IMG/VR virus record: IMGVR_UViG_3300010396_000003
Location: 64,001 to 128,000 of that record
Strand: one strand, 5' to 3'
Origin: a virus
Taxonomy: Duplodnaviria > Heunggongvirae > Uroviricota > Caudoviricetes
DNA length: 64,000 bases
Shown: piece after piece, positions 1 through 64,000 of the stretch
How positions within the stretch are numbered: the first letter of the stretch is position 1
How the letters are laid out: each line of letters opens with the position of its first letter
Program-made: the position numbers and the translations under genes
Notes under the pieces: generated by a model
What the model was told of the DNA's origin: nothing
Seen by the model: only the letters and a program-made list of their open reading frames with translations
Database searches by the model: none

Positions 1-529
1 GTGACGCCGAGGAACGCATTTGAAGGTTCATGCGAAGCGTATAAGGATCATTCGGATCACCGCCGCGCTTCGCCGCCATCTGCTTAGCCTGTTCAGCTTC
101 GCGCATCGACTCCATGCCCTCTTTGGCATTTTTATCGATCTGTCGTTCAAGAATACTAATTTGACCGCGCACATTGGAAATCTGTTGCTGAAAATCCTGA
201 TCCTTTTTCTTCATCTGGAGGATATGATCTTTGACGATATCTATAGGATAGCAATGGATAAAGATATTCGTCAGTGAACGGATCAAGGCGCGGAAAATAA
301 TACGAGGCTTCTTGCCAAATACAAGATAGCCAAGTCCGCACAGTTCACCAGCGAGAAGCGCGATGTGCAACATATCGGTGAGAAGGGAAATTATGTAGTT
401 AAAAATAACTAGCGCATTGACGCCGACGACAACAAGGATTGCTCCGATAACGATGAGCATTCCCCAGTTCTCCGGCTTGTCGAAAAATTTGCGTCCCGAC
501 AATTCCGGCATGGTTGGGCCTGAACTCAT
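1..529 (-). CDS. Membrane-anchored coiled-coil protein, runs off the left edge
   Basis: Hand translation from ATG 529 (ATGA overlap with the upstream stop): MSSGPTMPELSGRKFFDKPENWGMLIVIGAILVVVGVNALVIF..., two hydrophobic segments then a coiled coil (KKKDQDFQQQISNVRGQISILERQIDK); no stop before position 1. Confidence 0.75.
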   Translation of the reverse strand, partial: MSSGPTMPELSGRKFFDKPENWGMLIVIGAILVVVGVNALVIFNYIISLLTDMLHIALLAGELCGLGYLVFGKKPRIIFRALIRSLTNIFIHCYPIDIVKDHILQMKKKDQDFQQQISNVRGQISILERQIDKNAKEGMESMREAEQAKQMAAKRGGDPNDPYTLRMNLQMRSSAS

Positions 530-873
530 TTGCTTAATCCTCCTAATTGTTCGTTTATCTGTTCCGGCGTGCGCGGTTTTGGCTTATCACCGTGAATAAA
601 CTGAGCCTCGCACAAAATACACATCGGCTTACCGTCAAGCACGGTTATGCTTTCAATTTCGATTTTCCCGCATACTGGGCACGTACAATAACGCGTGTTG
701 CATGCTTTGACGTGATCTATCCACCACGTGCCGATCTTCGCTTTTTCGATAACTTCCCAATCATCGAGGATTTTTGATTTAGCAAGACCGAGATTCAAAT
801 GGCGGATGTCGATATCGTGTGGAATCGTCACTTCCATGACGATATAAAGGTGGACTGTTTTTTCGTCTTGCAT
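526..873 (-). CDS. Hypothetical protein with CxxC pairs
   Basis: ORF track; CPVC and CILC; coupled to both neighbours. Confidence 0.65.
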   Translation of the reverse strand: MQDEKTVHLYIVMEVTIPHDIDIRHLNLGLAKSKILDDWEVIEKAKIGTWWIDHVKACNTRYCTCPVCGKIEIESITVLDGKPMCILCEAQFIHGDKPKPRTPEQINEQLGGLSK

Positions 874-1511
874 TATTGCAATAACCCTGAATAATGCGCC
901 TTCTGCGCATCGAGCTCTGCGCCGCGCTTAGCAAGTGCCGCATTTAAATCGGCCTGCGCGTTGTTGATTTTTGTCTGTGCTTGCGCGAGATCAGTGGAAA
1001 GCTGAACGATTTGCTGTTGAAGTTCGGCGACCTGTTTTCCAAGAGCCTCAATCTTATCGTGACGGTCGCTAATTTCCAATTTCGTTTTGCCGTCAAGGAA
1101 AGAGTGAATCGCGCCTACCTTGTTTTGTAAATTTATTTTTAGAGTTTCGAAGGCATTGAGTACAGTTGCGGCCGTTAAACCGTCTTGCGCCTTCGCCGCC
1201 GCGAGAGCCGCTTGGAGTCTCGTGCGCTCATCAAGACCTGGCACATTCGCCAATGGATCTAGATGTTTTTTGAGAATTCGTCCGGCATCTGTTGTTTCAA
1301 AATCTGTCGCCTCGAACAGAATTCGATAGGTATTGCCATCTGTAGTAATCACCGTTGATTGCGACGGTGGTATTGGAGCCGATGTGTGCACATCCCATGA
1401 AATTGGATTTGTTGGTACGGGAGCTGGAGTAACTAGGTTAATGGGCGGCGGCGTTGCTTTTTGCGGTTCATCTTCATACACCATGTGATGCAACTTATTC
1501 TTTAAACTCAT
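873..1511 (-). CDS. Hypothetical protein, Pro-rich N-terminus and C-terminal coiled coil
   Basis: ORF track 212 aa; heptad-like LGKQVAELQQQIVQLSTDLAQAQ; downstream of a predicted promoter. Confidence 0.8.
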   Translation of the reverse strand: MSLKNKLHHMVYEDEPQKATPPPINLVTPAPVPTNPISWDVHTSAPIPPSQSTVITTDGNTYRILFEATDFETTDAGRILKKHLDPLANVPGLDERTRLQAALAAAKAQDGLTAATVLNAFETLKINLQNKVGAIHSFLDGKTKLEISDRHDKIEALGKQVAELQQQIVQLSTDLAQAQTKINNAQADLNAALAKRGAELDAQKAHYSGLLQ

Positions 1512-1533
1512 AAGTTCTCCCTTGTGGGCAGAG

Positions 1534-1563
1534 ATAGTAAACGTTTATGTCAGCGCTTGTCAA
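1534..1563 (-). promoter_or_regulatory. Sigma70-like promoter containing palindrome TAAACGTTTA
   Basis: TTGACA (1563-1558), 18 nt, TACTAT (1539-1534); palindrome at 1538-1547. Confidence 0.6.
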
Positions 1564-1792
1564 GTCCGATCCATTTATCAAATTTCCTGAAAGCAATAAT
1601 CATCCAGCAAACAGGACACCAGCGTCGAAATGATTCCGGCGGTTCATCGTCAAGGACATGTAAAAAATGCCAGCGAAAGAAATGAATAATAAATATAATT
1701 TGATACAACAACACCATCAATAGAACGAACCATACGGCGCTTTCAAGAAGTATTTTACTCGGTCCACTCACGATCATTGGCTGTTGGTCCAT
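1550..1792 (-). CDS. Small membrane protein
   Basis: ORF track; hydrophobic SAVWFVLLMVLLYQIIFIIHFF. Confidence 0.6.
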   Translation of the reverse strand: MDQQPMIVSGPSKILLESAVWFVLLMVLLYQIIFIIHFFRWHFLHVLDDEPPESFRRWCPVCWMIIAFRKFDKWIGLDKR

Positions 1793-2888
1793 ATCCGCGA
1801 ATGAAGGCTAGTTGTTCAATCTCACTATTCTCGCGCGTAAAGAAATTCTTATTCACATCAAGATGATTTAAGGCAACCCCATCGATGCCGCCAACAATGT
1901 CGATCGCGCGTTTAATTAGCGACAAATCAAAATGTCCGCGGCGAAACTTGCCCTGGCTTCCATCATCTTCATTGTGTGGTTCCGGATAAGTTAGTGTAGC
2001 ATCTTCGGTCTTAAAAGGACCATCGCCATGACGGGTCAAATAGGTTCGGGTAACTCCGATCTTTTTGATTGACCCCTGAAATCTAGATTCGTTCAGCAGA
2101 GTAAACGCGTTTTCAAAAGTTGTATTTGTCCACGTATTGAATTCCGGCTCTCCATGCTTTTCATCGAGCAAAACACCTTGTGCTCCCTCAAAAACAATGT
2201 CATCGCCATTTTTTGCACGCAGATCCATTCCCCGGACAAGCGTTACCTGCTGCTGCCATTGAATCAAATCAGCGAGATAGCGCCCAACCGCATCTGGATC
2301 GTAAAGATATTCGATGTACTCTTTGCAGGAATCCGAATAGTGTTTAAACTTCTCAACTGCTTTCTGAGAAATTTTCTGGATAAACCTAACCTTCCTATGG
2401 AGTTCCTTCGGATCCTCTTGTGTGTCGCGAGCAAATAGAACTTTATCGCCGTGAAAAATATGGTCGGCTCGCGCCTGTCCGACACCCATACCACAGCTAT
2501 TGTGTCCACCTTTAACCAAAAGCTGGATACGATTAACGGCTCGTTGGAAGGGTGTGATGATTACACAGCGTTCATCAACGCTTGTACGCTTAAATGCATC
2601 CGTAATGCCCAGGTCGCGCAGACATTGTTCTTCGCACATCATCGTCTGTGGATCCACAAGCATGAAACGGGAAAGATGCGTGCGAACGCTTGGTACGAAC
2701 ATTCCACTTCCGAATTGAGCAAATGTGTGAACCTTGCCGTCTGGACATACTACGGCGTGGGATGATTGTGAGCCGCCATTATAACGGACAACCAGAGCTA
2801 TCTGGCGGGTGCGACAGATAAAATCGACCGTCGCACCCTTTCCTTCATCGCCGTACCCGAGCCCGGCAATAAGATAGGCATTAGACAT
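1755..2888 (-). CDS. purA: Divergent adenylosuccinate synthetase (PurA family, not PurZ)
   Basis: GLGYGDEGKG P-loop, RYNGGSQSSH, FEGAQGVLLD, TRTYLTRHGDGPF, LNHLD; likely start MSNAYLIAG at 2888. Confidence 0.9.
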   Translation of the reverse strand: MSNAYLIAGLGYGDEGKGATVDFICRTRQIALVVRYNGGSQSSHAVVCPDGKVHTFAQFGSGMFVPSVRTHLSRFMLVDPQTMMCEEQCLRDLGITDAFKRTSVDERCVIITPFQRAVNRIQLLVKGGHNSCGMGVGQARADHIFHGDKVLFARDTQEDPKELHRKVRFIQKISQKAVEKFKHYSDSCKEYIEYLYDPDAVGRYLADLIQWQQQVTLVRGMDLRAKNGDDIVFEGAQGVLLDEKHGEPEFNTWTNTTFENAFTLLNESRFQGSIKKIGVTRTYLTRHGDGPFKTEDATLTYPEPHNEDDGSQGKFRRGHFDLSLIKRAIDIVGGIDGVALNHLDVNKNFFTRENSEIEQLAFIRGYGPTANDREWTE

Positions 2889-3759
2889 TGCATGCCGTCG
2901 CATGTTTCCAAAGTTCATCCCGCGGTACGAGCGCGTCAAGAATAGTGCCATGGCATGGAATGACAATTAGCTTTTCGTGTGGCTTGGGATTAAATGAATC
3001 GGTTGTGTAAACCTTCTCAAAATGAGAACTCAACCGATCCATAGCATGATTTGAGAATATGCCATGCGTTACATAGAGATAGAGCTTTTCGGTATAACCC
3101 TGCTTACGGAATTCCTCTGCAAGTCCGATGAACGTACCGCCGCCATCACAAATATCATCTACGAGCAAAAGCGAGTCGGCACCTTCAAAATGAAATTCCT
3201 CGCGTTTAGGAACAACAAACTCCAACAGTTTCCCCGTTTGTGGATCGCGTTTTTTATCGCATTGTAGATAGGCACCGCCAAAAGCGTAACGACTTGCGCC
3301 CTTGTCCGGCAGGACAACGACCGGCCTCCCTATATTTTCCTGGGCGACATTGATTATCGGCTTCGGAGAAATATTCTTAAGTTTGGTTGGCATAAAGCCG
3401 AATGCAACCTGCGAGTGGATATCCAATGTCACAATCTTTTTAAGTGGCAGCGCAAGAAGAAAATCACAGAATACTTCTAATCCAAAACAATCACCCGGAC
3501 GAAATGAGCGGTCAGCCCTGGCGTATGGGAAATAAGGAAGTACTAGCATCGGAAGTGTAATTTCAGAGATCGCATCAATTAGTTGGGCAACCGCCATTAT
3601 CTCGCCATCTTTAATCGTGGCGAATACTATCACGTTGCTCGCAGTTCCTATTAACTGGAGCTGTTCGGGAAACAAACGCACCTGAACTTCGCCGGCTGGA
3701 TAACGAAACATCTCAAACTTCGTTCCTGCGTCTTCCGGATATTTAATTGTGCAAATCAC
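2881..3759 (-). CDS. PRPP synthetase-like protein; probable ADPR-PP synthetase (Adps) of NARP1
   Basis: FRYPAGEVQV, LPYFPYARADR, LDIHS, VLPDKGA, LLLVDDICDGGGTF, LYVTHGIFS; directly coupled to a NAMPT homolog. Confidence 0.85.
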   Translation of the reverse strand: MICTIKYPEDAGTKFEMFRYPAGEVQVRLFPEQLQLIGTASNVIVFATIKDGEIMAVAQLIDAISEITLPMLVLPYFPYARADRSFRPGDCFGLEVFCDFLLALPLKKIVTLDIHSQVAFGFMPTKLKNISPKPIINVAQENIGRPVVVLPDKGASRYAFGGAYLQCDKKRDPQTGKLLEFVVPKREEFHFEGADSLLLVDDICDGGGTFIGLAEEFRKQGYTEKLYLYVTHGIFSNHAMDRLSSHFEKVYTTDSFNPKPHEKLIVIPCHGTILDALVPRDELWKHATACNV

Positions 3760-5282
3760 GCTCGCACCCTCTTTCTGATCTTTTCAAAATCCTCATCGAT
3801 CAACAGATTACTGTTCTCAAATACTTTACGAAAAGCACAGTCATCCAGATCATTGGGCGTTCCGCCGTCGGTGACTATAAAACTGCCATTAGATTCGTGC
3901 ACGATCGGAATACCGTTGAGAGAAGCTTTCTCTCCTGAATCCGTTACTGGTTTCTTGAAAATGTTGACGATTTTATCGCCTCGGCGCACGGCTGTTGCTT
4001 TCATGGCATGACCGAATGTATCGCGAGTCACAAATTCATAGGTGAACGATCCGATACCAAAGACCATATTGTAGGGAGATAGTTTTAGCTCGTGAACTGT
4101 CCTTTCGAGAATGGCGTCTGCGCGTTCGAGCGTAATACTGTCTCCATAGATCGCGCCAGCCATATTGATTAACGGCAGACCGTCTCTATTCGAGTCGACT
4201 CCCATTGCTTGGGCAAGTAGACGAAGCGTTCCCAACGCGGCCGGACTGCCGGCGCCTTTATCGGGATCCCCACAGATGATCAACACGGGATCACCGCTAT
4301 CGGGACGAATAACAACTTTCGGCGGGACGCCAAACACACTTGGCGTCCTAGCACAAATATCATCACGAAGACACGGAACATATTCGGTTAACACACGCCA
4401 AAGGTCCCATGTATCAGAAACAATCGACACTACGCCGGATGGATAAATGTCTTGAATGATACGTCGGAATGTTTCAAGTTCGTCTTCTTTCCCGCCAGCA
4501 CACATCACGGAATGCTCTGTTGCTGGAACGGATCCGCCGCACGTTAATTGAGCGTAGTAATATTTACTCGCAGCAATAATAGCCGGGATCGTGTCGGTAC
4601 CTGAAAAGCTAAGGAGGTGACCCATACCCGACAATACTGCGTCTTCAATTCCCGACATCCCACGAAAAGAAAAATCATGTCCCATCCAATCAATAAAGCT
4701 TAAATCTCGCTCACCGGCTTCTTGGGCATATTTGATGAACAACTTACGATAGCTTTGTGCTGTTGTGGCAGATGTGCATGGCTTCCATAGAATACAAGAC
4801 AGGATTGTTTCGAGATAGTTTGGTAGCCAAAACCCGCAAGGATGTGTATTGGTAATGACAAGCGATGGAACGCGCAGCGGAACAGAACTTCCTTCCGGCA
4901 GAGCCCATATCGCTATAGGCAAATAGCCAAGCTTGTGCAGCGCTTCGATATGATCTGTCCGCGGGTTTTCAACTCCCAGTGTTGCCTGAATAAGCGCGCG
5001 ATATTCATCTAGTATTTGATCGAGCGGTCGCGAGAAAAAATGGCTATTCCACTGGTTGATCAGGATTTCCTTAATGAAATACTGTAATCCAAAAAATACA
5101 ACGCTTTTACGGCTCGCGATACGTGTTGAGCGTGCCGTCCAATTCGACCACACTTGCGTCGTGTCATTTGGATACTGAGAGACGTGACCGACTTTATAGA
5201 AGTCGATCAGGAATATCGGATTAATGTCTGTCAGGCTTGGATACGAGAATTGAATCGAGCTCCGTATTTGCTGTTGCTCCAT
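3756..5282 (-). CDS. NAMPT-like protein; probable Namat of NARP1
   Basis: DFYKVGHVSQYP, HDFSFRG, VPATEHSVM, SIVSDTWD, VIRPDSGDP, IYGDSIT, FGIGSFTY, TRDT..AMKAT, KKPVTDSGEKAS. Confidence 0.9.
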   Translation of the reverse strand: MEQQQIRSSIQFSYPSLTDINPIFLIDFYKVGHVSQYPNDTTQVWSNWTARSTRIASRKSVVFFGLQYFIKEILINQWNSHFFSRPLDQILDEYRALIQATLGVENPRTDHIEALHKLGYLPIAIWALPEGSSVPLRVPSLVITNTHPCGFWLPNYLETILSCILWKPCTSATTAQSYRKLFIKYAQEAGERDLSFIDWMGHDFSFRGMSGIEDAVLSGMGHLLSFSGTDTIPAIIAASKYYYAQLTCGGSVPATEHSVMCAGGKEDELETFRRIIQDIYPSGVVSIVSDTWDLWRVLTEYVPCLRDDICARTPSVFGVPPKVVIRPDSGDPVLIICGDPDKGAGSPAALGTLRLLAQAMGVDSNRDGLPLINMAGAIYGDSITLERADAILERTVHELKLSPYNMVFGIGSFTYEFVTRDTFGHAMKATAVRRGDKIVNIFKKPVTDSGEKASLNGIPIVHESNGSFIVTDGGTPNDLDDCAFRKVFENSNLLIDEDFEKIRKRVRA

Positions 5283-5413
5283 GTGTCGGCTCCTGTAGCG
5301 ATATCATTTTCTTGATTTTTCCGTTTTGAATAACGATGGCAATACGCCCGTACCAACCCGGCTTGATTAACTTTTCGAGCGTTGCAAAGACTTCCTCTGT
5401 CTTTTCCGTTCTC

Positions 5414-5680
5414 TCAACGACGGACATCGGGACGGTTCGGAGGTGCGTTACGGTCGCCACCTGTAGGCGGTTTGTCGATATTCAAAGCATCAGCAGTTAT
5501 AACTTCGATCTGTTCAATGTCAAAATGCTGCATATCGATTGGCTTACCTTCGTGTAACTCGCGTGGCTGGAGACCAACACGGACACATTTATTAAGCCAT
5601 TCTGTTTTGGTAACGATTATCCCCTTAAAACCAGTAATGGTGTCTTTTGCAAGATCTCCCAACTGTGGCTGCTTTGACAT
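5414..5680 (-). CDS. Hypothetical phage protein
   Basis: ORF track; AGGAG RBS overlaps the upstream TAG. Confidence 0.75.
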   Translation of the reverse strand: MSKQPQLGDLAKDTITGFKGIIVTKTEWLNKCVRVGLQPRELHEGKPIDMQHFDIEQIEVITADALNIDKPPTGGDRNAPPNRPDVRR

Positions 5681-5688
5681 TTTTTCTC

Positions 5689-6279
5689 CTAGAGATTGAG
5701 TAGTTTAAGAATCTGATGAGCCCTTGGTGTTTCCACGAAATTATTCATTTCCTCAATAAACCATCGAGGTGAACGGTCCATCAACTTACTTGGGGTGTAG
5801 CCATCAATGATGGTGAAGATGGCATATAGATCGTGATTCGTGATTTGAGAAAGGGCATCGCGCAACCGGTCGCGGCTATAGCTTCCACGCTTTTGCCACT
5901 TCTGCCAAAGCGAGTGCCCTTCATCATGGAATTGCGTTATAGAAAGAATGTCTTTGTCGTCGGTAAATTCTTCCAGAAACTTCCTGGCAAGGGAGGCGTG
6001 GCTGTTTGGATCTCGGATTGATACTTGGTGTCCGGTACGGCGCTTACCTTCGAGCTTGAATGTGTCGTGAGCATGGATGATGATTTTTAACTTTTCATAC
6101 TCATCCGGCATCAACATGTGATCAGCCCGATAAATCAATTCCAATGTTTGATCGAGCTCGGCGATGTGTTTGTCTACAGTTCCCTCAGCATGTCCCTTCC
6201 TGGGTTTGCCGTAGGTTAAACCTTCAACATAGCGAGGATCGCTTTGGATTGTTTCTAGTATTCCGCTCCACTTGCTCAT
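5689..6279 (-). CDS. HD-domain phosphohydrolase-like protein
   Basis: H (DKHI), HAHD, further H residues (PNSHA, FHDEG) and D (IIDG) in HD-superfamily order. Confidence 0.65.
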   Translation of the reverse strand: MSKWSGILETIQSDPRYVEGLTYGKPRKGHAEGTVDKHIAELDQTLELIYRADHMLMPDEYEKLKIIIHAHDTFKLEGKRRTGHQVSIRDPNSHASLARKFLEEFTDDKDILSITQFHDEGHSLWQKWQKRGSYSRDRLRDALSQITNHDLYAIFTIIDGYTPSKLMDRSPRWFIEEMNNFVETPRAHQILKLLNL

Positions 6280-7199
6280 ACGGACATTTTTCTTCTGACA
6301 TGTGCGATAGAAGCGAGAATTTCCTGGGTCTCATTTGATGACGCACCGACCGCCGCGAGATCGCCGGCCAGGATTTCATCGGTAATTTCTTTCTCGGTCT
6401 TTTGAACAATGGCTCCGATCGTGTTGCAAATTAATTTCGGTTTCGCCAGATCGATAACGCAATCCTCGCCAAACAACTCAACGTACTGTTCTCGCGCGTG
6501 CGGATATACGTTCTTTGGGCAAATTACAAATGTGTGATATTTCTGTTTTAATTCCTGGATGATTTGCTCGATGGGGATATCCGCCTGCAGGTGGTCATCA
6601 AAAATCAATTCGACTTCTTTTGCTCGAACCTGCCCAAAAATGGACTCGTCGGCATACATAAAAAAGTATCCCTTACGGTCACGCTTCTGCAAACAATCAA
6701 GAATCGTCTTGCGCGCCGCCGCGTAGATCGCAAGATCATACGATTCCCCATCGTTTCCCCCACCGCAAGCAACCAGCCAAACATTCCGTATATGGTCGTC
6801 AATGCGGTTGTCTGATTCAAAATCGGAAATCTGCAATGCGTTCTTTCCGACAGAATTAATATCGTCGTTGGCGGCAATGGCAACCTGGGGATCTTCGATG
6901 CACTTACTGAGAAGGTCCATCAATTCTGGAAGTTTCTTTTGTGCCTCAACGGCATTGGCGTAGTTTGAACCGGTGACATCAAATACGATCATGATCGCGT
7001 TTGAGTTTGGATGTTCATCGCTATCCCGGCTCTCAAGGGAGCCGAATGGTTTTTTGTTAATCCGGCGAGGATCCAAGGCTTGATGTAATTGCTTTGTTCT
7101 TTCTGCTTGTTCTGAATAGGCAAAGTCTTTCACGCCGCTAAGTGCGCGAGTATGACTTGACCTTAAATAATCATCTCTACTAAATTTCCCTGAGCCCAT
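6276..7199 (-). CDS. vWA-domain protein (MIDAS-like)
   Basis: IVFDVTGSN MIDAS motif, GGGNDGESY, YFFMYADE. Confidence 0.8.
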   Translation of the reverse strand: MGSGKFSRDDYLRSSHTRALSGVKDFAYSEQAERTKQLHQALDPRRINKKPFGSLESRDSDEHPNSNAIMIVFDVTGSNYANAVEAQKKLPELMDLLSKCIEDPQVAIAANDDINSVGKNALQISDFESDNRIDDHIRNVWLVACGGGNDGESYDLAIYAAARKTILDCLQKRDRKGYFFMYADESIFGQVRAKEVELIFDDHLQADIPIEQIIQELKQKYHTFVICPKNVYPHAREQYVELFGEDCVIDLAKPKLICNTIGAIVQKTEKEITDEILAGDLAAVGASSNETQEILASIAHVRRKMSV

Positions 7200-7670
7200 T
7201 TATTTCCTCCATTTTCCGAGTTGGATTTTTAACTTCGCGTTTTCGGCGCGAAGTTCAATCAGCATATCGAGAGTACTGTCGTGATTTGCCCAATTACAAA
7301 TGAATTGATTTTCGAGATGTTTAATCCATGCATCTTTCGATTGTTGCTTATTTATATTCCGAAGACGTTTCATTTCCGCAAGGACTTCTTCTGCATGACG
7401 GAAGGTCATATCAAAGTATTGCGTCACAGATTTGTACCTTGGCAGGACGGTATAACAGACACCCTGAGCCGCTGGCTTCTTGTAAAATTTACATTTCGGT
7501 TCAAGGCAAAATGATTCGAGAATCGGTTTCTGGATCGTTCGACACTCCAGCTTGTGTGGATTCTCCTTCGACCGCCCGTAATACTTCGTCTTCGTAGTAG
7601 TTATCTTCATGGTCACCTTCACAGCATTCTTCGCAGCGTCCGCAGGCAATGCAGATTTCGTCTTCATCAA
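7200..7670 (-). CDS. Hypothetical protein
   Basis: ORF track 156 aa, coupled to the vWA gene. Confidence 0.6.
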   Translation of the reverse strand: MMKTKSALPADAAKNAVKVTMKITTTKTKYYGRSKENPHKLECRTIQKPILESFCLEPKCKFYKKPAAQGVCYTVLPRYKSVTQYFDMTFRHAEEVLAEMKRLRNINKQQSKDAWIKHLENQFICNWANHDSTLDMLIELRAENAKLKIQLGKWRK

Positions 7671-7719
7671 TTCCGATGGTTAGACACTGGGGGCAACGCA
7701 TTGCTATCCTTTAACAGTA

Positions 7720-7775
7720 CTGCCGGATGCTCATTAGGAATATAAACGTTTACTCGCATCCGGCAGCATTGTCAA
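7720..7775. promoter_or_regulatory. 11-bp inverted repeat around palindrome TAAACGTTTA, with a minus-strand TTGACA
   Basis: CTGCCGGATGC 7720-7730 / GCATCCGGCAG 7756-7766; palindrome 7743-7752; TTGACA 7775-7770. Confidence 0.55.
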
Positions 7776-7778
7776 GGG

Positions 7779-8645
7779 TTAAAGAACGGTGAGAGCAGTC
7801 CCGCAGGTCGCGCAATAAGAATTCGTTGCTTTGTTTACGCGCCCGCAGGTTTGACATTTTGGCTTATGATCGACGGTGACAGCATGTTGCACGCGCTGTC
7901 CACCAACGCATCCACGTAATTTTAGGACGACAACATCCGCGATGGCTTGCGTCAGAAAATCTGAGGTCCATTCGAAATGTTGATTGCTTACGCTTCCCGG
8001 AACGGTTATACCAACGTCATTTAGAACCGAATCGGTTGCATCTATCTTGCATTCGTTGGCAGAAAGCGTTGCTCCCATAAAGTTGCAGGTGTGAACAGTC
8101 GAATTTAAGCCGGATGTGGAAGACGAAAACGAAGTTACGCTACGCATAACGTCATCCGGTCCCATATCGCTAGAGCGACGGCCGTATTTGGGAAACGGGG
8201 AAGGAACCCTTGGACGCCGGCGATCATAAGGTGGATACCAAGGACGTGGACACGGCACATCATAATAGTTGAATCGTGGCACATCGATCGGTTTTTGTTC
8301 GGTCTTGTATTCAATGCGGATCAGTCCATCCTCGAGACCTACGCCGCGGTGATTTTCGATTTCAGTAGTACGTTCAATAAACTTGAAACGATTACCGCTA
8401 TCGAAATTGCCGTTCTTAATAAAACGTTCTAGCTCCAGGTTGCTGTTCGGATGAACAACGAGCCAGGTCCCTTCGGTTGCATCCTGTCCGTCAACAGATA
8501 CCTTAAGTTTGATACGGAGAGAATTGAGGTTTTTCATGAGGATCGAATATTCAGATCCAAAGGGAATTGTGACAGTGTCTCCATGCTCACGCAGAATTCT
8601 TCCGCGAGATTTGATACACACTGTGAATTTATTATGGTAAACCAT
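7779..8645 (-). CDS. Hypothetical protein with C-terminal zinc ribbon
   Basis: ORF track 288 aa; CQTCG...YCATCG at the C-terminus. Confidence 0.8.
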   Translation of the reverse strand: MVYHNKFTVCIKSRGRILREHGDTVTIPFGSEYSILMKNLNSLRIKLKVSVDGQDATEGTWLVVHPNSNLELERFIKNGNFDSGNRFKFIERTTEIENHRGVGLEDGLIRIEYKTEQKPIDVPRFNYYDVPCPRPWYPPYDRRRPRVPSPFPKYGRRSSDMGPDDVMRSVTSFSSSTSGLNSTVHTCNFMGATLSANECKIDATDSVLNDVGITVPGSVSNQHFEWTSDFLTQAIADVVVLKLRGCVGGQRVQHAVTVDHKPKCQTCGRVNKATNSYCATCGTALTVL

Positions 8646-8724
8646 CTGGATTGTCTCCTTGTAACGGCTCGCAGAAAGCCCGTACCGCTTTACCGACTGC
8701 TGGATTTACTGCTGGTCGAAGATA

Positions 8725-9603
8725 TTAATCCGAAACATCCTCTACTGTCAAGGCACACCGGCAATTGGGATGCTCGGTGGGCATAATCGCACCACTTGGA
8801 AATGGCTTGCCAAGTTCAACAACCGCATCGCTATTTTGTTCGCATTCTGGACAGGTTCTTTCGTCTTCCGCTGTCAACCAACGAACGGTTTTAACGATCC
8901 CCGACTTCTTCCACATATCAAAATTGCCGTGCGTTTGTGCGTTAATTACCTCGGTTCGCGCAATCATTTCAGCGCGCGCCTCACTAAAGATACCCTGCTT
9001 CGTTTGATCATGAAGTGCTTTCTGAATATGAGCCTTAATCTCTTCCATCCTAAGTTCTTTTTGGAATGACTCCGCTACAATGTCGTGGATTTTTTCTCTG
9101 GTTGTATCGCTAATTGCCCATCGCGCATCTGGATTCTTCACAAGATCGCCGCTCTTGTTGTATTTCATTCCGACCATTTCGGCGGCACGCTTCACAGCAT
9201 AGTCGTGTGCAATCTCATTTGCGGCGGCAATAATTCCGCTGGGCGCGTATTCGATCTGCAACATGCCTTGACCAACACCAGAAAGAGAGGCATTAACAAG
9301 TTGCTCTTGTACTTCCGACGGGAGAGAGTTCCATTCCTGTTCCATCGCTTTGAGAATTTTATCGGCGATCTCCGTGGCTTCTGCATCGGAAATACGCTTC
9401 GTTAAAACGTCATATGAGGTTTTATTGGGTCCGGCTACTCCATTGGCTTCGCGAAATGCGAATTCTTCTGCTTCCTTGTCGGATTTTCCCTGCTTTTTTG
9501 CGCGGTGATACGCGCTGTTCCATACGTGACTCCACTGACGCCGGCGCTTGGCGCCGCCCGTAACATACTTCGGTACATCGTGTCCGTCGTCCGCGTAAGG
9601 CAT
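8725..9603 (-). CDS. Phage head morphogenesis protein (MuF/SPP1 gp7-like) with ChaB-like N-terminus
   Basis: RAEMIARTEVINA, WLTAEDERTCPEC, HPNCRC; start MPYADD at 9603 (TAATG overlap). Confidence 0.9.
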   Translation of the reverse strand: MPYADDGHDVPKYVTGGAKRRRQWSHVWNSAYHRAKKQGKSDKEAEEFAFREANGVAGPNKTSYDVLTKRISDAEATEIADKILKAMEQEWNSLPSEVQEQLVNASLSGVGQGMLQIEYAPSGIIAAANEIAHDYAVKRAAEMVGMKYNKSGDLVKNPDARWAISDTTREKIHDIVAESFQKELRMEEIKAHIQKALHDQTKQGIFSEARAEMIARTEVINAQTHGNFDMWKKSGIVKTVRWLTAEDERTCPECEQNSDAVVELGKPFPSGAIMPTEHPNCRCALTVEDVSD

Positions 9604-11201
9604 TAGGATAATTTCTCGTCTTCCAGACTTTTGTGACCAAATAGGACCTGGGCATTCCACTTATCCCCGGAAGGCTGCATGGACAGCATTCCACCTTCAT
9701 CCAAATCAAGAACATCCACGTCGTTATATATATGATCAGAGAGCTCACGAAGATTTGATCCGGAAAGAACGATTAGGAACGGACCACGGCCTGCCTTTGC
9801 CTTCTGCTGAATCTCACCTATAAGCGAGAGGAATCGTTTCCGGAATGAGTTACGTGATTCTCCTCCCTCTGGCACTTGATTTGGATTATCCATTAACAAA
9901 CGAACTTTCTTCTTATTGGCATATTTCTGTTGTCCAGCAAGTATGCCAAGGTTCCACGTCTTAGCTCTATTGTCGATGACAATCTGCGGATTATAGATAG
10001 ATCCACTTTGAATAATTTCTGCCGTTTCGCGGTGGCGCTTCAAGTCACTGCAATATATTTTAGTGATCGGCGTTTCTTTTAGATATTGTTCCGCTGTCAA
10101 TAATTTTACGCGTCCGTCGTCTGAAAGTGGGAAATCCAACCAGCCATCAGAGCGTTTAATTGGATCCAACGCCGTTTTACCATGACGCATCATAAAAATC
10201 GTCTTGCGACTTCCTTCTCCAGAAATCGCTTTTTGAAGTGGAGCGGCGCCGATACGATAAGCAGCCTCTAAAAGCTCATTCTCCGGCTCGTACCAATCAC
10301 TGCAATATTCATCGGCCGGATATGGAAGCCGATCTGAATCTGCCGGTTTCTCTTTCCCTCCATCCCATTTAATAAAATAATCATTTCTACAGCTTTTTTT
10401 GTCATCACCAAGATATTCACAATTCGCGCAACAGGAACCGCCCTTAGGAACTCGCATTGCAGCGTGATGGTTTGGCGGCAATTCCGGCATGGCTAACTTT
10501 TCTTCCGATGTACCCTTACTATACTTTTCCAATTCCGTTTGAGATTTATCTAAATGAGAAAAAACAAGGTTCTTCAAGATAATCCTATCGCCCTCGAGCG
10601 GATTAACAAGTTTTAGATATTGCGCTTCCGTTCCTGGCTTGAGATATCCAACCGTAATGTGCGGACGATATTCTTTATGTGTGCTTATATGATCTAGTTC
10701 TGCTAAATTGCGGTGGAGCGCATGGAGTGCATCACTGTCTACTGGTATGATTAGCGGTATGCCATCTGGACCCTCTGGGAATGTGTCATAGCCGAGAAGC
10801 GTTGCCTCTATTTCCCCAGTATTCTTTGTAATCTTATTCACATCTTCCGGAGTTATTTCTTTTTGTAAACCAAATAGCACGGTGACGTGCGGTTCTTTTT
10901 CTCGTCCCTTTAATGTAAAGTCTGTATCGAGAATCGGAACCTCAAGAACATTCTTAGCATCTTCCGGAGATAAATTAAATTGAACTGAATGATATTCACG
11001 TTTTTTTAGTGTGTCACTCATAGTTTTAACCAAACGGTCGACTTCGAGCTGCGCCCGATCCTGTTGACGCTTGAAAACTTTATGTATGGCATCTTTAATA
11101 TGAAAGATTGCCTGATGGGACTCCGGCGTTAATTTAGCCGGATCAATACGCGAGCCCCGTTTTTTTGCTAACTCGTTTGAATATTTTTCCATTGGGCACA
11201 T
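9603..11201 (-). CDS. Fusion of 2H phosphoesterase (Acb1-like), Cys-rich segment and histidine phosphatase
   Basis: Two HxT motifs (PHVTVLFG, PHITVGY); CCANCEYL...C...YCSDWY; RHGKT, YCSDLKRHRETA, PEGGES; start could be 11192. Confidence 0.85.
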   Translation of the reverse strand: MCPMEKYSNELAKKRGSRIDPAKLTPESHQAIFHIKDAIHKVFKRQQDRAQLEVDRLVKTMSDTLKKREYHSVQFNLSPEDAKNVLEVPILDTDFTLKGREKEPHVTVLFGLQKEITPEDVNKITKNTGEIEATLLGYDTFPEGPDGIPLIIPVDSDALHALHRNLAELDHISTHKEYRPHITVGYLKPGTEAQYLKLVNPLEGDRIILKNLVFSHLDKSQTELEKYSKGTSEEKLAMPELPPNHHAAMRVPKGGSCCANCEYLGDDKKSCRNDYFIKWDGGKEKPADSDRLPYPADEYCSDWYEPENELLEAAYRIGAAPLQKAISGEGSRKTIFMMRHGKTALDPIKRSDGWLDFPLSDDGRVKLLTAEQYLKETPITKIYCSDLKRHRETAEIIQSGSIYNPQIVIDNRAKTWNLGILAGQQKYANKKKVRLLMDNPNQVPEGGESRNSFRKRFLSLIGEIQQKAKAGRGPFLIVLSGSNLRELSDHIYNDVDVLDLDEGGMLSMQPSGDKWNAQVLFGHKSLEDEKLS

Positions 11202-12786
11202 GCCTTCCTATCGATCGCCCACCGCCGGCAGCCTGCGAGGGACGAGAACCGCGGCTGTTCTTGCCTCCAGGATTACTGCTTCCTGGCGGTCGGTTCGGTG
11301 GAACATTTGCATTTTCGTTTAATGTCGCTTTTCCATCTTCATCGACGTCAACACCTCCCAATGCTGGTGCCATGCCGAGTGGAACAAATCCGGTTCCAGT
11401 GATAATGCCGAGTTGATCTGCTTCCGGTTCCGGTCGCAAATCTTCACCTAAACGTTCACGTGCTTCATTTGGTGTTAATGTTCCCTTGCTTACCAACATC
11501 GTGATAGCGGCAGCATTCTTAAGCGGATCCGGCTCGCTATATGGATCCACGGCGAATTCATATTCGGTCAGACCCATTTTCTTCTGAATAATAAAGTCGA
11601 TAAATCCCTTAAGCCAAAGAATGTATGGCAGCGTTCCTTCTGACTCGGCAGATTCACTCGATGCTTTCCCTTCTGTGCGGATCATCTTAATAAGACGCTG
11701 CGGACTCGTGCCGTAACCGAAACAAATTTCACGAATATGTTTTTCGTCGTAAAGACCGGCGAGTAGCGGCTCTTTGGAGAATACGATCTGATCATTTTTA
11801 CCTGGTTCATTAAATCCTTGCACCAAGCGCCACTGATTACGAGCAGCGAGGTTGCCAGCAAGTTCCGAATTCATCCAATCCATTGCTTCATTGATCTTCG
11901 CAACTGGTGTTCCTCTTGGAACTACCTGTACCACACCCGGTACGGAACCTTCCGTGTAATATGCCAAAGCAAATTCAAGACGCTTCATGCCAACTTTAAT
12001 TTCCGGAGCAAGCTGCTCGGTCGGACTCATACCATAAAGCTGGGAGGAAACCGAGTTTCGCGGCACAATGTTACGCGGTTTGTAGATCAACTGGTCCGTT
12101 GTCAAGTTTAAATACGGCATGCCCCACCAGTTTTGGGCATAAGCAGGACTCGGCGGTATTGGAGTAAAACCGTTTTCATCAATATACCGCGTGATCATTT
12201 CACCGCGGATGACGGCAAGTTCTGCAATTTCTCCGCTAAATGTTTTGCGTACCAATACTGAAGGAGCATCGATGACAAGCAAATCATCCAGTAATGGGCG
12301 CAACCATTCTTGCCAGTTGTGCTCACGATCAGGATATTCAAAGAAACGATTGAGCTTCAAAAGTGTATCGTCATCTTTTCCACGCGCCAACGTATCCTTT
12401 CTGCGCTCACCAGGGCGCGCACGGAGTTGAATTTCCCAAGCGCAACGTTCAATCGCATCTTTGACATTTTCGATACAAATCTTTGCAAGCGGATAGGTAG
12501 CCATTGCCTTTAGGTCGGCCGCTGAGTATTCAGCGTCGGCGCGCGGCGTCCAAATAAGGTTTTCACCGGCCCAAAACTGGAATCCCTTAGGCTCGGAACC
12601 AGCCGGTCCCATTGGGTTGACCGGCTGCATCGGTGAGTACCAATCTTTTGTATCGATATTGCGAATTTCGTTGGGTGGACGTTGGTAAAGCGATTGACCG
12701 TAACGCGTGAGAGCGTCAACAAATTGACCAATCGGTTTTATAGTAATACCGTTACGATTTGCCATTTCGCGCGGATTGTAAGGCAA
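11143..12786 (-). CDS. Phage portal protein
   Basis: 547 aa; LLDDLLVIDA, YGMSPTEQ, YYTEGSVPG, ICFGYGTSPQRL, LTPNEARERLG. Confidence 0.9.
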   Translation of the reverse strand: MPYNPREMANRNGITIKPIGQFVDALTRYGQSLYQRPPNEIRNIDTKDWYSPMQPVNPMGPAGSEPKGFQFWAGENLIWTPRADAEYSAADLKAMATYPLAKICIENVKDAIERCAWEIQLRARPGERRKDTLARGKDDDTLLKLNRFFEYPDREHNWQEWLRPLLDDLLVIDAPSVLVRKTFSGEIAELAVIRGEMITRYIDENGFTPIPPSPAYAQNWWGMPYLNLTTDQLIYKPRNIVPRNSVSSQLYGMSPTEQLAPEIKVGMKRLEFALAYYTEGSVPGVVQVVPRGTPVAKINEAMDWMNSELAGNLAARNQWRLVQGFNEPGKNDQIVFSKEPLLAGLYDEKHIREICFGYGTSPQRLIKMIRTEGKASSESAESEGTLPYILWLKGFIDFIIQKKMGLTEYEFAVDPYSEPDPLKNAAAITMLVSKGTLTPNEARERLGEDLRPEPEADQLGIITGTGFVPLGMAPALGGVDVDEDGKATLNENANVPPNRPPGSSNPGGKNSRGSRPSQAAGGGRSIGRHVPNGKIFKRVSKKTGLAY

Positions 12787-12810
12787 AAAGGGGGAGGATG
12801 ATAGGAAAGA

Positions 12811-13104
12811 TTATCTGGATGGCAAAACTTGATTGATATTAACCTTCACAATCGGATCCTCATACCAGATTGCACCATCGACATTACAGGTATGCTGGAC
12901 CTTAACACTAAACATCTTTATATCAAGCTGGCCATCGTCTGGCGTTGGTTGATTTGTAACACGAACACATTTTAATGTTCCACTTTTAGCCCCACAGGCA
13001 GGGCATTTCGCATTAGGATCGATGCGTGCGAGCTCGTTTTTGGTCGGTCTGCGAAACAACCAAATAATGAAACGAAGAAACTCGTCAAACCAGTGAAACA
13101 GCAT
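12811..13104 (-). CDS. Hypothetical protein with CPAC motif
   Basis: ORF track. Confidence 0.65.
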   Translation of the reverse strand: MLFHWFDEFLRFIIWLFRRPTKNELARIDPNAKCPACGAKSGTLKCVRVTNQPTPDDGQLDIKMFSVKVQHTCNVDGAIWYEDPIVKVNINQVLPSR

Positions 13105-13107
13105 TAG

Positions 13108-13398
13108 TTAATCATCCTCTGAATGTGATAATACCACTTTGCTTGCCAAAAGATAATCTCTGGCTCGATCATAGGCTCGAGCCCATTTCTGGCAAGCATA
13201 AGGATGATCGGCTATTTCTTTCCCGTAGTGGCCGCGGAAAGGCTTTAACGGAAGCATCAGGTTAATACGCTGGAGGCGAATACTACACGATCGACAGAAG
13301 GGATACTTCTCCCATTTTACGGATCCGCAGGCAGAACAAACTATTGAGTCCCACTCTTTGGTTAACTTTGAAATTATTTCAGTTTTAACTTCAAACAT
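13108..13398 (-). CDS. Hypothetical protein with CxxC pairs
   Basis: ORF track; CSAC, CRSC. Confidence 0.65.
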   Translation of the reverse strand: MFEVKTEIISKLTKEWDSIVCSACGSVKWEKYPFCRSCSIRLQRINLMLPLKPFRGHYGKEIADHPYACQKWARAYDRARDYLLASKVVLSHSEDD

Positions 13399-13406
13399 AG
13401 AACTCC

Positions 13407-13428
13407 GGGGCGGACCAAAATCCGCCCC
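13407..13428. other. GC-rich 8-bp hairpin
   Basis: GGGGCGGA / TCCGCCCC with a 6-nt loop. Confidence 0.7.
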
Positions 13429-13530
13429 AAAGGTTTAGGCTGCTAGTGGCAGCTCTGCTTTTATGGTTTCACCTTTTGATCACGTGGAACGCTAAACAAA
13501 AGGCTTCTATCAGTTGGCGAATGAATTCTA

Positions 13531-14004
13531 CTACAACTTCATATCCATTGGATAGCGATCAAGTTCGTTTACACCTGGAACCACGCCAATGGGATAAATA
13601 TAGTGGCCGGGAGCAATCTGGTAGTCTTCAATCGAAGGATTAATTAAAGCAAATTTCGCACCCTCGCGAGCACATTCACGAACGAATCTACTGCAAATTA
13701 ATTGATGCTGATTAATAGGCCAATGAGAATCGAGGAAGTGAAATATGTTTCCAACATCATACTTTGTTCCAATAAGCGTTTTGCCATATTCAATGGCTGA
13801 CTCGATCCCGGGAAACGTAAAGTCGATGTGTGCGGTATCGATTATGCTGTTTGCCGCTCGGATCTGAACGCCGCCATCGAGCCGGCAGTCAAGCCAGCGC
13901 TCATCATCCATCTTGAAACCGATATGAGAGAACTGCTCGTGTAAGGTCCAACGGATTGCTTGGGAGGTTATTGAATCATCACGGACAATGCGAACGTATG
14001 CCAT
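13531..14004 (-). CDS. Permuted papain-like (YaeF/YiiX-type NlpC/P60) amidase
   Basis: His first (FSHIG), then IGTKYD and ICSRFV; ends in tandem TAG TAG. Confidence 0.75.
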   Translation of the reverse strand: MAYVRIVRDDSITSQAIRWTLHEQFSHIGFKMDDERWLDCRLDGGVQIRAANSIIDTAHIDFTFPGIESAIEYGKTLIGTKYDVGNIFHFLDSHWPINQHQLICSRFVRECAREGAKFALINPSIEDYQIAPGHYIYPIGVVPGVNELDRYPMDMKL

Positions 14005-14040
14005 GGATATGGCATATCAAATTATACGGAAAGAAGGAAA

Positions 14041-14116
14041 TGGTGCGGGCGGTGAGAGTCGAACTCACGATCCTCTGATTAAGAGTCAGATGCTTTAGCC
14101 ACTGAGCTACGCCCGC
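14041..14116 (-). tRNA. tRNA-Lys(CTT)
   Basis: Cloverleaf GCGGGCG/CGCCCGC-ACCA; TCTGA-CTCTTAA-TCAGA; T loop TTCGACT. Confidence 0.95.
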
Positions 14117-14117
14117 A

Positions 14118-14191
14118 TGGTAGGCCCGGCAGGTGCTGCCCCTGCGTCCCCTGATTAAAAGTCAGGTAGTCTACTGTTGACTTACGGACCC
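14118..14191 (-). tRNA. tRNA-Lys(TTT) with non-canonical T loop
   Basis: GGGTCCG/CGGGCCT-ACCA; CCTGA-CTTTTAA-TCAGG; T arm GCAGG-GGCAGCA-CCTGC. Confidence 0.9.
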
Positions 14192-14193
14192 GA

Positions 14194-14409
14194 TCAATTA
14201 CCGCCGCACGCGATGCTGGCATTTGCCGTCATGCAAGCTTCACGTACCTTTCGAACGGCTGCGGTTTGATCGGCGCTTGGAAGAGTATTCGCGACAATAA
14301 CCGCAGCCAAATGTTTACCAGCCTCGCGGATCGCCTCGAACTTAGGAAGTTGGTCTGGCGTCGGTGCGTGGTAGGTAAACCAGTTGTCGATATTGACTTC
14401 AGTTATCAT
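14194..14409 (-). CDS. Acb2/Tad1-like helical hairpin protein (candidate signal sponge)
   Basis: 71 aa from ATG 14409 (AAAGGA RBS): IDNWFTYHAPTPDQLPKFEAIREAGKHLA...SADQTAAVRKVREACMTANASIA. Confidence 0.6.
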   Translation of the reverse strand: MITEVNIDNWFTYHAPTPDQLPKFEAIREAGKHLAAVIVANTLPSADQTAAVRKVREACMTANASIACGGN

Positions 14410-14431
14410 CACAATTCCTTTCAAAGTAAAC

Positions 14432-14564
14432 GAGGCGGCGTACATCCTCTTTACCGCCGCCCCCTCTGTTTAGATCTATTCCCGGAGGCAGCCGATACAC
14501 AGGAGACTAAGCCCGCATCGACTGCCTCGGTTCCGTGATCAGACGCCATACACGGCTGATCACG
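14432..14564 (-). ncRNA. Candidate structured RNA, three consecutive hairpins
   Basis: Stems 14534-14542/14556-14564 (9 bp), 14485-14496/14517-14528 (12 bp, one GU) and about 14432-14440/14455-14463. Confidence 0.45.
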
Positions 14565-14574
14565 AAGGTCAATA

Positions 14575-14650
14575 TGGCGGGTCAGGATGGATTCGAACCA
14601 CCGAGTCTCGGTTTGGAGGCGAGCAGTTTCGCCGCTAAGCTTACTGACCC
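14575..14650 (-). tRNA. tRNA-Trp(CCA)
   Basis: GGGTCAG/CTGACCC-GCCA; CTCGC-CTCCAAA-CCGAG (31:39 C-C mismatch); T loop TTCGAAT. Confidence 0.9.
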
Positions 14651-14679
14651 TGAGGCTAGAGGATATCACAGATGTCAAA

Positions 14680-15105
14680 CTAAAAAGGAATGTCTTCGTC
14701 AGAAATCTCAGATCCGCCTCCACCGCCTACTGGATCGGCATCGTAATGATCTTGCGCCGGCGCCGCGGTCCGTTCCGGCTTATCGCCAAGCATCTTCATG
14801 GTTGAAGCTACAATCTCAAATGCCGTGCGCTTTTCTCCGCTGCGCTTGTCTTCCCATTGGCGAGATTGAATTTTACCTTCGACGTAAACAAGCGAACCCT
14901 TCTTTAAGTATTGCTGACAAATTTCTGCCAACTTACTCCAGGCAATGATCTTGTGCCACTCGATGTGTTTCTGCTTTTGCCCTGAGCGATCTTTAAATGT
15001 TTCGTCTGTGGCGATTGAGAAATTACAAACGGCTGAGCCGCCAGAAGTGTAACGAGTCTCGGGATCTTTACCGAGACGGCCGATAAGAAAAACTTTGTTT
15101 AGCAT
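14680..15105 (-). CDS. ssb: Single-stranded DNA-binding protein
   Basis: MLNKVFLIGRLGKDPETRYT, EWHKI, YLKKGSLVYVEGK, C-terminal DEDIPF. Confidence 0.97.
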   Translation of the reverse strand: MLNKVFLIGRLGKDPETRYTSGGSAVCNFSIATDETFKDRSGQKQKHIEWHKIIAWSKLAEICQQYLKKGSLVYVEGKIQSRQWEDKRSGEKRTAFEIVASTMKMLGDKPERTAAPAQDHYDADPVGGGGGSEISDEDIPF

Positions 15106-15112
15106 GCTCGGG

Positions 15113-15121
15113 ATTATAGCA
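15113..15121 (-). promoter_or_regulatory. Extended -10 promoter, probably giving a leaderless ssb mRNA
   Basis: TGCTATAAT, then 7 nt, then the ssb ATG. Confidence 0.6.
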
Positions 15122-15128
15122 GGAATTT

Positions 15129-15228
15129 TGGAGCGTCTGGCGAGATTTGAACTCGCATCAACCAGTTAGAACTGGCTGCTCTGTCGGTTTTAGAGACCGA
15201 TGCTTTCACCCGGTTAAGCTACAGACGC
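15129..15228 (-). tRNA. Amber suppressor tRNA(CTA) with long variable arm, 100 nt
   Basis: GCGTCTG/CAGACGC-TCCA; D stem GCTT/AAGC; TCGGT-CTCTAAA-ACCGA; 27-nt variable region with an 8-bp stem; GCGAG-TTCAAAT-CTCGC. Confidence 0.9.
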
Positions 15229-15237
15229 CTTGTTCTC

Positions 15238-15260
15238 TTAGGAACAATTTTTGTTCCTAA
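15238..15260. other. Perfect 10-bp inverted repeat inside the tRNA array
   Basis: TTAGGAACAA-TTT-TTGTTCCTAA. Confidence 0.8.
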
Positions 15261-15266
15261 AGAAAT

Positions 15267-15311
15267 TGGAGCGGGGTGTGGCTTTGAACCACGTCTTTCG
15301 ACGCACCCCGC
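15267..15311 (-). ncRNA. Mini-tRNA (45 nt), Gly-like acceptor, no D or anticodon arm
   Basis: GCGGGGT-G-CGTC-GAAA-GAC(G)-TGG-TTCAAAG-CCA-C-ACCCCGC-TCCA. Confidence 0.75.
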
Positions 15312-15312
15312 G

Positions 15313-15358
15313 TGGCAGGGGCTTCGGATTTGATCCACGCGCTTTCACGCGAGCCCCT
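15313..15358 (-). ncRNA. Mini-tRNA (46 nt), Trp-like acceptor, no D or anticodon arm
   Basis: AGGGGCT-C-GCGT-GAAA-GCGC-GT-GGA-TCAAA-TCC-GA-AGCCCCT-GCCA. Confidence 0.75.
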
Positions 15359-15359
15359 A

Positions 15360-15412
15360 TGGTGCCGGCGTCCCATTCAAGAGAGCGCGGCGCTAGCTTC
15401 CGCACCGCCGGC
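15360..15412 (-). ncRNA. Mini-tRNA (53 nt), D-armless, CTA centred in its single loop
   Basis: GCCGGCG-GTGCGG-AAGCTAGCG-CCGCGC-TCTC-TTGAAT-GGGA-CGCCGGC-ACCA. Confidence 0.7.
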
Positions 15413-15928
15413 ATTGGTGTGCGCGGTAGGAGTCGAACCTACCTCGATCAATTTAGAGTTGACCTGTCCAGCCGCTGGACCACGCGCACATAAACTGGCA
15501 CGCCCGGTCGGATTCTCACCGACAACTTCTCTGTTTAGATCAGAGCACTCTCGTAGTTGAGTTACGGGCGTATCTTTGTAAACTCGATAATTTGAGAGCA
15601 CCGATCGCGCAACTCCGCTAATCGGCGCCGTACAAATGGCTGTAAATCTTTCTGCTTCGGGAAAGTCTGGTTCAAACCAGCAATAATGTTGAATCTGAGA
15701 TACGGCGAGTTTGCCGGCAACACGTTTAAGTGCGGCCAGATCGGGCACACCAATCAGAACGTGGTTGTTCCAACACTCATTCTGTTGGACTGTATAAGGC
15801 TTATGCGTGAAGCGCATAGTCGCCTGTTCTACTGCATGATTGGATTGGATGATTTGATGCTGGATGGGAAGATCCATCCGAATGAAGGTATAAACGTAAG
15901 GTTCTTGAGAAATCTAGGTAAATGTCAT
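15377..15928 (-). CDS. Pth2-like peptidyl-tRNA hydrolase; in-frame TAG at codon 5; frame continues through the tRNA genes
   Basis: ATG15928 ACA TTT ACC TAG ATT TCT CAA GAA CCT TAC GTT TAT ACC TTC ATT CGG ATG15877 gives MTFT*ISQEPYVYTFIRMDLP..QSNHA..WFEPD..FTAICTAP; ORF track shows only 15377-15877. Confidence 0.75.
15415..15489 (-). tRNA. Amber suppressor tRNA(CTA), A73
   Basis: GTGCGCG/CGCGCAC-ACCA; D stem GTCC/GGAC; GTCAA-CTCTAAA-TTGAT; GTAGG-TTCGACT-CCTAC. Confidence 0.9.
15496..15571 (-). tRNA. Amber suppressor tRNA(CTA), A1-U72, G73, atypical T loop
   Basis: ACGCCCG/CGGGCGT-GCCA; D stem ACTC/GAGT; CTCTG-ATCTAAA-CAGAG; GTCGG-TGAGAAT-CCGAC. Confidence 0.85.
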
Positions 15929-15934
15929 GCCGCG

Positions 15935-15962
15935 AATGTATCACGGAACAAAGCCTTGTCAA
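15935..15962 (-). promoter_or_regulatory. Sigma70 promoter with extended -10; predicted start at the ATG (leaderless)
   Basis: TTGACA (15962-15957), 16 nt ending TGA, TACATT (15940-15935), 6 nt, ATG 15928. Confidence 0.7.
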
Positions 15963-16054
15963 GAAAAATTTAATTAAGCGAGAATCCGCAAGGAACCATA
16001 GCAACAACGCCATGACGCCTCCACCATTCACGAATCAGGTTATCCATTTGAATC

Positions 16055-24642: not shown

Positions 24643-25347
24643 TTAAAGAACATAACCACAATCCTTGAAAATGGCTTCGATAGCGTCAGCACGCACGAAT
24701 GATCCGTAATTCAACATGAACTTTTTGCAATCCTCTGGAGACATTCCGATAATCGTGGTGCGCGGCAGCGCCTTGATCTGTGCTAGGGCTTGCTCTAAAA
24801 CGGACCGCTTCTTTGATTCGCTTTTTAACCAGTTACTGGCGATTGCCGCTACAGAGTGCATTGAATGTACACCTGCAATTAAGGCAGCAAGCGAGTATCC
24901 CGGTTCTAGTGGAGCGTCATTGTCAAACCAATCAGGAACTTCAACAATCTTCACCTTTTTACCGAACTTCATCGCCTGTGCTTCCAATGAAGCCCGTATT
25001 TCCTCAAAGTTATCGTGCCGATGTGGTGTGGATTCTCCACAGTAAGGGCAGCGTTGCGTGCCACTTTCGAGGGCTTGCTCCAGTGCGACAATTCTCTGGA
25101 TTGCGATAGTCAGTCTCTTCTCTAGAGGCAACATGGAGATTGGCGCATCGGCCCACTGAGCTATCTTCTCTGCATCGCTCAGCGGCGTCTTCTCTTGCTG
25201 ATAGGGCTTGTCTATCAAGGATTTTTCGTACACAAATACCTCTTGCGCAGAATCAAACAGCTTGCCGTCTTTGGCAACGAATTTTCCGTCGTAAACACCT
25301 TCCGATTCCCAAATATAGGGATCATGTGGATTGCGCAGATAGGTCAC
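24643..25347 (-). CDS. Hypothetical protein
   Basis: ORF track 234 aa; coupled. Confidence 0.7.
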   Translation of the reverse strand: MTYLRNPHDPYIWESEGVYDGKFVAKDGKLFDSAQEVFVYEKSLIDKPYQQEKTPLSDAEKIAQWADAPISMLPLEKRLTIAIQRIVALEQALESGTQRCPYCGESTPHRHDNFEEIRASLEAQAMKFGKKVKIVEVPDWFDNDAPLEPGYSLAALIAGVHSMHSVAAIASNWLKSESKKRSVLEQALAQIKALPRTTIIGMSPEDCKKFMLNYGSFVRADAIEAIFKDCGYVL

Positions 25348-25535
25348 GATCTGGCGTCTCCCTTCTCGCGCTTGGTCAGTGGGCGCAAATCTCGTTCATC
25401 AAATCCAACAGAATTGGAATCGAACCAGTAATACCAAACGCCTCCCTGCTCGTCGCGGTGGTCTATTTGTATAAGAACACCAGAAGCGCGGACTCGCACT
25501 ACCTGCCCCACACGAAATTTCGGCTTGCGCTTCAC
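25344..25535 (-). CDS. Small hypothetical protein
   Basis: KFRVGQVVRV; coupled. Confidence 0.65.
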   Translation of the reverse strand: MKRKPKFRVGQVVRVRASGVLIQIDHRDEQGGVWYYWFDSNSVGFDERDLRPLTKREKGDARS

Positions 25536-25906
25536 TGCGCATCCTTTGGCTCGTGTTTGATCTTAGCCATCGCAATAATTCCCTTTAGGTCGGAGGAGAG
25601 TTTAGGAAATTCCTTTTCACAGGCGACTGCGTAAGCCTCTAGCGCAGGAATTGAAAATTGGTCGTGGTCTACGTCCAACACGAAATAAAAGCAGTTGGAG
25701 TGCTTGCCTGTAGGATCATGGCGAGTGATTTGGAATTTTCTATACAGTCCTAAATCCTTATCATGGCCGCTGCGCATCTTCATCCCCCTTTGGCTCGCGT
25801 GCGGCGAGTGCGCGCTCAATCTCGGCGATCCGATCCCATATTTTTGGAGCATCACATACGTCTGTAAAATCGTTCTCGTGAAAGTGAGTCCACACCTTAA
25901 TGTCAC
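25532..25906 (-). CDS. Hypothetical phage protein
   Basis: GLYRKF...YFVLD...ALEAYA; likely start MRSGHDK. Confidence 0.65.
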   Translation of the reverse strand: MTLRCGLTFTRTILQTYVMLQKYGIGSPRLSAHSPHASQRGMKMRSGHDKDLGLYRKFQITRHDPTGKHSNCFYFVLDVDHDQFSIPALEAYAVACEKEFPKLSSDLKGIIAMAKIKHEPKDAQ

Positions 25907-26375
25907 GCCTCTCGTCGTGCGCTAAATCAGGATCAGAGTCTTCGCAGCATGCGCAATAAATTTTTGCCGCATCGCGTAGCCCTCTGCGCTCTGCCGCTGC
26001 GATGGCCTCTTGGAAGGCTGTGCCGACTGGGATACGGAGGATTCTTTCTTTAATCTCAGGCTGCCATGCAAAACCATCTACGTTTGTACACCGATCCCGC
26101 ATCGCGCCTTCTCCTTCAGCGCGTGCGGTCTGAAGCAAACGGTCTACTTCATTTTTAATTTCGATATCGCCGCCAACTTTAGGAAACTCCCGCAGGGAAT
26201 ATCGAATCTCATCTAACATCCAATTCGCTCCGGCATGGTGTGCGGTCTGCTGGAGGCGGGTGAGGATGGGTATAAGGTTCTTAACAATTCTGGCAGTTGT
26301 CCACTCATCCGCGAGCGCATCACCAATTACGCCAACTATCTCCCGCGCCGTAGCTTCGAGTGATTGGTCGGTCAT
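25761..26375 (-). CDS. Hypothetical protein
   Basis: ORF track. Confidence 0.6.
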   Translation of the reverse strand: MTDQSLEATAREIVGVIGDALADEWTTARIVKNLIPILTRLQQTAHHAGANWMLDEIRYSLREFPKVGGDIEIKNEVDRLLQTARAEGEGAMRDRCTNVDGFAWQPEIKERILRIPVGTAFQEAIAAAERRGLRDAAKIYCACCEDSDPDLAHDERRDIKVWTHFHENDFTDVCDAPKIWDRIAEIERALAAREPKGDEDAQRP

Positions 26376-26623
26376 GGTCTTACTCCCGCAAGAATAAAAG
26401 CGAGCACAAGCAATACCAGACCGGCAATTAAAACCAAATCGTGCCAGTCAAGGTTTCGTAATCTCATTACTGGCTCCTCCCGCTCTAATTCCAATGAGCG
26501 TTTCCGATTAAATAAGCAAATAGCGACAGTACAACAACGACAAATACTGCGCTCGTAATAAACGGATGATTTAGCGGAAAATAGACAGTTCTAATCGTCC
26601 ACTCGAACAACATTGGGTGATTC

Positions 26624-27220
26624 TCAAACATGGCTCCCTCCCGCTTGTCGCTCTAGCTCGGCGATGTGCTGACAACCAAGACAATCTCTCGGCTGGACCA
26701 GCCGATGCGCATCCGGGCAATGCCACCACTTTGCTTCCTCCAGCCTCTCGGCAGCGACGAATGTGCGGATGGCGGGCATCAATGCTCTTGCGGTATATCT
26801 TGCGAATCTTTTCCCGTGCGGGATTTCGGAGATTCGCTCTTCTATCTCCCGCTCCAACTCCTCCAGCGAGTGCGGGACAGCGTGTTGGGTAGCCTCCAGC
26901 TTCTCTTCCAGGTCGTTTATTCGGCTGAGTAGACATGCTGGACAGCCGCCGATTTCATCTACTACCCATCCCTGTGGCCCTCCAGTTTCATGGCCGATTT
27001 CTTCTAAAGACTGATTGCCGCATTTTTCGCATTTATGCTGTAGCTGCTTCGCTTCGTCGCGGGAGGCGGAGAGTTGCTGCATAAGAGCGAACAAAATTTG
27101 GTGGTTATGTCCCCAGGAGCGTTTACAAGTGCATTCCGCACGAGGAAACGGACAGTTGATAACTGGCTTCCACTGAAAAGCCTCTATGTAATTCTCTAAA
27201 TCTGTTTGTGTGTCTGCCAT
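26624..27220 (-). CDS. Hypothetical protein with Cys motifs
   Basis: ORF track. Confidence 0.7.
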   Translation of the reverse strand: MADTQTDLENYIEAFQWKPVINCPFPRAECTCKRSWGHNHQILFALMQQLSASRDEAKQLQHKCEKCGNQSLEEIGHETGGPQGWVVDEIGGCPACLLSRINDLEEKLEATQHAVPHSLEELEREIEERISEIPHGKRFARYTARALMPAIRTFVAAERLEEAKWWHCPDAHRLVQPRDCLGCQHIAELERQAGGSHV

Positions 27221-27221
27221 A

Positions 27222-27650
27222 TTAATTTCCCGCCAGCGCTTCTAATAGCGCGTGGATTTTCTGGCTACAAAACGCGGCATGTTGTTCCGTTGGACTGGGA
27301 TAAGGAGCATTACAAGAACATTCATCCGGAACAAATGAAGCCGCCAGCTTTAGAATTGTTTTGTGTTTTTGATATGGCACGCAACCAAAAATAAATTCAG
27401 GCAGATCGAATTTACACATAAAATCAACCGCTAGGTTGCGCTGTTTAAATTTACAATTACAAGTATCGTCGCAGGGACACTCTTCGTCATGATCGCCGGC
27501 GTGATCGACAACATATTCCCGGAGCAACGATTGCGCCGAAAGAAACCGACAGAATTGTTCTTTGTTTAATTGAGTGCTGGCGTCGATAATAGCGCGCACC
27601 GCTTCGGATCCGCCGATTACATCCGAGAATGAATCGATAGTATCGGTCAT
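27222..27650 (-). CDS. Hypothetical protein
   Basis: ORF track. Confidence 0.7.
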   Translation of the reverse strand: MTDTIDSFSDVIGGSEAVRAIIDASTQLNKEQFCRFLSAQSLLREYVVDHAGDHDEECPCDDTCNCKFKQRNLAVDFMCKFDLPEFIFGCVPYQKHKTILKLAASFVPDECSCNAPYPSPTEQHAAFCSQKIHALLEALAGN

Positions 27651-27664
27651 CGAGGTCCTTTCGT

Positions 27665-27991
27665 TTATTTACAGCCTTGTCCGGTGGTGAGTGCGATTGA
27701 ATCGTCATGTTCGTTTGGGATGATACCGACATAAATCGCGCAAGTTCCGTCCTGAACTTTATAGAGTTTGGCAGTACCCGTATTCCACCCCGAGCCAAAC
27801 CCGTAGGATCCGGTCGACTGGCTCCAGATCTCCCAGGAACGGTTTTGTTGTGCATATGTCTTTGCTATACCGCTAAACAGCAGTATTGCGACCAAAACAC
27901 CGAAGATTACACCGATTTTCATTCTTTCCTCCAATAATGTAGGCGAATACCGCTGCGTCCATCGGGAACTTCGCCCATTCCCTCGAGACAA
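27665..27991 (-). CDS. Small secreted protein
   Basis: Signal-like MKIGVIFGVLVAILLFSGIAKTYAQ; real start internal. Confidence 0.6.
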   Translation of the reverse strand: MSRGNGRSSRWTQRYSPTLLEERMKIGVIFGVLVAILLFSGIAKTYAQQNRSWEIWSQSTGSYGFGSGWNTGTAKLYKVQDGTCAIYVGIIPNEHDDSIALTTGQGCK

Positions 27992-28108
27992 GCATCGAAA
28001 ATCTTTTGATGCTGGTCACAATAAACGACCGTTTCCACTTCGTCTTCGATACAGCGATCGTTACATTCGATCATTGCCGGACAATGCTCCGGCGCCAGAT
28101 TGGCATAA

Positions 28109-28879
28109 CTACATCGATGCAGGTGCGTCATTCCGCCTCGACAGATATTCGTGTAACTGCTTCTTTTGTTCGGTTTGCCGGCGTGCCAATTCTTCGTCGG
28201 TCGGCGGAACATAGGGTTCCTCGGAAAAAGCATGTACGTTTCGGAAAGATTTAAGATTCGCTTCCAGTTTCTGGGATTCAGGCTGAGGCAATGCCTTCTT
28301 TTCCGCGGTCGACTCGACCAAAACCTTGATTTCCGCGGGCACACCCAATATCGGATGAGTCTCGGTGAGCTCGATATCCCGTAAATAGGCTTCGATGAAT
28401 CGTTTCTTCGCCCACACAAGCTGGTCGCCGGTCATTTGGGAAATGTTATGAACCCCACCGGCCGAGGCTGCCGATCGAAAAACATGCTCTGTTAGTTTTG
28501 GTCCGCGCCAGCCAATATCCGGATGATAGTGTTTATGAATGGACGTCAACAGCGCTTGCCAAGCTTGATCGGCTTCTTCGGTAAGCTGAATCTCTTTCGC
28601 TTGGTCGATAAGATCCAGAAAGTGAGCCGGCAAGGGAAACGGTACTTGCGCGCTGGGAATAAATTTCTTAGCCAGCCTATTAAAGGTCGGGCTTAATTGC
28701 TCGTCGGGAATATCGTGCAAAAGCCTCACCCAAAGGCTAAAAATCCGCTCGTTAATCTTGAATTTATAAAGGTCACCCAGTATTACCAGGCTTTCTTTTA
28801 TTTTTAAGTCCCGCGGCGGTGAGGTTTGCGTCCGTGATGTCGTCATACTCTTCTTGCGAGAATCCATTCCGTCCTCCAT
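28109..28879 (-). CDS. Replication-associated protein (loader/inhibitor-like)
   Basis: Follows the initiator; LWVRLLHDIPDE...FP.PAHF, EADQAW; real start probably internal. Confidence 0.55.
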   Translation of the reverse strand: MEDGMDSRKKSMTTSRTQTSPPRDLKIKESLVILGDLYKFKINERIFSLWVRLLHDIPDEQLSPTFNRLAKKFIPSAQVPFPLPAHFLDLIDQAKEIQLTEEADQAWQALLTSIHKHYHPDIGWRGPKLTEHVFRSAASAGGVHNISQMTGDQLVWAKKRFIEAYLRDIELTETHPILGVPAEIKVLVESTAEKKALPQPESQKLEANLKSFRNVHAFSEEPYVPPTDEELARRQTEQKKQLHEYLSRRNDAPASM

Positions 28880-29483
28880 TCCTGTTTCCGTTTAAATTCA
28901 CCTTATAGCGGCTCAGCCAGCTATTGGCGAAACGTCCATAATTGCGATACGTCCGCTGATTCGAAACCAGCCACGCGTCCATCTTTTTATATTCAGCATC
29001 CAAGTCCAGACCTTGATAGGCCTGTTTCAAAGACTCATGAACACTGGCCGTAATCTCGAGCCGTTGCCCTTTAAAATAGATTGGCTGGGGAAGGAGTTCC
29101 TGTTGGCGGTACTTTTTGGTGCGTTGGTATTCCGATTGGTATTTGTCCCAGTTTAAAATCGTGATTTTGTAGAGAGGAATAGGTGCTTTGTGTGTGATCT
29201 CGACTAAAATCTTGTCTGCTTTCCGGAAAAGTTCAAAGGTTTCCAGAACGTCAATCTCACCTTTTGCGTCATATGCCTCGTAGATTTTTAGCGGATAACC
29301 GACAAATGTATCGCCATCCTTGCCGGCTACCACCACCCCCGGGAACCGCGATCGGGCCGCCATTGCCATCAGATCAACCCAAAACGCTCGCTGCGCTCCC
29401 GACATCGTGTGACGCGTTGTGCCCGTTAACCACTCTTCCGCAAATAACTTAAGCCAAGTTCTTCTACCGAGTTTAGGATTCAA
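28773..29483 (-). CDS. Phage replication initiator / replisome organiser-like protein
   Basis: WLKLFAEEWL...AFWVDLMAMA, ILNWDKYQ, F.NSWL at the C-terminus. Confidence 0.65.
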   Translation of the reverse strand: MNPKLGRRTWLKLFAEEWLTGTTRHTMSGAQRAFWVDLMAMAARSRFPGVVVAGKDGDTFVGYPLKIYEAYDAKGEIDVLETFELFRKADKILVEITHKAPIPLYKITILNWDKYQSEYQRTKKYRQQELLPQPIYFKGQRLEITASVHESLKQAYQGLDLDAEYKKMDAWLVSNQRTYRNYGRFANSWLSRYKVNLNGNRNGGRNGFSQEEYDDITDANLTAAGLKNKRKPGNTG

Positions 29484-29647
29484 GAGGAGTTTACTCCGGT
29501 GACCACCTTACAGGAACGAGCCGAAACTCTATACGTAGTTTTTTGTAGTTTCAAGGCAAATTTTCGTGTTTTTTTCGTACCATATGTCATTGAGATGCCC
29601 TTAATCCACACCTTTTACACACCAATATTCAGTGCTTTGTACGTATT

Positions 29648-29750
29648 TGCTACAGATAGTGCTACAGATTTGCTACAAATAATGTACGCTCGCGGCTACG
29701 CTTAAGGTAACAAGACAGAAGTAGAAGTAGAAGAGAGAAGTAGAAACAGA
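29648..29750. repeat. Iteron-like repeats and GAAGTA runs; candidate origin
   Basis: TGCTACA(G/A)AT at 29648, 29660, 29671; AGAAGTAGAAGTAGAAGAGAGAAGTAGAA; in about 800 nt of non-coding DNA upstream of the initiator. Confidence 0.45.
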
Positions 29751-30253
29751 GAACTGCTTTTAAAGCTATACGCATTCGAATTAATTAACCTACTTTAATT
29801 GCCTAAGCTGTTCTAAGGAATATACGGTATTCAATCACAAACCAGCCTGTGAGCCGTTCTTCGGACCTGGATCGGGTAAAGTGGCTAAGACCTTACCAAA
29901 ATCGCTCCTGGAGCCTCTAATGACTAAATCTGCCCTAAATCTGCCCTCTTGCCAACCTCCCTGTAATCCCACAATCAAAATCCTCCAACTGAATTAGAAT
30001 GTTTTTATGAATAACTCTCAGTTCTCCGATCAACCTCTCTATGCTCGCCCAGCTCTTCCTAGAACGGATCCATAAAAAATTCTAAATCCTAAACCGAAAC
30101 CGAATTTTTATTTTAAAAACCTAGTACCGCTACCCCGGTAAACCGGGGCGCCACCACTCAAAAGTTTTCGCCGGACCTTCGCCACCCACCGCGGAACCAC
30201 ACCCACCACACCACCACAAGCCACACCACATCACAACCAAATAATTTTTGTGG

Positions 30254-30295
30254 AAAAAAAAAAATCGCGGCCACCGTTGAATTGGTGACCGCGAT
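30254..30295 (-). terminator. Rho-independent terminator
   Basis: ATCGCGGTCACC/GGTGGCCGCGAT stem followed by a T10-11 tract. Confidence 0.85.
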
Positions 30296-30311
30296 TACCG
30301 GAAGGATTTTT

Positions 30312-30524
30312 TTAATTCGGCTTACGGCGAGGCCGCGATGCATCAACAAAAGCGATTACGCGCGTTGCTTGTTCTCTCGCGCGTTCCACTTCGTAATAAC
30401 GCGCCATCGGTGACGTGTGCGCGTCTATAGCGATCACTTCAAATTCAGAAAGCGAATTATCTGCAATGGCGTTTACGGATTCCCGAATCGTTTCCAGCAA
30501 TTTCGTATACGTAGGATTCAACAT
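30312..30524 (-). CDS. Small hypothetical protein
   Basis: ORF track. Confidence 0.6.
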   Translation of the reverse strand: MLNPTYTKLLETIRESVNAIADNSLSEFEVIAIDAHTSPMARYYEVERAREQATRVIAFVDASRPRRKPN

Positions 30525-30596
30525 TGGCGTTACCTTTCAGGACCTGCGGCGCGTTTGCGTTTGGTTCGTGCTACGCATTTTGAACGCGGTTAGAAG

Positions 30597-31196
30597 TTAA
30601 ACGGCAATATAACCAACCTTGCGGTTACGGCGAATCCGGCGACCAGTTAAGCGCCGTTTATGATTCGCGGCGCGTTCTAGTTTATTTAATTCGCGTTCCT
30701 GTTTTGTTTCGGCGCGCAGATGTTCGCGGTATTGTTTGTCGGTTAGAACGTTTGTGTCTGGTACGTCAAAAAATTCGGACAGGAATTTACAAAAAGCGTA
30801 GCTAAATTCTGGCGTTATTTTGTCTGTTGATAGCGTGTGTGTTTCGTGTCCGCCGAAAATTCCAACCGATCGGTCTGACGGAATTTCGACATGGAAGGTT
30901 TCGGTTTGTTGTTTTTGTGTGGCGAGTCTGCGCGTCTTGCGTGGTTTGCGCGTGAAGTATTTAGCCGCGTTGAACGCAAAATCAAAAATGGTTTGGAGTG
31001 TTTCCACGGTGAAGTTTTGTTCCTTATTCGCGGAATTGTCCGACAGGTGTGTTTCGATAAAATTTTCTGCGATGTTGAGGCGAGTGTCTGTTGGTTCCTC
31101 TGTGTCGTTTGTAGGAATAAACGTATCTTCGCTGACATATTGGAGTAAGAACGCGGCGCGTCTCTTTAGAATGCGTGTCTTGTCCGGTCTGCGCAT
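30597..31196 (-). CDS. Basic hypothetical protein
   Basis: ORF track; AAGG RBS. Confidence 0.65.
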   Translation of the reverse strand: MRRPDKTRILKRRAAFLLQYVSEDTFIPTNDTEEPTDTRLNIAENFIETHLSDNSANKEQNFTVETLQTIFDFAFNAAKYFTRKPRKTRRLATQKQQTETFHVEIPSDRSVGIFGGHETHTLSTDKITPEFSYAFCKFLSEFFDVPDTNVLTDKQYREHLRAETKQERELNKLERAANHKRRLTGRRIRRNRKVGYIAV

Positions 31197-31228
31197 CTTG
31201 AATCTTACCTTTCTGCGCGTTCGCGCGG

Positions 31229-31435
31229 TTAGATGTTGCGGTTTAAATACGCGGTTAGCGTTGCCATGAAATAAAATGCTTCGATAAGGAAAAGAGTAGA
31301 AGCGAAATTCTGTATCGCCTTATCGCGGTATAGAAACGCGATGAGGAAAATAAAGAATGTGCAAAGTAGCGCGATTGCGATAGCCGGAAGTGTGGGAACG
31401 AAAAGACTGGCAAGAAGCGAAATTACGGTTTGCAT
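31229..31435 (-). CDS. Small membrane protein
   Basis: Two hydrophobic segments; GAGG RBS. Confidence 0.65.
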   Translation of the reverse strand: MQTVISLLASLFVPTLPAIAIALLCTFFIFLIAFLYRDKAIQNFASTLFLIEAFYFMATLTAYLNRNI

Positions 31436-31464
31436 TGTTGGTGCCTCGCTTTCGATTAGAGTCT

Positions 31465-31504
31465 AAAAAAAAATCGCGCGATACGGGTTAGCGTATCGCG
31501 CGAT
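31465..31504 (-). terminator. Rho-independent terminator
   Basis: CGCGCGATACG/CGTATCGCGCG stem followed by a T tract. Confidence 0.85.
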
Positions 31505-31515
31505 TAGGGAGGCGA

Positions 31516-31782
31516 CTAGGCCGCCTGTAGGTAACGCTGTACGGCGGGCAACGAACGATGTGCGTTGACAAATTGCGTCAAGCGCTTGGTTTGCGCGGCG
31601 CGTTCCTTCGGCGAGCGCTCTTTTTGGAACGTCTTGTTGGTGTGGGCGCGCAGAGCAGCGAAGGTACGGGTTAGGTTTAACTGAGTCTTTGTGAGTGTGG
31701 AGGCGGGTTTCGTTGCTTTCTTGGTTGCTTTCATTGTGTCTCGCTTTCGTTGTGGCGCGTTGTGCTTTGATCGGGCTTGCAC
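31516..31782 (-). CDS. Small basic protein
   Basis: Lys/Thr/Ala-rich; likely start MKATKK; ends YLQAA. Confidence 0.6.
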   Translation of the reverse strand: MQARSKHNAPQRKRDTMKATKKATKPASTLTKTQLNLTRTFAALRAHTNKTFQKERSPKERAAQTKRLTQFVNAHRSLPAVQRYLQAA

Positions 31783-31799
31783 GTTTGCGCTACTAAGAC

Positions 31800-31828
31800 A
31801 TTATGAGGTTAGACGGTAACTTTGTAAA
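31800..31828 (-). promoter_or_regulatory. Sigma70-like promoter
   Basis: TTTACA, 17 nt, CATAAT. Confidence 0.6.
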
Positions 31829-32422
31829 GATAAATCAGCATTCAAATTCCAAATACCTAGACGGTCTGCGCATTAATATTTTCTATCGGACAACATTCGC
31901 TTTTTATTCGCTGTGCTGATAGATGAACAACTTTGAAATCCAAAGCCGTTGCACCTGGTTGCAGCAGTTACCACCTGGCCGGCGTCCAGATCGCCTTACG
32001 TGGCAGCAGTGGGGTACCAAGCTCGGGGTATCAACAAAATCCGCATGGAAAAATTGAACTGGATTTCAACCTAAACAAATCCGCGTCTTCTACTAATTAT
32101 TATGTTGCGTTTATTGATTCCACAGGACTTACCTCGGAAAACGCAGTCGTTTATGCAGAACCGGCGCGTCTAACGGCATTCTGTATAAATATTAGCCGCG
32201 ATTTCCCAGTCACTTAGGCTGATTTTAGCACCCACTTCGGATCTTTCAAAAGGCAAACAGCAATACGCATGTGACACTCAGGACATTCTAAGTGCCAGGC
32301 GAATCCTTGGAAAACTTTTACGCCTTCAAATTCAGGCGACTTCCATTCGCCATCTCTTTTTGCTGGACAGTCTAAATGGATCAGTTGCATGCGCTCACCA
32401 TCGCGCGATGCAAGAACAAATG

Positions 32423-34042
32423 CTACCGAGAAAATATTCGGCCGGAAACTTTTTTGATCGAGGATAATGCTCGCTGTTTTAAATCTGCGAGCTGCGCTTG
32501 ATCACCACACGCGGCGCAGCGATATCCTCCACCGCCAACTGGATGTAAAATATTGCAACCGCATTTTTTGCATCCCGGCGTCTGATCGTTTGTAGCGACC
32601 GCAGCCATATTCTCGCTCGGAATTTTCTCGATGTTTTTTTCGTCAGACAGGGCGGCGGCATTAAAATTTCCTGAACGGTTTATGATCTCATTTGCGGTCA
32701 ATCCCGATTCTTTCATTTGTTTTCCCCATTCAAGTAATCCATATTGCCCACCGCCGGTTAATTCGGTAGCAGCCCAAACGCAGGCGTCATAACGATTTGG
32801 AGATCGTGTAGTACCGGGTACATAGGAGCACCATTCATCCTCGAGTTGAGGCATTTCACCGACGATATGACAACGTTTTTGTTGGAAGAGGACGGCGATA
32901 GGTTCCGCGCGGGCATATTTACCGCGGCTGGCATGAACTTCGCGAACGGGAACATTTTGATCGACGTTATAGATTGTAGATTTACACATATCGCCACCGA
33001 AGTTTGTTTCGACGCTGATGCAATCGGCTTGGCTGGAGTGATACGAGGAGACGGCGGCGGAAGCCCACCCCTCCGGGGTGGAGAGCACGGAATTGTCTTG
33101 GAGGATATAGACATGATCATCTTCACCGAGACCAGCGACGACGATACCGCATTCGGTGGTAGTAGAGCCGCTGGGGTCCACACCGACAACGATACGTTTT
33201 AAGGCTGGAACATCTACTGGGGTAACGCGGGTTTTTTCAATGCTTTTACGGTCGAGTAGTGCGCCTGGTACTTCGTCCATTTCCTGCGCGAGGATTTCTT
33301 GGCGATAGGCCAAAGGGGTCATGTTGGCTTTAGCGAACTCGCGGCCGGCTTCTGAGATATACGGGTTGTCGTACATGGTGTAATGCAAACAGAGCCAGTT
33401 GGGATCGGATTTGCGCTGCTTAAACATTTTCATGGCATGACGTGGATCCTTGGCTTTGCAGACGGCGGACCGATGGAAGGGATCGGGCGGGGTGAAAATG
33501 ATAATCAGGTCGCCGTTCGTATCGATGATGAGGGGGTAGCCGCACTTATCCAAAGTGTCTTCATTCATCATGCTAAATTCTTCAAGGATCAACAGGTCGG
33601 CGCGATCACCGCGGAGGGTATCCGCGTTGAACGCGGTTTTGCACTTGATGCGTTGCGACCGCTGTTCGGTAGGATCGATATCCGGGGTACGCAATTCGAT
33701 GAGATGGTCATTGGCGCCGTCCAGGATATAGAACAGGCTTTTATAGCGTTCATCCGTAAAAAGATTGTGCAAAGCCTTTTTGACTTCTGACCAAAACGAA
33801 TCGATTTGTTCGGCGGTAGGAGCGGCATATAAGACGCGCTTACCATCGAGGAATGCAAGAACAGCTTGAATAGCGACACCGGCAGTTTTGCCGGAACGTC
33901 GGCCGGCGAGGATCATACGAAACTTTTTTTCGCATAGACCGTAAGGGTCATAGCGTTTATCGATAAAGAGTTTTTGCTTGTCGTGGGGTTCCGGCAGAAT
34001 AATTTCGCAATCGATTTTTACGCGGTAGACGTCATCAGCCAT
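32423..34042 (-). CDS. terL: Terminase large subunit with C-terminal zinc-ribbon extension
   Basis: AGRRSGKT Walker A, LLILEEF Walker B, VVGVDPSG, VETNFGG, SPNRYDA; CKKC...CAAC tail. Confidence 0.95.
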   Translation of the reverse strand: MADDVYRVKIDCEIILPEPHDKQKLFIDKRYDPYGLCEKKFRMILAGRRSGKTAGVAIQAVLAFLDGKRVLYAAPTAEQIDSFWSEVKKALHNLFTDERYKSLFYILDGANDHLIELRTPDIDPTEQRSQRIKCKTAFNADTLRGDRADLLILEEFSMMNEDTLDKCGYPLIIDTNGDLIIIFTPPDPFHRSAVCKAKDPRHAMKMFKQRKSDPNWLCLHYTMYDNPYISEAGREFAKANMTPLAYRQEILAQEMDEVPGALLDRKSIEKTRVTPVDVPALKRIVVGVDPSGSTTTECGIVVAGLGEDDHVYILQDNSVLSTPEGWASAAVSSYHSSQADCISVETNFGGDMCKSTIYNVDQNVPVREVHASRGKYARAEPIAVLFQQKRCHIVGEMPQLEDEWCSYVPGTTRSPNRYDACVWAATELTGGGQYGLLEWGKQMKESGLTANEIINRSGNFNAAALSDEKNIEKIPSENMAAVATNDQTPGCKKCGCNILHPVGGGGYRCAACGDQAQLADLKQRALSSIKKVSGRIFSR

Positions 34043-34532
34043 CTTTTTTTTCTTCGTCTACAACCATAATCGGTTGAGCTTGCGAAGCCTCTTGAATTTG
34101 TCCTAATGCATCGCCGATGGTCGCCGGCGGTGCTTCTGGCAATTGGGGAACGTCAATCACCTCGATCGTCTTCATTTCGGGCGGTTTACGCTGAACAAAC
34201 TTCACATTAAAGTCGAACGAAACCTTTTCACCCTGCGATACTTCAAAACGAGCCACAGCTTTTCCTTCAGTAGCTTCGCGGAGCTCTTTAGCGGCAAGGG
34301 TGCCGCGGCTATCGGTCATAATGGCCGCTTTGATTCTCTGTAACGCGATGACTCGAGCCCAGGTAGTGCCAGCGGGAAGGCGCAGTTCACGTAAAATCTG
34401 AGGATGCGCTGGTTCAAGCAAGGCAATACGGTATTCGTCGACCAAGAGACGAGCGGTTTGCGCGCCGACGCCTACGGTACGCGGTTTACCGACAAATGGA
34501 TGTCCTGTTTTAAACGAGCCCTTGGTTGCCAT
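34035..34532 (-). CDS. terS: Probable terminase small subunit
   Basis: Directly upstream of terL; AAKELREATEGKA. Confidence 0.6.
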   Translation of the reverse strand: MATKGSFKTGHPFVGKPRTVGVGAQTARLLVDEYRIALLEPAHPQILRELRLPAGTTWARVIALQRIKAAIMTDSRGTLAAKELREATEGKAVARFEVSQGEKVSFDFNVKFVQRKPPEMKTIEVIDVPQLPEAPPATIGDALGQIQEASQAQPIMVVDEEKKDG

Positions 34533-34752
34533 AGATCTCTCTCATAAGTTTCAACATTTCCGCGCTATTCAAGGCTTTGCGTCTCCAGAAGCGAATGCCT
34601 GGTCGCCTGTGCAGTCCGCGCCGCGGTCTGCCTTTAAGATTTCCACTCTGTCCGGGCTTGAACATTGTGGAGGGGTTGGCGCTCACGCCTTTCTTCCAGT
34701 TCGGGTTGCCGGCAGTTGGATAGCGCTTGTTGTATTTGTATGCCACGGGCAA
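34510..34752 (-). CDS. DUF5681-like small protein
   Basis: FKPGQSGNLKGRP. Confidence 0.55.
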   Translation of the reverse strand: MPVAYKYNKRYPTAGNPNWKKGVSANPSTMFKPGQSGNLKGRPRRGLHRRPGIRFWRRKALNSAEMLKLMREIYGNQGLV

Positions 34753-34845
34753 GCATTAACAAAAAAAACGCACAAACGGAAATAACAGGATATTTTTGCT
34801 TGACTTGTGATACTATCCTGCGCATTCCAAGGACTTATATAGGAA

Positions 34846-35229
34846 ATGAATCTCAAAACGGTCGCTGAATTTTTGGATAAGTGCTATCCGGATCAAAAAG
34901 CGAAGATTGCCATCGATCCAGCCAATTCTCAAATGGGGCAAACGGAAATTAGTCTTGGTGATTTAGTGCGAACCGCCGACGACTATCCTTCGGAAAACCT
35001 GAAAACAGATAACACGACTTACTTTCTTAATAGCATCTATCATGAACTGAATGCCGGCAATAAACCGGTTACGGTAGTTTGGGCGTCTCCGACTAACGGC
35101 ACAATTTGGATGGATGTCCCGACTGGCGGACCTGGTTCGGAGGACGCCTGTTTTCGCATTCTCGAATTTATGGTTGAAAACAGGAATAAAACTCTGCGGA
35201 TACCAATGGATAACTCGCAAAAACCATGA
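34846..35229 (+). CDS. Hypothetical protein
   Basis: ORF track; first gene of the plus-strand block. Confidence 0.7.
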   Translation: MNLKTVAEFLDKCYPDQKAKIAIDPANSQMGQTEISLGDLVRTADDYPSENLKTDNTTYFLNSIYHELNAGNKPVTVVWASPTNGTIWMDVPTGGPGSEDACFRILEFMVENRNKTLRIPMDNSQKP

Positions 35230-35606
35230 GAAACGTAAAATCATTTGTAATCAAGCGTACAAAATGGCTCCGAGGCGAAAAGAACAGCACACTCCATCGC
35301 ACATGTGATGGCAAAGAGTGCTGTTTGGGAATTTATTTACGCGCGTGCGGATTTTCCATAGCCGACATTCAGGAACACTTAACGCCACAGGGTGTCGCTA
35401 AAAAAAGCAAAGTACCAGCTTGGCTCATAGACGGCAACTCATGTGGTCTTCGCTCGTCGCGAAATGCAGGAAAACTAATGGACATTAACGACGAAATTAA
35501 TCCTGAGTTATATTCGGCGGTTGAGCACGCGGATTTTGAGCGTAAACGCGAATTTGAAATCCGCACTATCTTCGCCAAGCACAACGTGAAAGTGACTTTC
35601 GTATGA
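35226..35606 (+). CDS. Hypothetical protein
   Basis: ORF track; ATGA coupling. Confidence 0.75.
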   Translation: MRNVKSFVIKRTKWLRGEKNSTLHRTCDGKECCLGIYLRACGFSIADIQEHLTPQGVAKKSKVPAWLIDGNSCGLRSSRNAGKLMDINDEINPELYSAVEHADFERKREFEIRTIFAKHNVKVTFV

Positions 35607-35627
35607 AGAAGTATTTTGAGGTGAAAA

Positions 35628-36224
35628 ATGACTCCCGGTGAATTACAAGCGTCCATTTTGATTCTCATGTTGCTGGTCTGTTGCCTTGGGGCAGCTATCA
35701 TCACGCTCTGTAGGTGGGCTTATTCTCTATCGGAACAGTTCAAGGAAATAAAACAAGCAATCGACATGCGTGGTCCGACGATCGATTCAATGTTAAGCGG
35801 GATCACAACAGTATTTAAGGCTGAGTTTTCTGCTGTCACAATGAAACTCGCGCAGGTTGCGAAATCGTCTGAAGATAACGATGTTATGCGCGAGGCCAGG
35901 ATCCTGGCTGCTATCCAAATGCTGGATGACAGAACGGCGGCTATCGCGAAATCGGACGATCAAGAATTTATATCCATCAAAAGAGAAATTGAAAGTAAAG
36001 CGGTAACCATCCTAAATGAACAAATCGCTCATCGCACGGCAATTGAAAAGTCAATTGTAGCCGGCACGCAACTTCTCCAAGAGTATTTTGAGCCTAGCGT
36101 GCAAACATCGGTTTGCGAGGATTGTGGCGGCTCCGGACAGATCACGAAAGAAATAGACCCTCCACTGGTTCGAGCGGTACGCGATTCTATCCGCGGAAAA
36201 CTGGAGCCAAAAAAGAAATCATGA
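35628..36224 (+). CDS. Membrane-anchored coiled-coil protein
   Basis: N-terminal TM segment; CEDCGGSG near the C-terminus. Confidence 0.75.
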   Translation: MTPGELQASILILMLLVCCLGAAIITLCRWAYSLSEQFKEIKQAIDMRGPTIDSMLSGITTVFKAEFSAVTMKLAQVAKSSEDNDVMREARILAAIQMLDDRTAAIAKSDDQEFISIKREIESKAVTILNEQIAHRTAIEKSIVAGTQLLQEYFEPSVQTSVCEDCGGSGQITKEIDPPLVRAVRDSIRGKLEPKKKS

Positions 36225-36388
36225 AAAATATAACGGTTGGCGATATCGTCTGTTTAAGGAGCGGCGGCCCGTTAATGACGGTATCTTCTGTTTCTCCGGA
36301 TTATGTAAAAACAGTTTGGTTCGGTGCCGATAATATTGAGCACAGTGGAGTATTTCCAATTGCAACACTCGAAAGGAAAAACAAATGA
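36221..36388 (+). CDS. DUF2158/YodC-like protein
   Basis: VGDIVCLRSGGPLMTV...VWF...GVFP. Confidence 0.8.
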   Translation: MKNITVGDIVCLRSGGPLMTVSSVSPDYVKTVWFGADNIEHSGVFPIATLERKNK

Positions 36389-36876
36389 ACACAGCACTTC
36401 TTTGGCAGATCGTAAATCGGCTGGAACGAGATCCGGAACGCTTTGATATTACCGCCAGCATTTACGTGGAACCCCGCGGGTTCTTTCAACGGTTATCCGG
36501 GGCGTCATGTAAAACCGTGTGCTGTATTGCCGGCGAATGTTATCTGGCGTTAAGCGCCGATGCTCAAGATGACATCGAACTTTACGACAATTTCCGTCAT
36601 GACGAAGACCGGAGTATGCCGTTCTTAAATATCTTTCACTTCGCCAGACATCAATTCGGACTAACGAACGAACAAGCCCAACGGCTTTTCTTCTTAAAAT
36701 ACTGGCCGACAAAATTCAGGGAGATGTATTTGCGCACAGCGGACGGCCGCGAGCGAGTTTATGTGTTACGCCAAGCGGTCGAAGATTTCATTCTGACAAA
36801 TGGCTGGGAACCGATTGATGACAGGGAAATCACCGTCAAGATCGAGCGCGGCCAAGTTGTCACAAATATCCAATAG
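36385..36876 (+). CDS. Hypothetical protein
   Basis: ORF track; coupled. Confidence 0.75.
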   Translation: MNTALLWQIVNRLERDPERFDITASIYVEPRGFFQRLSGASCKTVCCIAGECYLALSADAQDDIELYDNFRHDEDRSMPFLNIFHFARHQFGLTNEQAQRLFFLKYWPTKFREMYLRTADGRERVYVLRQAVEDFILTNGWEPIDDREITVKIERGQVVTNIQ

Positions 36877-36890
36877 AAACAGAATAGCGT

Positions 36891-37367
36891 ATGAGCCATC
36901 AATTCGAAGCAAACGGAAACAGGCCGGCTGATCATCCTTACAACCGATGTAAAAAGTGTGGACTGCATCCAACCCAAACCGAAGACTATCCCGAATGTTT
37001 AGCAGACCAAACAACAAAAATTCCAAAAGATAAATGCGGGACTCCTATCACTACCGGAGCATTTATTTCCTATGGGCACGCGCTAGGACGCTGCGCGGGA
37101 TTGCGTATCGGCAAGGTACTAAATATCAAATGGGAACGTAAAGGCTACTCCGGCGATTCCAACTGGAAGATTACCGTGTGGGGCGTCGATGATGATTGGA
37201 GCGCTCAAAAAGTAAAATTGTGCCAAACACGAGGCACGTTGCAATTTCCGGAACGCATTATTGTATTGCCGCCTTCAATGGTTCCCGAGAAATTCAAAAA
37301 GCTGCTTGAACCGGTAACACTAGAAACAAAAAAAAACAACCGAGTCGCTGGTGATGACGTTTCCTGA
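36891..37367 (+). CDS. Hypothetical protein
   Basis: ORF track. Confidence 0.7.
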   Translation: MSHQFEANGNRPADHPYNRCKKCGLHPTQTEDYPECLADQTTKIPKDKCGTPITTGAFISYGHALGRCAGLRIGKVLNIKWERKGYSGDSNWKITVWGVDDDWSAQKVKLCQTRGTLQFPERIIVLPPSMVPEKFKKLLEPVTLETKKNNRVAGDDVS

Positions 37368-38034
37368 AGAACGCGCGGCAATTACGGAAATCCTCGAGCG
37401 GACCGGTAATTCGGTGTGTCTTGTCGATTTAGGCGCGCACCTGGGCGAAGATACGGCCTGGATGCTTGAAGTATTAAAGGACCATAAAGACGTACAAGCC
37501 GTAATGATTGAAGCGGACAGGCTTAATTTTAATTTACTTGTGCAAGAGTATTTTCCGAATGTCTCCGACGAAGAACGACAGCAAACGTGCTTGATATCCA
37601 GGTCTATAATTGCGGGACATTTCGCAATCGCAGATCGTAATGGAAGTTGCGATTTTTATTCTTGCACAGCCAGCGGTGGAGGGTTCGGTTCGGTTTATCG
37701 GCCAATTCCGGATAAAATTGCCGTATCTGTAGACGATTTTAGATTGGTTCGCAACATCCCCTGCATAAAACTTGATACACTATTCGACTTATGTGTCCTT
37801 GAATCTATCGACCTATTGTGGGTCGATATCCACGGCGCAGAAAAGGATATGATCGCGCACGGACAAAAGGCACTATCTCGAACCAAATACATGATGATCG
37901 AAGCTGTGGCGGAATCGATGTACGAAGGCGCCGCAATGAAAAGCGAGTTGATTGAGATGTTGCCAGGGTGGACGGTGTTGAAAGAATTTCCATGGAACCT
38001 ATTGCTGAAAAACAATTCATTCGCTTGTTTGTAA
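37351..38034 (+). CDS. FkbM-family SAM methyltransferase
   Basis: VDLGAHLG, IEAD, KLDTL, IDLLWVDIHGAEKDMI, MMIE. Confidence 0.9.
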   Translation: MMTFPEERAAITEILERTGNSVCLVDLGAHLGEDTAWMLEVLKDHKDVQAVMIEADRLNFNLLVQEYFPNVSDEERQQTCLISRSIIAGHFAIADRNGSCDFYSCTASGGGFGSVYRPIPDKIAVSVDDFRLVRNIPCIKLDTLFDLCVLESIDLLWVDIHGAEKDMIAHGQKALSRTKYMMIEAVAESMYEGAAMKSELIEMLPGWTVLKEFPWNLLLKNNSFACL

Positions 38035-38459
38035 GCCAACAGATTTTTGCGAAGTTACAAGAGCAAGTAATCAAAAAAAAATACGATCCATCATTCCCGA
38101 AGCTCGATGGCATTCCGATAACAATTAATCCATGGTTCGGGCCGGATGATTGGTTTGGCGAAGATATTGACGGGAAACTTTGGAGGATTGAATATGCCCC
38201 GAGGTGTCAATAAGGAAGCAGCAAAACCTACTGTCTTCAAACTAAAACTGAAATTAATGCCACGTGGTCGTAAAGTTTCATTCCAAATTGCTAAAGACAC
38301 GCTTTCACTTGTTGGATGCGATTTTAAATATCAGGATCGCCGACCGCTTCAATCTGAATTAGATGCAGCGTACAATTACGCGATACGCGAGCACTTAGCT
38401 GCATCGGATAATCCGGTAAAACGCGTCAAGATGCCGGATTGCGTGGAAAGAGTAAGCAC

Positions 38460-39032
38460 ATGGTTCCAGTAAAAAAAGTCATTTTCCTCGATATCGATGG
38501 CGTAATGGTGACGCGCTCCAGCGTCCGGCGACGCGATGTGATTAATGGTCAGTATCATTCCTCCGCCGATCCTCGGTGCGTAAAAAATCTGAACTGGTTA
38601 ATCGATAAAACCAAGGCGAAAATTGTTATTTCCAGCGCGTGGCGATACATTGGGCTCCAAGAAATGCGGATCATTCTGCAATTTTGGGGAGTAGACGCGG
38701 ACGTTATCGACGTCACACCGCGGAGCCATGAACTAACACAGAAGCGTTACAACTCCAAGGAATGGAAGGCGATTACAGATCCAAAACGCGGCGATGAAAT
38801 TGCCTGGTGGATATCAAGAAACCAGCCAGAAGCGTTTGTGATCATAGACGACGACGCCGATATGTGTAGTCTCCTGCCATATCTTGTTCAAACAAAATTC
38901 AAGTTCGGTCTAACGAAAGAACGGGCCGAAGCGGCTGTAAAAATACTGACAGGCGATGCGGCAAGATGTGTAAACTGCGGCGGTATTGATCACTGCCAGC
39001 CGGGATGTCAAGCGGGAGATCCTTATCCATGA
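38460..39032 (+). CDS. HAD-family phosphatase (Swiss Army Knife RNA-repair-like type)
   Basis: IFLDIDGVM, IVISSAWR, RGDEI..W, FVIIDDDADM, LVQT..GLT. Confidence 0.85.
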   Translation: MVPVKKVIFLDIDGVMVTRSSVRRRDVINGQYHSSADPRCVKNLNWLIDKTKAKIVISSAWRYIGLQEMRIILQFWGVDADVIDVTPRSHELTQKRYNSKEWKAITDPKRGDEIAWWISRNQPEAFVIIDDDADMCSLLPYLVQTKFKFGLTKERAEAAVKILTGDAARCVNCGGIDHCQPGCQAGDPYP

Positions 39033-39331
39033 TTTCACGTCGTTCTTTTTTGCACAACATGATTGGCGGCGTCGCTGCGGCGGCCGCGGTTCGTCAATTT
39101 CCGTTTCGAGTTTATAGCTTTCCTTCGGAAATAAAACTAATCAAACCGGAATTTCCATCTTTGGCAAGTGGTGGTCTTATTGAAGCCAATGCGGAGTGGA
39201 CCTGGTTGGGTCGCGTTATCAATACTTCCTTTATGATTGATAAAAAATACTTTCAAGGCGGGCCGGCAAATCTCTATCTCAAATTGGATTCGGATGGACG
39301 ATTAAACATAAAGAAAATGTTTCGCTCGTAA
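39029..39331 (+). CDS. Small protein with twin-arginine-like N-terminus
   Basis: MISRRSFLHNMIGGVAAAAAV. Confidence 0.6.
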   Translation: MISRRSFLHNMIGGVAAAAAVRQFPFRVYSFPSEIKLIKPEFPSLASGGLIEANAEWTWLGRVINTSFMIDKKYFQGGPANLYLKLDSDGRLNIKKMFRS

Positions 39332-39494
39332 TGCCTGTAAATACACAAATGAGCTACGATATCCACTGTCCGGATTGCGGCGAATTTCGAGACGCCAAGA
39401 ACGCGGCCAAAGGCTGTCCGCGCTGTGGGAATAAGCAGGCATTCTCGATGTATCATCGTTACGACATTGATAAGCGTTTCAATACCGAGAGGCA

Positions 39495-39950
39495 ATGGGG
39501 CAAAGAAGGCTGGTCACCCAAATGAAACTTGATCCGTTCATCTTTCAGCGCGAAATGCAAAAAATCGTTAATCAGATGGCGAGCGCGCCGGACCGTGAAC
39601 ATTTTACGCGTTGGTATAAAGCAAAGCACAACGGTAAGTGGAGGTTGTTCGATATTTTTATCTACGAACTCGATATATCGACCGGCGAATGTCTGTTTAA
39701 CAACGACGAACCGTTACTGGATCCCGTGGCGCCAATCGGCGAATATGGCTTTTATCGGCATGCAATCTACGCCATAGGTTCCGGAGTTAACGAGCGACAC
39801 ATGGAATTTTTCGCGGAATGTCTGAAAATTACTAAGCAAATTGAACTGAAAGAAATTAATCACATCATCGACACAAAAACCGTGCGCGATCAATTCGAAT
39901 TTATGCGGGATGTTTTCCCGATGTTTATGGTCGGCCAGGAGTTGTTATGA
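39495..39950 (+). CDS. Hypothetical protein
   Basis: ORF track; likely start MKLDPF. Confidence 0.65.
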   Translation: MGQRRLVTQMKLDPFIFQREMQKIVNQMASAPDREHFTRWYKAKHNGKWRLFDIFIYELDISTGECLFNNDEPLLDPVAPIGEYGFYRHAIYAIGSGVNERHMEFFAECLKITKQIELKEINHIIDTKTVRDQFEFMRDVFPMFMVGQELL

Positions 39951-40013
39951 AAGAATGGTGTCTGATACATCCAGTCATGACGTTTCTTTTGGTTCTCGCC
40001 GTAGTCTTTACGA

Positions 40014-40454
40014 TTGACAACGCTCTCGCAAATTATTTCAAGGGAAAGAAATGAGAGCCTTAAGCTGGCTCTATATTGGGTGTGCCTTCGTAGTGGCGTT
40101 TATGGGCGATCCGAGAGCCATAATTCCATTCGCAATTGGTGTTTGTTGGGTGTGGTTAGATTGGAGAAATCAATGACAGCCAAAGAAATGAAACTCGCGG
40201 CTTATTTCTTACGCTTAGCGGCAGAATCGTATTCCAATCATACTTGCAACGATATTGATTCCGAAGCGATACTCGCGGCAAATTTTACCGAGTTAGAAGA
40301 CCGTAAATTCGGCGTTAAAGTAGCAGAAAGCCTCGGTTATACGAAGTATGCCGATAGAGTCGAATGGGCAAACCGTGGACTTGCCGGCTTACAGGATTGC
40401 GAGGCGATGGAATTTCTCGCGGAAATGTTGGAGCAACATGCCGAGGGGCTTTAA
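40014..40454 (+). CDS. Hypothetical protein
   Basis: ORF track; likely start MTAKEMK. Confidence 0.55.
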   Translation: MTTLSQIISRERNESLKLALYWVCLRSGVYGRSESHNSIRNWCLLGVVRLEKSMTAKEMKLAAYFLRLAAESYSNHTCNDIDSEAILAANFTELEDRKFGVKVAESLGYTKYADRVEWANRGLAGLQDCEAMEFLAEMLEQHAEGL

Positions 40455-40782
40455 ATCGTGTCCGGCCGAGACCAAAGAGAAGCGCGCTAATAAAGAATTT
40501 GTCGACCGAAGATCACAGGTTGTGCGCGACAGTATCGGCATACGGCACGTTCTACTTCATGGTAAGGATAAATCGGCACAACGTAAAAAAATTTTTGAGC
40601 ACTACCATCATCGCTGTTGCGTGTGTCGAGCGTATTGCCCGGAGAAAGATGGTGAATGGCATCACGCGCATCGATGCGATTGTATCGAATGTAGCGAAAT
40701 TAGGTGCAGTCAGTGGAAATCCAATTGTCATCATCACAGAACAATAGGATTCCAGAGGTTAGCCAATGAGGAAGTGCAATAA
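40348..40782 (+). CDS. HNH-like nuclease
   Basis: RCCVC...EWHH...C..CHH. Confidence 0.5.
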   Translation: MPIESNGQTVDLPAYRIARRWNFSRKCWSNMPRGFKSCPAETKEKRANKEFVDRRSQVVRDSIGIRHVLLHGKDKSAQRKKIFEHYHHRCCVCRAYCPEKDGEWHHAHRCDCIECSEIRCSQWKSNCHHHRTIGFQRLANEEVQ

Positions 40783-41266
40783 GCATGGCACGATAAGAAC
40801 CGGTGATGGGCGTTGCTTTTGGTGTGCAGTTGAATCGGGAGAGATAGAACCTCCCCCTGAATTAAACGCTCCCACAAAAACAGCACAAAGCGAACAATGG
40901 AAGATCGAATGCCTGAAATACTTCGGCCGCGTGCTAACCGGCGAGCTCGCACACTGGTGTGATAGTTGGGACGGTATGCCGATCGATGAAACCGTCGATG
41001 AGATTCAATCCTGCAATTGTTCCGATATCGACAAGTCCAATATACCTCCGCCCGCACCAAAGAAATTAGATTTAGTGGACGCCGAAGGGAATAGTTTAAG
41101 CGAACAGATTACAGTCACACACGATGGCGAAGCATTTGATGAATCTGGATCACTGATAAAAATGTCCAGCACAAAACTGGGAACCTATATTCGAACAAAA
41201 CTTAACGGATCCAATGAACTGATTGAACTCCAAGGCGGCCAGGCTGTTGTTGTTTCAAAATGGTGA
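40766..41266 (+). CDS. Hypothetical protein
   Basis: ORF track. Confidence 0.7.
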   Translation: MRKCNKHGTIRTGDGRCFWCAVESGEIEPPPELNAPTKTAQSEQWKIECLKYFGRVLTGELAHWCDSWDGMPIDETVDEIQSCNCSDIDKSNIPPPAPKKLDLVDAEGNSLSEQITVTHDGEAFDESGSLIKMSSTKLGTYIRTKLNGSNELIELQGGQAVVVSKW

Positions 41267-41679
41267 AAAGATGATCTATGCCGTTCCGATAGCCTTTTTC
41301 GTTGCGGGAATAATTTTTCTTGGCTGGAATGCCTGGATGCAAAGCAAGAAAAGATGATTTGATTAAAATGAGGTTCCGTACTACACTTTCGGCTTCCAAA
41401 TGTCCAACGGAAAGGGTGTTGGAACTGTTCCGCGCGCTCGCTTGGATTGCTGCCCAGGTATTTACTGCGTCCAGCAGAAGGGATGTTGGAACCGAACAGC
41501 GCAAAAAGGCACAATTGATTTGTGGTGCCGTTAATAATTTCGAAGAAATGCGCGAAGCTCTCAAGAAAGCCAAAGCAATAACCTTCGGGGAATTACAGGA
41601 AGGTGATGAGGGCTACAATGAAGCAGTGCACCTGATTTGTTGCGCTCTAAATAATGCATCAAAAGTCGAGCTATAAGAA

Positions 41680-41856
41680 ATGCCTGGCTATCGTAGGGTG
41701 TACGATCTTTGCCGTTTAACGGAGCGCGAGAAAACCGCGCTTACATTGCGCAGGTCTGGAAATACAGTTAGGCAGATTGCCGAAATCATGAATTTAACGG
41801 AAGCAAAGGTTTATGCGGCGCTTCATCGTGCCGTAGAAAAGGAGAGAGCAAGATGA
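41680..41856 (+). CDS. Small LuxR/sigma-region-4-type HTH protein
   Basis: Hand translation: LTEREKTALTLRRSGNTVRQIAEIMNLTEAKVYAALHRA. Confidence 0.75.
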   Translation: MPGYRRVYDLCRLTEREKTALTLRRSGNTVRQIAEIMNLTEAKVYAALHRAVEKERAR

Positions 41857-42068
41857 AAGTAAGAGCTCTACAATCGTCAGATGAAATAGCCGCAGAAATA
41901 AACTATATGTCTGATCCAAACAATCTGCCATTTGGCGTTCCGAACGCGCAATCGTCCATTTGGTTGTATACCGCACTCTGTTCGCTTCAATCTGCATATC
42001 AAACGGCAAAGTTGCGCGAGGCGCTGGCCGGCGAGACCAAGGAACCTGAGCGTAAAGGAAAGTCTTGA
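41853..42068 (+). CDS. Hypothetical protein
   Basis: ORF track; ATGA coupling. Confidence 0.65.
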   Translation: MKVRALQSSDEIAAEINYMSDPNNLPFGVPNAQSSIWLYTALCSLQSAYQTAKLREALAGETKEPERKGKS

Positions 42069-42144
42069 ACCTTACTGATTTAGCGCCACTTGACGTGCAG
42101 AACCAAGTCCAACAAAGGAAATGTTGGAACAAAGGTAAGTTAAA

Positions 42145-42552
42145 ATGCGTATCCAGTTGGGAATGGATTTTGCCGAAGCGGTTTGTGCCATGGCGGAAGG
42201 AAACGTAGGCGCCGTATCGGCGATGATAGAATTGGTGAAGGCGCGGCCGATTGTGGATCCCATGAGCGGTTGCCAGGGCATTCTCGCACTGTGTGAGCTT
42301 GATGACCTTGGATTTTATGGTCCAGCTATCTGGATTTTTTTTAAGGATATCTGCGACCAGGATACCAAAAAGATGATTACGCTTCTGCGAGCAGATCAAT
42401 TAGGTTTTTTACCGAAAGATTCTTTGAGGGTCGAAGTTTTGAATAGGGCAAATGGCATTATACGTCGCAATGTTGAGCAGCCATTTAATTTTAATCAATT
42501 ATTAGAGGCGGTCCAGGCTGAAATTCCGAGATTTGCAACGGATATTCAATGA
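42145..42552 (+). CDS. Hypothetical phage protein
   Basis: MAEGNVGA...LDDLGFYGPAIW..FKDIC. Confidence 0.75.
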   Translation: MRIQLGMDFAEAVCAMAEGNVGAVSAMIELVKARPIVDPMSGCQGILALCELDDLGFYGPAIWIFFKDICDQDTKKMITLLRADQLGFLPKDSLRVEVLNRANGIIRRNVEQPFNFNQLLEAVQAEIPRFATDIQ

Positions 42553-42774
42553 TCGATACCCGCATACTATGTATTGTATTGGGAGAGAAATTACGGCCAC
42601 ACAAGGCTGTGCGCGGACATTATGACGGCAAACCGCGGCGAAGTTGTATCTATTGCGGACAGTGGCTGGATAAAGTCGAAGGTGTCTCCGCTTGGTGGGG
42701 ATGGTTAGAAATTCCGTTAGCCTCCTGAACTAAGAACTTCCATCGGTGCGTGGTTGTGTATATAGCTCTATGTT

Positions 42775-45700
42775 ATGCGCAACCGACTCTTGTTTTTTCT
42801 CTTAGCAATACTCTTCTTAGTGCCGAAGCCGAGCCGTGCAGCGACGCCGGCCACTGTAGTCTCGAGCACTTGCTTCCAAGATGCTCAGGGCAACTGTCTT
42901 GCAAATGGTACATTAACACTGGCCTTAACGCGTCCCGCGCAAATTACGAGTGGCGGACAGGTTGCGCCGATCGTCGTCCAGATTCAGCTTGATTCTAGTG
43001 GTTTGATTCCGGTCGGAACGCAAATTTGGGCAAACTCAAGCCTAAATCCTTCCGGAACTGGATATGCGGTAACCCTTTCCAGTTCCAGCGGTTTAATCGT
43101 GTCTCGTCCTGGGTATTGGGTAATTCAAGGCACCTCACCGATCGATTTAGCGCAGGAACAGCCAGTCAATCCGTTTGTAAGTTTTCCGAATGTTCCAACG
43201 ATCGTTGGTTCTATTACGCCCGGAGATTGCGCAGCGTTTCAAACTGCGACCACGATCTACGATCCGGGGACTGGCGCTTGTGGCAGCGGCGGCGGAGGCG
43301 GATCAACAACTTTTGACAAAGTTGGCAGCGGAACAAATAGCACGGCAACGATGATTTGTGCTACCGGCTGCGCTATTGGTTCTGCTGGTGGAATTATTAA
43401 CGCCACAAAAATTAACAATGTGACTGTTACCGGCACTCCAACTCTAGGACAAATTCCAATTGCCTCCGACAGCACGAATGCTGCTTGGGGTGATCCGATC
43501 GTAAGTGGTCATGACGCAAACGGTTCGGCACCAACTGCAAATCCCGTTCTGACCGCCGGTTGGGATGGCACCTTGGTTCGCACCATAAAAACAGATACGA
43601 GTGGTGACGTGGAGGTAGTATTCCCATCAACTCCAACTGTTACCATTGGAAATTCGTCGATTGCGGTGACAGGCACGTTTTGGCAAGCAACACAGCCGGT
43701 TTCAGTCGCAGCCACGGTTAATACGAATTTAGCTCAGGTTGGTGGAGCTGGTATTGCCCTGGGACAAACAACAATGACTGGATCCATTCCAGTTGTTATT
43801 GCTTCCAACCAGTCAAATCTTCCCGTAAGCGTTCAGAACGCCTCGATTGCGGTTACCGGAACTTTCTGGCAGGCAACGCAACCAGTTTCGATTGCAGCGA
43901 CGTTGAACACTACAGATGCGGCAAATGGCAGCGTGACCGGTGGTGCCGCGGGCTCAAAGTCTGAGTTAATCGGGGGTCAGTTTAATTCTGCCTTGCCGTC
44001 ACTTACGAACGGTCAACAAGCGGCCGTTCAAGTCGATTCATCCGGTCGCTTACTAATAAATTGCTCTGCTGGTTGCGGAGGAGGTTCTGGTGGAACCTCG
44101 ATGGCAGATGAGGGAGCGTTTACGCCCGGAACCACTTCAATAACTCCAATTGGCGGTATCTATTCGACCGGATCAATCAATCTTGTCAGTGGTCAGGCTG
44201 GTATTCTTCGCCTAACCATCGATCGTCGCGTTATGACTGATTTGGATGAGGTTGGTGGATCTCCCATCGTTCTCGGTCAGACAACGATGGCGTCATCCAT
44301 CCCTGTCACCATTGCTTCAAACCAATCGAATCTCAATGTGGTGGTTGCATCAGCTCTACCGGCGGGCAGCAATACGATTGGCGCAGTAACGCAAGCATCT
44401 GGACCATGGACTCAGAATATAACTCAGGTTGCTGGAAGCGCGCTTGGTGCTCCTTCAAATTATGGGACATCCCCGGGTGCGGTCTCTGTAATTGGCGTAA
44501 ACGCCTTCATAACGAACACGCCGGCAGTTTCACAGTCTGGATCGTGGACCGTAACAGCAAACGCTGGGACCGGCACATTTGGTGTTAAAGATGTAGCGGA
44601 TATGACAGGAACTACGCCTGCCACTGCTCCAGCAAATACTCAGATTGTTGGAGAGATTTACAATACCGCGGCGCCAACACCAACAAACGGTCAGACATTG
44701 CCGTTGCAGTCAGATTCGGCCGGTAGGTTGATCGTGTCTTGCGGAAGTGGCTGTGGCGGATCAGGCGGAACAAGTATTGCCGATCTGGGATCGTTCACTC
44801 AGGGCACAACTTCCATAACACCAATTGGTGGAATTTACACAACCTCGGTGACAAACCTAACGAGTGGGCAGGCGGGTGCGCTGCGTCTAACCAATGACCG
44901 TAATTTAATGGCCGATCTCAATGAGGTTGGCGGAAGCGCATTTACGCTTGGACAAAACACATCTGCAAATTCACTGTCCGTTGTAATTGCCTCCGATTAT
45001 TCAGTAACGGATACGGTTGGATCTACCGTGGCCTTGAACGGCTTAAACGTTTCCGCAACTGTTGCGCTCAATAATAACCAAGGCACAGGATTCTTCCTGG
45101 CAAGCGGTACTCTCGCGGCAACGCTGACGCCAGAAGTTTCTTACGATGGCGGTACAACGTGGAGTGCCACGCAATTTCTAAATTCGGCGACGGGTGCCGT
45201 AACATCAACGCTCGTTGTAACAAATCCAAACTCCGCAACAGTTCTATCGATTCTGATACCCGGTGGAGTAAGTAATGCGCGTGTGCGCGTGTCTTCATTC
45301 ACTTCCGGAACAGCGAATGGCACATTACGAGCAACATTAAATCAATCACAAGAAGCTGAAATTGTGGGATCACTTCCAACAGGCTCCAATACAATTGGCG
45401 CTGTCACACAAGCGTCTGGTCCGTGGAGCCAAAATATTACACAGGTTGGCGGTTCGGCATTGGCACTCGGTCAAACGACAATGTCCGCATCGATCCCCGT
45501 TGTATTGGCTTCGAATCAATCTAATGTGAACGTCGCTGTAGCGGCCGCGCTGCCGGCTGGTGGAAATACGATTGGCGCGGTAAACCAGGGAACAACTCCA
45601 TGGGTTGTTAAAGATAATGCCGACATGACCGGTACAACACCTGGAACAGCACCAAGCAATACTTTAATTGTCGGTCAAATTTATAATAGCGCTGCACCCA

Positions 45701-47595
45701 CACCAACCACGGGACAGACGCTGCCATTACAAGCGGATTCGGCTGGACGGTTAATTGTCGATTGCGGTTCGGGATGTGGTGGTTCCGGTGGAACTTCAAT
45801 GGCAGATGAAGCCGGCTTTACACAGGGTACGACTTCATTCACGCCAATCGGAGGGTACTACAACACAAGCATTACAAATTTGACGGCTGGCCAAGGCGGA
45901 GCTCTGCGCCTGACCAATGATCGTAATGTAATGGTTGATATAAATGAAATCGGCGGAACCCTTGTTTCCGTATTTGCGGACGAAGGTTCATTTACTGCCG
46001 GAACCACGGCCGTGAATGTAATCGGAGGAACATACAATACGGGATCAATCAGTTTAACAAGCGGACAAGCCGGTGCGCTGCGTCTTACGGCTGATCGTCG
46101 TGTGATGACCGACCTTGAGGATGTTGCAGGCGCTCAACTAGGCGCACCATCAAACTACGGTACGTCTCCGGGTGCGGTCGCGGTTCTTGGAGTGAATGCA
46201 TTTGTAACAAATACTGTTGCGGTTAGCGGGACTGTAACAGCAAATGCCGGCACCGGCACATTTGGAACAAAAGACGCCGCCGACATGACAGGTACGACGC
46301 CAGGTACTGCTCCAAGCAATACGCTCATCGTTGGAGAAATTTATAATTCGGCAGCACCAACACCAACGACAGGACAAACGCTTCCACTTCAGGCGGATAG
46401 TGCTGGACGGTTAATTGTATCTTGCGGCTCTGGTTGCGGTGGTAGTGGTGGCACAAGCATAGCCGACGAAGCTACCTTCACTCAGGGAACCACAAGTCTA
46501 ACGCCGATCGGTGGAATTTACGTGACGTCCGTAACCAATTTGACCGCGGGGCAAGCTGGCGCGGTTCGACTGAATAATGATCGCACTATAATGTCCGATC
46601 TTCATGAAGTAGCGGAGACCGTCCTCGGTGCACCAAGTAATTACGGCACTTCACCTGGCGCTGTGGCTGTGATTGGTGTAAATGCTTTCATTACCAACAC
46701 ACCATCGGTTGCACAGTCTGGAACTTGGAATGTGACGGTTAATACTGCGCTTCCAGCCGGAACAAATACTATCGGCAAAATCGATGTATTGGGTAATTCC
46801 GGAAATACGATGGATGCTGCCGGACAAAACCAAACATCTCCAGCAGCAGAGCTGATCATCGGCGGTCAGTTCAACACTTCTCCGACGACGATTACCAGTG
46901 GAAATGTCTCACCGTTGCAACTTGATGCCAACGGAAATCTTAAAGTAAATCTTAATGCGAATACATTTGGAACGATTACTGTCACCGGCACGGTGACAGC
47001 GAATGCTGGCACAGGAAACTTTAGCGAAAACCTGACGCAGGTGAATAGTGTTGCATTGGGCTCACCCTCGAATTACGGAACTTCGCCCGGCGCCGTTTCC
47101 GTTCTTGGCGTAAATGCGTTCGTAACGAACACCATTGCCGGAAATATTACACAGATTGGCGGTTCCTCACTGGCTCTCGGCCAGACCACAATGTCTGCGT
47201 CAATTCCGGTTGTGATCGCATCGAACCAGAGCTCGTTGCCGGTATCTGCGCAACCATCAACTTCTTCAACTAACGCGGCCACAACATTCGAGGCTGACGC
47301 GGTTACCACATCCACAACCGTAAAATCGAGTGCTGGAAATGTTTACGGTTATTATGTATATAATCCAAATTCTTCTGCCTGTTTCCTTGAAGTATTCAAT
47401 ACAACGACACCAACTCTTGGTACGACCACACCAATTCTTAGTCTTGGTATTCCGGCTACGAGCGCTGCAAATATTCCAGCTAGCAGCATCGCTGTGGCTA
47501 ATTTCAGTACTGCAATTGCCGTCGCATCAACAACAGCTTCCAAGGGAGCCTCAACATGCGGGACTGGAATGACCGTAAATGTTTGGTATCAATAA
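42775..47595 (+). CDS. 1606-aa repetitive T/G/S/A-rich protein with signal peptide (fibre or adhesin-like)
   Basis: Signal MRNRLLFFLLAILFLVPKPSRA; internal repeats (CGSGCGGSGGTS.AD x4, LGQTTM..SIPV.IASNQS x4, PSNYGTSPGAV x4). Confidence 0.9.
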   Translation: MRNRLLFFLLAILFLVPKPSRAATPATVVSSTCFQDAQGNCLANGTLTLALTRPAQITSGGQVAPIVVQIQLDSSGLIPVGTQIWANSSLNPSGTGYAVTLSSSSGLIVSRPGYWVIQGTSPIDLAQEQPVNPFVSFPNVPTIVGSITPGDCAAFQTATTIYDPGTGACGSGGGGGSTTFDKVGSGTNSTATMICATGCAIGSAGGIINATKINNVTVTGTPTLGQIPIASDSTNAAWGDPIVSGHDANGSAPTANPVLTAGWDGTLVRTIKTDTSGDVEVVFPSTPTVTIGNSSIAVTGTFWQATQPVSVAATVNTNLAQVGGAGIALGQTTMTGSIPVVIASNQSNLPVSVQNASIAVTGTFWQATQPVSIAATLNTTDAANGSVTGGAAGSKSELIGGQFNSALPSLTNGQQAAVQVDSSGRLLINCSAGCGGGSGGTSMADEGAFTPGTTSITPIGGIYSTGSINLVSGQAGILRLTIDRRVMTDLDEVGGSPIVLGQTTMASSIPVTIASNQSNLNVVVASALPAGSNTIGAVTQASGPWTQNITQVAGSALGAPSNYGTSPGAVSVIGVNAFITNTPAVSQSGSWTVTANAGTGTFGVKDVADMTGTTPATAPANTQIVGEIYNTAAPTPTNGQTLPLQSDSAGRLIVSCGSGCGGSGGTSIADLGSFTQGTTSITPIGGIYTTSVTNLTSGQAGALRLTNDRNLMADLNEVGGSAFTLGQNTSANSLSVVIASDYSVTDTVGSTVALNGLNVSATVALNNNQGTGFFLASGTLAATLTPEVSYDGGTTWSATQFLNSATGAVTSTLVVTNPNSATVLSILIPGGVSNARVRVSSFTSGTANGTLRATLNQSQEAEIVGSLPTGSNTIGAVTQASGPWSQNITQVGGSALALGQTTMSASIPVVLASNQSNVNVAVAAALPAGGNTIGAVNQGTTPWVVKDNADMTGTTPGTAPSNTLIVGQIYNSAAPTPTTGQTLPLQADSAGRLIVDCGSGCGGSGGTSMADEAGFTQGTTSFTPIGGYYNTSITNLTAGQGGALRLTNDRNVMVDINEIGGTLVSVFADEGSFTAGTTAVNVIGGTYNTGSISLTSGQAGALRLTADRRVMTDLEDVAGAQLGAPSNYGTSPGAVAVLGVNAFVTNTVAVSGTVTANAGTGTFGTKDAADMTGTTPGTAPSNTLIVGEIYNSAAPTPTTGQTLPLQADSAGRLIVSCGSGCGGSGGTSIADEATFTQGTTSLTPIGGIYVTSVTNLTAGQAGAVRLNNDRTIMSDLHEVAETVLGAPSNYGTSPGAVAVIGVNAFITNTPSVAQSGTWNVTVNTALPAGTNTIGKIDVLGNSGNTMDAAGQNQTSPAAELIIGGQFNTSPTTITSGNVSPLQLDANGNLKVNLNANTFGTITVTGTVTANAGTGNFSENLTQVNSVALGSPSNYGTSPGAVSVLGVNAFVTNTIAGNITQIGGSSLALGQTTMSASIPVVIASNQSSLPVSAQPSTSSTNAATTFEADAVTTSTTVKSSAGNVYGYYVYNPNSSACFLEVFNTTTPTLGTTTPILSLGIPATSAANIPASSIAVANFSTAIAVASTTASKGASTCGTGMTVNVWYQ

Positions 47596-47601
47596 AATAA
47601 A

Positions 47602-48984
47602 ATGAAAAGAATATTGTTGCTCTGTGGGATTATTCTATTATCACTTCCCCTTTCTGCTCAAACGCTCAGAAATCATGGAAGTGGTACAACTTCGAATATA
47701 ACTATGGGGTTTACGCCAACCGTTGGCGACACCGTGGTTGTGGTGACAGAGACGAGCGTAGTCCCTGCCAGCGTACAGTTCTCCACTGGTGGAACGCAGG
47801 CATTTCCGATACAAGGCTCTTGTCCTAATAGTGGAGCATTTTTCCTGTGTTATTACCTTATAAAGAGTGTCGCTACTCCTGGGAGCCACATTACTTGTAC
47901 GACCTGTGGAACGATGAACGCAGTCTATGAGTGGGATTGGACAGGCGTAGATACGACAAATACAGTTGATCGCCGTATTCTTTGTCTTAATAACCTTACA
48001 ACGACCAACTGTGAAGTTGATTTTCATCCGGCATTTTCTTCGGAAGCACTCATGGCTGCTTACGTCTGTTCCGCTTCCAGCTCAACGTTAGGCGGAAATG
48101 TTACTTGGGTTAATGTTATGACACCGAACAGTAACCCAGGAGGAGACTTTATTTCTAGCGGCAATGGTCTTGTTAGTGTAACTCCGGGAACGGCCGGAGC
48201 TTGTGGTAACAACCTTGGAATGATTCTTGGTTTAAAAGCATCTGGAGCGACGGAAACATGTGAATCGGATATTTCGTGGAATCAAGACGAGGCCGAAATT
48301 GGTTCGAGTGGCAGTCCTTCCACATCGGCTTTTGTTAATCAAGTGGGTGATCTGATTATTACGACGCCGTGGTGCATAACAAATGGTTCAACGACCTGTA
48401 CCGTTACGAGCCCGCTTGCCGGCAGCGATACGATGACGGATATAACCGTAGATGGCACCAATAGTTCTTCTACGGGGCAAGGACATATTTATTATGTACT
48501 TTCTGCTAGTGCGGCAGGAACACAAACAATTACCTTTACTCCGTCAGGAACATTTCTGCATGCCCAAATAGCCTATTGGGACTATACCCCAAGCCCCGGT
48601 TGTACTTTTTCTCATCATACAGATTTTTCGCTTGGTTCTGGAACTGGCACCGCGGTTAATTTACCGTCATTTACGCCAACGACCGGTGACCTACTATTTG
48701 CGTTCGCTTTCGTTAGTAACCATACATCATCTGTAAACTCCGGCTCATTTCCATGGGCGTGTCGAGCCTTTTTAATTGGTGCGACAGCGACACAAGACTG
48801 TACTCTTCAAAATACGATCAATGCCTCGGAATATATGCTTGCTAATCCCGGCGGAACCATGAATGTAGACTTCACGCAGCTTGCGGCAGATCCGTGGCAA
48901 GTTTTAGCGACTTCATTTACGCTGTCTGGCTCATCTCCAGGTAATACCGTAAAACAACTTTCTACTCTTGGAGTTGGCGAATGA
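47602..48984 (+). CDS. Secreted beta-rich protein
   Basis: Signal MKRILLLCGIILLSLPLSA; S/T/G-rich with paired Cys. Confidence 0.85.
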   Translation: MKRILLLCGIILLSLPLSAQTLRNHGSGTTSNITMGFTPTVGDTVVVVTETSVVPASVQFSTGGTQAFPIQGSCPNSGAFFLCYYLIKSVATPGSHITCTTCGTMNAVYEWDWTGVDTTNTVDRRILCLNNLTTTNCEVDFHPAFSSEALMAAYVCSASSSTLGGNVTWVNVMTPNSNPGGDFISSGNGLVSVTPGTAGACGNNLGMILGLKASGATETCESDISWNQDEAEIGSSGSPSTSAFVNQVGDLIITTPWCITNGSTTCTVTSPLAGSDTMTDITVDGTNSSSTGQGHIYYVLSASAAGTQTITFTPSGTFLHAQIAYWDYTPSPGCTFSHHTDFSLGSGTGTAVNLPSFTPTTGDLLFAFAFVSNHTSSVNSGSFPWACRAFLIGATATQDCTLQNTINASEYMLANPGGTMNVDFTQLAADPWQVLATSFTLSGSSPGNTVKQLSTLGVGE

Positions 48985-51900
48985 AAGCCAAATTGGCTTT
49001 TGCTTTCGCATTTCTATTGTTTCTTTCACAAGGCGTTTTTGCTGCTTGCACAGCAACGGAACAAAGCGCTGATTATAGTCCTGTTGGCGGAAGCACGTCT
49101 ACGTTGTCGACCGGTGTTTTGTCTGATGGACAAACGCATACCATGAACGTAAATTCCAATGGTGATCTGGTCGTCATTACAGCTTGGTGTTTTCAGAACT
49201 GCACTTTCCCAGCCACCATACCTATGGATACGCAGAATGCGGTAAAAACAAGCGTAGTAACTCCCGGAACAACTATAGGTATAGACGGTTTACATACGGG
49301 TCAGGCCGCATTTTATTACGTCCTGAATGCTATTCATGGAAATCATACAATTACATTGACGGTGACGGGTGGAGCTACACAGACGCAAGTTTCTTATATA
49401 GACTTCAAACCAAGCGCCGGATGTTCTTTTAGTCACGATGTAGATTCTCCCGTAGGAGCTGCGTCCCACGGAGGAGGTGTGAGTAATGATCAGGCTAATA
49501 CCCCGTCTATAAGCGGTGTGACTGGAGATATTTTAGTGAGTTGGACAGTGACAACTCAGCACGTAAATTCTCCTGTAAATGCACCATGGAGCTGCCCTCA
49601 GTACTTAGGACAAGGTGAAACTCAGACATGCAACATAGACGTTACACAAAACGGGCAGGCATATGTACTTTCTGCTAGTTCAGGGACTACTAGCAACAGT
49701 TGGACTTTGATAAACAGTTCTACTGGTTACGAGGCGATTATCACATCTTTCAAGATGACACAGCAAACGGCAAACGCTTGCCCAACGGGGGCAACGTATG
49801 GGGCAAATGGAAACCAGACGTTAGCGGCACTTGGAATTACGAGTTGTCGTTATGTTGCAAGTTACGGCCTTGATACGGCTACGGGACAATATGAGACGGA
49901 TCCATGGCTACTTGCTCCGGGGATGGGAAACTGCGCTTCCAATTGCCTTACTGAGAGAAATACATTGAATGGCGGCGCAACCGGTGTCGGTATTATTTTG
50001 CGTGGTGGAGATACTTGGCATTTCGGCAATAGCAGTGCCAGTCCATATACTGGCCTAATTGCATCCGGTAATGGCTCTGGCTGTGATGCGGGAAATTCCT
50101 GCGGTTGGACGATTGGTGGTTCAAGTAATGCGTGGGGATCGAATGTAAGCAACCCACTTTATTTTGGCGTAGACAAAACGTGGTGGAATTCATCAGTCTG
50201 CGGCGTCTCGTGGTGCCGCCCGATTATGAATGGCGATAATCCAACGAGCACTACGGGAGTCGCAAGCTGTCCGCATGATCTTAGCACTTTCAGTTTCATA
50301 AAAACATGGACCGGAACTGTAAATGTCATTATCGATAATTTTGAGTTTACCGGGACATGCTGGAGTGGCACGAATAGAACAGTGCCATATGTGGATTTTG
50401 GAAATACCTTCACACCAGCGACCAATAATCGCACTATCGAGAATTCCTATTTTCACGGCTGGTCACATGTGACGTTTGGTGTGTCTTCGACCGGACAAGC
50501 GGTTTCGGCTATCAACGAACCATCAGCAAACAACGGTGGTATCGGCGATGTCATTACGCATAACATTTTCGATGGCAGCGACACAGACGAAAAGAGCTAT
50601 TCTGGAATCACCTTTGGTGGCTATGACATTGATTCAAACGTCTTCCGTTATATGACACAGGGCTGCATCACAAATAACACGCATACGATGCACGATAACG
50701 TTTTTGATCACTTGTACGGATATAGCGACGGTTTAGCGCATGGCAATGGATGCGAATTCAATACTGAAAACAATACAGACAATGTTGTTTATAACAACAT
50801 CTGGAGCAACTTTGCCTATGATGGTGTTGGCTGTGGAAATGAACAATTTCAAACGGCACCCCAAAGCGGAAGAACAACATACTTTTTCAACAACGTGATT
50901 TACGGTTGGGGCTGTGGTTCAAATGGAAACTATCTTGATATCTGCGGATCACCGAGTCCGTCATGCTCAAATACCACATTCACCATCAACGCATTCAACA
51001 ACACGATGGTGATGACGAATGGTGGACTTTCAACTCTTGTTGCTACTGCGCCATCAACAATTCACATAAATTTCATTAATAATCACTGTATCTCGCCGGC
51101 TACACCAAGCAGCTGTATATTGACGACGCAAGGCGCAACAATAGTCCAGACGACAAACCTTCTTCAGACTACGGCAAATGCGACATCACAAGGATACAAT
51201 GCAACGCAAACCTATGCGTATTCGCCAACTCTAGGAACGAATTCATCGGTTGGATTTGGAACCAACGAAACAACATCCCTTTGTAGTCCGTTAGTGGGCT
51301 CAGGAGATTCACTTCTACAAGCGGCAGGCGCCGCATGTGAGCTTGAAACCGGTTACTCCTGCACTTTAAATTTGACAAACCACACGGTGAGTTGTCCTGC
51401 GATAGCAATTCCTGTAGCAAGACCTTCAAGCGGTGTATGGGACGCTGGAGCATATGAATTCAGCGCTGGTGCGCCACAAGTTGCTACTCCGTCAATTTCA
51501 CCGGTCGCGGGAACATACACGAGTCCGCAGACGGTGACAATAACTGATAGTACCGGTGGAGCAACGATCTGCTACACCACCGATGGCACCACGCCAACGG
51601 CTAACGGTGCCGGAACATGCACGCACGGCTCAACGTATTCTGGTTTATTCTTACAATCATTACCGGCAACGGTAGAAGCGATAGGTAGTGAGTCTGGATT
51701 CACGGATAGTTCTGTCGCTACTGCATCTTATTCGCCTTCAAGTGTAGCAACATACTATATTTCAAAGTCAACTGGATCAGATTCTAACGCGGGCACGAGC
51801 AAGACTTTTCCTTGGCAACATTTACCAGGAATGAAGAGTTGGTCTGGAACCCACGCTCCAGTAGCCGGTGATGTATTTATTTTGATGGGTTGTGATACCT

Positions 51901-53237
51901 GGGTGAATTCAGATTTTCCTGTGAACTGGGATTGGAGCGGGGTCGTCGGAAACCCAATTAAGATAACCACAGATAATACGTGGTACAACTCTACAACATG
52001 CCCTTCTGGATGGAATCGTCCGATATTCGATGCGCAAGGAGCGGTAATTACCGGGGGTGTGGTCAATGGCATGTTTATCGGCGCCGATGCTACGGCAACT
52101 TCTTACGTTACAGTAGATGACATAGAATGGATAGACCTCTTTTCAACTGGAGGGGCCGGAGCAAGTTATATTAAATTTTACAACGATACCCCAAACTGGA
52201 CTATCACCAATAATTATATGCATGATCTTAAGGTTGTACTTGATTCGGCTGGGGATTGTGCATTACTTAACCCGTCTGCCAACATGGATGGTTCTTTATT
52301 TGAATTTAATGTCATTAGCGGATCGGATCGAAGTGGGCAAAGTCCAGCAGGTGGTGTCTGCGATGCCTTCTATTCTAATTTCAATGGCACAACTATCGCA
52401 TTTAATGTGGTACACGATATCGTAAACTTTGCTCCTGTCTACACGAACGGGAATCCACTGACGATAGCGCACAATCTGATCTACAACATTCTCACAACGA
52501 ATAATGGTGGTGTGAATCACTGCAATGCCATAGAAACTTTGGGCGGTGGTACGGTCTACATTGTTGACAACATCATTCATGATATGTTTTGTTCCGGCGG
52601 AGAAGCAATGATGATTGGCAACGCTAGCGAAATAGATTATGTCGCCAATAACGTGATATGGAACTTGGGCGATTCTGGTAACGCTCAAACCCCAAGTATC
52701 CCCCAGACAGATTCCGCAACAGGGATGGTAATGCACTTTTTCAACAATACAATCGTCAGCCCTGGCGGCCAGAATTGCATAAATTATTCGAGTAAAACCG
52801 GCGTATCATGGACGACCCTTGATATTCGTAATAATCATTGTATTAATGCTTCGATGAACGACAATTTTTCTTCGATGGTAACTGGAACCTATACGACTAC
52901 GCCCAATACTACAATGACCACCGCTACGGCAACCGCACAAGGGTACAACGCCAGTCAAACTTTTGCGTATTCGCCAACTTCAGGAACAAATGGAACGGTT
53001 GGTGCAGGAAGTAATTTGACTTCAGTCTGGCCTTCTGGATTCACCACAGACGACACGGATTATTCTTGTTCGCAACAGACAATTAGCGGAGTAGTGCAAG
53101 CAGTATGTCCGGCCCGCACATCAAATACGCGGCCCGCAAGCGGAGCATGGGATAATGGCGCATATGAATTTTCTGGAGCACTTCCGGGCGGAGCAACCGG
53201 TAGCGGCGTAAAGTTTTTTACCGGAAAAAAACCATGA
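48981..53237 (+). CDS. 1418-aa secreted protein with two probable beta-helix regions and an Fn3-associated domain
   Basis: Signal ending GVFA; VATPSISPVAGTYTSPQTVTITDST.GATICYTTDGTTP; two WD.GAYEFS motifs; Asn-ladder repeats. Confidence 0.85.
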   Translation: MKAKLAFAFAFLLFLSQGVFAACTATEQSADYSPVGGSTSTLSTGVLSDGQTHTMNVNSNGDLVVITAWCFQNCTFPATIPMDTQNAVKTSVVTPGTTIGIDGLHTGQAAFYYVLNAIHGNHTITLTVTGGATQTQVSYIDFKPSAGCSFSHDVDSPVGAASHGGGVSNDQANTPSISGVTGDILVSWTVTTQHVNSPVNAPWSCPQYLGQGETQTCNIDVTQNGQAYVLSASSGTTSNSWTLINSSTGYEAIITSFKMTQQTANACPTGATYGANGNQTLAALGITSCRYVASYGLDTATGQYETDPWLLAPGMGNCASNCLTERNTLNGGATGVGIILRGGDTWHFGNSSASPYTGLIASGNGSGCDAGNSCGWTIGGSSNAWGSNVSNPLYFGVDKTWWNSSVCGVSWCRPIMNGDNPTSTTGVASCPHDLSTFSFIKTWTGTVNVIIDNFEFTGTCWSGTNRTVPYVDFGNTFTPATNNRTIENSYFHGWSHVTFGVSSTGQAVSAINEPSANNGGIGDVITHNIFDGSDTDEKSYSGITFGGYDIDSNVFRYMTQGCITNNTHTMHDNVFDHLYGYSDGLAHGNGCEFNTENNTDNVVYNNIWSNFAYDGVGCGNEQFQTAPQSGRTTYFFNNVIYGWGCGSNGNYLDICGSPSPSCSNTTFTINAFNNTMVMTNGGLSTLVATAPSTIHINFINNHCISPATPSSCILTTQGATIVQTTNLLQTTANATSQGYNATQTYAYSPTLGTNSSVGFGTNETTSLCSPLVGSGDSLLQAAGAACELETGYSCTLNLTNHTVSCPAIAIPVARPSSGVWDAGAYEFSAGAPQVATPSISPVAGTYTSPQTVTITDSTGGATICYTTDGTTPTANGAGTCTHGSTYSGLFLQSLPATVEAIGSESGFTDSSVATASYSPSSVATYYISKSTGSDSNAGTSKTFPWQHLPGMKSWSGTHAPVAGDVFILMGCDTWVNSDFPVNWDWSGVVGNPIKITTDNTWYNSTTCPSGWNRPIFDAQGAVITGGVVNGMFIGADATATSYVTVDDIEWIDLFSTGGAGASYIKFYNDTPNWTITNNYMHDLKVVLDSAGDCALLNPSANMDGSLFEFNVISGSDRSGQSPAGGVCDAFYSNFNGTTIAFNVVHDIVNFAPVYTNGNPLTIAHNLIYNILTTNNGGVNHCNAIETLGGGTVYIVDNIIHDMFCSGGEAMMIGNASEIDYVANNVIWNLGDSGNAQTPSIPQTDSATGMVMHFFNNTIVSPGGQNCINYSSKTGVSWTTLDIRNNHCINASMNDNFSSMVTGTYTTTPNTTMTTATATAQGYNASQTFAYSPTSGTNGTVGAGSNLTSVWPSGFTTDDTDYSCSQQTISGVVQAVCPARTSNTRPASGAWDNGAYEFSGALPGGATGSGVKFFTGKKP

Positions 53238-55453
53238 GATCAATAGCGCGTGTAATCTTATATTTTTTCGTGGTTGCGCCGATTATCTCCGCGCAGTTGA
53301 TGGGGCCTGGACTTGGAATATCAAACGGAACCGGATCCCCTGGGTCTACCCCGGCATTTGTTGGAGAATTTAGCGACAACAGCACACTAACAAACCAAGT
53401 AGGAGCTCTGGCATCCGGAACGACGGCCGCAACCTGTCAGGTAAATACATATTGTATTCCTTATGCCGACAGTACATTAACCGGAAATCTTGGTGTTATA
53501 TTTTATCAATATTCAGCAGCTTCACAAGTTAGCGTTACTGCGATTGATGTTGTAGCGAATACCGCCTCCGCTCCAACCGCGGTAAATACTTATACTTGTG
53601 GAGGAACGACACAACAGAAAAATATAACCCCTACGACATTTTATGTCGGCTTTTGTTATGCGCCGAATATGACGGCCGGCGCCCACGTTGTTGAATTTAC
53701 ATTTGCCAGTGCGGTGACACAGGTTTTTGCAAAAACACAACAATTCAGGAATATCGCCACTTCAACACCAATCGATGGAACCGTTGGTCTTGCATCGGGC
53801 GCGAGCTCGACAACCGTAAACGCAGCTTCGGTCACACCATCGGTTGCAAACGATTTAATCGATGTATTTATTGCGCGCATTGCCACACCTAATACTTCCT
53901 CTGTGACGGCCGGAAGTGGCTATACGCTCGGAACTATCGACCTCTTGGATGGCGGAAGTACGGAATTTGAGGTAGATAGCGGTACCGGATCTTTAACGCC
54001 AACTATGACGATGGGCACGGCCAGTACGTATGGTGAGATCGCGATAGCATTTAAATCCGCGAGCGCAGGAACGGCACCGACAGGCATGTATTTGGAGCGT
54101 GGTATGTCATGGAGTTATACAACTGCCACCGTTGGTAGTCGGTCTTTTCAGTTTCCTTCCAGCGGAAATCTTCTTGTGAATACTGATAGTTGTAATACGT
54201 TATCTCCGACCAGTATAAGCGGAGATATTACAAATAGTTGGACCGCTATTCCGGGAGGATTCTTTAACGGAACCGGAAACCTTACGGGGGGATTTTACGT
54301 TCCAAACGCATCTTCAGACAATAGTGGTGCTTTGACGGTGAATGCAGCATCGGTTAGCGGAGATTGTACATTCAAGTTTTATAGCTTTGCCGGTGCACCA
54401 ACAACGGTATTTGTTTCGCGGTCGGATTTTGAAGACCTGGCTAGCGCGTGGCAGACAAGTTCTACGTTCGTATGGCCTGCAACCAATAAAAATAATACTG
54501 CGGCAGCACAGGTTTCACCGTTTATACCAAATCCGACAAGCGGCGTCGCGATAGCATTTGGCGGTCAGATTTTTAATACTACCGTCGGGATATCTGGTCC
54601 ATCGAATTGTTTTTTTGATGCCGCCACACAAGGCGGAGAAAATATAAGCGGTCCATGGCCGGTAGATCAGAATAATCCTTTTGCGCATTGCTATTTTAAT
54701 GGCTCTCCAAATGTTGTATGGGGCTGGCCGCAAACTTCTACCCTAAACGCTTCTGGAGATTCAGGAACAATCGTCGGATTTTTTGGTTCTACCGGAGCAG
54801 CCATCGTAAACGGTAGCACGATGAACCAGTCAACTTCCGGGACGGATTTGACTTTTACAGTAACCGCGCCTACATCCGGTAATCTATTGGCCGTGGTGGT
54901 GGGTGCATATAATGGAATTACGGTTAAAAATGTTTGTATCGGTGGAGACTCTACCTGTGGAACCGGAACACAGTTTACGGCCGTTCCCGGAGCGACATCG
55001 ACTGGAAGCGGTCATCCAGCTACATCCGTTTGGTATGTGTTAAATGCACCGGCAGGGTCTCCGACAAGAATTGATGTTGTAACTTCCGCCGCCTGCTCAA
55101 ATTGCGAAGCGACATACTACGAAGTTAAAAAGGGATCGGGAAGCTGGAGTACCGATGGCGGAAATCAAATAACAAATGGAACAGGAAGCGGTACAGGACT
55201 AATTACTGGTCCAGCGATAACAACGACCGGATCTATTGATTTTTGCACGGCAACTGCTGCCGTTAGCGGAACAATGGCGGATTCCGGTAGTCCGCCAAGT
55301 GGAAGCCAATACCAGATAGCCGGAACGCTTTATGAAAACACGAGTGATGGAGTAGAATCACTATTGACAACAACGATCGGTACACACACTCCTACGTGGC
55401 AGGAGTCGACTTTATCCGATTCATTTTCGTCATCTCAAGCGTGTTTTAAGTAA
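53234..55453 (+). CDS. Secreted beta-rich protein
   Basis: Signal ending IISA; S/T/G-rich. Confidence 0.85.
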   Translation: MRSIARVILYFFVVAPIISAQLMGPGLGISNGTGSPGSTPAFVGEFSDNSTLTNQVGALASGTTAATCQVNTYCIPYADSTLTGNLGVIFYQYSAASQVSVTAIDVVANTASAPTAVNTYTCGGTTQQKNITPTTFYVGFCYAPNMTAGAHVVEFTFASAVTQVFAKTQQFRNIATSTPIDGTVGLASGASSTTVNAASVTPSVANDLIDVFIARIATPNTSSVTAGSGYTLGTIDLLDGGSTEFEVDSGTGSLTPTMTMGTASTYGEIAIAFKSASAGTAPTGMYLERGMSWSYTTATVGSRSFQFPSSGNLLVNTDSCNTLSPTSISGDITNSWTAIPGGFFNGTGNLTGGFYVPNASSDNSGALTVNAASVSGDCTFKFYSFAGAPTTVFVSRSDFEDLASAWQTSSTFVWPATNKNNTAAAQVSPFIPNPTSGVAIAFGGQIFNTTVGISGPSNCFFDAATQGGENISGPWPVDQNNPFAHCYFNGSPNVVWGWPQTSTLNASGDSGTIVGFFGSTGAAIVNGSTMNQSTSGTDLTFTVTAPTSGNLLAVVVGAYNGITVKNVCIGGDSTCGTGTQFTAVPGATSTGSGHPATSVWYVLNAPAGSPTRIDVVTSAACSNCEATYYEVKKGSGSWSTDGGNQITNGTGSGTGLITGPAITTTGSIDFCTATAAVSGTMADSGSPPSGSQYQIAGTLYENTSDGVESLLTTTIGTHTPTWQESTLSDSFSSSQACFK

Positions 55454-55455
55454 CA

Positions 55456-55719
55456 ATGAAGATTGAATTATCTCGGGATAAAACCAGCATTATTCTAACC
55501 GGAATAGTTTCTATTCGGATCCCAGTTGAAGAATTAATACACGTTTTGCGTGAGTGTGATCCATTGCCTCCAAGGTTAAAACAGGTCCGGGATTTAGTGC
55601 GGCAACATAGGTGTGATAAAGAAATTGCTTCTGAATTGGGAATTTCAGTGCGTACCGTAAAATTACATGTATCACGATTAAAAGAAATTTGTGGTGAAAA
55701 CGACCGTTACCGACTATAA
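55456..55719 (+). CDS. LuxR-type HTH protein
   Basis: LPPRLKQVRDLV...DKEIASELGISVRTVKLHVSRL. Confidence 0.85.
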   Translation: MKIELSRDKTSIILTGIVSIRIPVEELIHVLRECDPLPPRLKQVRDLVRQHRCDKEIASELGISVRTVKLHVSRLKEICGENDRYRL

Positions 55720-55741
55720 TCACCATTCCAAAGGAGAGTTA

Positions 55742-56179
55742 ATGAAAACTTCCGGCGTAATTGCCATAACTGCTGTCTCAGTAATTATTCTAGCTTTTGC
55801 CGTTGTTCCGGGATTCAATTATGTCAAGACCAAGGTTCAGTCGCCGGCCGCCGCAAAGGATAGCTGCGTCGCCGGCAAAGACGAAATATGTCCCAATGCG
55901 GACTTTCTTGGTCAGATTGACCGTATTCAGGCCCTAAACGATGATATTGTGAAGCTCGCCGGTAATAACGATTACAAGCGGATTAATTCCAAAATCGCGG
56001 ATGATCAGGCGATGATCGAAGGAATACGCGACAACCTCTCAACGGCGATCCGGCAGCCAGGTAGTGGCGTTCCCTCGAATTATAAGTGGGATGGTCAGAA
56101 GAAGAAGTTTGTGCTCGATCCAAATCTGCCCGTTCCGAGTGCTCCGGCACCAACAGCCACCCCAACACAAAAGAAGTAG
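55742..56179 (+). CDS. Membrane-anchored periplasmic coiled-coil protein ending in TAG
   Basis: AAAGGAG RBS; N-terminal TM segment, helical middle, Pro-rich tail. Confidence 0.8.
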   Translation: MKTSGVIAITAVSVIILAFAVVPGFNYVKTKVQSPAAAKDSCVAGKDEICPNADFLGQIDRIQALNDDIVKLAGNNDYKRINSKIADDQAMIEGIRDNLSTAIRQPGSGVPSNYKWDGQKKKFVLDPNLPVPSAPAPTATPTQKK

Positions 56180-56212
56180 CGTTGGTTTGTTTTTCTTGGC
56201 ATACCTCTAGGT

Positions 56213-56584
56213 ATGCTGAATGCCCTTTCCAAACTTGGTGCACATAGCTGGCATCACGCCGAATTCTGGTTCTTTGTTGCCATCCTGCTATTTATTCTCT
56301 ATGTGCCACCAGCAGCAGCGCAGAAATTATCGGCTGTTCAGGACTTCGTTGAGGCACACTTCGGGGATAGTATCGGCCTTTATATTCTTCACCTTGGCAT
56401 TGGGTTGATTATTTTGGCGGGTGTGTTTCCAGAAATGACGCATGTCGACCAAATTGGTCAATCGCTCGTCTTGGCTGCAATGGGAGTACTTAAACTGACG
56501 CGGACAAACGGGAATGGAAACGGTCATGGACCTGAGTCGGTACCGGCGTCGAATCCTCCTCCTGCACCGGCGCAAACTCCATAA
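56213..56584 (+). CDS. Multi-pass membrane protein (holin-like topology)
   Basis: About three hydrophobic segments; no well-spaced RBS; in frame with the upstream gene. Confidence 0.6.
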   Translation: MLNALSKLGAHSWHHAEFWFFVAILLFILYVPPAAAQKLSAVQDFVEAHFGDSIGLYILHLGIGLIILAGVFPEMTHVDQIGQSLVLAAMGVLKLTRTNGNGNGHGPESVPASNPPPAPAQTP

Positions 56585-56586
56585 AA

Positions 56587-56612
56587 TAGGGAGGACCCTC
56601 CGATCCTCCCTA
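56587..56612. terminator. Hairpin between convergent blocks
   Basis: TAGGGAGGA / TCCTCCCTA, 9 bp. Confidence 0.6.
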
Positions 56613-56681
56613 CTACGCGAATGTAACACGTCTTTTGGTAGCTCTCGGTAGGGTTTGCTCCTTCTTTTTTAGATTTAACAA

Positions 56682-58256
56682 CTATGAAGCCAGTACTTCA
56701 CGACATAAAGCTTCCGCGGTGCGAACAGCCACGGCATTCCCAATCTGCTTAACTTGGTCTTCTCTGGTTCCAGAAAACTTATAATTTTCATCAAACGACA
56801 TGGCTCGAGCCAATTCGTGCGGTCGAAGCATTCGAAACCGGATATCGATCTTCATTGGACCTTGATCTGTCTGAACCAAACCAAATCGGTCTTTAGCTGT
56901 AACGGTATCCAGCGGCTCTGAAATTGGCTTTGCCTTGCCGGTTCCATAATATTTAACAAGGAATGGCTCAACCAACCCCCAAGCATCAACGCTGGTAACT
57001 GTAGGCATCGGTCGATCCAGGTGGTAACTGCGCTTATCCTTCTTGCCATGGTTGGTCGGAGTAATAAATGGCTCAACCAGGGCAGTATGATCCTCGGTTA
57101 AAACTGTCGGGAGCGGATCGTTGATGCTCTTTGGATTACGCCCCTTACCTCTAGGACCGCCCGCCGCGACGAGGAATGGCTCACAGAGTCCAATTCCCCT
57201 ACTTGTAGTGGTGATCGTCTGTAATGGCTTGCCAATGCTCCTAGGAGCCGAATTACTGCGTTGCGGCAAGATAAAGGGCTCAACCAGTGCGATCGCGCCA
57301 TCCGTAGCAATGGTCGGAAGCGGATCCTTTACGCTCCGCGGAGTGGCTCCGGATTGTTGTCCGAGGACAAACGGTTCGCATAAGCCAAGATGCGTGCCCT
57401 TGGCAGTTACGGTAGGCAGTGGCTCACTGAGACTTCGCGCAACAGCGTGATTTCGTAACGTCACAATGAAAGGTTCAGCCTGGGTGCCGCCGAATTTCTT
57501 CAAGCCAGCTTCGATACGGGCAAGTGTCGCCGGCGCCAGAGGACGTTTACGGGTAAATATGCTCGGACTTTTAATGCTCCAATCGATAATTTCACGCGCT
57601 GGCTTCCAGCGCTCAACAGCGCCAAACATTTCTGCTGCGCCTGTACGAGAATGCGTCTTCTGTGGCCACATAATCTTCTTGCGACCGCGGCGTGCAATAA
57701 CAAATAGTCTTTCGCGCGTTGTGGGATCGCCATAATCGGCCGCATTCAACACACGGTATTCAACACGATAATCAAGCGACTCCAGAGCTCGCAGGAAAGC
57801 AAGAAATGTCTCGCCTCGCTTAGACTTTATAGGACGTTCATTTACTCCGAGAGGTCCCCAGTCGCGAAACTCGCGCACGTTCTCTACGATAATATTGTCG
57901 ATGTAGATGGCTTCGGCCCATCGGACGATGTGCCACGCTGACGCCCGTCGCTGGTCCGACATGGGCTTACCGCCGCGCGCATTGGAATGATGGGTGCATT
58001 CCGGGCTTGCTACCAAGATATTCAAGCGTCCGCCAGGAACAGCTTTACGCGGATCAACACTGTCAATTTCCGTACAGAGATGGGTTGCGTCGGGATGGTT
58101 TGCTGTATGCGTGCTAATTGCGACATCCCAATGGTTAATCGCAATCAGTTTTACGGTCTTACCAAGGCTAAGGCAGGCTTTTTTTAAACCACTCGAGGTT
58201 CCACCTCCGCCGCAAAACAAATCGGCGGCAATAATATCAGCGGCTCGCTTTCGCAA
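56682..58256 (-). CDS. C5 DNA cytosine methyltransferase with repetitive central region
   Basis: DLFCGGGG, ASPECTHHS, VENVREF, LNAADYG.PT.RERLF, KQIGNAV; repeated EP.PT(V/I)T...(A/G)L.EPF units. Confidence 0.95.
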   Translation of the reverse strand: MRKRAADIIAADLFCGGGGTSSGLKKACLSLGKTVKLIAINHWDVAISTHTANHPDATHLCTEIDSVDPRKAVPGGRLNILVASPECTHHSNARGGKPMSDQRRASAWHIVRWAEAIYIDNIIVENVREFRDWGPLGVNERPIKSKRGETFLAFLRALESLDYRVEYRVLNAADYGDPTTRERLFVIARRGRKKIMWPQKTHSRTGAAEMFGAVERWKPAREIIDWSIKSPSIFTRKRPLAPATLARIEAGLKKFGGTQAEPFIVTLRNHAVARSLSEPLPTVTAKGTHLGLCEPFVLGQQSGATPRSVKDPLPTIATDGAIALVEPFILPQRSNSAPRSIGKPLQTITTTSRGIGLCEPFLVAAGGPRGKGRNPKSINDPLPTVLTEDHTALVEPFITPTNHGKKDKRSYHLDRPMPTVTSVDAWGLVEPFLVKYYGTGKAKPISEPLDTVTAKDRFGLVQTDQGPMKIDIRFRMLRPHELARAMSFDENYKFSGTREDQVKQIGNAVAVRTAEALCREVLAS

Positions 58257-58271
58257 TTTCGTATCTCCCAG

Positions 58272-58535
58272 TCATTTCTTCCCACCCAATTTATCGACTT
58301 TCACAAACTCGACCATATTCAAACGTTGAGAAATTTGTCCAAGCTGAAAATCATTCTTGTGTTTGTTCCAGAACCCACGGCAACAGATGTCGTTTGTTGC
58401 ATGGTGACACGCGCGGAAGGTTTCAAAGAAACCCTCCATATAAGGATCGGCTATCTGTTTTTCCAACGCTTTAAGATCAAGCGGAGAGTCTGGTCGGTAG
58501 ATGCACGTTACGCACATCCTGCTTTGAACTTTCAT
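58272..58535 (-). CDS. Hypothetical Cys/His protein
   Basis: MCVTCIYR...FRACHH...ICCRGF. Confidence 0.65.
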   Translation of the reverse strand: MKVQSRMCVTCIYRPDSPLDLKALEKQIADPYMEGFFETFRACHHATNDICCRGFWNKHKNDFQLGQISQRLNMVEFVKVDKLGGKK

Positions 58536-58742
58536 TTTGTTTTTCTCTCCGGTATCGTTCCCGCATATCTTGACGTTTTTTTTCTCGATGTGCGCGATCG
58601 GTTCTGTATTTCTTTCGCGCCAGTCTTCTAGCCGTGATTCTAACCGCTTCCTCGCGTGCTTTGTCTTGATCCCACCCAGCTTCAATTAAGCGGCGCATCG
58701 GTTGATAGTACGGTCGCTTCCCTTTTGGCCGTCCAGGCTTTC

Positions 58743-59276
58743 TCATTTTCCGTCCCATCCGGCAACCGCAGCGATTTCACCTCGGTCCTCCTGCATGTAA
58801 TCTTGGAGCATCCCGCCCTCGAGACCAGCATTAATGCGTTTGGCTCTACGGTCGTACAGGACAACGTTCAGAGCCGCGGCTAGATTTAAGCAATGCGCCG
58901 ACGGGATGTAGAGGAAACGGTGACACCAGCGACGATAAACCTGTGGGATCGTGCCGTCTTCTGGACCAAATATATAAACGGCTGAATCGTGTGGATGTTC
59001 ATAGTCTACCAAAGAAGTTGCGCCAGGAACGAGCTCGACCGCAACAACATGAAGCTGATCTCTAGCCGGGATAAGATGGAATGGCTTGTCTGATCGCTTC
59101 CAGGTCACGTCTTTATATCCCTTCATGCGTTCTTCGCGTGGCAGCCGTTCATATTCAGATGGATCCACACGATCACCTGTCCAAAATAGATCGTTTATTC
59201 CGAAACAGGAACAAGCGCGAATAGCCGCCGCGACATTGTGGGGATATTTCGGATTAATAAGAATGATAGCGCTCAT
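58743..59276 (-). CDS. SpoU/TrmH-family (SPOUT) RNA 2'-O-methyltransferase
   Basis: NPKYPHNVAAAIRAC, FGPEDG, CLNLAAALNVVLYDR. Confidence 0.9.
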   Translation of the reverse strand: MSAIILINPKYPHNVAAAIRACSCFGINDLFWTGDRVDPSEYERLPREERMKGYKDVTWKRSDKPFHLIPARDQLHVVAVELVPGATSLVDYEHPHDSAVYIFGPEDGTIPQVYRRWCHRFLYIPSAHCLNLAAALNVVLYDRRAKRINAGLEGGMLQDYMQEDRGEIAAVAGWDGK

Positions 59277-59479
59277 TTCACCCTCACAAATATTTCTCGA
59301 ATAGCAATTGGAATGATCACAAACCAAGCAACCACGAAGAATGCAATCTTCTGCAGACCACATCTCTTTTTTAGTTCGTCTCTGATGTTACTAAGGCTTA
59401 AAAGGAACAAGCCAAGCGCTAGATATGTGAGGATGAGTGCGATTGTATTCACCAATAAATCTTTTACGGGCTCACTCAT
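59273..59479 (-). CDS. Small membrane protein
   Basis: Two hydrophobic segments. Confidence 0.65.
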   Translation of the reverse strand: MSEPVKDLLVNTIALILTYLALGLFLLSLSNIRDELKKRCGLQKIAFFVVAWFVIIPIAIREIFVRVK

Positions 59480-59684
59480 TTTACTTCTCCGAGTAATCTT
59501 TTGACCTTGGTTTCGTTAAGCGGTCCAAGGGCGTAGAATAATCGCAAGAGTTTGGCGCGTGTAGAAGGTTTTAGCTTCATCAGTTCACGTTCAGCGATCT
59601 TCCTGGCGGCCGCCGCGTGACAACGGCAATTACAATACCCAGCGCACGTTCCATCGCTGTTCTTTCCACAACCTTCTACATGCA

Positions 59685-60188
59685 TCACGAACCACCAAAA
59701 ATCTGGCGTATCAGACCGTCAAGCGGATTGTTGTGTTCACAGGTATAAGTTACAACGAGCCCTGGCACCCGAAGTCCAACATGCTTTCCGAATGTCTGAT
59801 ACTCGGTTTGCACTAAATACCAGAATAGATTTTGAATGCTATTCGAAGTGTCCGCCGCTCTGTGAATGGCAATTATTGTTGCCTGATCATTCGTGTATTT
59901 GGCGTCAACGCTGAGCCGACCGTGTTCGCGCGACCAAAACTGCCAAGCGCAATATAACTTGCGCAGATAAGGTGTGAGTTCACCTATCACCGTTTCGTTA
60001 GGTCTAATAGGCGTAGTTATCGCGAATAGAGTTGGATCCATCTGGTCTATATCAACCAACAACTGTTCCAGTGATTTAGGGCGTTCTACTGCTTGCTCCA
60101 TCGATATCCTCCGTCGTGATATGGTGCGCCAAGAACTCTTGGCGCGATCCAAAAACCGTAATACGATTGGGCGGCAATCGTAGCACAT
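59685..60188 (-). CDS. Hypothetical protein
   Basis: ORF track; likely start MEQAVERP. Confidence 0.65.
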   Translation of the reverse strand: MCYDCRPIVLRFLDRAKSSWRTISRRRISMEQAVERPKSLEQLLVDIDQMDPTLFAITTPIRPNETVIGELTPYLRKLYCAWQFWSREHGRLSVDAKYTNDQATIIAIHRAADTSNSIQNLFWYLVQTEYQTFGKHVGLRVPGLVVTYTCEHNNPLDGLIRQIFGGS

Positions 60189-60432
60189 CCTGTCGCCGTG
60201 GTGATTTGCAAATATTCGCTCGATAAATGGCAGAGCCGGCGCATTGTTGATTACTAACAGTATGGCAATCGATCAATGCTTCACCATGGGCATATTCCAG
60301 CCATTCCTCGGCTGTACTATTGCCAAGCCAACCCTTAAGCGACTTGCGAGCCCATGGGCAGTCGATACATGGTGACGTGTGTTGTTTCTTGCGTGGTTTG
60401 GCTTCCGAGCCGATGCGGAGCTGACCCTTCAT
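60076..60432 (-). CDS. Hypothetical Cys-motif protein
   Basis: SPCIDCPW...DCH...QCAG. Confidence 0.65.
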   Translation of the reverse strand: MKGQLRIGSEAKPRKKQHTSPCIDCPWARKSLKGWLGNSTAEEWLEYAHGEALIDCHTVSNQQCAGSAIYRANICKSPRRQDVLRLPPNRITVFGSRQEFLAHHITTEDIDGASSRTP

Positions 60433-60656
60433 GTCTTACCTCCAGACATACGATCCAATTCCTCCTGGGTTTCAACCGAGCACAGCTTATATATGTCCAT
60501 CCATTCTTCGTGGCAGTCGTCGCATGAACAGTGCTGCCACGTCTCCAAGCTTTCCATGTCGATTTCTCCGCCACTGATATTGTTCGATTTGCAAAAAGGA
60601 CAGCGACTTGGATTTTTCAGGTACGCTTTCTTTTGTTCTTCAGTGAGTATTGCCAT
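60429..60656 (-). CDS. Small zinc-ribbon protein
   Basis: CPFC...CDDC. Confidence 0.7.
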   Translation of the reverse strand: MAILTEEQKKAYLKNPSRCPFCKSNNISGGEIDMESLETWQHCSCDDCHEEWMDIYKLCSVETQEELDRMSGGKT

Positions 60657-61162
60657 TATTCCTCCAAAGCCAAATGGCGGTGAACCGTATCGCCGGGTCG
60701 AACAATCCGCATAAACGATTCGGTCTTCCTCGTGATACTAATGTCCAGTTTGTCTTCGTGTTCCTGTTTTAGCGCGAGATATGTATCTTTGCCGTCGAAC
60801 CGATCCGCAATGCGATCGATTTCCAATTCAAACTCCGGGCGGCATTTTACAAAGAGTGCCAGTGCAATCAAGACAAGAATCCGATCGGTGTCGGCTAGAT
60901 TCTCCATGTCGTTCTTTTCGATTACAACTTGGAGTGAATCCTCAGGCATCAATTTGCGGAGCGCGATCTGGAGTTCATTCCACAGCGGCTCCATTAAGCC
61001 AAAACTTATATCGGCAGCATGCCCACAACGAAGTTCTTGGATTAACCTGCGGCAATCTTCAAATGCGCTCATGTTCCTCCAATCTGTCGCGCATAATCGC
61101 GCGCAAATCCTCTGCTGGTAACTGTAACTTCTCTTTGTATGCCAAGTGGATCCACAGAGCAC
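60656..61162 (-). CDS. Hypothetical protein
   Basis: ORF track; likely start MSAFEDC. Confidence 0.6.
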   Translation of the reverse strand: MLCGSTWHTKRSYSYQQRICARLCATDWRNMSAFEDCRRLIQELRCGHAADISFGLMEPLWNELQIALRKLMPEDSLQVVIEKNDMENLADTDRILVLIALALFVKCRPEFELEIDRIADRFDGKDTYLALKQEHEDKLDISITRKTESFMRIVRPGDTVHRHLALEE

Positions 61163-61640
61163 GATAGAGGCTAAACGTATTACCCCATTCCATCATAACG
61201 GCGTGGAGGGCGGTATGGGCCAAACCTTCCGGTTCTTCGCCACAGTCAAAGAAGGCACAGCCGAATGGCGCCACGGCATGAATATCGCAATTACCTTCTG
61301 ACGTCAGGTGAATACAACTACCGTCTTCTTTGGTTGCCGGCACCAGCGTCGGAATACGTCTAAACTTTCCTTCACTGATTACGAGCGCGCCGGGAGACGC
61401 TAATAGATTTTGCTCTGCCCAAATATATTCATCGACGTTCCGGATCAATCCGCCACAGTCGCAGGCGCCGTCCCACGTCGTGGTACCTTTCATTGGACGG
61501 CGGCATTTGCCGCATTCTTTTGGAATCATCCGGCCCAGATCGGCAGGGATAAGAAATCCTGGCATGACCTCACAATTAAGCCTGCAATTGTGGCAAGCGC
61601 AAGAGGTGCGCCTATAACCAAACTCGGTACGTTCGTCCAT
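61059..61640 (-). CDS. Cys-cluster protein (YkgJ-like)
   Basis: C.C..C...C, CIHL...C.IH...PFGC..F. Confidence 0.6.
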   Translation of the reverse strand: MDERTEFGYRRTSCACHNCRLNCEVMPGFLIPADLGRMIPKECGKCRRPMKGTTTWDGACDCGGLIRNVDEYIWAEQNLLASPGALVISEGKFRRIPTLVPATKEDGSCIHLTSEGNCDIHAVAPFGCAFFDCGEEPEGLAHTALHAVMMEWGNTFSLYRALWIHLAYKEKLQLPAEDLRAIMRDRLEEHERI

Positions 61641-61641
61641 G

Positions 61642-61869
61642 TCAGTAACCTTCCAGTTTCGTGCTCTCTATCGGTGAACCCTCTTCATCGAGCGTATAGA
61701 ATTCGCGGTGATCGTATTCCTGCACGTCGCCGGCTTCACCTCCGGTCCATTCCAGTTCGCTTTCGTGTTCACGCGCATATTCAGCCGCTTCTTCCGCTGA
61801 ATTGGCTTGAACAGTTGTTTCGTAATTCACCCATGCGTCTATCTGCTTTAAAACAGTGAATTCAGCCAT
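61642..61869 (-). CDS. Small acidic protein
   Basis: ORF track; GGAGG RBS. Confidence 0.7.
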   Translation of the reverse strand: MAEFTVLKQIDAWVNYETTVQANSAEEAAEYAREHESELEWTGGEAGDVQEYDHREFYTLDEEGSPIESTKLEGY

Positions 61870-61881
61870 TTGGATCCTCCG

Positions 61882-62538
61882 TCAAAATTCCTTCGCGCTT
61901 CCGCACCATCTCATAACTTGATAGATCATGGGTGATTCTCTGGTTGGATTACCGTCTGGCGCAAGAAGTCCAAGATGATAGTTACGCGCTTCTAGAATAA
62001 ACATTTTCTCTGGACGTTTTGTGTCCACGTGGTCGTTGTGAATGATGGCGTATTCGGTATCGTTTTGTATGGGCCGAAGACTATGTTCCAGTCGCTTCCC
62101 GCTTAAGAATGGACAAATAGAAGAACTGAATTCGGCGCAGCATAGGTGCACCGGACCATCCGTGAACTGGCCGGAGGCCATGCTCTGCGGACCACCTACA
62201 AAATAAAACCGGAACATTTTCTTGCCACAGATCGCACATAGATTTTCACGCTCACATTGCAATGCTTTTTCCCTGTCAATTACTCGGAAATCAGGTCTAC
62301 CGTTGAACCACATAACGGTATACGGGACCGGGAAACCGGCGAATGTTGTGAGATGGCTAAGAAAGGATGGAATCTCGATCATCGATGCGCCCTCGCGCAT
62401 TAAATGTTCTTCAAGATTGAATTTTTGTTTGCGTGGCATAAGCCTCCCGAACAATCTGCTTTGCTTCCTCGGGAAGCATGCCGTAGGTTTTAGGCGTGCC
62501 GTAAGACAGCGAGCCAATGATGTGCCCAACCATGGCAA
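61882..62538 (-). CDS. Hypothetical protein
   Basis: PVPY...CAICG...GG....DGPVH.CC.....CPFL; real start internal. Confidence 0.65.
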   Translation of the reverse strand: MPWLGTSLARCLTARLKPTACFPRKQSRLFGRLMPRKQKFNLEEHLMREGASMIEIPSFLSHLTTFAGFPVPYTVMWFNGRPDFRVIDREKALQCERENLCAICGKKMFRFYFVGGPQSMASGQFTDGPVHLCCAEFSSSICPFLSGKRLEHSLRPIQNDTEYAIIHNDHVDTKRPEKMFILEARNYHLGLLAPDGNPTRESPMIYQVMRWCGSAKEF

Positions 62539-62792
62539 TGGCCTCGCGTGTAGTCAAGGCACTCGTGTACCAAATTGCGATTTCGCGTTCTTGGTCGGTC
62601 ATGACTCACCGTCCTTCACCACGACAACGCTCATCTTGAATTCGCCAATTCGCTTGTGTTTCAGGCGTTCATCGCTAAGAACGTCTTCTACGGCACGCGA
62701 TGTGGCAACGCGCAGATTGTAACCTTCGCCAGACTTGCTGATTGTTACGTGACCTGGCATTCCATCGAAAGCATGAGCAAGAACCTGAACTT

Positions 62793-63215
62793 TCATCTTT
62801 GCGCCTTTCTTTGCTTTAATTTGCGCTCCAAGAGATCGATTCTGCGATACTGACCAATGCGTAGACACGGCCCTTGTGTGTCGTTACCTGTAAAACAGGC
62901 TGTCTCGCCACAGTTTATGTGGTGTGGAATACGTGCAAGTGCAAATCTCGCTTCGGCAATTCTTGCCTTAAGAATATCGATGTGGCGGTTATCGTTATAA
63001 ATCTCTGCCGCACCGATACGGCAGGAATTGCATAGGGTTTTGGGTTGCCAGTCAGCATCAAATGCTGGCTCCAAGCGATCCTTGGAGCCACACATTTGAC
63101 AGTAGTCCACCGGTTTCAGATCCTCCAGTGGAGTATCGCTATGCGACTGCGGCTTTTGTTTTTGCCTTCTTCCCATCAGCCTCGCCTTTCTTGACCTGCG
63201 TTTCCAATTTCGCAA
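62793..63215 (-). CDS. Hypothetical protein with CxxC pairs
   Basis: ORF track; real start probably MGRRQK. Confidence 0.55.
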   Translation of the reverse strand: MRNWKRRSRKARLMGRRQKQKPQSHSDTPLEDLKPVDYCQMCGSKDRLEPAFDADWQPKTLCNSCRIGAAEIYNDNRHIDILKARIAEARFALARIPHHINCGETACFTGNDTQGPCLRIGQYRRIDLLERKLKQRKAQR

Positions 63216-64000
63216 GCTGCGCCTTATTCATTGATGCTTTTTTGGCGAGCTCTCCCATTGGAAGTTTGAGAACCTTGGCGGTGGCTTCCATATTGTCGGC
63301 TTTGACGGTTTGGGACGAATAGAACCATAGTTCCGAATCGGCAATCATGATTTGATACGTCCATTGGGGGATTTCTGCCGCACTGATTTTGGCAAGCATC
63401 TTTCTGACGGTAGCGCCGAAATCCTTTTCGACGTACTTCCCCTTGACGACGTCCCAACCCATGGCATTGCACAATCCTCGAGCCGTGTCATTGCTCAAGT
63501 TATCGATTGCCCAATCCAACACGGCGCGTTGCTGAACTTCGCCAATGTCGTATTTCGTTTTGGCGATTTCAGCAAAGACAAGACCGCGGCGCCGAATCTC
63601 TGTCTTGCGCTTTTTCTCGGCTTCTCGTTGCTTTTTCTGCGCTGTATCTGCCGATGGATCACGGTAGACCTGCCAATGGACCTTGCATTTCGTGTTGTCG
63701 CAGATACGGATGACCTGCCCAAGTTTTGCATTCTGTTTCTCATGGGCATGACCGACAACTTCGACAACAATGCCTTCGGTGGTGTCGTTGCATTTTTTGT
63801 CGGCAAGGACCCATTCAATTGCTCCCTTGGCTTTCACGCCGGCCCAGCCGCCAACGGTCAAATGAACCGCCTTGGGATGTGCGGCAAGCTGTTTTTCAAG
63901 AAGCACCTCGCACTTCTTGCCATAACAGACATTGTCGGTACAGGTGTCGTTATCCTTGATGTCCGGAAACAGCATTGAATTTGCACCAGTGCGCTTCGGA
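63139..64000 (-). CDS. C-terminal part of a ParB/Spo0J-like protein, runs off the right edge
   Basis: Frame open to the edge: PKRTGANSMLFPDIKDNDTCTDNVCYGKK. Confidence 0.6.
   Translation of the reverse strand, partial: PKRTGANSMLFPDIKDNDTCTDNVCYGKKCEVLLEKQLAAHPKAVHLTVGGWAGVKAKGAIEWVLADKKCNDTTEGIVVEVVGHAHEKQNAKLGQVIRICDNTKCKVHWQVYRDPSADTAQKKQREAEKKRKTEIRRRGLVFAEIAKTKYDIGEVQQRAVLDWAIDNLSNDTARGLCNAMGWDVVKGKYVEKDFGATVRKMLAKISAAEIPQWTYQIMIADSELWFYSSQTVKADNMEATAKVLKLPMGELAKKASMNKAQLAKLETQVKKGEADGKKAKTKAAVA

What the first reader, a model, noticed from the sequence alone, without database searches (positions are those of the whole stretch)
15129..15571. Three different amber-suppressor (CUA) tRNAs in one array in a genome that is not TAG-recoded
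Seen: three cloverleaves with CUA anticodons but unrelated bodies: A1-U72/G73 with an atypical TGAGAAT T loop (15496-15571); G1-C72, U2-A71/A73 (15415-15489); and G1-C72, C2-G71, G3-C70/U73 with a long variable arm (15129-15228). ORFs tile well under code 11, and TAG acts as a normal stop (e.g. 5689, overlapping the next RBS). Known: suppressor tRNAs are reported in stop-codon-recoded phages. Inference: several suppressors charged by different synthetases may make readthrough robust, insert different residues, or disturb host UAG termination.
Basis: partly seen in the sequence, partly recalled or inferred. Interest (0 to 1): 0.9.

Follow-up and report, generated by a model that had tools for sequence, protein, structure and literature searches.

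The report
Amber-suppressor tRNA trio gating one gene
A complete soil phage that uses the normal genetic code carries three genuine, unrelated tRNAs that read the stop codon UAG, and their conserved partner is the gene directly upstream, a peptidyl-tRNA-hydrolase-like gene that has one UAG just after its start and so can be made in full only when UAG is read through.

Summary
Three real tRNA genes with CUA anticodons lie on the minus strand at 15129-15228, 15415-15489 and 15496-15571. The genome is complete (152 kb, terminal repeats) and is not TAG-recoded: TAG ends 42 of 229 tiled ORFs.

The tRNAs directly follow a PTH2-fold gene (15572-15928). That gene starts at a leaderless-type promoter and reads ATG ACA TTT ACC TAG ATT. 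Its first conserved strand lies after the TAG and before any other usable start codon.

Across 20 distinct loci with this gene, 17 have one TAG at codons 3-10. Thirteen of those 17 have CUA tRNAs within 3 kb, and none of the three ungated loci does. Cultured phages ME3, Arash, GAP32 and RsoM2USA share the gated gene.

Suppressors in the same phage belong to different cross-phage lineages with different acceptor-end features, which fits charging by different synthetases.

Three CCA-ended mini-tRNAs between the suppressors are also conserved.

This scan has noted the same pairing on other DNA. I found no paper describing it; the XacN1 authors found no target for their suppressors, and the RsoM2USA paper names none. 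Expression, charging and readthrough are all untested.

The parts
15935..15962 (-). Sigma-70-type promoter: TTGACA, 16-nt spacer, TG-extended TACATT. It ends 6 nt before the ATG, so the predicted transcript starts at or next to the AUG (leaderless).
   Evidence: 10 of 12 consensus matches, TG present. The same TTGACA / about 17 nt / -10 / 4-9 nt / ATG layout occurs in L002, L003, L004, L005, L008, L009, L012 and L015.
15914..15928 (-). Start of the gated gene: ATG ACA TTT ACC TAG. The amber codon is codon 5 (15914-15916) and is followed by ATT.
   Evidence: Relatives read ATG ACN TAG ATY.
15572..15928 (-). PTH2-fold (peptidyl-tRNA-hydrolase-like) gene. It has 119 codons if the TAG is read through. 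There is no in-frame stop before the first tRNA, and the frame stays open to 15377.
   Evidence: Pfam PTH2 gives only E 0.027 and 15.1 bits. HMMER finds 397 relatives. The AlphaFold2 model has pLDDT 89.1. The top 15 Foldseek PDB matches, apart from one PTH2-like Agrobacterium protein of unknown function (2gax), are PTH2 structures, TM 0.67-0.74 for the best. Searches show the open frame.
15496..15571 (-). Suppressor tRNA 'SupC': CUA anticodon, A1-U72, C2-G71, G73, T loop UGAGAAU, D loop without GG, encoded CCA.
   Evidence: (48.7 bits). Same lineage as L003:2603, L004:3394 and L007:5303.
15415..15489 (-). Suppressor tRNA 'SupB': CUA anticodon, G1-C72, U2-A71, A73, canonical T loop, encoded CCA.
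   Evidence: (50.1 bits).
15360..15412 (-). Mini-tRNA 1 (53 nt): 7-bp acceptor stem, a hairpin, a T-arm-like hairpin (loop UUGAAU), A, CCA.
15313..15358 (-). Mini-tRNA 2 (46 nt): acceptor stem starting A1-U, a GAAA-tetraloop hairpin, a T-like hairpin, G, CCA. It lies 1 nt after mini-tRNA 1.
15267..15311 (-). Mini-tRNA 3 (45 nt): acceptor stem, a GAAA-tetraloop hairpin, a T-like hairpin (UUCAAAG), U, CCA. It lies 1 nt after mini-tRNA 2.
15229..15266 (-). Spacer holding an A/U-rich 10-bp hairpin between mini-tRNA 3 and SupA.
   Evidence: Sequence read; not analysed further.
15129..15228 (-). Suppressor tRNA 'SupA': CUA anticodon, type II with a variable-arm hairpin of about 9 bp, U73, encoded CCA.
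   Evidence: (62.6 bits). It matches L004:3536-3635, which has the same anticodon stem and arm base.
14041..14650 (-). Further tRNAs on the same strand downstream: Trp-CCA (14575-14650), Lys-UUU with an odd T loop (14121-14191, found by Rfam only) and Lys-CUU (14041-14116). The SSB gene (14680-15105) lies between them and SupA.

Best explanation
The three CUA tRNAs are working amber suppressors that belong to a conserved phage module. They are not a sign of a changed genetic code.

How the module is built:
- One promoter makes a transcript that begins at, or next to, an AUG.
- Codon 5 of that reading frame is UAG (codon 3 in most relatives).
- The frame encodes a PTH2-fold, peptidyl-tRNA-hydrolase-like protein. 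Its first core strand lies after the UAG and before any usable restart codon.
- The same transcript then runs straight into the suppressor tRNAs and three CCA-ended mini-tRNAs.

How it most likely works: the hydrolase-like protein is made in full only when phage suppressor tRNA has been processed, charged by a host synthetase and has outcompeted release factor 1. The tRNAs are the key and the UAG is the lock.

Why three: the residue at the UAG position is not conserved, so any amino acid will do. The three tRNAs come from three old lineages with different acceptor-end features (A1-U72/G73; A73; long arm/U73). Carrying several makes it likely that at least one is charged whatever the host or its state.

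Shown here: the tRNAs are real and under structural selection; the code is standard; the fold is PTH2; the TAG, its sequence context and the promoter are conserved; the TAG and CUA tRNAs co-occur.

Inferred, not shown: co-transcription, expression, charging, readthrough, and what the hydrolase-like protein acts on.
For: 1. The tRNAs are real and conserved.

2. The code is standard in a complete genome.

3. The upstream gene needs the TAG to be passed.
- Family conservation begins at YVYxFxRxDLP, window residues 11-21. This lies after the TAG at codon 5 and before the next Met at residue 18.
- Residues 11-17 form a core strand with pLDDT about 97.
- Pfam PTH2 matches only when this stretch is included.
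- The fold is PTH2.

4. Comparative evidence.
- Of 20 distinct loci, 17 have exactly one early in-frame TAG and none in the core.
- CUA tRNAs lie within 3 kb in 13 of those 17, and in 0 of the 3 ungated loci. Ungated L006 has an ordinary Shine-Dalgarno plus GTG start.
- The base after the TAG is A in 14 of 17 and G in 3 of 17.
- The codon before the TAG is ACN in 11 of 17.

5. The leaderless-type promoter is conserved.

6. In the whole genome only this gene combines such a promoter, an ATG and an early TAG. No other TAG junction has family support.

7. Suppressors in the same phage fall into different cross-phage lineages with different discriminators. Loci with several suppressors: the window and L004 have three; L003, L005, L007 and L015 have two.

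8. The phage encodes no release factor, CCA-adding enzyme or Gln/Glu synthetase, so the tRNAs must use host enzymes.
Against: - Nothing is experimental.
- TAG ends 18% of the phage's own genes, and these show no excess of nearby backup stops: the median extension is 18 codons, against 11.5-13 for TAA and TGA. Strong suppression should therefore be costly, which argues for weak or brief suppression.
- Four gated loci show no CUA tRNA in the DNA I could see: L009, L016, GAP32 and RsoM2USA. One is a 1.2-kb contig. For RsoM2USA the paper reports a CUA tRNA elsewhere in the genome.
- The codon after the TAG is AUG, AUU or AUC in most loci, so restart after a two-codon mini-ORF is an alternative way to make the protein.
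- The PTH2 'GK' lysine aligns with a gap and Gln in this family, so hydrolase activity is not assured.
- The loci are related to each other, so the counts are not independent events.
Confidence: 0.6

Rival explanations
1. The suppressors act mainly in trans. They cause readthrough of host (or rival-phage) UAG stops, either as takeover or as counter-defence. The UAG-gated hydrolase-like gene is then a gauge or feedback element: the more suppression, the more enzyme is made to clear the resulting stalled or dropped peptidyl-tRNA, or to discharge the suppressors. This is compatible with the best explanation, not exclusive of it.
For: Two or three suppressors of different identity seem more than one non-essential codon needs. 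The gated product has the fold of an enzyme that clears a by-product of faulty termination. The tRNAs lie next to a near-complete phage tRNA set of 39 or more genes, a feature of phages that reshape translation.
Against: There is no sign that the phage protects its own 42 TAG-ended genes with backup stops. No host genome is available to test for TAG-ended target genes. The one conserved feature tied to the tRNAs is the cis TAG.
Confidence: 0.2
2. The TAG is a true stop. ATG-ACN-TAG is a two-codon mini-ORF at the 5' end of a leaderless RNA, comparable to the lambda bar minigenes (from memory). The hydrolase-like protein is made by restart at the adjacent AUY/AUG codon, and the CUA tRNAs serve some other purpose.
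For: The codon after the TAG is ATC, ATT or ATG in 13 of 17 gated loci. The mini-ORF sits exactly at the predicted transcript start. A two-codon ORF placed in front of a peptidyl-tRNA-hydrolase-like gene recalls minigene-induced peptidyl-tRNA drop-off (my own knowledge, not tested).
Against: Four gated loci have GTT, GTA, AAC or AAT after the TAG; none of these is a usable start codon. CUA tRNAs are rare genes, yet they accompany the TAG in 13 of 17 loci and are absent from all 3 ungated loci. An A after UAG is also the context known to favour suppression (my own knowledge).
Confidence: 0.08
3. The arrangement is left over from a TAG-recoded ancestor or from a mobile cassette, and the tRNAs or the gene are decaying and without function.
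For: TAG-recoded phages carry CUA tRNAs (bioRxiv 10.1101/2021.08.26.457843, listed). SupC has a non-canonical T loop and D loop.
Against: Each gated gene has exactly one TAG, always before the conserved core, in a conserved nucleotide context, across proteins only 23-57% identical. The tRNA stems covary strongly. The odd T and D loops of the SupC lineage are themselves conserved across phages. There are no in-frame TAGs elsewhere in the genome.
Confidence: 0.05

Closest known systems
CUA suppressor tRNAs reported in standard-code jumbo phages: Xanthomonas phage XacN1 (PMC5852040) and Ralstonia phage RsoM2USA (PMC8504454)
   Same: These are phages with large tRNA sets, a normal code, and one or two CUA tRNAs. 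RsoM2USA also carries a homologue of the gated gene, reading M-L-TAG-I and left unannotated in GenBank.
   Different: The XacN1 authors read through 18 amber stops in silico and found no target. The RsoM2USA paper only suggests many possible targets. Here a specific conserved target is identified, and there are three suppressors from three lineages plus mini-tRNAs in one transcription unit.
Suppressor tRNAs of TAG-recoded ('code 15') phages: crAss-like, Lak and others (bioRxiv 10.1101/2021.08.26.457843; PMC13037316)
   Same: A phage-encoded tRNA with a CUA anticodon reads UAG as sense.
   Different: Those genomes carry in-frame TAGs in many genes, often late ones, and gain coding density under code 15. 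This genome gains 0.8 points, less than the TGA and TAA controls. It ends 42 genes with TAG and has a single in-frame TAG.
prfB (release factor 2) autoregulation at an in-frame UGA, and engineered suppressor-tRNA feed-forward gates (PMC7969014)
   Same: One early in-frame stop codon makes the output of a translation-related gene depend on how well that stop is recognised. The synthetic gate uses an amber codon together with a co-expressed suppressor tRNA.
   Different: prfB uses a +1 frameshift and no dedicated tRNA (my own knowledge). The engineered gate is artificial. Here the lock and several keys are natural and appear to be on one transcript.
Archaeal and eukaryotic peptidyl-tRNA hydrolase 2 (Pfam PF01981; PDB 3erj, 2zv3, 1xty, 1q7s)
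   Same: The fold is the same (TM 0.67-0.74, Foldseek probability 1.0). The motif R-x-D-L ... Q-x-x-H-A is shared.
   Different: The Pfam score of 15.1 bits is below the 23-bit cut-off. The PTH2 'GK' lysine is not aligned to a lysine. The substrate is unknown.
tRNA-like punctuation elements: mitochondrial tRNA punctuation and plant t-elements (my own knowledge). Mini-tRNA elements were also noted elsewhere by this scan (unchecked).
   Same: The three 45-53-nt elements have an acceptor stem, a T-arm-like hairpin and NCCA. These are the parts recognised by tRNA end-processing enzymes.
   Different: They sit between tRNAs that already supply processing sites. They carry an extra GNRA-type hairpin. 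They recur specifically in this suppressor module.

Membership tests
tRNA (Rfam RF00005), amber-suppressor type | Scores above the family's gathering threshold and folds as a cloverleaf | tested here: met
   62.6, 50.1 and 48.7 bits against 29. Minimum-free-energy cloverleaves.
tRNA (Rfam RF00005), amber-suppressor type | Seven-nucleotide anticodon loop with U33, CUA at positions 34-36 and a purine at 37 | tested here: met
   The loops read CUCUAAA, CUCUAAA and AUCUAAA. The CUA column is nearly invariant in 17 homologous tRNAs.
tRNA (Rfam RF00005), amber-suppressor type | Stems maintained by compensatory change across relatives | tested here: met
   96.3% of cells paired, 20 of 21 pairs changed on both sides, 0 of 500 shuffles as high; slid controls give 29-45% paired.
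tRNA (Rfam RF00005), amber-suppressor type | Expressed, aminoacylated and able to compete with release factor 1 | not testable with these tools
   No RNA run holds the stretch. Needs tRNA sequencing, acid gels and reporter assays.
TAG-recoded (code 15) phage | Clear gain in coding density or ORF length when TAG is read as sense (5-10% in published screens) | tested here: not met
   0.889 to 0.897, smaller than the TGA (0.899) and TAA (0.903) controls.
TAG-recoded (code 15) phage | In-frame TAGs in many genes, and TAG not used as a terminator | tested here: not met
   TAG ends 42 of 229 ORFs, including several over 500 aa. Only one supported in-frame TAG.
PTH2 peptidyl-tRNA hydrolase (PF01981) | PTH2 alpha/beta fold | tested here: met
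   Model pLDDT 89.1. PTH2 structures fill the top 15 PDB matches apart from one PTH2-like Agrobacterium protein of unknown function (2gax); TM 0.67-0.74 for the best.
PTH2 peptidyl-tRNA hydrolase (PF01981) | Sequence score above Pfam's gathering cut-off | tested here: not met
   15.1 bits against 23, E 0.027. The profile search against PDB sequences gives E 0.013.
PTH2 peptidyl-tRNA hydrolase (PF01981) | Catalytic residues retained | tested here: inconclusive
   R-x-D-L and Q-x-x-H-A are shared. The 'GK' lysine of PTH2 aligns with a gap and Gln. An invariant-like E-P-D is present. Which residues are catalytic is from my memory of the literature.
Amber-gated PTH2-like gene with its own CUA tRNA (seen before by this scan; not found in papers) | A single in-frame TAG within the first 10 codons, upstream of the first conserved strand | tested here: met
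   Codon 5 here. Present in 17 of 20 loci.
Amber-gated PTH2-like gene with its own CUA tRNA (seen before by this scan; not found in papers) | CUA tRNA(s) on the same strand within a few kb, in a standard-code genome | tested here: met
   Three tRNAs start 1 nt after the last conserved codon. Seen in 13 of 17 gated loci and 0 of 3 ungated loci.
tRNA-like processing (punctuation) minihelices | Seven-bp acceptor stem, T-arm-like hairpin and single-stranded NCCA end | tested here: met
   Twelve elements in eight loci fold independently into the same Y shape. Acceptor cells are paired in 83 of 84 cases, but I chose the elements by their fold, so this count is partly circular.
tRNA-like processing (punctuation) minihelices | Cleaved by RNase P and 3'-end processing enzymes | not testable with these tools
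   Needs RNA end mapping or in vitro cleavage.

The most novel reading that the evidence does not exclude
The module is a self-contained monitor of the cell's tRNA and translation state. One leaderless transcript carries the lock (UAG at codon 3-5), several keys of different amino-acid identity, and CCA-ended mini-tRNAs. In this soil clade the gene has no stop codon before the first tRNA, so cutting out that tRNA with RNase P would leave a message with no stop codon, ending exactly at codon 119. Output of the PTH2-like enzyme would then depend on the balance between tRNA processing, charging, release factor 1 activity and ribosome rescue. The enzyme would act on peptidyl- or aminoacyl-tRNA, or on the mini-tRNAs, for example when host defences attack tRNAs.
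Probability: 0.15. Interest if true: 0.9.

Novelty: new variant of a known kind. Interest (0 to 1): 0.74.

Why it matters
- It gives a concrete, testable target for phage suppressor tRNAs in normal-code phages. The XacN1 authors searched for one and found none (PMC5852040), and the RsoM2USA paper names none (PMC8504454).
- It describes what looks like a natural one-codon translational switch, with several keys of different identity.
- It explains why the gene is missing or truncated, and one tRNA mislabelled, in GenBank records of cultured phages: RsoM2USA, Arash, GAP32, Serratia BF and Yersinia fHe-Yen9.
- These tRNAs are naturally selected amber suppressors with unusual elbows and acceptor ends. 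They could be useful starting points for genetic-code expansion.
- Cultured relatives in Acinetobacter, Salmonella, Cronobacter and Ralstonia make the idea directly testable.

Tried and rejected
- The word-index protein search found only the window's own protein.
- The first locus search gave one match, L001, with no tRNAs; I take it as a chance match.
- Alignment A1 was too diverse to seed a locus search. A2 worked.
- Nucleotide and tail-protein searches of the phage collection found no close relative.
- None of the three suppressors is a recent copy of another tRNA of this phage; the best identity is 62-71%.
- I considered that the long arm of SupA carries a decoy anticodon, because its loop reads CUA. 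I dropped the idea: the orthologue L004:3536 has ACU there.
- I considered an initiator-like tRNA reading UAG as a start. I dropped it: none of the three has the three G-C pairs in the anticodon stem.
- Sequencing runs: no RNA holder is listed. The only holders are DNA contigs, two of which may be the source sample.
- My pattern finder for mini-tRNAs has a background of 0-4 hits per shuffled genome and missed some true elements, so it is not a clean detector.
- MAFFT did not align the mini-tRNAs consistently with their structure, so I built no covariance model.
- The phage genome holds no match to RF-1, the CCA-adding enzyme family or the Gln/Glu synthetase family.
- Other same-frame ORF pairs joined by a TAG (40364-41266, 55691-56584, 31229-31801, 22350-23723, 9603-11312) have no family spanning the TAG.
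- The scan of bacterial genomes found only ungated versions, in two MAGs: Ca. Angelobacter (the same locus as L006) and Agitococcus. This gives no usable host assignment for this phage.
Full report
**1. The observation**

ARAGORN finds five tRNAs in the window, two of them with a CUA anticodon, at 15129-15228 and 15415-15489 on the minus strand. Rfam's tRNA model finds seven. These include a third CUA tRNA at 15499-15571 and a Lys-UUU tRNA at 14121-14191 that ARAGORN misses.

The three CUA tRNAs score 62.6, 50.1 and 48.7 bits against a threshold of 29. All three fold as cloverleaves on their own. All have seven-base anticodon loops with U33-CUA-A37 and are followed by an encoded CCA.

- The first tRNA after the gene (15496-15571, here 'SupC') has A1-U72, G73, a T loop UGAGAAU and a D loop without GG.
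- The second (15415-15489, 'SupB') has G1-C72, U2-A71 and A73.
- The third (15129-15228, 'SupA') is a long-arm tRNA with U73.

The stretch is letter-for-letter identical in contigs from two soil-metagenome runs. Both may be source samples, so this argues against an assembly slip but is not independent biology.

**2. The genetic code**

The window lies in a 152,425-bp virus record with direct terminal repeats, rated complete.

- A greedy tiling of ORFs covers 0.889 of the genome under code 11.
- Reading TAG through raises this to 0.897. That is less than the same trick with TGA (0.899) or TAA (0.903).
- TAG ends 42 of 229 tiled ORFs, among them ORFs of 596, 543, 539, 524 and 510 residues.

The condition that would have made the tRNAs ordinary, a TAG-recoded genome, is therefore excluded for the whole genome.

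The phage carries at least 41 tRNA genes: 39 by ARAGORN plus two found by Rfam only. It carries no release factor, CCA-adding enzyme or Gln/Glu synthetase.

**3. What the tRNAs are attached to**

A promoter with 10 of 12 consensus positions (TTGACA, 16 nt, TG-extended TACATT) ends six bases before an ATG at 15928. The transcript should therefore begin at or next to the AUG. The frame reads ATG ACA TTT ACC TAG ATT and then continues for 114 more codons to 15572, one base before SupC.

A HMMER scan of 1.84 billion representative proteins finds 397 relatives. Their conserved core begins with YVYxFVRQDLP..Q.VQS.HA, which is window residues 11-32. This lies after the TAG but before the next methionine at residue 18.

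- Pfam's PTH2 model matches only weakly (E 0.027, 15.1 bits, cut-off 23), and only if this stretch is included.
- An AlphaFold2 model built on the family alignment is confident (pLDDT 89.1), with residues 11-17 as a core strand.
- Archaeal and human PTH2 structures fill its top 15 PDB matches, apart from one PTH2-like Agrobacterium protein of unknown function (2gax). TM-scores are 0.67-0.74 for the best.
- A profile of the family against PDB sequences shares R-x-D-L and Q-x-x-H-A with a PTH2. The PTH2 'GK' lysine, however, falls on a gap and Gln.

So the fold is PTH2, but membership by sequence threshold is not met and catalytic competence is open.

**4. Comparative test**

I examined 20 distinct loci carrying this gene:
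- the window;
- 11 IMG/VR contigs;
- 3 metagenome contigs (L015, L016, L017);
- 1 further MAG contig, L020 (the other MAG contig found, L019, is the same locus as IMG/VR L006);
- four cultured phages.

Seventeen have exactly one in-frame TAG at codons 3-10, always before the first conserved strand, and none in the core. The commonest form is ATG ACN TAG ATY. The base after the TAG is A in 14 and G in 3. The codon before it is ACN in 11.

CUA tRNAs lie within the fetched 2.5-3 kb in 13 of the 17. The four exceptions are:
- a 1.2-kb contig (L016);
- L009;
- GAP32;
- RsoM2USA, whose paper reports a CUA tRNA elsewhere in the genome.

The three loci without the TAG (L006/L019, L017, L020) have ordinary Shine-Dalgarno starts and no CUA tRNA. 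In L006 the tRNA after the gene has the body of the SupC lineage but reads UCU.

The same leaderless-type promoter layout recurs in eight relatives.

In this genome no other gene combines such a promoter, an ATG and an early TAG. No other TAG junction has family support.

**5. Why three**

Seventeen type-I CUA tRNAs from these loci align well. They keep 96.3% of stem cells paired, with changes on both sides at 20 of 21 pairs, while the CUA stays fixed.

Nearest-neighbour analysis shows that suppressors of one phage are closer to suppressors of other phages than to each other:
- SupC groups with L003:2603, L004:3394 and L007:5303. All have A1-U72, G73 and odd T loops.
- SupA matches the long-arm L004:3536, with the same anticodon stem and U73.
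- Other lineages carry U73, or G73 with a GUGGUGU D arm.

Loci with several suppressors always combine different discriminators. The window and L004 have three; L003, L005, L007 and L015 have two.

None is a recent copy of a sense tRNA of this phage.

The residue at the TAG position is not conserved, so the simplest reading is redundancy of charging: any one of several host synthetases can supply a working key.

From textbook identity rules, A1-U72/G73 with U35 suggests Gln or Trp enzymes. A very long variable arm suggests an anticodon-blind enzyme such as SerRS or LeuRS. These assignments are inference only.

**6. Other conserved parts of the module**

Between SupB and SupA lie three 45-53-nt elements, packed 1-2 nt apart. 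Each has a 7-bp acceptor stem, a stable hairpin (twice with a GAAA loop), a T-arm-like hairpin, one unpaired base and CCA.

Elements of the same Y shape sit beside the suppressors in L002, L003, L004, L005, L007, L012 and L015. Their acceptor stems pair in 83 of 84 cells although the sequences differ. I picked them by their fold, so that figure is partly circular.

The conservative reading is that they are tRNA-top-half mimics handled by tRNA end-processing enzymes. What they add between genuine tRNAs is unexplained.

In the window and in every relative where a tRNA abuts the gene (L002-L006, L008, L009, L015), the reading frame has no stop before the tRNA and ends inside or beyond it. Here the last conserved codon ends at 15572 and the tRNA starts at 15571. 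RNase P cutting would therefore leave a message with no stop codon. In the cultured phages the gene ends normally.

**7. Mechanism and rivals**

Best explanation (about 0.6): the tRNAs are the keys of an amber-locked, co-transcribed PTH2-like gene, and their diversity gives robustness of charging.

Rivals:
- The tRNAs act mainly on host stops, with the gated gene as gauge or feedback (about 0.2). This is compatible with the best explanation.
- The TAG is a true stop, and translation restarts after a two-codon mini-ORF (about 0.08). The AUY codon after the TAG favours this. Four loci with non-start codons there, and the co-occurrence with CUA tRNAs, count against it.
- The arrangement is an evolutionary relic (about 0.05). 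Conservation and covariation count against it.

A caution for all suppression readings: the phage's TAG-ended genes have no excess of backup stops. Suppression is therefore probably weak, brief or tolerated.

**8. Comparison with what is known**

Suppressor tRNAs are well described in TAG-recoded phages (papers listed). They are mentioned in passing for normal-code jumbo phages.

- The XacN1 authors read through all 18 amber stops in silico and found no target.
- The RsoM2USA authors only supposed many targets.
- A Klebsiella phage paper lists possible roles.
- Searches combining PTH2, bacteriophage and suppressor tRNA returned nothing, and two further searches found no description of the gated gene.

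In GenBank the gene is unannotated or truncated in RsoM2USA, Arash, GAP32 and others. Arash's CUA tRNA is labelled tRNA-Phe.

This scan has noted the same tRNA-gene pairing on other DNA. Those notes were leads, and the counts above are my own.

**9. Verdict**

The finding is a clear example, with three suppressors and three mini-tRNAs, of a conserved amber-gated module that I could not find in the literature. All functional steps remain untested.

Noticed in passing
window 15377-15928 (-); also L002, L003, L004, L005, L006, L008, L009, L015: The PTH2-like reading frame has no stop codon before the first tRNA. Its last conserved codon ends 1 nt before the tRNA's 5' end, and the frame runs on through two tRNAs to 15377. 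Excision of the tRNA would leave a message with no stop codon. In two relatives (L003, L008) the first stop is the TAA that overlaps the tRNA's CUA anticodon.
   Followed up: partly
window 15267-15412 (-); L002:3467-3516, L003:2549-2600, L004:3478-3529, L005:3385-3437, L007:4507-4556, L012:3334-3437, L015:2878-2927 and 3014-3061: CCA-ended mini-tRNAs of 45-53 nt (acceptor stem, GNRA-type hairpin, T-arm-like hairpin) recur beside the CUA tRNAs in eight loci. Their role is unknown.
   Followed up: partly
window 14121-14191 (-); L002:3522-3602, L003:2678-2750, L015:2936-3008, L022:4092-4167: A tRNA-Lys(UUU) repeatedly sits next to the CUA tRNAs. The window's copy has a non-canonical T loop and is missed by ARAGORN. 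Lys-UUU is a known target of anticodon nucleases (my own knowledge), which may hint at a counter-defence role for the array.
   Followed up: no
L012:3441-3522 and L012:3531-3602: One tRNA-like gene has an anticodon stem extended to about 8 bp (loop GUGGUAG). Its neighbour carries CUA in an eight-base anticodon loop (CCUCUAGU).
   Followed up: no
L004:3536-3635 and L024:1989-2062 (Acinetobacter phage ME3): Two CUA tRNAs have C instead of the near-universal U at position 33 (loop CCCUAAA).
   Followed up: no
L022:3801-3875 (Salmonella phage Arash); L021 (RsoM2USA) 2501-2833; hits H36-H47: Annotation errors in public records. Arash's CUA tRNA is labelled tRNA-Phe and its hydrolase gene is truncated. 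The homologous gene is unannotated in RsoM2USA, Serratia phage BF, Yersinia fHe-Yen9 phages and several Erwinia phages.
   Followed up: partly
L013:1-190: A permuted tmRNA (Rfam RF04321, 92.6 bits) lies on the same phage contig as a gated hydrolase-like gene and a CUA tRNA.
   Followed up: no
window 9603-11201 (-): A 532-aa protein next to the portal gene matches an RNA-ligase family over residues 137-257 (phrog_755, E 8e-10). It is a possible tRNA-repair function in a tRNA-rich phage.
   Followed up: no
window 15229-15266 (-): A 10-bp A/U-rich hairpin (UUAGGAACAA / UUGUUCCUAA) separates the last mini-tRNA from the long-arm suppressor. It has no U tail, so it is probably not a terminator.
   Followed up: no
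L009:3350-3422: In a gated locus with no CUA tRNA in view, the tRNA after the gene has the A1-U72 body of the SupC lineage but an odd anticodon loop, GCAGUCU, with C at position 33.
   Followed up: no

Follow-up and report, generated by a model that had tools for sequence, protein, structure and literature searches.

Results

Organization of the locus

The sequence analyzed here (the window, 64,000 nt) comprises bases 64001 to 128000 of a phage genome that is complete at 152,425 bp and has terminal repeats of 123 bp. Of the sequencing runs listed as containing this DNA, four are DNA runs of soil metagenomes with all or part of it, two of them possibly its source, and none is an RNA run. In this genome, ARAGORN called 39 tRNA genes, all on the minus strand. 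One cluster in the window combines tRNA-CUA (amber suppressor) genes with three much shortened, CCA-ended tRNA-like elements, referred to below as mini-tRNAs or minis, which are read on the minus strand from 15412 to 15267. On that strand, the order from 5′ to 3′ is a promoter-like site, an open frame that encodes a protein with a predicted PTH2 fold, tRNA-CUA (c), tRNA-CUA (b), mini-1, mini-2, mini-3, an A+U-rich hairpin, and tRNA-CUA (a), which is the last unit of the array. The features are as follows (window coordinates).

15935 to 15962, minus strand: promoter-like site, TTGACA-16-TGnTACATT (10/12 matches, extended -10; a consensus match only)
15575 to 15928, minus strand: PTH2-fold gene (predicted); ATG at 15928, in-frame TAG at 15916-15914, conserved domain from 15913 to 15575
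15496 to 15571, minus strand: tRNA-CUA (c), A1-U72/G73; Rfam, 48.7 bits
15415 to 15489, minus strand: tRNA-CUA (b), A73; called by ARAGORN; Rfam, 50.1 bits; its CCA end lies 2 nt before mini-1
15360 to 15412, minus strand: mini-1, type A2, 53 nt; 7-bp acceptor GCCGGCG/CGCCGGC, A73, CCA
15313 to 15358, minus strand: mini-2, 46 nt; acceptor AGGGGCU/AGCCCCU, G73, CCA; fold z = -2.6
15267 to 15311, minus strand: mini-3, 45 nt; acceptor GCGGGGU(G), U73, CCA; fold z = -2.9
15229 to 15266, minus strand: A+U-rich perfect hairpin, a 38-nt spacer between mini-3 and tRNA-CUA (a); -13.1 kcal/mol, z = -4.8
15129 to 15228, minus strand: tRNA-CUA (a), class II with a long variable arm, GCG.../U73; called by ARAGORN; Rfam, 62.6 bits

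The first base of tRNA-CUA (c), which has a D loop without GG and the T loop UGAGAAU, falls at the codon directly after the end of the PTH2 domain. None of 200 shuffles of the A+U-rich spacer folded as well as the spacer itself. On the 3′ side of tRNA-CUA (a) lie an SSB gene, a tRNA-Trp gene, an ORF with an Acb2/Tad1 hairpin, and two tRNA-Lys genes. The promoter-like site ends 6 nt 5′ of the ATG at 15928, which implies a leaderless cassette transcript, and relatives of the cassette have a -10-like hexamer about 6 nt ahead of their own ATG. We rejected recoding of TAG across the genome, given that TAG closes 35 of the 192 long ORFs and that the extensions beyond it are short. Other openings of the form ATG-NNN-TAG-AT were not found above chance in the window.

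Anatomy of the three mini-tRNAs

The minimum-free-energy folds of the minis consist of exactly an acceptor stem, one hairpin (H1), and a T-like hairpin, with H1 taking the place of the D and anticodon arms in all three. In all three, the acceptor stem is a perfect 7 bp without G-U pairs and the CCA is encoded; the discriminators are A, G, and U, and the minis are separated from one another by 1 nt. In mini-1, H1 has 6 bp and an apical G-CUAG-C, and the hairpin loop in the minimum-free-energy fold is the 9-nt AAGCUAGCG. H1 is capped by GAAA in both mini-2 (5 bp) and mini-3 (4 bp). Set beside a standard T arm (5 bp with a 7-nt UUCRANN loop), mini-3 looks canonical in its 7-nt loop, UUCAAAG, which sits on 3 bp; mini-2 has GG-AUCAAAU-CC, and mini-1 has a 6-nt loop, UUGAAU, on 4 bp. 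The 148-nt mini block as a whole has a fold z of -3.1, and its folding was matched by none of 200 shuffles. A G3:U70 pair is absent from all of the mini sequences, both those in the window and those of relatives, and ARAGORN found no tmRNA.

Minis 2 and 3 are paralogs that have the interior in common and differ in the acceptor stem. The first 5 acceptor pairs of mini-3, and its U73, are also those of the tRNA-Gly(UCC) encoded by the phage, in agreement with the Gly-like acceptor proposed in the first-pass annotation, which was made from the sequence without database searches. The same annotation had called the acceptor of mini-2 Trp-like; A1-U72 and G73 are indeed present, and this end would resemble that of E. 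coli tRNA-Trp. The GAAA tetraloops that it described in two minis are those of minis 2 and 3, and the CTA that it placed at the center of a 9-nt loop is the central CUA of the mini-1 loop.

Detection of the minis and uniqueness in the genome

The prediction that standard tRNA finders would miss these elements held true. The minis are not called by ARAGORN, and the Rfam tRNA model (RF00005) has no match over 15267-15412 even at E ≤ 10. A bare descriptor of 7 bp plus N plus CCA is common, with 102 matches in the genome versus 69 in shuffles; an abutting triple of such matches arose in 0 of 60 dinucleotide shuffles. Under a strict descriptor that demanded two inner hairpins, a free NCCA, and a folding energy of ≤ -0.40 kcal/mol per nt, the three minis alone passed among 1493 raw candidates in the 152-kb genome. 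No mini occurs in the main array of the same genome, in which 34 tRNAs are interspersed with ORFs. The initial description of three abutting, CCA-ended mini-tRNAs with acceptor stems, T-like arms, and a single replacing hairpin is thus confirmed by the folds, descriptors, and shuffles.

An amber-opened, stop-less gene with a predicted PTH2 fold

The PTH2-fold gene has no stop codon of its own; its frame stays open to a TGA at 15379-15377, in the T-like loop of mini-1. An own stop is likewise missing in 24 of 26 loci, where the first stop is found 40 to 298 nt into the tRNA array. We rejected a fixed stop position for the open frame, which is closed by a T-like UGA in 6 loci, by an anticodon-loop UAA in 3, and elsewhere in the rest. 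Because the gene has no stop, the 3′ end of its message must come from processing or run-through. The 5′ end is equally unusual. In all 27 loci, the frame starts with a short ATG-led peptide (beginning M-T in 20); TAG comes next, then an AT-N codon, all in the reading frame of the domain. The amber codon of this leaderless opening is at codon 3 to 6, and the conserved domain begins directly after the in-frame TAG, upstream of the first downstream ATG.

The gene looked like an orphan when its first structural model, which lacked the N-terminal strand, gave no clear PDB match, a status that was dropped once a complete model matched Pth2. The complete predicted model, with the N-terminal strand and a 76-sequence alignment, reached a pLDDT of 92.6, and its best 15 PDB matches (Foldseek) were all Pth2 structures, with TM scores of 0.66 to 0.75 and E values from 2e-5. 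A sequence profile search against PDB also identified peptidyl-tRNA hydrolase (E = 2e-4); Pfam PTH2 (PF01981) gave weak matches only, in 9 of 27 members. The near-invariant alignment columns are R, D, Q, H, D, T, and P. The cassette gene is therefore assigned a PTH2 fold on the strength of the predicted model, and its product is a putative hydrolase. Enzymes of the PTH2 family act on the ester at the CCA end. The wider protein family is large (1783 clusters at E ≤ 1e-3) and includes more distant members with an ordinary start and stop and without abutting units (L062, L068, and L045).

Related cassettes and the mini-tRNA family

Relatives of the cassette were not readily retrieved. GenBank phages showed generic tRNA and SSB similarity only and no relative of the cassette; relatives of the SSB were unrelated phages; the small upstream gene as a single-protein query retrieved no locus; and a word-indexed protein search with the cassette gene returned only the window's own protein. 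Among relatives of the portal protein, the cassette was mostly absent within 10 kb, and in IMG/VR such relatives led to one locus of the same layout. An alignment-based search with the small upstream gene yielded loci from soil-type samples only, 4 of them viral and 30 metagenomic. We counted 25 distinct loci, those with enough downstream sequence. The partner proteins of these relatives are 33 to 60% identical.

Minis were present in 21 of the 25 loci, always in the same cassette, and two further complete relatives also had a mini, for a total of 30 distinct minis. In 21 of 25 loci, a CCA-ended head-to-tail array starts 1 to 10 nt after the end of the conserved domain (...NYRLW/Y). Arrays of relatives consist of 1 to 3 tRNA-CUA genes and 1 or 2 minis of 44 to 62 nt, spaced by 1 to 3 nt, so that the head-to-tail packing that the first-pass annotation had linked to RNase P release appears to be a conserved arrangement of RNase P-type substrates. 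The window has three minis, and L019, L020, L028, L037, and L040 have two each. In the remaining four loci (L036, L041, L046, and L047), the cassette lacks minis, which indicates that they are not indispensable to it.

We distinguish two types of mini by position. Type A minis come after a tRNA and have an H1 of 5 to 8 bp, capped by R-CUAG-Y (A2 and A3) or GGCA (A1), and the T-like loop UUGAGU or UUGAAU. Type B minis lie directly after the gene, 1 to 10 nt past the conserved end, with the H1 loop GCAA, GAAA, or UCAAAC. The slot directly after the gene holds either a full tRNA-CUA or a type B mini, and the two are interchangeable across loci. Mini-1 is a clear member of the A2 family, and minis 2 and 3 are short, GAAA-capped paralogous variants; an A2 mini followed by a GAAA-type mini is an arrangement common to the window and L020.

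Discriminators among relatives are A73 (14 minis), G73 (8), and U73 (6), with no C73. Acceptor and discriminator identities are not conserved, do not consistently match the neighboring suppressors, and point to no single aminoacyl-tRNA synthetase or toxin as target. We also discarded the idea that a mini takes its acceptor from the suppressor next to it, which is true in the window and fails in L016, L019, and L032.

We also searched IMG/VR and 185,579 bacterial and archaeal genomes with a 28-nt degenerate pattern for A2 minis. Seven stretches matched in IMG/VR, of which five were real, and all five of these lay inside a PTH2/tRNA-CUA cassette. The prokaryote genomes gave one chance match and no real mini. 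In these searches, the linkage of the minis to the PTH2/tRNA-CUA cassette is exclusive. The first-pass annotation had mentioned Pth as an enzyme that recycles the products of acetyltransferase toxins; the connection proved stronger than that, with a predicted PTH2-fold gene adjacent to the minis and every family member that was found lying in its cassette.

Covariation and selection on structure

Since MAFFT put the helices of the minis out of register, covariance models were used for alignment. A model seeded with three minis (R1) recovered 10 non-seed minis at E < 1 and had no off-target match in 309 kb (both strands). Mini-1 scored 73.6 bits with R1 (E = 1.5e-14) and 57.7 bits with model R2 (E = 1.6e-8), and it was the sole significant R2 match in the whole genome; in four related records, R2 matched one place each. 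Mini-3 was a weak match to R2 (18.8 bits, E = 0.76), and mini-2 was missed by R2 and R3.

Fitting of the alignments to the structure of the model somewhat inflates the pairing; 94.9% of cells pair in the R1 alignment and 96.9% in that of a second, independent type B seed set, and in each, 16 of 18 pairs show double-sided changes. The observed pairing and covariation were reached by 0 of 500 shuffles, and pairing fell to 38 to 50% in controls with slid partners, the R1 alignment giving 42 to 50%. The slid controls and the zero off-target matches argue that the covariation signal is real. Compensatory changes occur in all three helices, including H1, in which 5 of 7 pairs show them. H1 is present in all 28 parsed minis and is itself under selection; a signal for RNase P alone could do without it.

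The acceptor stem, junction, and T-like stem stack to 11 to 13 layers in 26 of the 28 parsed minis, with a mode of 12. A tRNA has an acceptor/T helix of this same length, and RNase P, the CCA-adding enzyme, and EF-Tu measure it. The minis are therefore selected, structured mimics of the tRNA acceptor and not remnants. The first-pass annotation had proposed covariation across related phages as a check, and the strong compensatory change seen here speaks against decayed remnants.

Discussion

Proposed role of the minis

We tentatively propose that the minis are non-decoding mimics of the tRNA acceptor end that are excised by RNase P and tied to a PTH2-type hydrolase. The cassette promoter would give rise to one precursor with the PTH2-type gene, the tRNA-CUA suppressors, and the minis. 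Judging from the anatomy of the array, RNase P would cut at each 5′ end, and trailers of 1 to 3 nt would be trimmed. The features from which we expect such release are those that have been kept: an acceptor stem of 7 to 8 bp stacked on the T-like stem, a discriminator, and CCA. The products would be stable RNAs of 45 to 57 nt with a free tRNA 3′ end. Once freed, the minis would offer an acceptor arm without an anticodon and might act in trans as a ligand, competitor, or substrate. The first candidate for a partner is the cassette's own PTH2-fold aminoacyl/peptidyl-tRNA hydrolase, and other possible partners are enzymes of the host or toxins directed at the CCA end. H1, with tetraloops that are specific to subfamilies (CUAG, GGCA, GNRA), may provide partner specificity or rigidity.

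From the observed structure, conservation, and linkage, we infer a role in trans, which is favored because H1 is always kept and covaries, because the subfamily loops are conserved, because minis occur in tandem with different acceptors, and because these genomes have minis at no other place. The shared interior and different acceptors of minis 2 and 3, together with the tRNA-Gly copy in mini-3, look like diversification of acceptor identity on one scaffold, and the multiplicity of minis fits dosage or diversity of a trans-acting RNA. Of the interpretation given in the first-pass annotation, selected acceptor mimics and a link to Pth have stood. The parts that it suggested for the minis as decoys or substrates of GNAT, toxSAS/CapRel, or MenT-type toxins, or as aminoacyl donors, would be speculative. 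Its assignments of acceptor identity are inconsistent across relatives, and the CUA of mini-1 is unlikely to decode.

Alternative explanations

The main alternative, a serious one and only slightly less likely than the role in trans, is that the minis are "cut here" marks that act in cis, similar to the t-elements of plant mitochondria, which provide a precedent (PMC1920247), and that released minis are by-products. Cleavage at the minis would part the stop-less PTH2 message from the suppressors and give the neighboring tRNAs exact ends; in a variant of this idea, the minis are internally deleted tRNA genes, kept since a broken acceptor/T helix would spoil the processing of their neighbors. 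A simple processing signal would predict that a tRNA-CUA and a type B mini can each occupy the position after the gene, as they do, and the conserved features (the stack of 11 to 13 layers, NCCA, and spacing of 1 to 3 nt) correspond to the needs of RNase P. The stop-less gene, whose message in 24 of 26 loci needs processing or run-through for its 3′ end, is also in keeping with such marks, as are the 4 of 25 loci that manage without minis. However, type A minis, including mini-1, sit between units that RNase P separates anyway, and three consecutive minis would be redundant as marks. Nor would marks explain why H1 is always kept and covaries, with conserved loops specific to subfamilies, why the large ORF-interspersed tRNA array of the same genome does without minis, or why relatives have one R2 match per whole genome.

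The other alternatives that we considered would assign the minis a place on the ribosome or no function at all. In a ribosome rescue system, which we consider improbable, minis charged by host synthetases through acceptor-stem identity would move into the vacant A site of ribosomes stalled where a stop-less message ends (for example, the RNase P-cut mRNA of the cassette itself), accept the growing chain, and, having no anticodon, fall off; the PTH2-type enzyme would then free the peptide and recycle the mini. Such a system would be phage encoded and independent of tmRNA, and the amber-gated, stop-less message of the enzyme would tune it. It has the appeal of joining a PTH2-fold enzyme, a stop-less gene, and anticodon-less, CCA-ended RNAs of varied acceptor identity, and the minis have the acceptor/helix/T-arm topology of the tRNA-like domain in tmRNA. 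In vitro, both EF-Tu and the A site of the 50S subunit accept aminoacyl minihelices. The scheme is purely inferential, though; it leaves the need for suppressors unexplained, no SmpB-like partner was identified, and the minis have neither G3:U70 nor any other uniform charging signal. We searched for phage genes for EF-Tu, a CCA-adding enzyme, and release factors and found none; the lack of EF-Tu and release factor genes counts against rescue, and that of EF-Tu also against type A2 minis such as mini-1 being D-arm-less amber suppressors that decode UAG through the CUA of the hairpin loop. This decoding role is highly unlikely, even though A2 minis lie among amber suppressors and CUA is central in the H1 loop of eight A2-type minis (those of the window, L020, L022, L024, L040, L050, and L051, and L019b). 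The R-CUAG-Y flanks covary as a pair (G-C, G.U, A-U), which suggests a closed CUAG tetraloop. Position 33 is G or A instead of U33 and covaries with position 38, and position 37 is G instead of A37; without these two bases, the CUA of mini-1 would probably not decode. Homologous subfamilies have GGCA or GNRA tetraloops (GAAA in minis 2 and 3), and an arm of about 7 bp is too short for the canonical span from anticodon to CCA. Least credible of all are decayed tRNA remnants or chance hairpins without selected structure. A location in a tRNA cluster and rejection by standard finders are what one would expect of these, but compensatory changes are found in all three helices among cassettes whose partner proteins are only 33 to 60% identical, a 3-sequence model finds 10 more minis and nothing else, and the abutting triple never arose in shuffles. 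We regard decayed remnants as effectively excluded by the covariation, the tRNA-length stack, and the absence of off-target matches.

Comparison with known tRNA-like RNAs

The minis are apparently an undescribed family of tRNA-like RNA elements in soil phages. Full-text searches of the literature found no description of phage mini-tRNAs, minihelices, or tRNA decoys or of a Pth gene coupled to suppressor tRNAs, and every tRNA gene so far described from bacteria and phages is a cloverleaf (PMC11551756). Half-tRNAs that end in CCA, lack an anticodon, and are encoded by natural genes would constitute a new class of small RNA in phages. The cassette is strikingly engineered, with its leaderless amber opening, stop-less PTH2-type gene, and two or three different amber suppressors in phages without a recoded genetic code. 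The function of the minis would reveal how phages manipulate the tRNA acceptor end, be it in charging, hydrolysis, toxin attack, or ribosome rescue, and annotators would gain a model of elements that now escape tRNA finders.

The 11 to 13 layers of the minis recall synthetic acceptor/T minihelices and microhelices, which have a 12-bp coaxial helix and NCCA. These synthetic RNAs are minimal substrates of RNase P, the CCA-adding enzyme, several synthetases, and EF-Tu. They are laboratory constructs, whereas the minis are natural genes with a third helix at the junction and, in most cases, a 6-nt T-like loop (UU-N-A-N-U). With the tRNA-like domain of tmRNA, which acts on ribosomes with an empty A site, the minis share the topology of acceptor, outgoing helix, and T arm, the CCA, and the lack of an anticodon; unlike tmRNA, they have no G3:U70, D-loop, or attached message-like domain, and no SmpB-like partner was seen. 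The mascRNA and menRNA of MALAT1 and NEAT1 (RF01684) are also small CCA-ended tRNA-like RNAs excised by tRNA-processing enzymes, as the minis may be. In contrast to the minis, they are eukaryotic and cloverleaf-like with a remnant of the anticodon arm, and CCA is added after cleavage; the minis have no match in Rfam.

The t-elements of plant mitochondria (Forner et al. 2007, PMC1920247) are, like the minis, non-decoding tRNA-like acceptor/T structures at the borders of coding RNAs, and they have been proposed to guide cleavage by RNase P or RNase Z (PMC1920247). Like them, the minis place an acceptor/T minihelix as long as that of tRNA at the edge of a transcript, with 11 to 13 layers in 26 of 28 and type B minis 1 to 10 nt past the gene. 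Unlike the minis, t-elements are single, do not have an encoded CCA, are not part of a head-to-tail tRNA array, and show no attachment to a single gene family; the extra conserved hairpin and the tandem occurrence are particular to the minis. The arm-less mitochondrial tRNAs of nematodes and arachnids (PMC12221289) are natural tRNAs of 42 to 55 nt, comparable in length to the minis. They keep a true anticodon arm and decode with an adapted EF-Tu (PMC12221289), whereas the minis mostly have tetraloops and belong to a phage without its own EF-Tu. Theta (HDV-like) ribozymes of gut phages (PMC10879173) provide another case of a small structured RNA coupled to amber suppressor tRNA genes and are thought to serve in the maturation or regulation of the suppressor tRNA (PMC10879173). 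These ribozymes are self-cleaving and have an unrelated fold, and the phages that carry minis are soil phages that are not TAG recoded.

Amber codon at the opening of the PTH2-fold gene

The PTH2-fold gene that heads the cassette is followed by suppressor tRNAs and mini-tRNAs (anticodonless, CCA-ended units).

15575-15962 (-): opening of the PTH2-fold gene and its upstream region, also in the related loci L010 and L015-L048
15377-15575 (-): PTH2-fold frame beyond the domain, open, crossing two tRNAs and entering mini-1
15129-15571 (-): three differing tRNA-CUA genes
15229-15266 (-): perfect hairpin, rich in A+U (z = -4.8), separating mini-3 from the last suppressor tRNA

In all relatives (27/27), the gene starts with ATG-ACA-TAG-AT(N) (“M-T-amber-I”), with the domain in the same frame; the window version reads M-T-F-T-amber-I. 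A hexamer resembling a -10 element sits about 6 nt upstream of the ATG, which suggests, from sequence, that the message is leaderless. The gene could be amber gated by the cassette's own suppressors, or the opening may work as a two-codon minigene, after which translation would reinitiate at AUN.

TAG is a stop codon in the phage genome that hosts the three tRNA-CUA genes, terminating 35 of 192 long ORFs. Among these tRNAs, (c) lacks both G18G19 and the T-loop UUC. The class II tRNA (a) has a 27-nt variable arm, and its acceptor (GCG.../U73) is Gly-like. Elsewhere in the window, at 55691-56584 (+), TAG closes an ORF of 162 aa, beyond which the frame stays open for another 134 codons; amber read-through here might extend a late or structural protein, and the suppressors could assist it.

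Stopless end and the downstream array

In the window, as in 24 of 26 relatives, the PTH2-fold frame lacks its own stop codon; in L045, a distant homolog without a tRNA array, a stop codon lies 4 nt past the domain. RNase P cleavage would leave a nonstop PTH2-fold message. With no U-tract, the hairpin at 15229-15266 does not qualify as a typical terminator and might be a target for a nuclease.

In some relatives, the slots of minis or tRNAs are occupied by larger, odd CCA-ended units of 62 to 88 nt, with an acceptor stem and a non-cloverleaf interior; these are possible transitional forms between tRNAs and minis.

L015:3268-3355: odd CCA-ended unit
L047:1331-1416: odd CCA-ended unit
L037:2844-2905: odd CCA-ended unit

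Neighboring genes

14121-14191 (-): tRNA-Lys(UUU), missed by ARAGORN and found by Rfam (49.8 bits); its T arm is aberrant (GGGGCAGCACC)
14194-14445 (-): 83-aa ORF amid tRNA genes, Acb2/Tad1 hairpin domain (PF24729, E 1.3e-11)

Given its PF24729 match, the product of the 83-aa ORF is a candidate sponge for defense signaling nucleotides. An Acb2/Tad1-type ORF likewise lies close to the related cassette in L062.

What the first reader, a model, noticed from the sequence alone, without database searches (positions are those of the whole stretch)
15377..15962. Peptidyl-tRNA hydrolase gene gated by an amber codon and co-transcribed with its own amber suppressor tRNAs
Seen: a promoter (TTGACA, 16 nt, extended TGnTACATT) places the predicted start on ATG 15928. 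The frame reads MTFT-TAG-ISQEPYVYTFIRMDLP..QSNHA..EPD..TAICTAP. The YVYTFIR strand resembles the first beta strand of Pth2 (Y.IVR.DL) and lies after the TAG but before the only later ATG (15877), which has no Shine-Dalgarno. Known: Pth recycles peptidyl-tRNA and acylated aminoacyl-tRNA, and short minigenes (lambda bar) cause peptidyl-tRNA drop-off. Inference: full-length Pth is made only when the downstream CUA tRNAs read through the UAG, making a self-contained suppression switch or sensor. I know of no description of this arrangement.
Basis: partly seen in the sequence, partly recalled or inferred. Interest (0 to 1): 0.95.

Follow-up and report, generated by a model that had tools for sequence, protein, structure and literature searches.

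The report
Stop-codon-gated phage Pth2-like gene
A soil phage gene for a peptidyl-tRNA-hydrolase-like enzyme starts ATG-ACA-TTT-ACC-TAG and runs straight into three UAG-reading tRNA genes, and about fifty distant phages keep the same early stop codon matched to their own suppressor tRNA, so the enzyme is probably made only when that tRNA overrides the stop.

Summary
On the minus strand a TTGACA-16-TGnTACATT promoter puts the transcript start on ATG 15928. Codon 5 is TAG, and the first beta strand (YVYTFIR) lies between that TAG and the next ATG (15877).

The protein has a Pth2 fold (AlphaFold pLDDT 92; Foldseek TM about 0.7 to Bit1 and archaeal Pth2) but does not match Pfam.

The early stop is a family trait. 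All 10 gated GenBank phage homologs show ATG-X(1-5)-TAG. Of 96 distinct IMG/VR loci, 47 are TAG-gated and 2 are TGA-gated. The TAG loci have tRNA-CUA nearby, and both TGA loci have tRNA-UCA instead. This covariation favours suppressor readthrough over reinitiation.

The phage otherwise uses the standard code (39 of 234 ORFs end in TAG) and has no other convincing early-TAG gene.

Three features are specific to this clade:
- The mRNA is leaderless.
- Three different CUA tRNAs follow the gene.
- No stop codon separates the gene from the first tRNA.

This scan has already found the same cassette in at least 36 other genomes. I found no published description. Readthrough, enzyme activity and purpose remain untested.

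The parts
15935..15962 (-). Sigma-70-type promoter: TTGACA, 16-nt spacer, TG-a-TACATT. The -10 box ends 6 nt before the ATG, so the mRNA is predicted to be leaderless.
   Evidence: 10 of 12 matches, TG present. A TTGAC box at the same distance occurs in 16 of 18 loci of this clade, and only 2 of 18 have a Shine-Dalgarno-like sequence.
15914..15928 (-). Gate: ATG ACA TTT ACC TAG, that is four sense codons and then an in-frame amber codon at 15916-15914, followed by ATT.
   Evidence: The same ATG-X(1-13)-TAG layout occurs in 47 of 96 distinct IMG/VR loci and in 10 GenBank phages.
15575..15913 (-). Pth2-fold domain, residues Ile6 to Lys118. Strand beta1 (YVYTFIR, 15898-15878) lies upstream of the only later ATG (15877).
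   Evidence: AlphaFold pLDDT 92.3. Foldseek top hits are all Pth2 or Bit1, TM 0.68-0.75. A PDB profile search hits a peptidyl-tRNA hydrolase at E=3e-5. tblastn alignments cover residues 1-11 to 118.
15496..15571 (-). tRNA-CUA number 1: A1-U72 pair, G73, atypical T loop TGAGAAT. It begins 3 nt after the last conserved codon, with no stop codon in between.
   Evidence: Infernal tRNA model, 48.7 bits. Found by ARAGORN only with a relaxed threshold.
15415..15489 (-). tRNA-CUA number 2.
15377..15379 (-). First in-frame stop (TGA) of the reading frame. It lies inside a small tRNA-like element downstream of tRNA number 2.
   Evidence: In relatives the frame ends at the equivalent TGA about 35 nt past the first tRNA.
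15129..15228 (-). tRNA-CUA number 3, which has a long variable arm.
   Evidence: 62.6 bits.

Best explanation
This is a suppressor-gated gene. One promoter makes a leaderless transcript that carries a five-codon gate (ATG ACA TTT ACC TAG), a Pth2-fold enzyme gene and the phage's own amber-suppressor tRNAs.

Ribosomes start at the 5' AUG and meet UAG at codon 5. Release factor 1 ends translation there unless a charged tRNA-CUA decodes the codon. The enzyme is therefore made only once suppressor tRNA is present, and in proportion to its activity.

Status of each step:
- Shown here: the anatomy, the Pth2 fold, the family-wide conservation of the early stop, its pairing with a cognate suppressor tRNA, and the standard code of the rest of the genome.
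- Inferred: readthrough itself.
- Inferred: the protein acts on acylated or peptidyl-tRNA.
- Inferred: the gate ties enzyme dose to suppressor activity. This could clear the peptidyl-tRNA and stalled-ribosome by-products of stop-codon readthrough, or it could restrain the suppressor itself.
For: (1) The start codon is credible. The -10 box ends 6 nt before the ATG. The TTGAC box is conserved in 16 of 18 loci of this clade, and 29 of 33 gated loci in other clades have a Shine-Dalgarno sequence 7-16 nt upstream instead.

(2) Strand beta1 lies between the TAG and the next ATG, and homolog alignments cover it.

(3) The early stop is conserved at 23-60% protein identity.
- Six GenBank phages, one IMG/VR relative (L004) and the window all read ATG-X(1-5)-TAG; the phages are Arash, CBB, XbC2, ME3, RsoM2USA and LR756511.
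- So do LR756500, LR756501 and LR756504.
- In the first IMG/VR set, 41 of 43 loci have the stop (40 TAG, 1 TGA).
- Over 96 distinct loci there are 47 gated TAG, 2 gated TGA and 0 TAA. For comparison, TAG ends only 39 of 234 ORFs in this genome.

(4) The stop codon and the tRNA anticodon change together.
- 34 of the 47 TAG loci have tRNA-CUA within 4 kb, and none has UCA.
- Both TGA loci (L084, L150) have tRNA-UCA within 1 kb and no CUA.
- L150 is sister to L147, which has TAG with CUA.
- Fisher's exact test on these counts gives p of about 0.002 (my own arithmetic).

(5) Every complete gated genome checked has a CUA tRNA, some of them 8-13 kb from the gene. LR756504 is the one doubtful case.

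(6) The base after the stop is a purine in 40 of 41 loci. From my knowledge of the E. coli literature, this context favours amber suppression.

(7) The distance from the stop to beta1 varies (0-14 residues) and the flanking residues are not conserved. The codon therefore acts as a gate and does not encode a special residue.

(8) In this genome all three CUA tRNAs sit beside this gene, 21-34 kb from the main tRNA array. No other gene has a convincing early TAG.
Against: - There is no expression, proteomic or biochemical evidence; the case is entirely comparative.
- 13 of 47 gated loci show no CUA tRNA within 4 kb. These are partial windows of larger contigs.
- LR756504 has only an ambiguous tRNA with an 8-nt anticodon loop.
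- 40 of 96 family members have a plain ATG start. 22 of these still sit beside a tRNA-CUA, so the link between gene and tRNA does not need the gate.
- The codon after the stop is ATN or GTN in most loci, and ATG or GTG in four. This fits reinitiation at a weak start equally well.
- The Lys of the Pth2 GK loop aligns with Gln in this family, and Pfam PF01981 does not match. Hydrolase chemistry is therefore unproven.
- The TGA/UCA cases lie in one clade and may represent only one or two evolutionary events.
Confidence: 0.72

Rival explanations
1. Leader minigene with reinitiation. ATG-X-TAG is a separate two-to-five-codon upstream ORF. After normal termination at UAG, the ribosome restarts at the next codon (AUU, GUU, AUG and so on) or nearby. 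The enzyme would then be made without suppression. The minigene would only tune expression, or load peptidyl-tRNA as the lambda bar minigenes do.
For: The codon after the stop is ATN or GTN in most loci. Four loci have ATG or GTG directly after the TAG (L042, L052, L054, L083). That codon sits where plain-start homologs have their ATG. Two-codon minigenes are the commonest form, 25 of 41.
Against: Reinitiation needs a stop codon but not any particular one. Yet the count is 47 TAG, 2 TGA and 0 TAA, in genomes where TAA and TGA are the common stops. The two TGA loci carry tRNA-UCA, not CUA. Many loci have a next codon that cannot start translation: AAC, AAT, GAT, GAC, GGG, CTG, AAG, GCG, GAA. 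GUU, GUA and GUC differ from AUG at two positions.
Confidence: 0.13
2. A sensor of release factor 1 or translation stress that does not depend on the phage tRNAs. The early UAG would be read through at a low level by host near-cognate tRNAs when RF1 is limiting, much as prfB senses RF2. The neighbouring CUA tRNAs would serve other purposes.
For: An early in-frame stop in a translation-factor-like gene resembles prfB. Thirteen gated loci show no CUA tRNA within 4 kb.
Against: Stop and anticodon change together. CUA tRNAs were found in the complete gated genomes checked. In this window the tRNAs are on the same transcription unit, directly abutting the gene.
Confidence: 0.08
3. Genome-wide TAG reassignment (code 15), with this TAG being just one ordinary sense codon. 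A related possibility is a decaying pseudogene.
For: Phage-encoded CUA tRNAs are typical of TAG-recoded phages (PMC13037316 and the Borges et al. preprint 10.1101/2021.08.26.457843, as listed).
Against: TAG ends 39 of 234 ORFs, including SSB at its conserved DIPF C-terminus. No other gene has a convincing in-frame TAG. A pseudogene would not keep one stop at one place across about 50 loci with an otherwise intact, well-folding domain.
Confidence: 0.03

Closest known systems
Pth2 peptidyl-tRNA hydrolases (Pfam PF01981; human Bit1/PTRH2 1q7s, A. fulgidus AF2095 3erj, M. jannaschii MJ0051 2zv3, S. solfataricus 1xty). Iyer et al. 2021 (PMC7824862) noted PTH2 in jumbo phages.
   Same: Same alpha/beta fold (TM 0.68-0.75, probability 1.0) and similar size. 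It keeps the signature positions R-x-D-L in beta1, Q..HA in helix 1, an acidic D in E-P-D (matching DAG in Pth2), and T-A...P.
   Different: There is no Pfam match. The GK loop is shortened and its Lys aligns with Gln. The gene carries an early stop codon and is linked to suppressor tRNAs, which PMC7824862 does not mention in its PTH2 passages.
Stop-codon-recoded phages with their own suppressor tRNAs (code 15, TAG read as Gln; crAss-like, Lak and jumbo phages)
   Same: A phage-encoded tRNA-CUA decodes in-frame TAG in phage genes, and this is proposed to time expression.
   Different: In recoded phages dozens of mostly late genes carry many TAGs and TAG is avoided as a stop. Here the genome uses the standard code and a single gene carries one TAG, always within the first few codons.
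prfB (release factor 2) autoregulation through an early in-frame UGA
   Same: An early in-frame stop in a translation-related gene makes its output depend on how efficiently that stop is read.
   Different: prfB needs a +1 frameshift and senses its own product. Here the frame is unchanged, a separate tRNA is the likely reader, and it is unknown whether the enzyme feeds back on that reading.
Lambda bar minigenes (AUG AUA UAA), which cause peptidyl-tRNA drop-off in pth-defective hosts
   Same: A two-to-four-codon ORF followed by a stop, on an abundant phage transcript, with a thematic link to peptidyl-tRNA hydrolase.
   Different: Bar minigenes stand alone and use UAA. Here the stop is specifically the one matched by the phage tRNA, and a full enzyme domain follows in frame. 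Drop-off was not tested.
Orphan amber-suppressor tRNAs of standard-code jumbo phages (for example XacN1, PMC5852040)
   Same: CUA tRNAs in phages that use TAG as a normal stop.
   Different: The XacN1 authors read through 18 amber stops in silico and could not identify target genes. This family offers a conserved target in many phages. XacN1's own homolog, however, is a fused C-terminal domain with no early stop.

Membership tests
Pth2 (PF01981) peptidyl-tRNA hydrolase | Pth2 alpha/beta fold | tested here: met
   The AlphaFold model has pLDDT 92.3 and pTM 0.86. The top 14 Foldseek PDB hits are all Pth2/Bit1 or the Pth2-like Atu0240, with TM 0.65-0.75.
Pth2 (PF01981) peptidyl-tRNA hydrolase | Match to the Pfam family model | tested here: not met
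   No Pfam family matches at E up to 1. A profile of 52 relatives reaches a PDB peptidyl-tRNA hydrolase (24bt_A) at E=3e-5, and MJ0051 only at E=0.12.
Pth2 (PF01981) peptidyl-tRNA hydrolase | Catalytic residues (the Lys of the GK loop and the Asp of DAG, as I recall from the S. solfataricus work) | tested here: inconclusive
   The Asp equivalent (E-P-D) is nearly invariant. The GK loop is two residues shorter and its Lys aligns with Gln. No residue-level structural superposition was done.
Pth2 (PF01981) peptidyl-tRNA hydrolase | Hydrolysis of peptidyl- or N-acyl-aminoacyl-tRNA | not testable with these tools
   Needs an enzyme assay.
Suppressor-tRNA-dependent (stop-codon-gated) gene | An in-frame stop between a credible start codon and the conserved domain | tested here: met
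Suppressor-tRNA-dependent (stop-codon-gated) gene | The stop is conserved in divergent homologs | tested here: met
   49 of 96 distinct IMG/VR loci are gated, as are 10 GenBank phages. The tree requires at least 5 state changes between gated and ungated.
Suppressor-tRNA-dependent (stop-codon-gated) gene | A cognate suppressor tRNA is encoded, and stop and anticodon change together | tested here: met
   TAG pairs with CUA in 34 loci and TGA pairs with UCA in 2 loci, with no mismatched pair.
Suppressor-tRNA-dependent (stop-codon-gated) gene | A readthrough product is observed | not testable with these tools
   No RNA runs were listed for this sequence, and no proteomic data are available.
Code-15 (TAG-recoded) phage | Many genes with in-frame TAG, and TAG avoided as a stop | tested here: not met
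   TAG ends 39 of 234 ORFs. Only this gene has a convincing early TAG.

The most novel reading that the evidence does not exclude
The cassette is a closed-loop controller of stop-codon suppression. The UAG gate measures suppressor activity, and the Pth2-like enzyme then acts on the suppressor tRNA's acylated or peptidyl form, or on ribosomes stalled after readthrough.

In this clade the design goes further. Ribosomes that pass the gate on the leaderless transcript have no stop codon, so they either run into the suppressor tRNA sequences or reach the 3' end left by RNase P cleavage. Translation of the gene would then be coupled to tRNA maturation and to non-stop ribosome rescue.
Probability: 0.2. 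Interest if true: 0.9.

Novelty: new variant of a known kind. Interest (0 to 1): 0.8.

Why it matters
Many standard-code phages, cultured jumbo phages among them, carry amber-suppressor tRNAs with no known target. The XacN1 authors looked for targets and could not identify any (PMC5852040). A conserved gene whose first codons hold the matching stop gives these tRNAs a natural, testable target. It also shows that a phage can use one suppressor tRNA as a dedicated switch for a single gene without recoding its genome.

The finding links suppression to a peptidyl-tRNA-hydrolase-like activity, which hints at how phages manage the cost of reading through stop codons.

The cassette occurs in culturable systems, so it can be tested directly:
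- Salmonella phage Arash
- Pectobacterium phage CBB
- Acinetobacter phage ME3
- Ralstonia phage RsoM2USA

There is also a practical consequence for annotation. This gene is routinely missed or truncated in GenBank records: several have no CDS under the match, and Arash annotates only a 50-residue fragment.

Tried and rejected
- Pfam gave no hit, and PHROGs gave only two weak families of unknown function.
- The word-indexed protein search found only the window's own truncated ORF.
- The 52-sequence alignment was too diverse for a locus search. Narrower alignments A2 and A3 worked.
- Nucleotide search of the phage collection found only tRNA and SSB fragments.
- A crude test for genome-wide recoding, using ORF lengths under each reassignment, gave no signal for TAG.
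- A scan of the whole 152-kb genome for other ATG-X(1-13)-TAG genes gave 14 candidates. All but this one have a normal start within a few codons or are the tail of an upstream gene. The candidate at genome position 39060 was examined and rejected.
- Sequencing runs: only soil-metagenome DNA holders were listed and no RNA holder was listed. No reads were laid.
- The origin of the three CUA tRNAs could not be resolved by similarity to the phage's other tRNAs (best 0.64-0.71 identity), so the inserted amino acid cannot be named.
- XacN1 and Stenotrophomonas phage CM1 homologs are fused C-terminal domains with no early stop, and RaK2 has a plain ATG start. The gate is therefore not universal.
- I did not fold the product starting at 15877, because the full model already shows that beta1 lies upstream of that codon.
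- No complex prediction was attempted.

Full report
**What is in the window**

The window is bases 64001-128000 of a complete 152,425-bp virus record with direct terminal repeats. The record came from soil metagenomes. On the minus strand a sigma-70-type promoter (TTGACA at 15962-15957, 16-nt spacer, TG-a-TACATT ending at 15935) scores 10 of 12 with the extended TG. ATG 15928 starts 6 nt later, with no Shine-Dalgarno sequence. The predicted transcript is therefore leaderless.

The frame reads ATG ACA TTT ACC TAG ATT TCT ..., that is M-T-F-T-stop-I-S-Q-E-P-Y-V-Y-T-F-I-R-M-D-L-P. No ATG, GTG or TTG lies between the TAG (15916-15914) and ATG 15877.

**What the protein is**

Pfam finds nothing. 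A full HMMER search of 1.84 billion representative proteins finds 383 relatives.

An AlphaFold model built on 52 of them is confident (pLDDT 92.3, pTM 0.86). It places YVYTFIR as strand beta1, upstream of Met18.

The top Foldseek hits are all Pth2-type enzymes or the Pth2-like Atu0240, with TM 0.65-0.75 and probability 1.0. They include Bit1 (1q7s), AF2095, MJ0051, PH1539, Ta0108 and S. solfataricus Pth2. A profile search of PDB sequences reaches a peptidyl-tRNA hydrolase at E=3e-5.

The family keeps R and D of beta1, Q..HA of helix 1, the D of E-P-D and a T-A...P motif. The Lys of the Pth2 GK loop aligns with Gln. The fold is therefore Pth2, but the chemistry is unproven.

**The early stop is a family trait**

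tblastn hits in GenBank phages align from query residues 1-11, which is upstream of Met18. Annotators there either truncate the gene or miss it.

Six GenBank phages, one IMG/VR relative and the window all read ATG-X(1-5)-TAG:
- Arash: ATG CTG TAG
- CBB: ATG GCA CAA TAG
- XbC2: ATG GCT CAC TAG
- ME3: ATG ACT TAG
- RsoM2USA: ATG TTG TAG
- LR756511: ATG ACT CAC TAG
- an IMG/VR relative (L004): ATG ACA TAG

Three more huge phages (LR756500, LR756501, LR756504) do the same.

In the first IMG/VR set, 41 of 43 loci have an in-frame stop just upstream of beta1:
- The stop is TAG in 40 and TGA in 1.
- The next base is A in 21, G in 19, C in 1 and never T.
- The mini-ORF has two codons in 25 of 41, and ATG ACA TAG is the commonest form.

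Over 96 distinct loci from two searches the counts are:
- 47 gated by TAG
- 2 gated by TGA
- 4 with TAG followed directly by ATG or GTG
- 40 with a plain start

No locus is gated by TAA. In this phage TAG ends only 39 of 234 ORFs, against 103 for TAA and 92 for TGA.

A maximum-likelihood tree of the domain places gated members in several well-separated clades. Well-supported branches force at least 5 changes of state.

**The start codon of the gate is real**

In the window's own clade, 16 of 18 loci keep an exact TTGAC box about 30 nt upstream of the ATG. Only 2 of 18 have a Shine-Dalgarno-like sequence. In the other gated clades, 29 of 33 have a Shine-Dalgarno sequence 7-16 nt upstream. In both cases the signals point to the ATG that precedes the stop.

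**Link to suppressor tRNAs**

The window has three CUA tRNAs directly downstream of the gene. They lie 21-34 kb from the phage's main tRNA array.

Of the 47 TAG-gated loci, 34 have a tRNA-CUA within 4 kb and none has UCA. ARAGORN misses some of these tRNAs, and Infernal or a relaxed threshold recovers more.

Both TGA-gated loci have tRNA-UCA within 1 kb and no CUA:
- L150: ATG AAG TGA
- L084: the stop follows ten sense codons

L150 is sister to L147, which has ATG ACT TAG and a tRNA-CUA 77 nt upstream.

Complete gated genomes that lacked a nearby CUA tRNA turned out to have one further away. In RsoM2USA it is 13 kb away, in LR756511 8 kb, and in CBB 3.7 kb. LR756504 has only an ambiguous tRNA with an 8-nt anticodon loop containing CUA.

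Reinitiation would accept any stop codon. The near-exclusive use of TAG, and its replacement by TGA exactly where the tRNA is UCA, is what suppression predicts.

The distance from stop to beta1 varies between 0 and 14 residues and the flanking residues are not conserved. The codon therefore works as a gate and does not specify a key residue.

**Not a recoded genome**

TAG is a normal stop here. For example, SSB ends at its conserved DIPF followed by TAG. A genome-wide scan found no other convincing early-TAG gene.

**Features particular to this clade**

Homology ends at Lys118 (15577-15575). One more codon (GAT) follows, and then tRNA number 1 starts at 15571. The frame has no stop until TGA 15379-15377, which is beyond two tRNAs.

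Among 17 loci where a tRNA starts within 30 nt of the domain end, 14 have no stop before the tRNA and stay open through all of it. The relative frame differs between loci, and three of the tRNAs have non-CUA anticodons. About half of all frames through these tRNAs are stop-free, so the open frame itself is only suggestive. The absence of a stop before the tRNA is the firmer point.

After RNase P cleavage such an mRNA would have no stop codon. Whether the protein is released by ribosome rescue or translated through the unprocessed tRNAs is unknown.

**Limits**

Forty family members have plain starts, and 22 of them still sit beside a tRNA-CUA, often about 54 nt downstream. The link between gene and tRNA is therefore older or broader than the gate.

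XacN1 and CM1 carry the domain as a C-terminal fusion with no early stop, and RaK2 has a plain start.

The codon after the stop is mostly ATN or GTN. This may be a decayed start codon or a weak restart site, so reinitiation cannot be excluded for individual loci. No RNA or protein data exist for this phage.

**Known or new**

Iyer et al. describe PTH2 in jumbo phages without any remark on stop codons (PMC7824862). The XacN1 paper states that targets of its CUA tRNAs could not be identified (PMC5852040). Four full-text searches found no description of this arrangement.

Within this scan the same cassette has already been reported by follow-up agents in at least 36 other genomes. I reached the reading independently before that look-up, and my tests agree with theirs.

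**Verdict**

The most likely mechanism is translation of a Pth2-like enzyme that depends on the phage's own suppressor tRNA. The purpose of the coupling is open. It could clear the by-products of readthrough, or it could act as feedback on the suppressor.

Noticed in passing
window 15267-15412 (minus strand): Small tRNA-like elements with 7-bp acceptor stems and CCA ends lie between CUA tRNAs 2 and 3. The first one recurs after the CUA tRNA in relatives, and its acceptor stem shows compensatory changes: GCCGGCG/CGCCGGC here, GCCGGAG/CTCCGGC in L048, GCGGGAG/CTCCCGC in L043, GCCGGAC/GTCCGGC in L046 (read by eye). The gene's eventual TGA stop lies inside this element.
   Followed up: partly
window 15496-15571 and 14121-14191 (minus strand): Default ARAGORN misses two tRNAs that Infernal finds: CUA tRNA number 1 (T loop TGAGAAT) and a tRNA-Lys(UUU) with an odd T arm.
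   Followed up: partly
window 15129-15228 (minus strand): CUA tRNA number 3 has an unusually long variable arm. The hairpin loop of that arm (UUCUAAC) repeats the CUA anticodon-loop motif. Similar long-arm CUA tRNAs occur in L043, L049 and L052.
   Followed up: no
G000 about 48,738 (outside the window): At a relaxed ARAGORN threshold, a long-arm tRNA with a UUA (ochre) anticodon appears in the main tRNA array. It is 67% identical to CUA tRNA number 3.
   Followed up: no
window 14680-15105 (minus strand): The SSB gene, just downstream of the suppressor tRNAs, ends DIPF-TAG. Readthrough would add 12 residues to the C-terminal tip that SSB proteins use for partner binding. This could be a cost of suppression or a further target of it.
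   Followed up: no
L069:2457-2847: A phage-encoded permuted tmRNA (101 bits) lies about 1.2 kb upstream of a TAG-gated Pth2-like gene that also lacks its own stop before a tRNA.
   Followed up: no
L115, L117, L122, L126, L142 and others: A subfamily with a plain start (MNSYIYTFIRED...) has a tRNA-CUA 52-54 nt downstream of the gene, so the gene and the tRNA are linked even without the gate.
   Followed up: partly
L087 (LR756501, 735-kb phage): This homolog has the early TAG plus a second in-frame stop inside the domain. The genome may be partly recoded.
   Followed up: no
L166-L168: Relatives occur on contigs binned as Acidobacteriota (Angelobacter), Abditibacteriaceae and Binatia MAGs. Two are TAG-gated with CUA tRNAs. 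This gives a hint of possible hosts, or of phage contigs that were binned with bacterial genomes.
   Followed up: no

What the first reader, a model, noticed from the sequence alone, without database searches (positions are those of the whole stretch)
15377..15580. Pth reading frame has no stop of its own, so tRNA processing would create a nonstop mRNA
Seen: the Pth-like fold ends near ...LSNYRVYKD. The next codon (ACG) is the first base of the tRNA at 15571, and the frame stays open for about 65 codons through two tRNAs and a mini-tRNA to TGA at 15379-15377. Known: RNase P cuts at tRNA 5' ends, and ArfA is controlled through a nonstop mRNA that tmRNA tags. Inference: Pth level may report ribosome-rescue status, as a second control layer.
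Basis: partly seen in the sequence, partly recalled or inferred. Interest (0 to 1): 0.75.

Follow-up and report, generated by a model that had tools for sequence, protein, structure and literature searches.

The report
Stop-less phage Pth2 gene fused to tRNA
In a large group of soil phages, a small peptidyl-tRNA-hydrolase-like gene has no stop codon of its own and runs straight into an amber-suppressor tRNA gene, so one RNA can give either the tRNA or the protein, which looks like a built-in control but is not yet tested.

Summary
On the minus strand, a divergent Pth2-family domain ends at 15578. Two codons later, base 15571 is nucleotide +1 of a tRNA(CUA). The frame stays open for 64 more codons, through two tRNAs and into a mini-tRNA, to TGA at 15379-15377.

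This is not an accident of one genome. Of 98 non-redundant homologous loci, 57 have no stop before an adjacent tRNA-like element, which starts 0-15 nt after the domain. These 57 form essentially one clade. The other 41, including all cultured jumbo-phage members, have an ordinary stop.

The downstream elements evolve as RNAs, with compensatory pair changes, an invariant CUA and an encoded CCA.

Its inference, that Pth level reports rescue status through tmRNA, has no direct support.

Two further facts change the picture:
- The frame is kept open through the whole first element in 49 of 52 loci.

I favour a competition between read-through translation and tRNA maturation. A tolerated loss of the stop remains a serious rival.

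The parts
15957..15962 (-). -35 hexamer TTGACA of the unit's own sigma-70-type promoter
   Evidence: Read from the sequence. The same cTTGACA-N16-18-TAnnnT motif lies 5-7 nt before the ATG in most fused loci. A crude pattern count finds it in 31 of 57 fused loci and 0 of 36 stop-bearing loci.
15935..15940 (-). -10 hexamer TACATT; it ends 6 nt before the ATG, so the mRNA is probably leaderless
   Evidence: No Shine-Dalgarno lies between it and the ATG. Leaderless status is inferred from the spacing and has not been mapped.
15926..15928 (-). True start codon ATG (the gene begins M-T-F-T)
   Evidence: The first conserved strand of the domain (YVYTFIR) lies upstream of the ATG at 15877, so that ATG cannot be the start. 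In stop-bearing relatives a Shine-Dalgarno precedes the equivalent ATG.
15914..15916 (-). In-frame amber codon TAG at codon 5
   Evidence: In 100 of 100 non-redundant loci the nearest upstream in-frame stop is TAG. 95 have an ATG within 10 codons before it, and 74 read exactly ATG-NNN-TAG. The same holds in cultured phages CBB, ME3, RsoM2USA and Arash.
15578..15895 (-). Divergent Pth2-family (archaeal/eukaryotic-type peptidyl-tRNA hydrolase) domain
   Evidence: HMM bounds. The profile hits PDB 24bt_A at E=7e-4. 39 of 69 members hit PF01981. The AF2 model has pLDDT 85 and its top Foldseek hits are Pth2 structures at TM 0.73-0.75.
15572..15577 (-). Two junction codons AAA GAT (K-D) between domain end and tRNA +1; no stop
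   Evidence: The gap is 0-15 nt in the 51 fused loci measured.
15496..15571 (-). tRNA(CUA) number 1, with encoded CCA, a non-canonical T-loop (UGAGAAU) and no GG in the D-loop; lies wholly inside the open frame
   Evidence: Rfam 48.7 bits. Acceptor stem plus CCA found. It folds as a cloverleaf next to the ORF 3' end. 17 of 21 pairs covary across 18 homologous first elements, and CUA is invariant.
15415..15489 (-). tRNA(CUA) number 2, canonical, with encoded CCA; also inside the open frame
   Evidence: ARAGORN, Rfam 50.1 bits.
15360..15412 (-). 53-nt mini-tRNA-like element (7-bp acceptor stem, hairpin, T-like arm, ACCA); holds the first in-frame stop
   Evidence: A related family of 52-nt elements shows compensatory changes in 15 of 16 pairs.
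15377..15379 (-). First in-frame stop, TGA, 66 codons after the domain end
15267..15358 (-). Two more mini-tRNA-like elements (15358-15313 and 15311-15267) with CCA ends
   Evidence: Same transcription direction and 1-nt spacers.
15129..15228 (-). tRNA(CUA) number 3, with a long variable arm and encoded CCA
   Evidence: ARAGORN, Rfam 62.6 bits.

Best explanation
**What it is (shown).** The stretch is one compact transcription unit of a 152-kb soil phage. It runs in this order:
1. a promoter that abuts the ATG, so the mRNA is probably leaderless;
2. ATG plus 3 codons, then an in-frame TAG;
3. a divergent Pth2-like domain;
4. no stop codon;
5. six nt later, nucleotide +1 of a tRNA(CUA);
6. a second tRNA(CUA), three mini-tRNAs and a third tRNA(CUA).

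The protein gene is in effect the coding 5' leader of an amber-suppressor tRNA operon. One large phage clade shares the stop-less fusion. Its relatives have the same amber-gated gene with an ordinary stop.

**How it most likely works (inferred).** Each transcript has two mutually exclusive fates.
- If the tRNA folds and is cut out at +1, the tRNA matures. The upstream mRNA then ends without a stop, so any ribosome on it must be rescued by the host.
- If ribosomes get past the TAG, which needs the suppressor tRNA itself, they translate the domain and run on through the tRNA sequence. That keeps the tRNA unfolded and uncut, and they terminate only in the next element.

High suppressor activity would therefore make Pth2-like protein and at the same time hold down maturation of more suppressor tRNA. 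This is a ribosome-mediated feedback.
For: **Architecture**
- establish the layout.

**Conservation of the fusion**
- 57 of 98 non-redundant loci are fused to a tRNA-like element, and the tree needs only 2 state changes.
- The loci were fetched with domain-only queries, so they are not biased by tail sequence.

**The downstream elements are functional RNAs, so a cut at the junction must occur**
- 17 of 21 pairs in the tRNAs and 15 of 16 pairs in the mini-tRNAs show compensatory changes. CUA and CCA are invariant.
- The tRNA folds independently of the ORF's 3' end.

**Read-through appears to matter**
- The frame is open through the whole first element in 49 of 52 loci. Other tRNAs in the same loci are open in only 43%, 54% or 14% of cases, depending on phase.
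- In 8 of 19 loci the phase used is the only open one.
- At the level of element clusters, 10 of 13 are open against 6.9 expected, P=0.048.
- Gap-length changes favour multiples of three: about 4 of 13 shift the phase against two-thirds expected, P about 0.01.

**Amber dependence**
- TAG is present in 100 of 100 loci. It follows a Shine-Dalgarno-led ATG in stop-bearing relatives, which shows that the ATG is a real start.
- ARAGORN finds a tRNA(CUA) in the short fetched flanks of 60 of 100 loci.
Against: - There is no expression, processing or protein data of any kind.
- The statistical support for selection on the downstream frame is modest (P about 0.05 and 0.01). It rests on my own clustering of elements and a rough count of indel events.
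- The fusion arose once or twice, so its persistence could be inheritance of a harmless state.
- In 16-18 fused loci the first element is a mini-tRNA, not the suppressor. Feedback on the suppressor would then be indirect.
- A ribosome only unfolds the tRNA transiently, and amber-gated, leaderless translation may be too sparse to affect tRNA yield.
- The enzymatic activity of the Pth2-like protein is unknown. The window's own protein does not reach any Pfam hit by itself.
Confidence: 0.42

Rival explanations
1. RNase P cuts at tRNA +1 and makes a nonstop mRNA. Ribosomes stall at its end. tmRNA tags the Pth2-like protein for degradation, so active protein builds up only when host trans-translation is saturated or disabled. 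The logic is that of ArfA, and Pth level would report rescue capacity.
For: - No stop lies before the tRNA in the window or in 57 of 98 loci.
- The tRNA-like elements are functional RNAs that must be cut out.
- arfA is an established precedent for a rescue-related gene controlled through a stop-less mRNA (PMC10107115 abstract).
- The product belongs to a peptidyl-tRNA hydrolase family, which fits a rescue theme. Iyer et al. propose such a role for jumbo-phage PTH2 (PMC7824862).
Against: - It does not predict an open frame through the whole first element or the bias towards 3n gap changes.
- 41 of 98 relatives, including every cultured one, have ordinary stops.
- The phage carries no rescue components.
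- The amber codon already throttles ribosome flux to the 3' end, so a second tmRNA-based throttle is not obviously needed.
Confidence: 0.2
2. The loss of the stop is tolerated and has no function. An ancestor had gene, stop, 3 nt, then tRNA(CUA), as L030 still does. When the module was compacted behind its own promoter, the stop was lost. Few ribosomes pass the amber codon, so rare nonstop or read-through events cost little, and the state simply persisted by descent.
For: - The fused state needs only 1-2 origins on the tree.
- The amber gate is older than the fusion and would keep translation flux low.
- L030 shows the presumed precursor layout.
- The tails are not conserved as protein.
- The stop lies at no fixed distance beyond the first element.
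Against: - The junction was remodelled many times (gaps of 0-15 nt, at least 8-13 element types, three entry phases), yet a stop was almost never regained.
- The frame into the element stayed open more often than chance.
- The clade is large and old, with protein identity down to about 35-40%.
Confidence: 0.28
3. The long read-through protein is the intended product, and the tRNA-encoded tail serves as a peptide, for example as a degron or localisation signal.
For: Gene callers in public data predict the long forms, and the window's own cluster is a 146-aa call ending at the TGA. The frame is open through the first element in 49 of 52 loci.
Against: - The tails differ completely in sequence and length (20-110 aa) and simply mirror whichever RNA element follows.
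- Those elements covary as RNA.
- 41 relatives lack any such tail.
Confidence: 0.05

Closest known systems
arfA of Escherichia coli (rescue factor made from a stop-less mRNA)
   Same: A translation-rescue-related gene whose mature mRNA has no stop, because an endonuclease cuts inside or at the end of the reading frame. Its output is therefore tied to the host's handling of nonstop complexes (PMC10107115; PMC8012679).
   Different: - arfA is cut by RNase III in a hairpin inside the ORF; here the cut would be the RNase P cut that matures a tRNA.
- The protein here is Pth2-like, not ArfA.
- The gene also carries a 5' amber codon.
- tmRNA tagging is untested here.
Mitochondrial tRNA punctuation (Ojala, Montoya and Attardi 1981; from my own knowledge)
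   Same: Reading frames butt directly against tRNA 5' ends with no complete stop, and tRNA excision defines the mRNA 3' end.
   Different: In mitochondria a terminal U or UA is completed to UAA by polyadenylation. Here 42 of 51 junctions end on a complete sense codon, and the window's mRNA would end in GAU. Adenylation would therefore not make a stop. The frame also stays open far into the tRNA. I know of no description of such punctuation for phage or bacterial protein genes, and the library searches found none.
Phage PTH2 genes in tRNA arrays (jumbo phages; cluster C mycobacteriophages)
   Same: An archaeal/eukaryotic-type peptidyl-tRNA hydrolase encoded by phages, often among tRNA genes (PMC7824862; PMC5966550).
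   Different: Those papers report neither an in-frame amber codon nor a missing stop. In the cultured members found here the gene is truncated or not annotated at all.
Leader-peptide attenuation and prfB autoregulation
   Same: - A short stretch of translation whose progress depends on the regulated component: a charged tRNA in attenuation, RF2 at an in-frame UGA in prfB.
- In attenuation the ribosome's position decides the fold of the RNA downstream.
   Different: Here the affected RNA fold would be a tRNA precursor rather than a terminator. The gate is a UAG read by a suppressor tRNA encoded on the same transcript. Both statements are inference.
Suppressor tRNAs of stop-codon-recoded gut phages and their theta ribozymes
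   Same: These are phage-encoded tRNA(CUA) genes with dedicated processing elements next to them (PMC10879173 and bioRxiv 10.1101/2021.08.26.457843).
   Different: This phage is not TAG-recoded. Long ORFs are intact under the standard code, and 28 of 139 end in TAG. The amber codon is position-specific in one gene, and the processing partner is a protein-coding leader rather than a ribozyme.

Membership tests
PTH2 (Pfam PF01981, archaeal/eukaryotic-type peptidyl-tRNA hydrolase) | Sequence-profile similarity to the family | tested here: met
   39 of 69 family members hit PF01981 (best E=1.4e-5). The family profile hits PDB 24bt_A, a peptidyl-tRNA hydrolase, at E=6.9e-4. The window's own protein alone gives no Pfam hit, so membership is at the level of a divergent branch.
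PTH2 (Pfam PF01981, archaeal/eukaryotic-type peptidyl-tRNA hydrolase) | Pth2 alpha/beta fold | tested here: met
   The AF2 model has pLDDT 85. The best Foldseek matches are 3erj, 1rlk, 1xty, 2zv3 and 1q7s at TM 0.69-0.75, though E-values are weak at 0.14 or more. The modelled window sequence lacked the first strand.
PTH2 (Pfam PF01981, archaeal/eukaryotic-type peptidyl-tRNA hydrolase) | Catalytic motifs | tested here: inconclusive
   The Q-x-x-H-A motif aligns with that of the solved enzyme. An invariant acidic E-P-D lies where Pth2 has D-A-G. I did not verify residue roles against the literature.
PTH2 (Pfam PF01981, archaeal/eukaryotic-type peptidyl-tRNA hydrolase) | Hydrolysis of peptidyl- or N-blocked aminoacyl-tRNA | not testable with these tools
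   Needs an enzyme assay.
tRNA (Rfam RF00005), for 15571-15496 | Covariance-model score above the gathering score | tested here: met
   48.7 bits against 29.
tRNA (Rfam RF00005), for 15571-15496 | Cloverleaf kept by compensatory changes in homologs | tested here: met
   17 of 21 pairs show changes on both sides across 18 first-position elements. The CUA anticodon and CCA are invariant.
tRNA (Rfam RF00005), for 15571-15496 | Canonical elbow (G18 G19 and T-loop T-psi-C) | tested here: not met
   The T-loop reads UGAGAAU and the D-loop has no GG. ARAGORN does not call it. Several sister elements do have canonical loops.
ArfA-type control through a stop-less mRNA | No in-frame stop upstream of the endonuclease cut site | tested here: met
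   No stop lies between TAG 15916-15914 and tRNA +1 at 15571. The same holds in 57 of 98 loci. The cut itself is inferred, not observed.
ArfA-type control through a stop-less mRNA | Product tagged by tmRNA and degraded; accumulates when trans-translation fails | not testable with these tools
   No RNA or protein data exist. The phage has no tmRNA or SmpB of its own.
Mitochondria-type tRNA punctuation | Reading frame abuts the tRNA 5' end | tested here: met
   The gap is 0-15 nt in 51 loci and 6 nt in the window.
Mitochondria-type tRNA punctuation | Stop completed from a terminal U or UA by adenylation | tested here: not met
   42 of 51 junctions are in phase 0, so the cut leaves a complete sense codon. 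The window's mRNA would end in GAU.
Attenuation-like control by a translated leader | Leader translation depends on the regulated tRNA | tested here: met
   An in-frame TAG lies 2-5 codons (up to 8) after the ATG in 100 of 100 loci. tRNA(CUA) genes lie on the same unit. This is sequence-level evidence only.
Attenuation-like control by a translated leader | Ribosome progress changes the fate of the downstream RNA | not testable with these tools
   There is indirect support only: the frame is open through the first element in 49 of 52 loci and gap changes are biased to 3n.

The most novel reading that the evidence does not exclude
This is a self-contained amber homeostat. The suppressor tRNA's own 5' leader encodes a Pth2-like enzyme that can be translated only if the suppressor works. 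Because the gene has no stop, those ribosomes run into the suppressor precursor and block its maturation. The Pth2-like enzyme may add a second layer by acting on the unusual CUA tRNAs or mini-tRNAs. Translation and tRNA processing would then compete on one RNA to set the level of UAG read-through in phages that otherwise use the standard code. That would also explain the 'orphan' amber suppressors of many large phages.
Probability: 0.3. Interest if true: 0.88.

Novelty: new variant of a known kind. Interest (0 to 1): 0.72.

Why it matters
Protein genes that overlap tRNA genes are normally treated as annotation errors in bacteria and phages. Here a conserved enzyme gene lacks a stop and is butt-joined to a functional tRNA across a large phage clade.

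If the competition model holds, it is a new way of coupling translation to RNA processing. It would also be a natural circuit for setting stop-codon read-through.

The finding gives a concrete target for phage-encoded amber suppressors in standard-code phages. The XacN1 authors searched for such targets and found none (PMC5852040).

There is a practical consequence too. The family is mis-annotated or missed in cultured jumbo phages (Arash, CBB, RsoM2USA, ME3), because gene callers stop at the TAG or run into tRNAs.

Tried and rejected
- **Direct family searches.** Pfam and PHROGs scans of the window protein gave nothing.
- **DNA similarity.** blastn against phage genomes matched only tRNA and SSB fragments.
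- **Expression data.** No RNA holder is listed for this stretch. The only runs are soil metagenomes that may be the source of the DNA.
- **Genome-wide TAG recoding.** Rejected. Long ORFs are intact under code 11, 28 of 139 end in TAG, and reading TAG as sense adds little.
- **Re-initiation instead of suppression.** I considered whether the codon after TAG is a re-initiation start. It is ATT, ATC, ATG, ATA or GTG in 63 loci but GTT, GTC or GTA, which are not start codons, in 32. I think a conserved Ile/Val/Met, or a purine-U context after UAG, is more likely. Purine at +4 favouring amber suppression is recalled from memory (Bossi; Miller and Albertini) and was not checked.
- **Stop completed by adenylation.** Rejected on phase.
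- **ORF 3' end competing with the tRNA fold.** Not seen.
- **First tail statistic.** The median tail of 36 codons in 155 proteins is biased, because the query included the tail. I replaced it with loci fetched using domain-only queries.
- **First 'fused' label.** A label based on tail length of 20 or more miscalled 12 ordinary genes that have protein extensions. This was corrected.
- **Complex prediction.** Not attempted, because no protein partner is in question.

Full report
**1. The observation.**
On the minus strand the frame ...LSNYRVY-K-D continues as ACG CCC GTA... and meets no stop until TGA at 15379-15377. Rfam places a tRNA at 15571-15499 (48.7 bits against a gathering score of 29). 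With its encoded CCA the element is 15571-15496. Its anticodon loop reads CUA. ARAGORN misses it, probably because the T-loop is UGAGAAU and the D-loop has no GG.

The frame then crosses a canonical tRNA(CUA) at 15489-15415 and ends inside a 53-nt mini-tRNA at 15412-15360. For this window alone, 64 open codons in tRNA-rich sequence is not improbable; I estimate about 0.08. Everything therefore depends on comparison with other loci.

**2. What the protein is.**
The window protein alone hits nothing in Pfam or PHROGs. It nevertheless belongs to a family of at least 190 clusters at 50% identity.
- A 69-member profile hits a solved peptidyl-tRNA hydrolase (24bt_A, E=7e-4).
- 39 of 69 members individually hit Pfam PTH2.
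- An AlphaFold model (pLDDT 85) finds archaeal Pth2 and human Bit1 as its best structural matches, at TM 0.69-0.75.

It is a divergent Pth2-type protein. Phage PTH2 genes, some inside tRNA arrays, are already known (PMC7824862, PMC5966550).

**3. Do homologs keep the stop-free frame?**
I fetched DNA for homologs with domain-only queries, so the sample is not biased by tail sequence. Cultured phages were added. Among 100 non-redundant loci with a complete domain, 98 have enough flank to classify.
- 57 have no stop before an adjacent tRNA-like element.
- 41 have an ordinary stop.

In 51 fused loci a 7-bp acceptor stem with N-CCA starts -2 to 15 nt after the last domain codon, and in 14 loci the gap is 0 nt. 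The element is a full tRNA(CUA) in about half of these loci. In the others it is a 52-nt mini-tRNA or some other tRNA-like RNA.

On a tree of the domain the fused state needs only two changes, so it is essentially one large clade (for the smaller set).

The stop-bearing relatives include all cultured members:
- Salmonella phage Arash
- Pectobacterium phage CBB
- Cronobacter phage GAP32
- Ralstonia phage RsoM2USA
- Acinetobacter phage ME3
- Xanthomonas, Erwinia, Serratia and Yersinia jumbo phages

Locus L030 shows a plausible precursor: domain, three codons, TAA, 3 nt, then tRNA(CUA).

**4. The downstream sequence is RNA genes, not a protein tail.**
The protein tails are unrelated in sequence and length. 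They read as translated tRNA: PVAQ comes from the acceptor and D arm, and GSNP or GENP from the T arm.
- Across 18 first-position tRNAs, 17 of 21 base pairs show compensatory double changes, and CUA and CCA are invariant.
- Across 14 mini-tRNAs, 15 of 16 pairs covary.
- The window's tRNA folds as a cloverleaf in the context of the ORF's 3' end.

Bacterial tRNA 5' ends are made by RNase P (textbook knowledge). Maturation of these RNAs therefore must cut the transcript 0-15 nt after the last domain codon and leave an mRNA fragment without a stop.

**5.

*(a) The gene starts further upstream and carries an amber codon.* The family's first strand (x-Y-x-F-V-R-x-D-L-P) lies upstream of the ATG at 15877. 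The frame opens at ATG 15928-15926 and reads M-T-F-T-TAG-I-S-Q-E-P-Y-V-Y-T-F-I-R....
- In 100 of 100 loci the nearest upstream in-frame stop is TAG.
- 95 have an ATG within 10 codons before it, and 74 read exactly ATG-NNN-TAG.
- The next codon is Ile, Val or Met in 95.
- Stop-bearing relatives, cultured phages included, have a Shine-Dalgarno before that ATG (30 of 36). This shows that the ATG is a real start.
- Fused loci mostly have no Shine-Dalgarno (46 of 57). Instead a cTTGACA-N16-18-TAnnnT promoter ends 5-7 nt before the ATG, which implies a leaderless mRNA. In the window the -35 is at 15962-15957 and the -10 at 15940-15935.

The phage is not TAG-recoded.

*(b) The frame into the first element looks protected.*
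- Other tRNAs in these loci are open over their whole length in 43%, 54% or 14% of cases, depending on phase.
- The first elements are open in 49 of 52 loci.
- In 8 of 19 loci examined in detail, the window included, the phase used is the only open one.
- Treating element clusters as the independent units, 10 of 13 are open against 6.9 expected (P=0.048).
- Gap lengths within element families differ mostly by multiples of three: full tRNAs have gap mod 3 of {0: 20, 1: 6, 2: 2} and minis {0: 17, 2: 1}. About 4 of 13 inferred changes shift the phase against two-thirds expected (P about 0.01).

These tests are modest and rest on my own clustering. A model in which the RNA is always cut before ribosomes arrive predicts neither result.

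**6. Mechanism.**
I read the unit as a tRNA operon whose 5' leader is a coding, amber-gated gene.

*Shown:*
- the architecture
- its conservation
- the RNA nature of the elements
- the amber codon

*Inferred:* each transcript either
- matures its tRNA, which leaves a stop-less and probably short-lived mRNA fragment, or
- is read by ribosomes that passed the UAG. These then run through the tRNA sequence, keep it unfolded and terminate in the next element.

Passing the UAG needs the suppressor. High suppressor activity would therefore produce Pth2-like protein and restrain further suppressor maturation, which is a feedback.

The nonstop route is the other branch of the same competition. The phage brings no tmRNA, SmpB or release-factor-like gene.

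A serious rival is that the stop was lost once, when the module was compacted behind its own promoter, and is merely tolerated because the amber gate keeps ribosome flux low.

My odds:
- competition/feedback: about 0.42
- tolerated loss: 0.28
- tmRNA-sensing: 0.20
- functional tail peptide: 0.05

**7. Novelty.**
Library searches found no description of an amber-gated Pth2 gene or of a phage or bacterial ORF that runs stop-less into a tRNA. The XacN1 paper reports CUA suppressors with no identifiable target (PMC5852040).

The nearest known kinds are arfA-type nonstop control and mitochondrial tRNA punctuation. The mitochondrial mechanism fails here: 42 of 51 junctions leave a complete sense codon, so adenylation cannot make a stop. 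I class the finding as a new variant of a known kind. The homeostat reading would be categorically new if shown.

**8. Limits.**
- All fused members are metagenomic, mostly from soil.
- There are no expression data.
- Enzyme activity, tRNA charging identity and RNase P cleavage are all untested.
- The large tree is poorly resolved, with 99 columns for 98 rows.

Noticed in passing
window 15914-15928 (minus strand); all loci L001-L119: There is a family-wide, position-specific amber codon. ATG plus 1-4 codons (up to 7) is followed by an in-frame TAG and then Ile/Val/Met, in 100 of 100 non-redundant loci. These include cultured phages on standard-code hosts (CBB, ME3, RsoM2USA, Arash). This gives phage amber suppressors a concrete target gene.
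   Followed up: yes
L035 (Salmonella phage Arash), L036 (Pectobacterium phage CBB), L037 (Ralstonia phage RsoM2USA), L038 (Acinetobacter phage ME3): The family is mis-annotated in GenBank. In Arash it is split into gp85c and a 50-aa 'peptidyl-tRNA hydrolase' gp84c. In CBB the N-terminus is cut off. In RsoM2USA no gene is called at all. In Arash a tRNA annotated as Phe is read by ARAGORN as CUA.
   Followed up: partly
window 15129-15571 (minus strand): Three different tRNA(CUA) genes sit head to tail with 1-38 nt spacers: one with a non-canonical elbow, one canonical, and one with a long variable arm. Three mini-tRNAs of 45-53 nt lie among them. All have encoded CCA ends. The genome is not TAG-recoded.
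   Followed up: partly
alignment A4 (first-position tRNAs of 18 loci, incl. window 15496-15571): T-loops of the tRNA(CUA) directly fused to the gene vary widely (UGAGAAU, UAUAAGC, UGCGACU, GGCGGGU and others). They often lack T-psi-C, and the matching D-loops lack GG. All four stems covary cleanly, so the elbow seems to be released from the usual constraint.
   Followed up: no
alignment A5 (52-nt elements of 14 loci): A conserved family of 52-nt mini-tRNAs has a 7-bp acceptor stem, a 5-bp hairpin with a CAA-type loop, a 4-bp T-like arm and NCCA. 15 of 16 pairs covary. It is often the first element after the gene. Its function is unknown.
   Followed up: partly
window 14121-14191 (minus strand): Rfam finds a further tRNA (49.8 bits, anticodon UUU) that ARAGORN misses. 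Its T-arm reads GGGGCAGCACC, again non-canonical.
   Followed up: no
L009:251-682: The public gene call for this homolog (P0003) was made with TAG read as Gln. The 'Q' at residue 5 is the conserved amber codon. Some pipelines therefore assign such contigs to code 15 on weak grounds.
   Followed up: no
G000:C1:44935-57850 (outside the window): The same phage has a second, dense array of 34 ordinary tRNA genes covering most amino acids. ARAGORN tRNAs in all, in a 152-kb genome with direct terminal repeats.
   Followed up: no
L083, L085, L089, L097-L112 and related loci: One subclade of the family has an ordinary stop and is followed by a protein gene, whose start overlaps the Pth2-like gene's 5-42-aa C-terminal extension, instead of by a tRNA. 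It still carries the 5' amber codon.
   Followed up: partly
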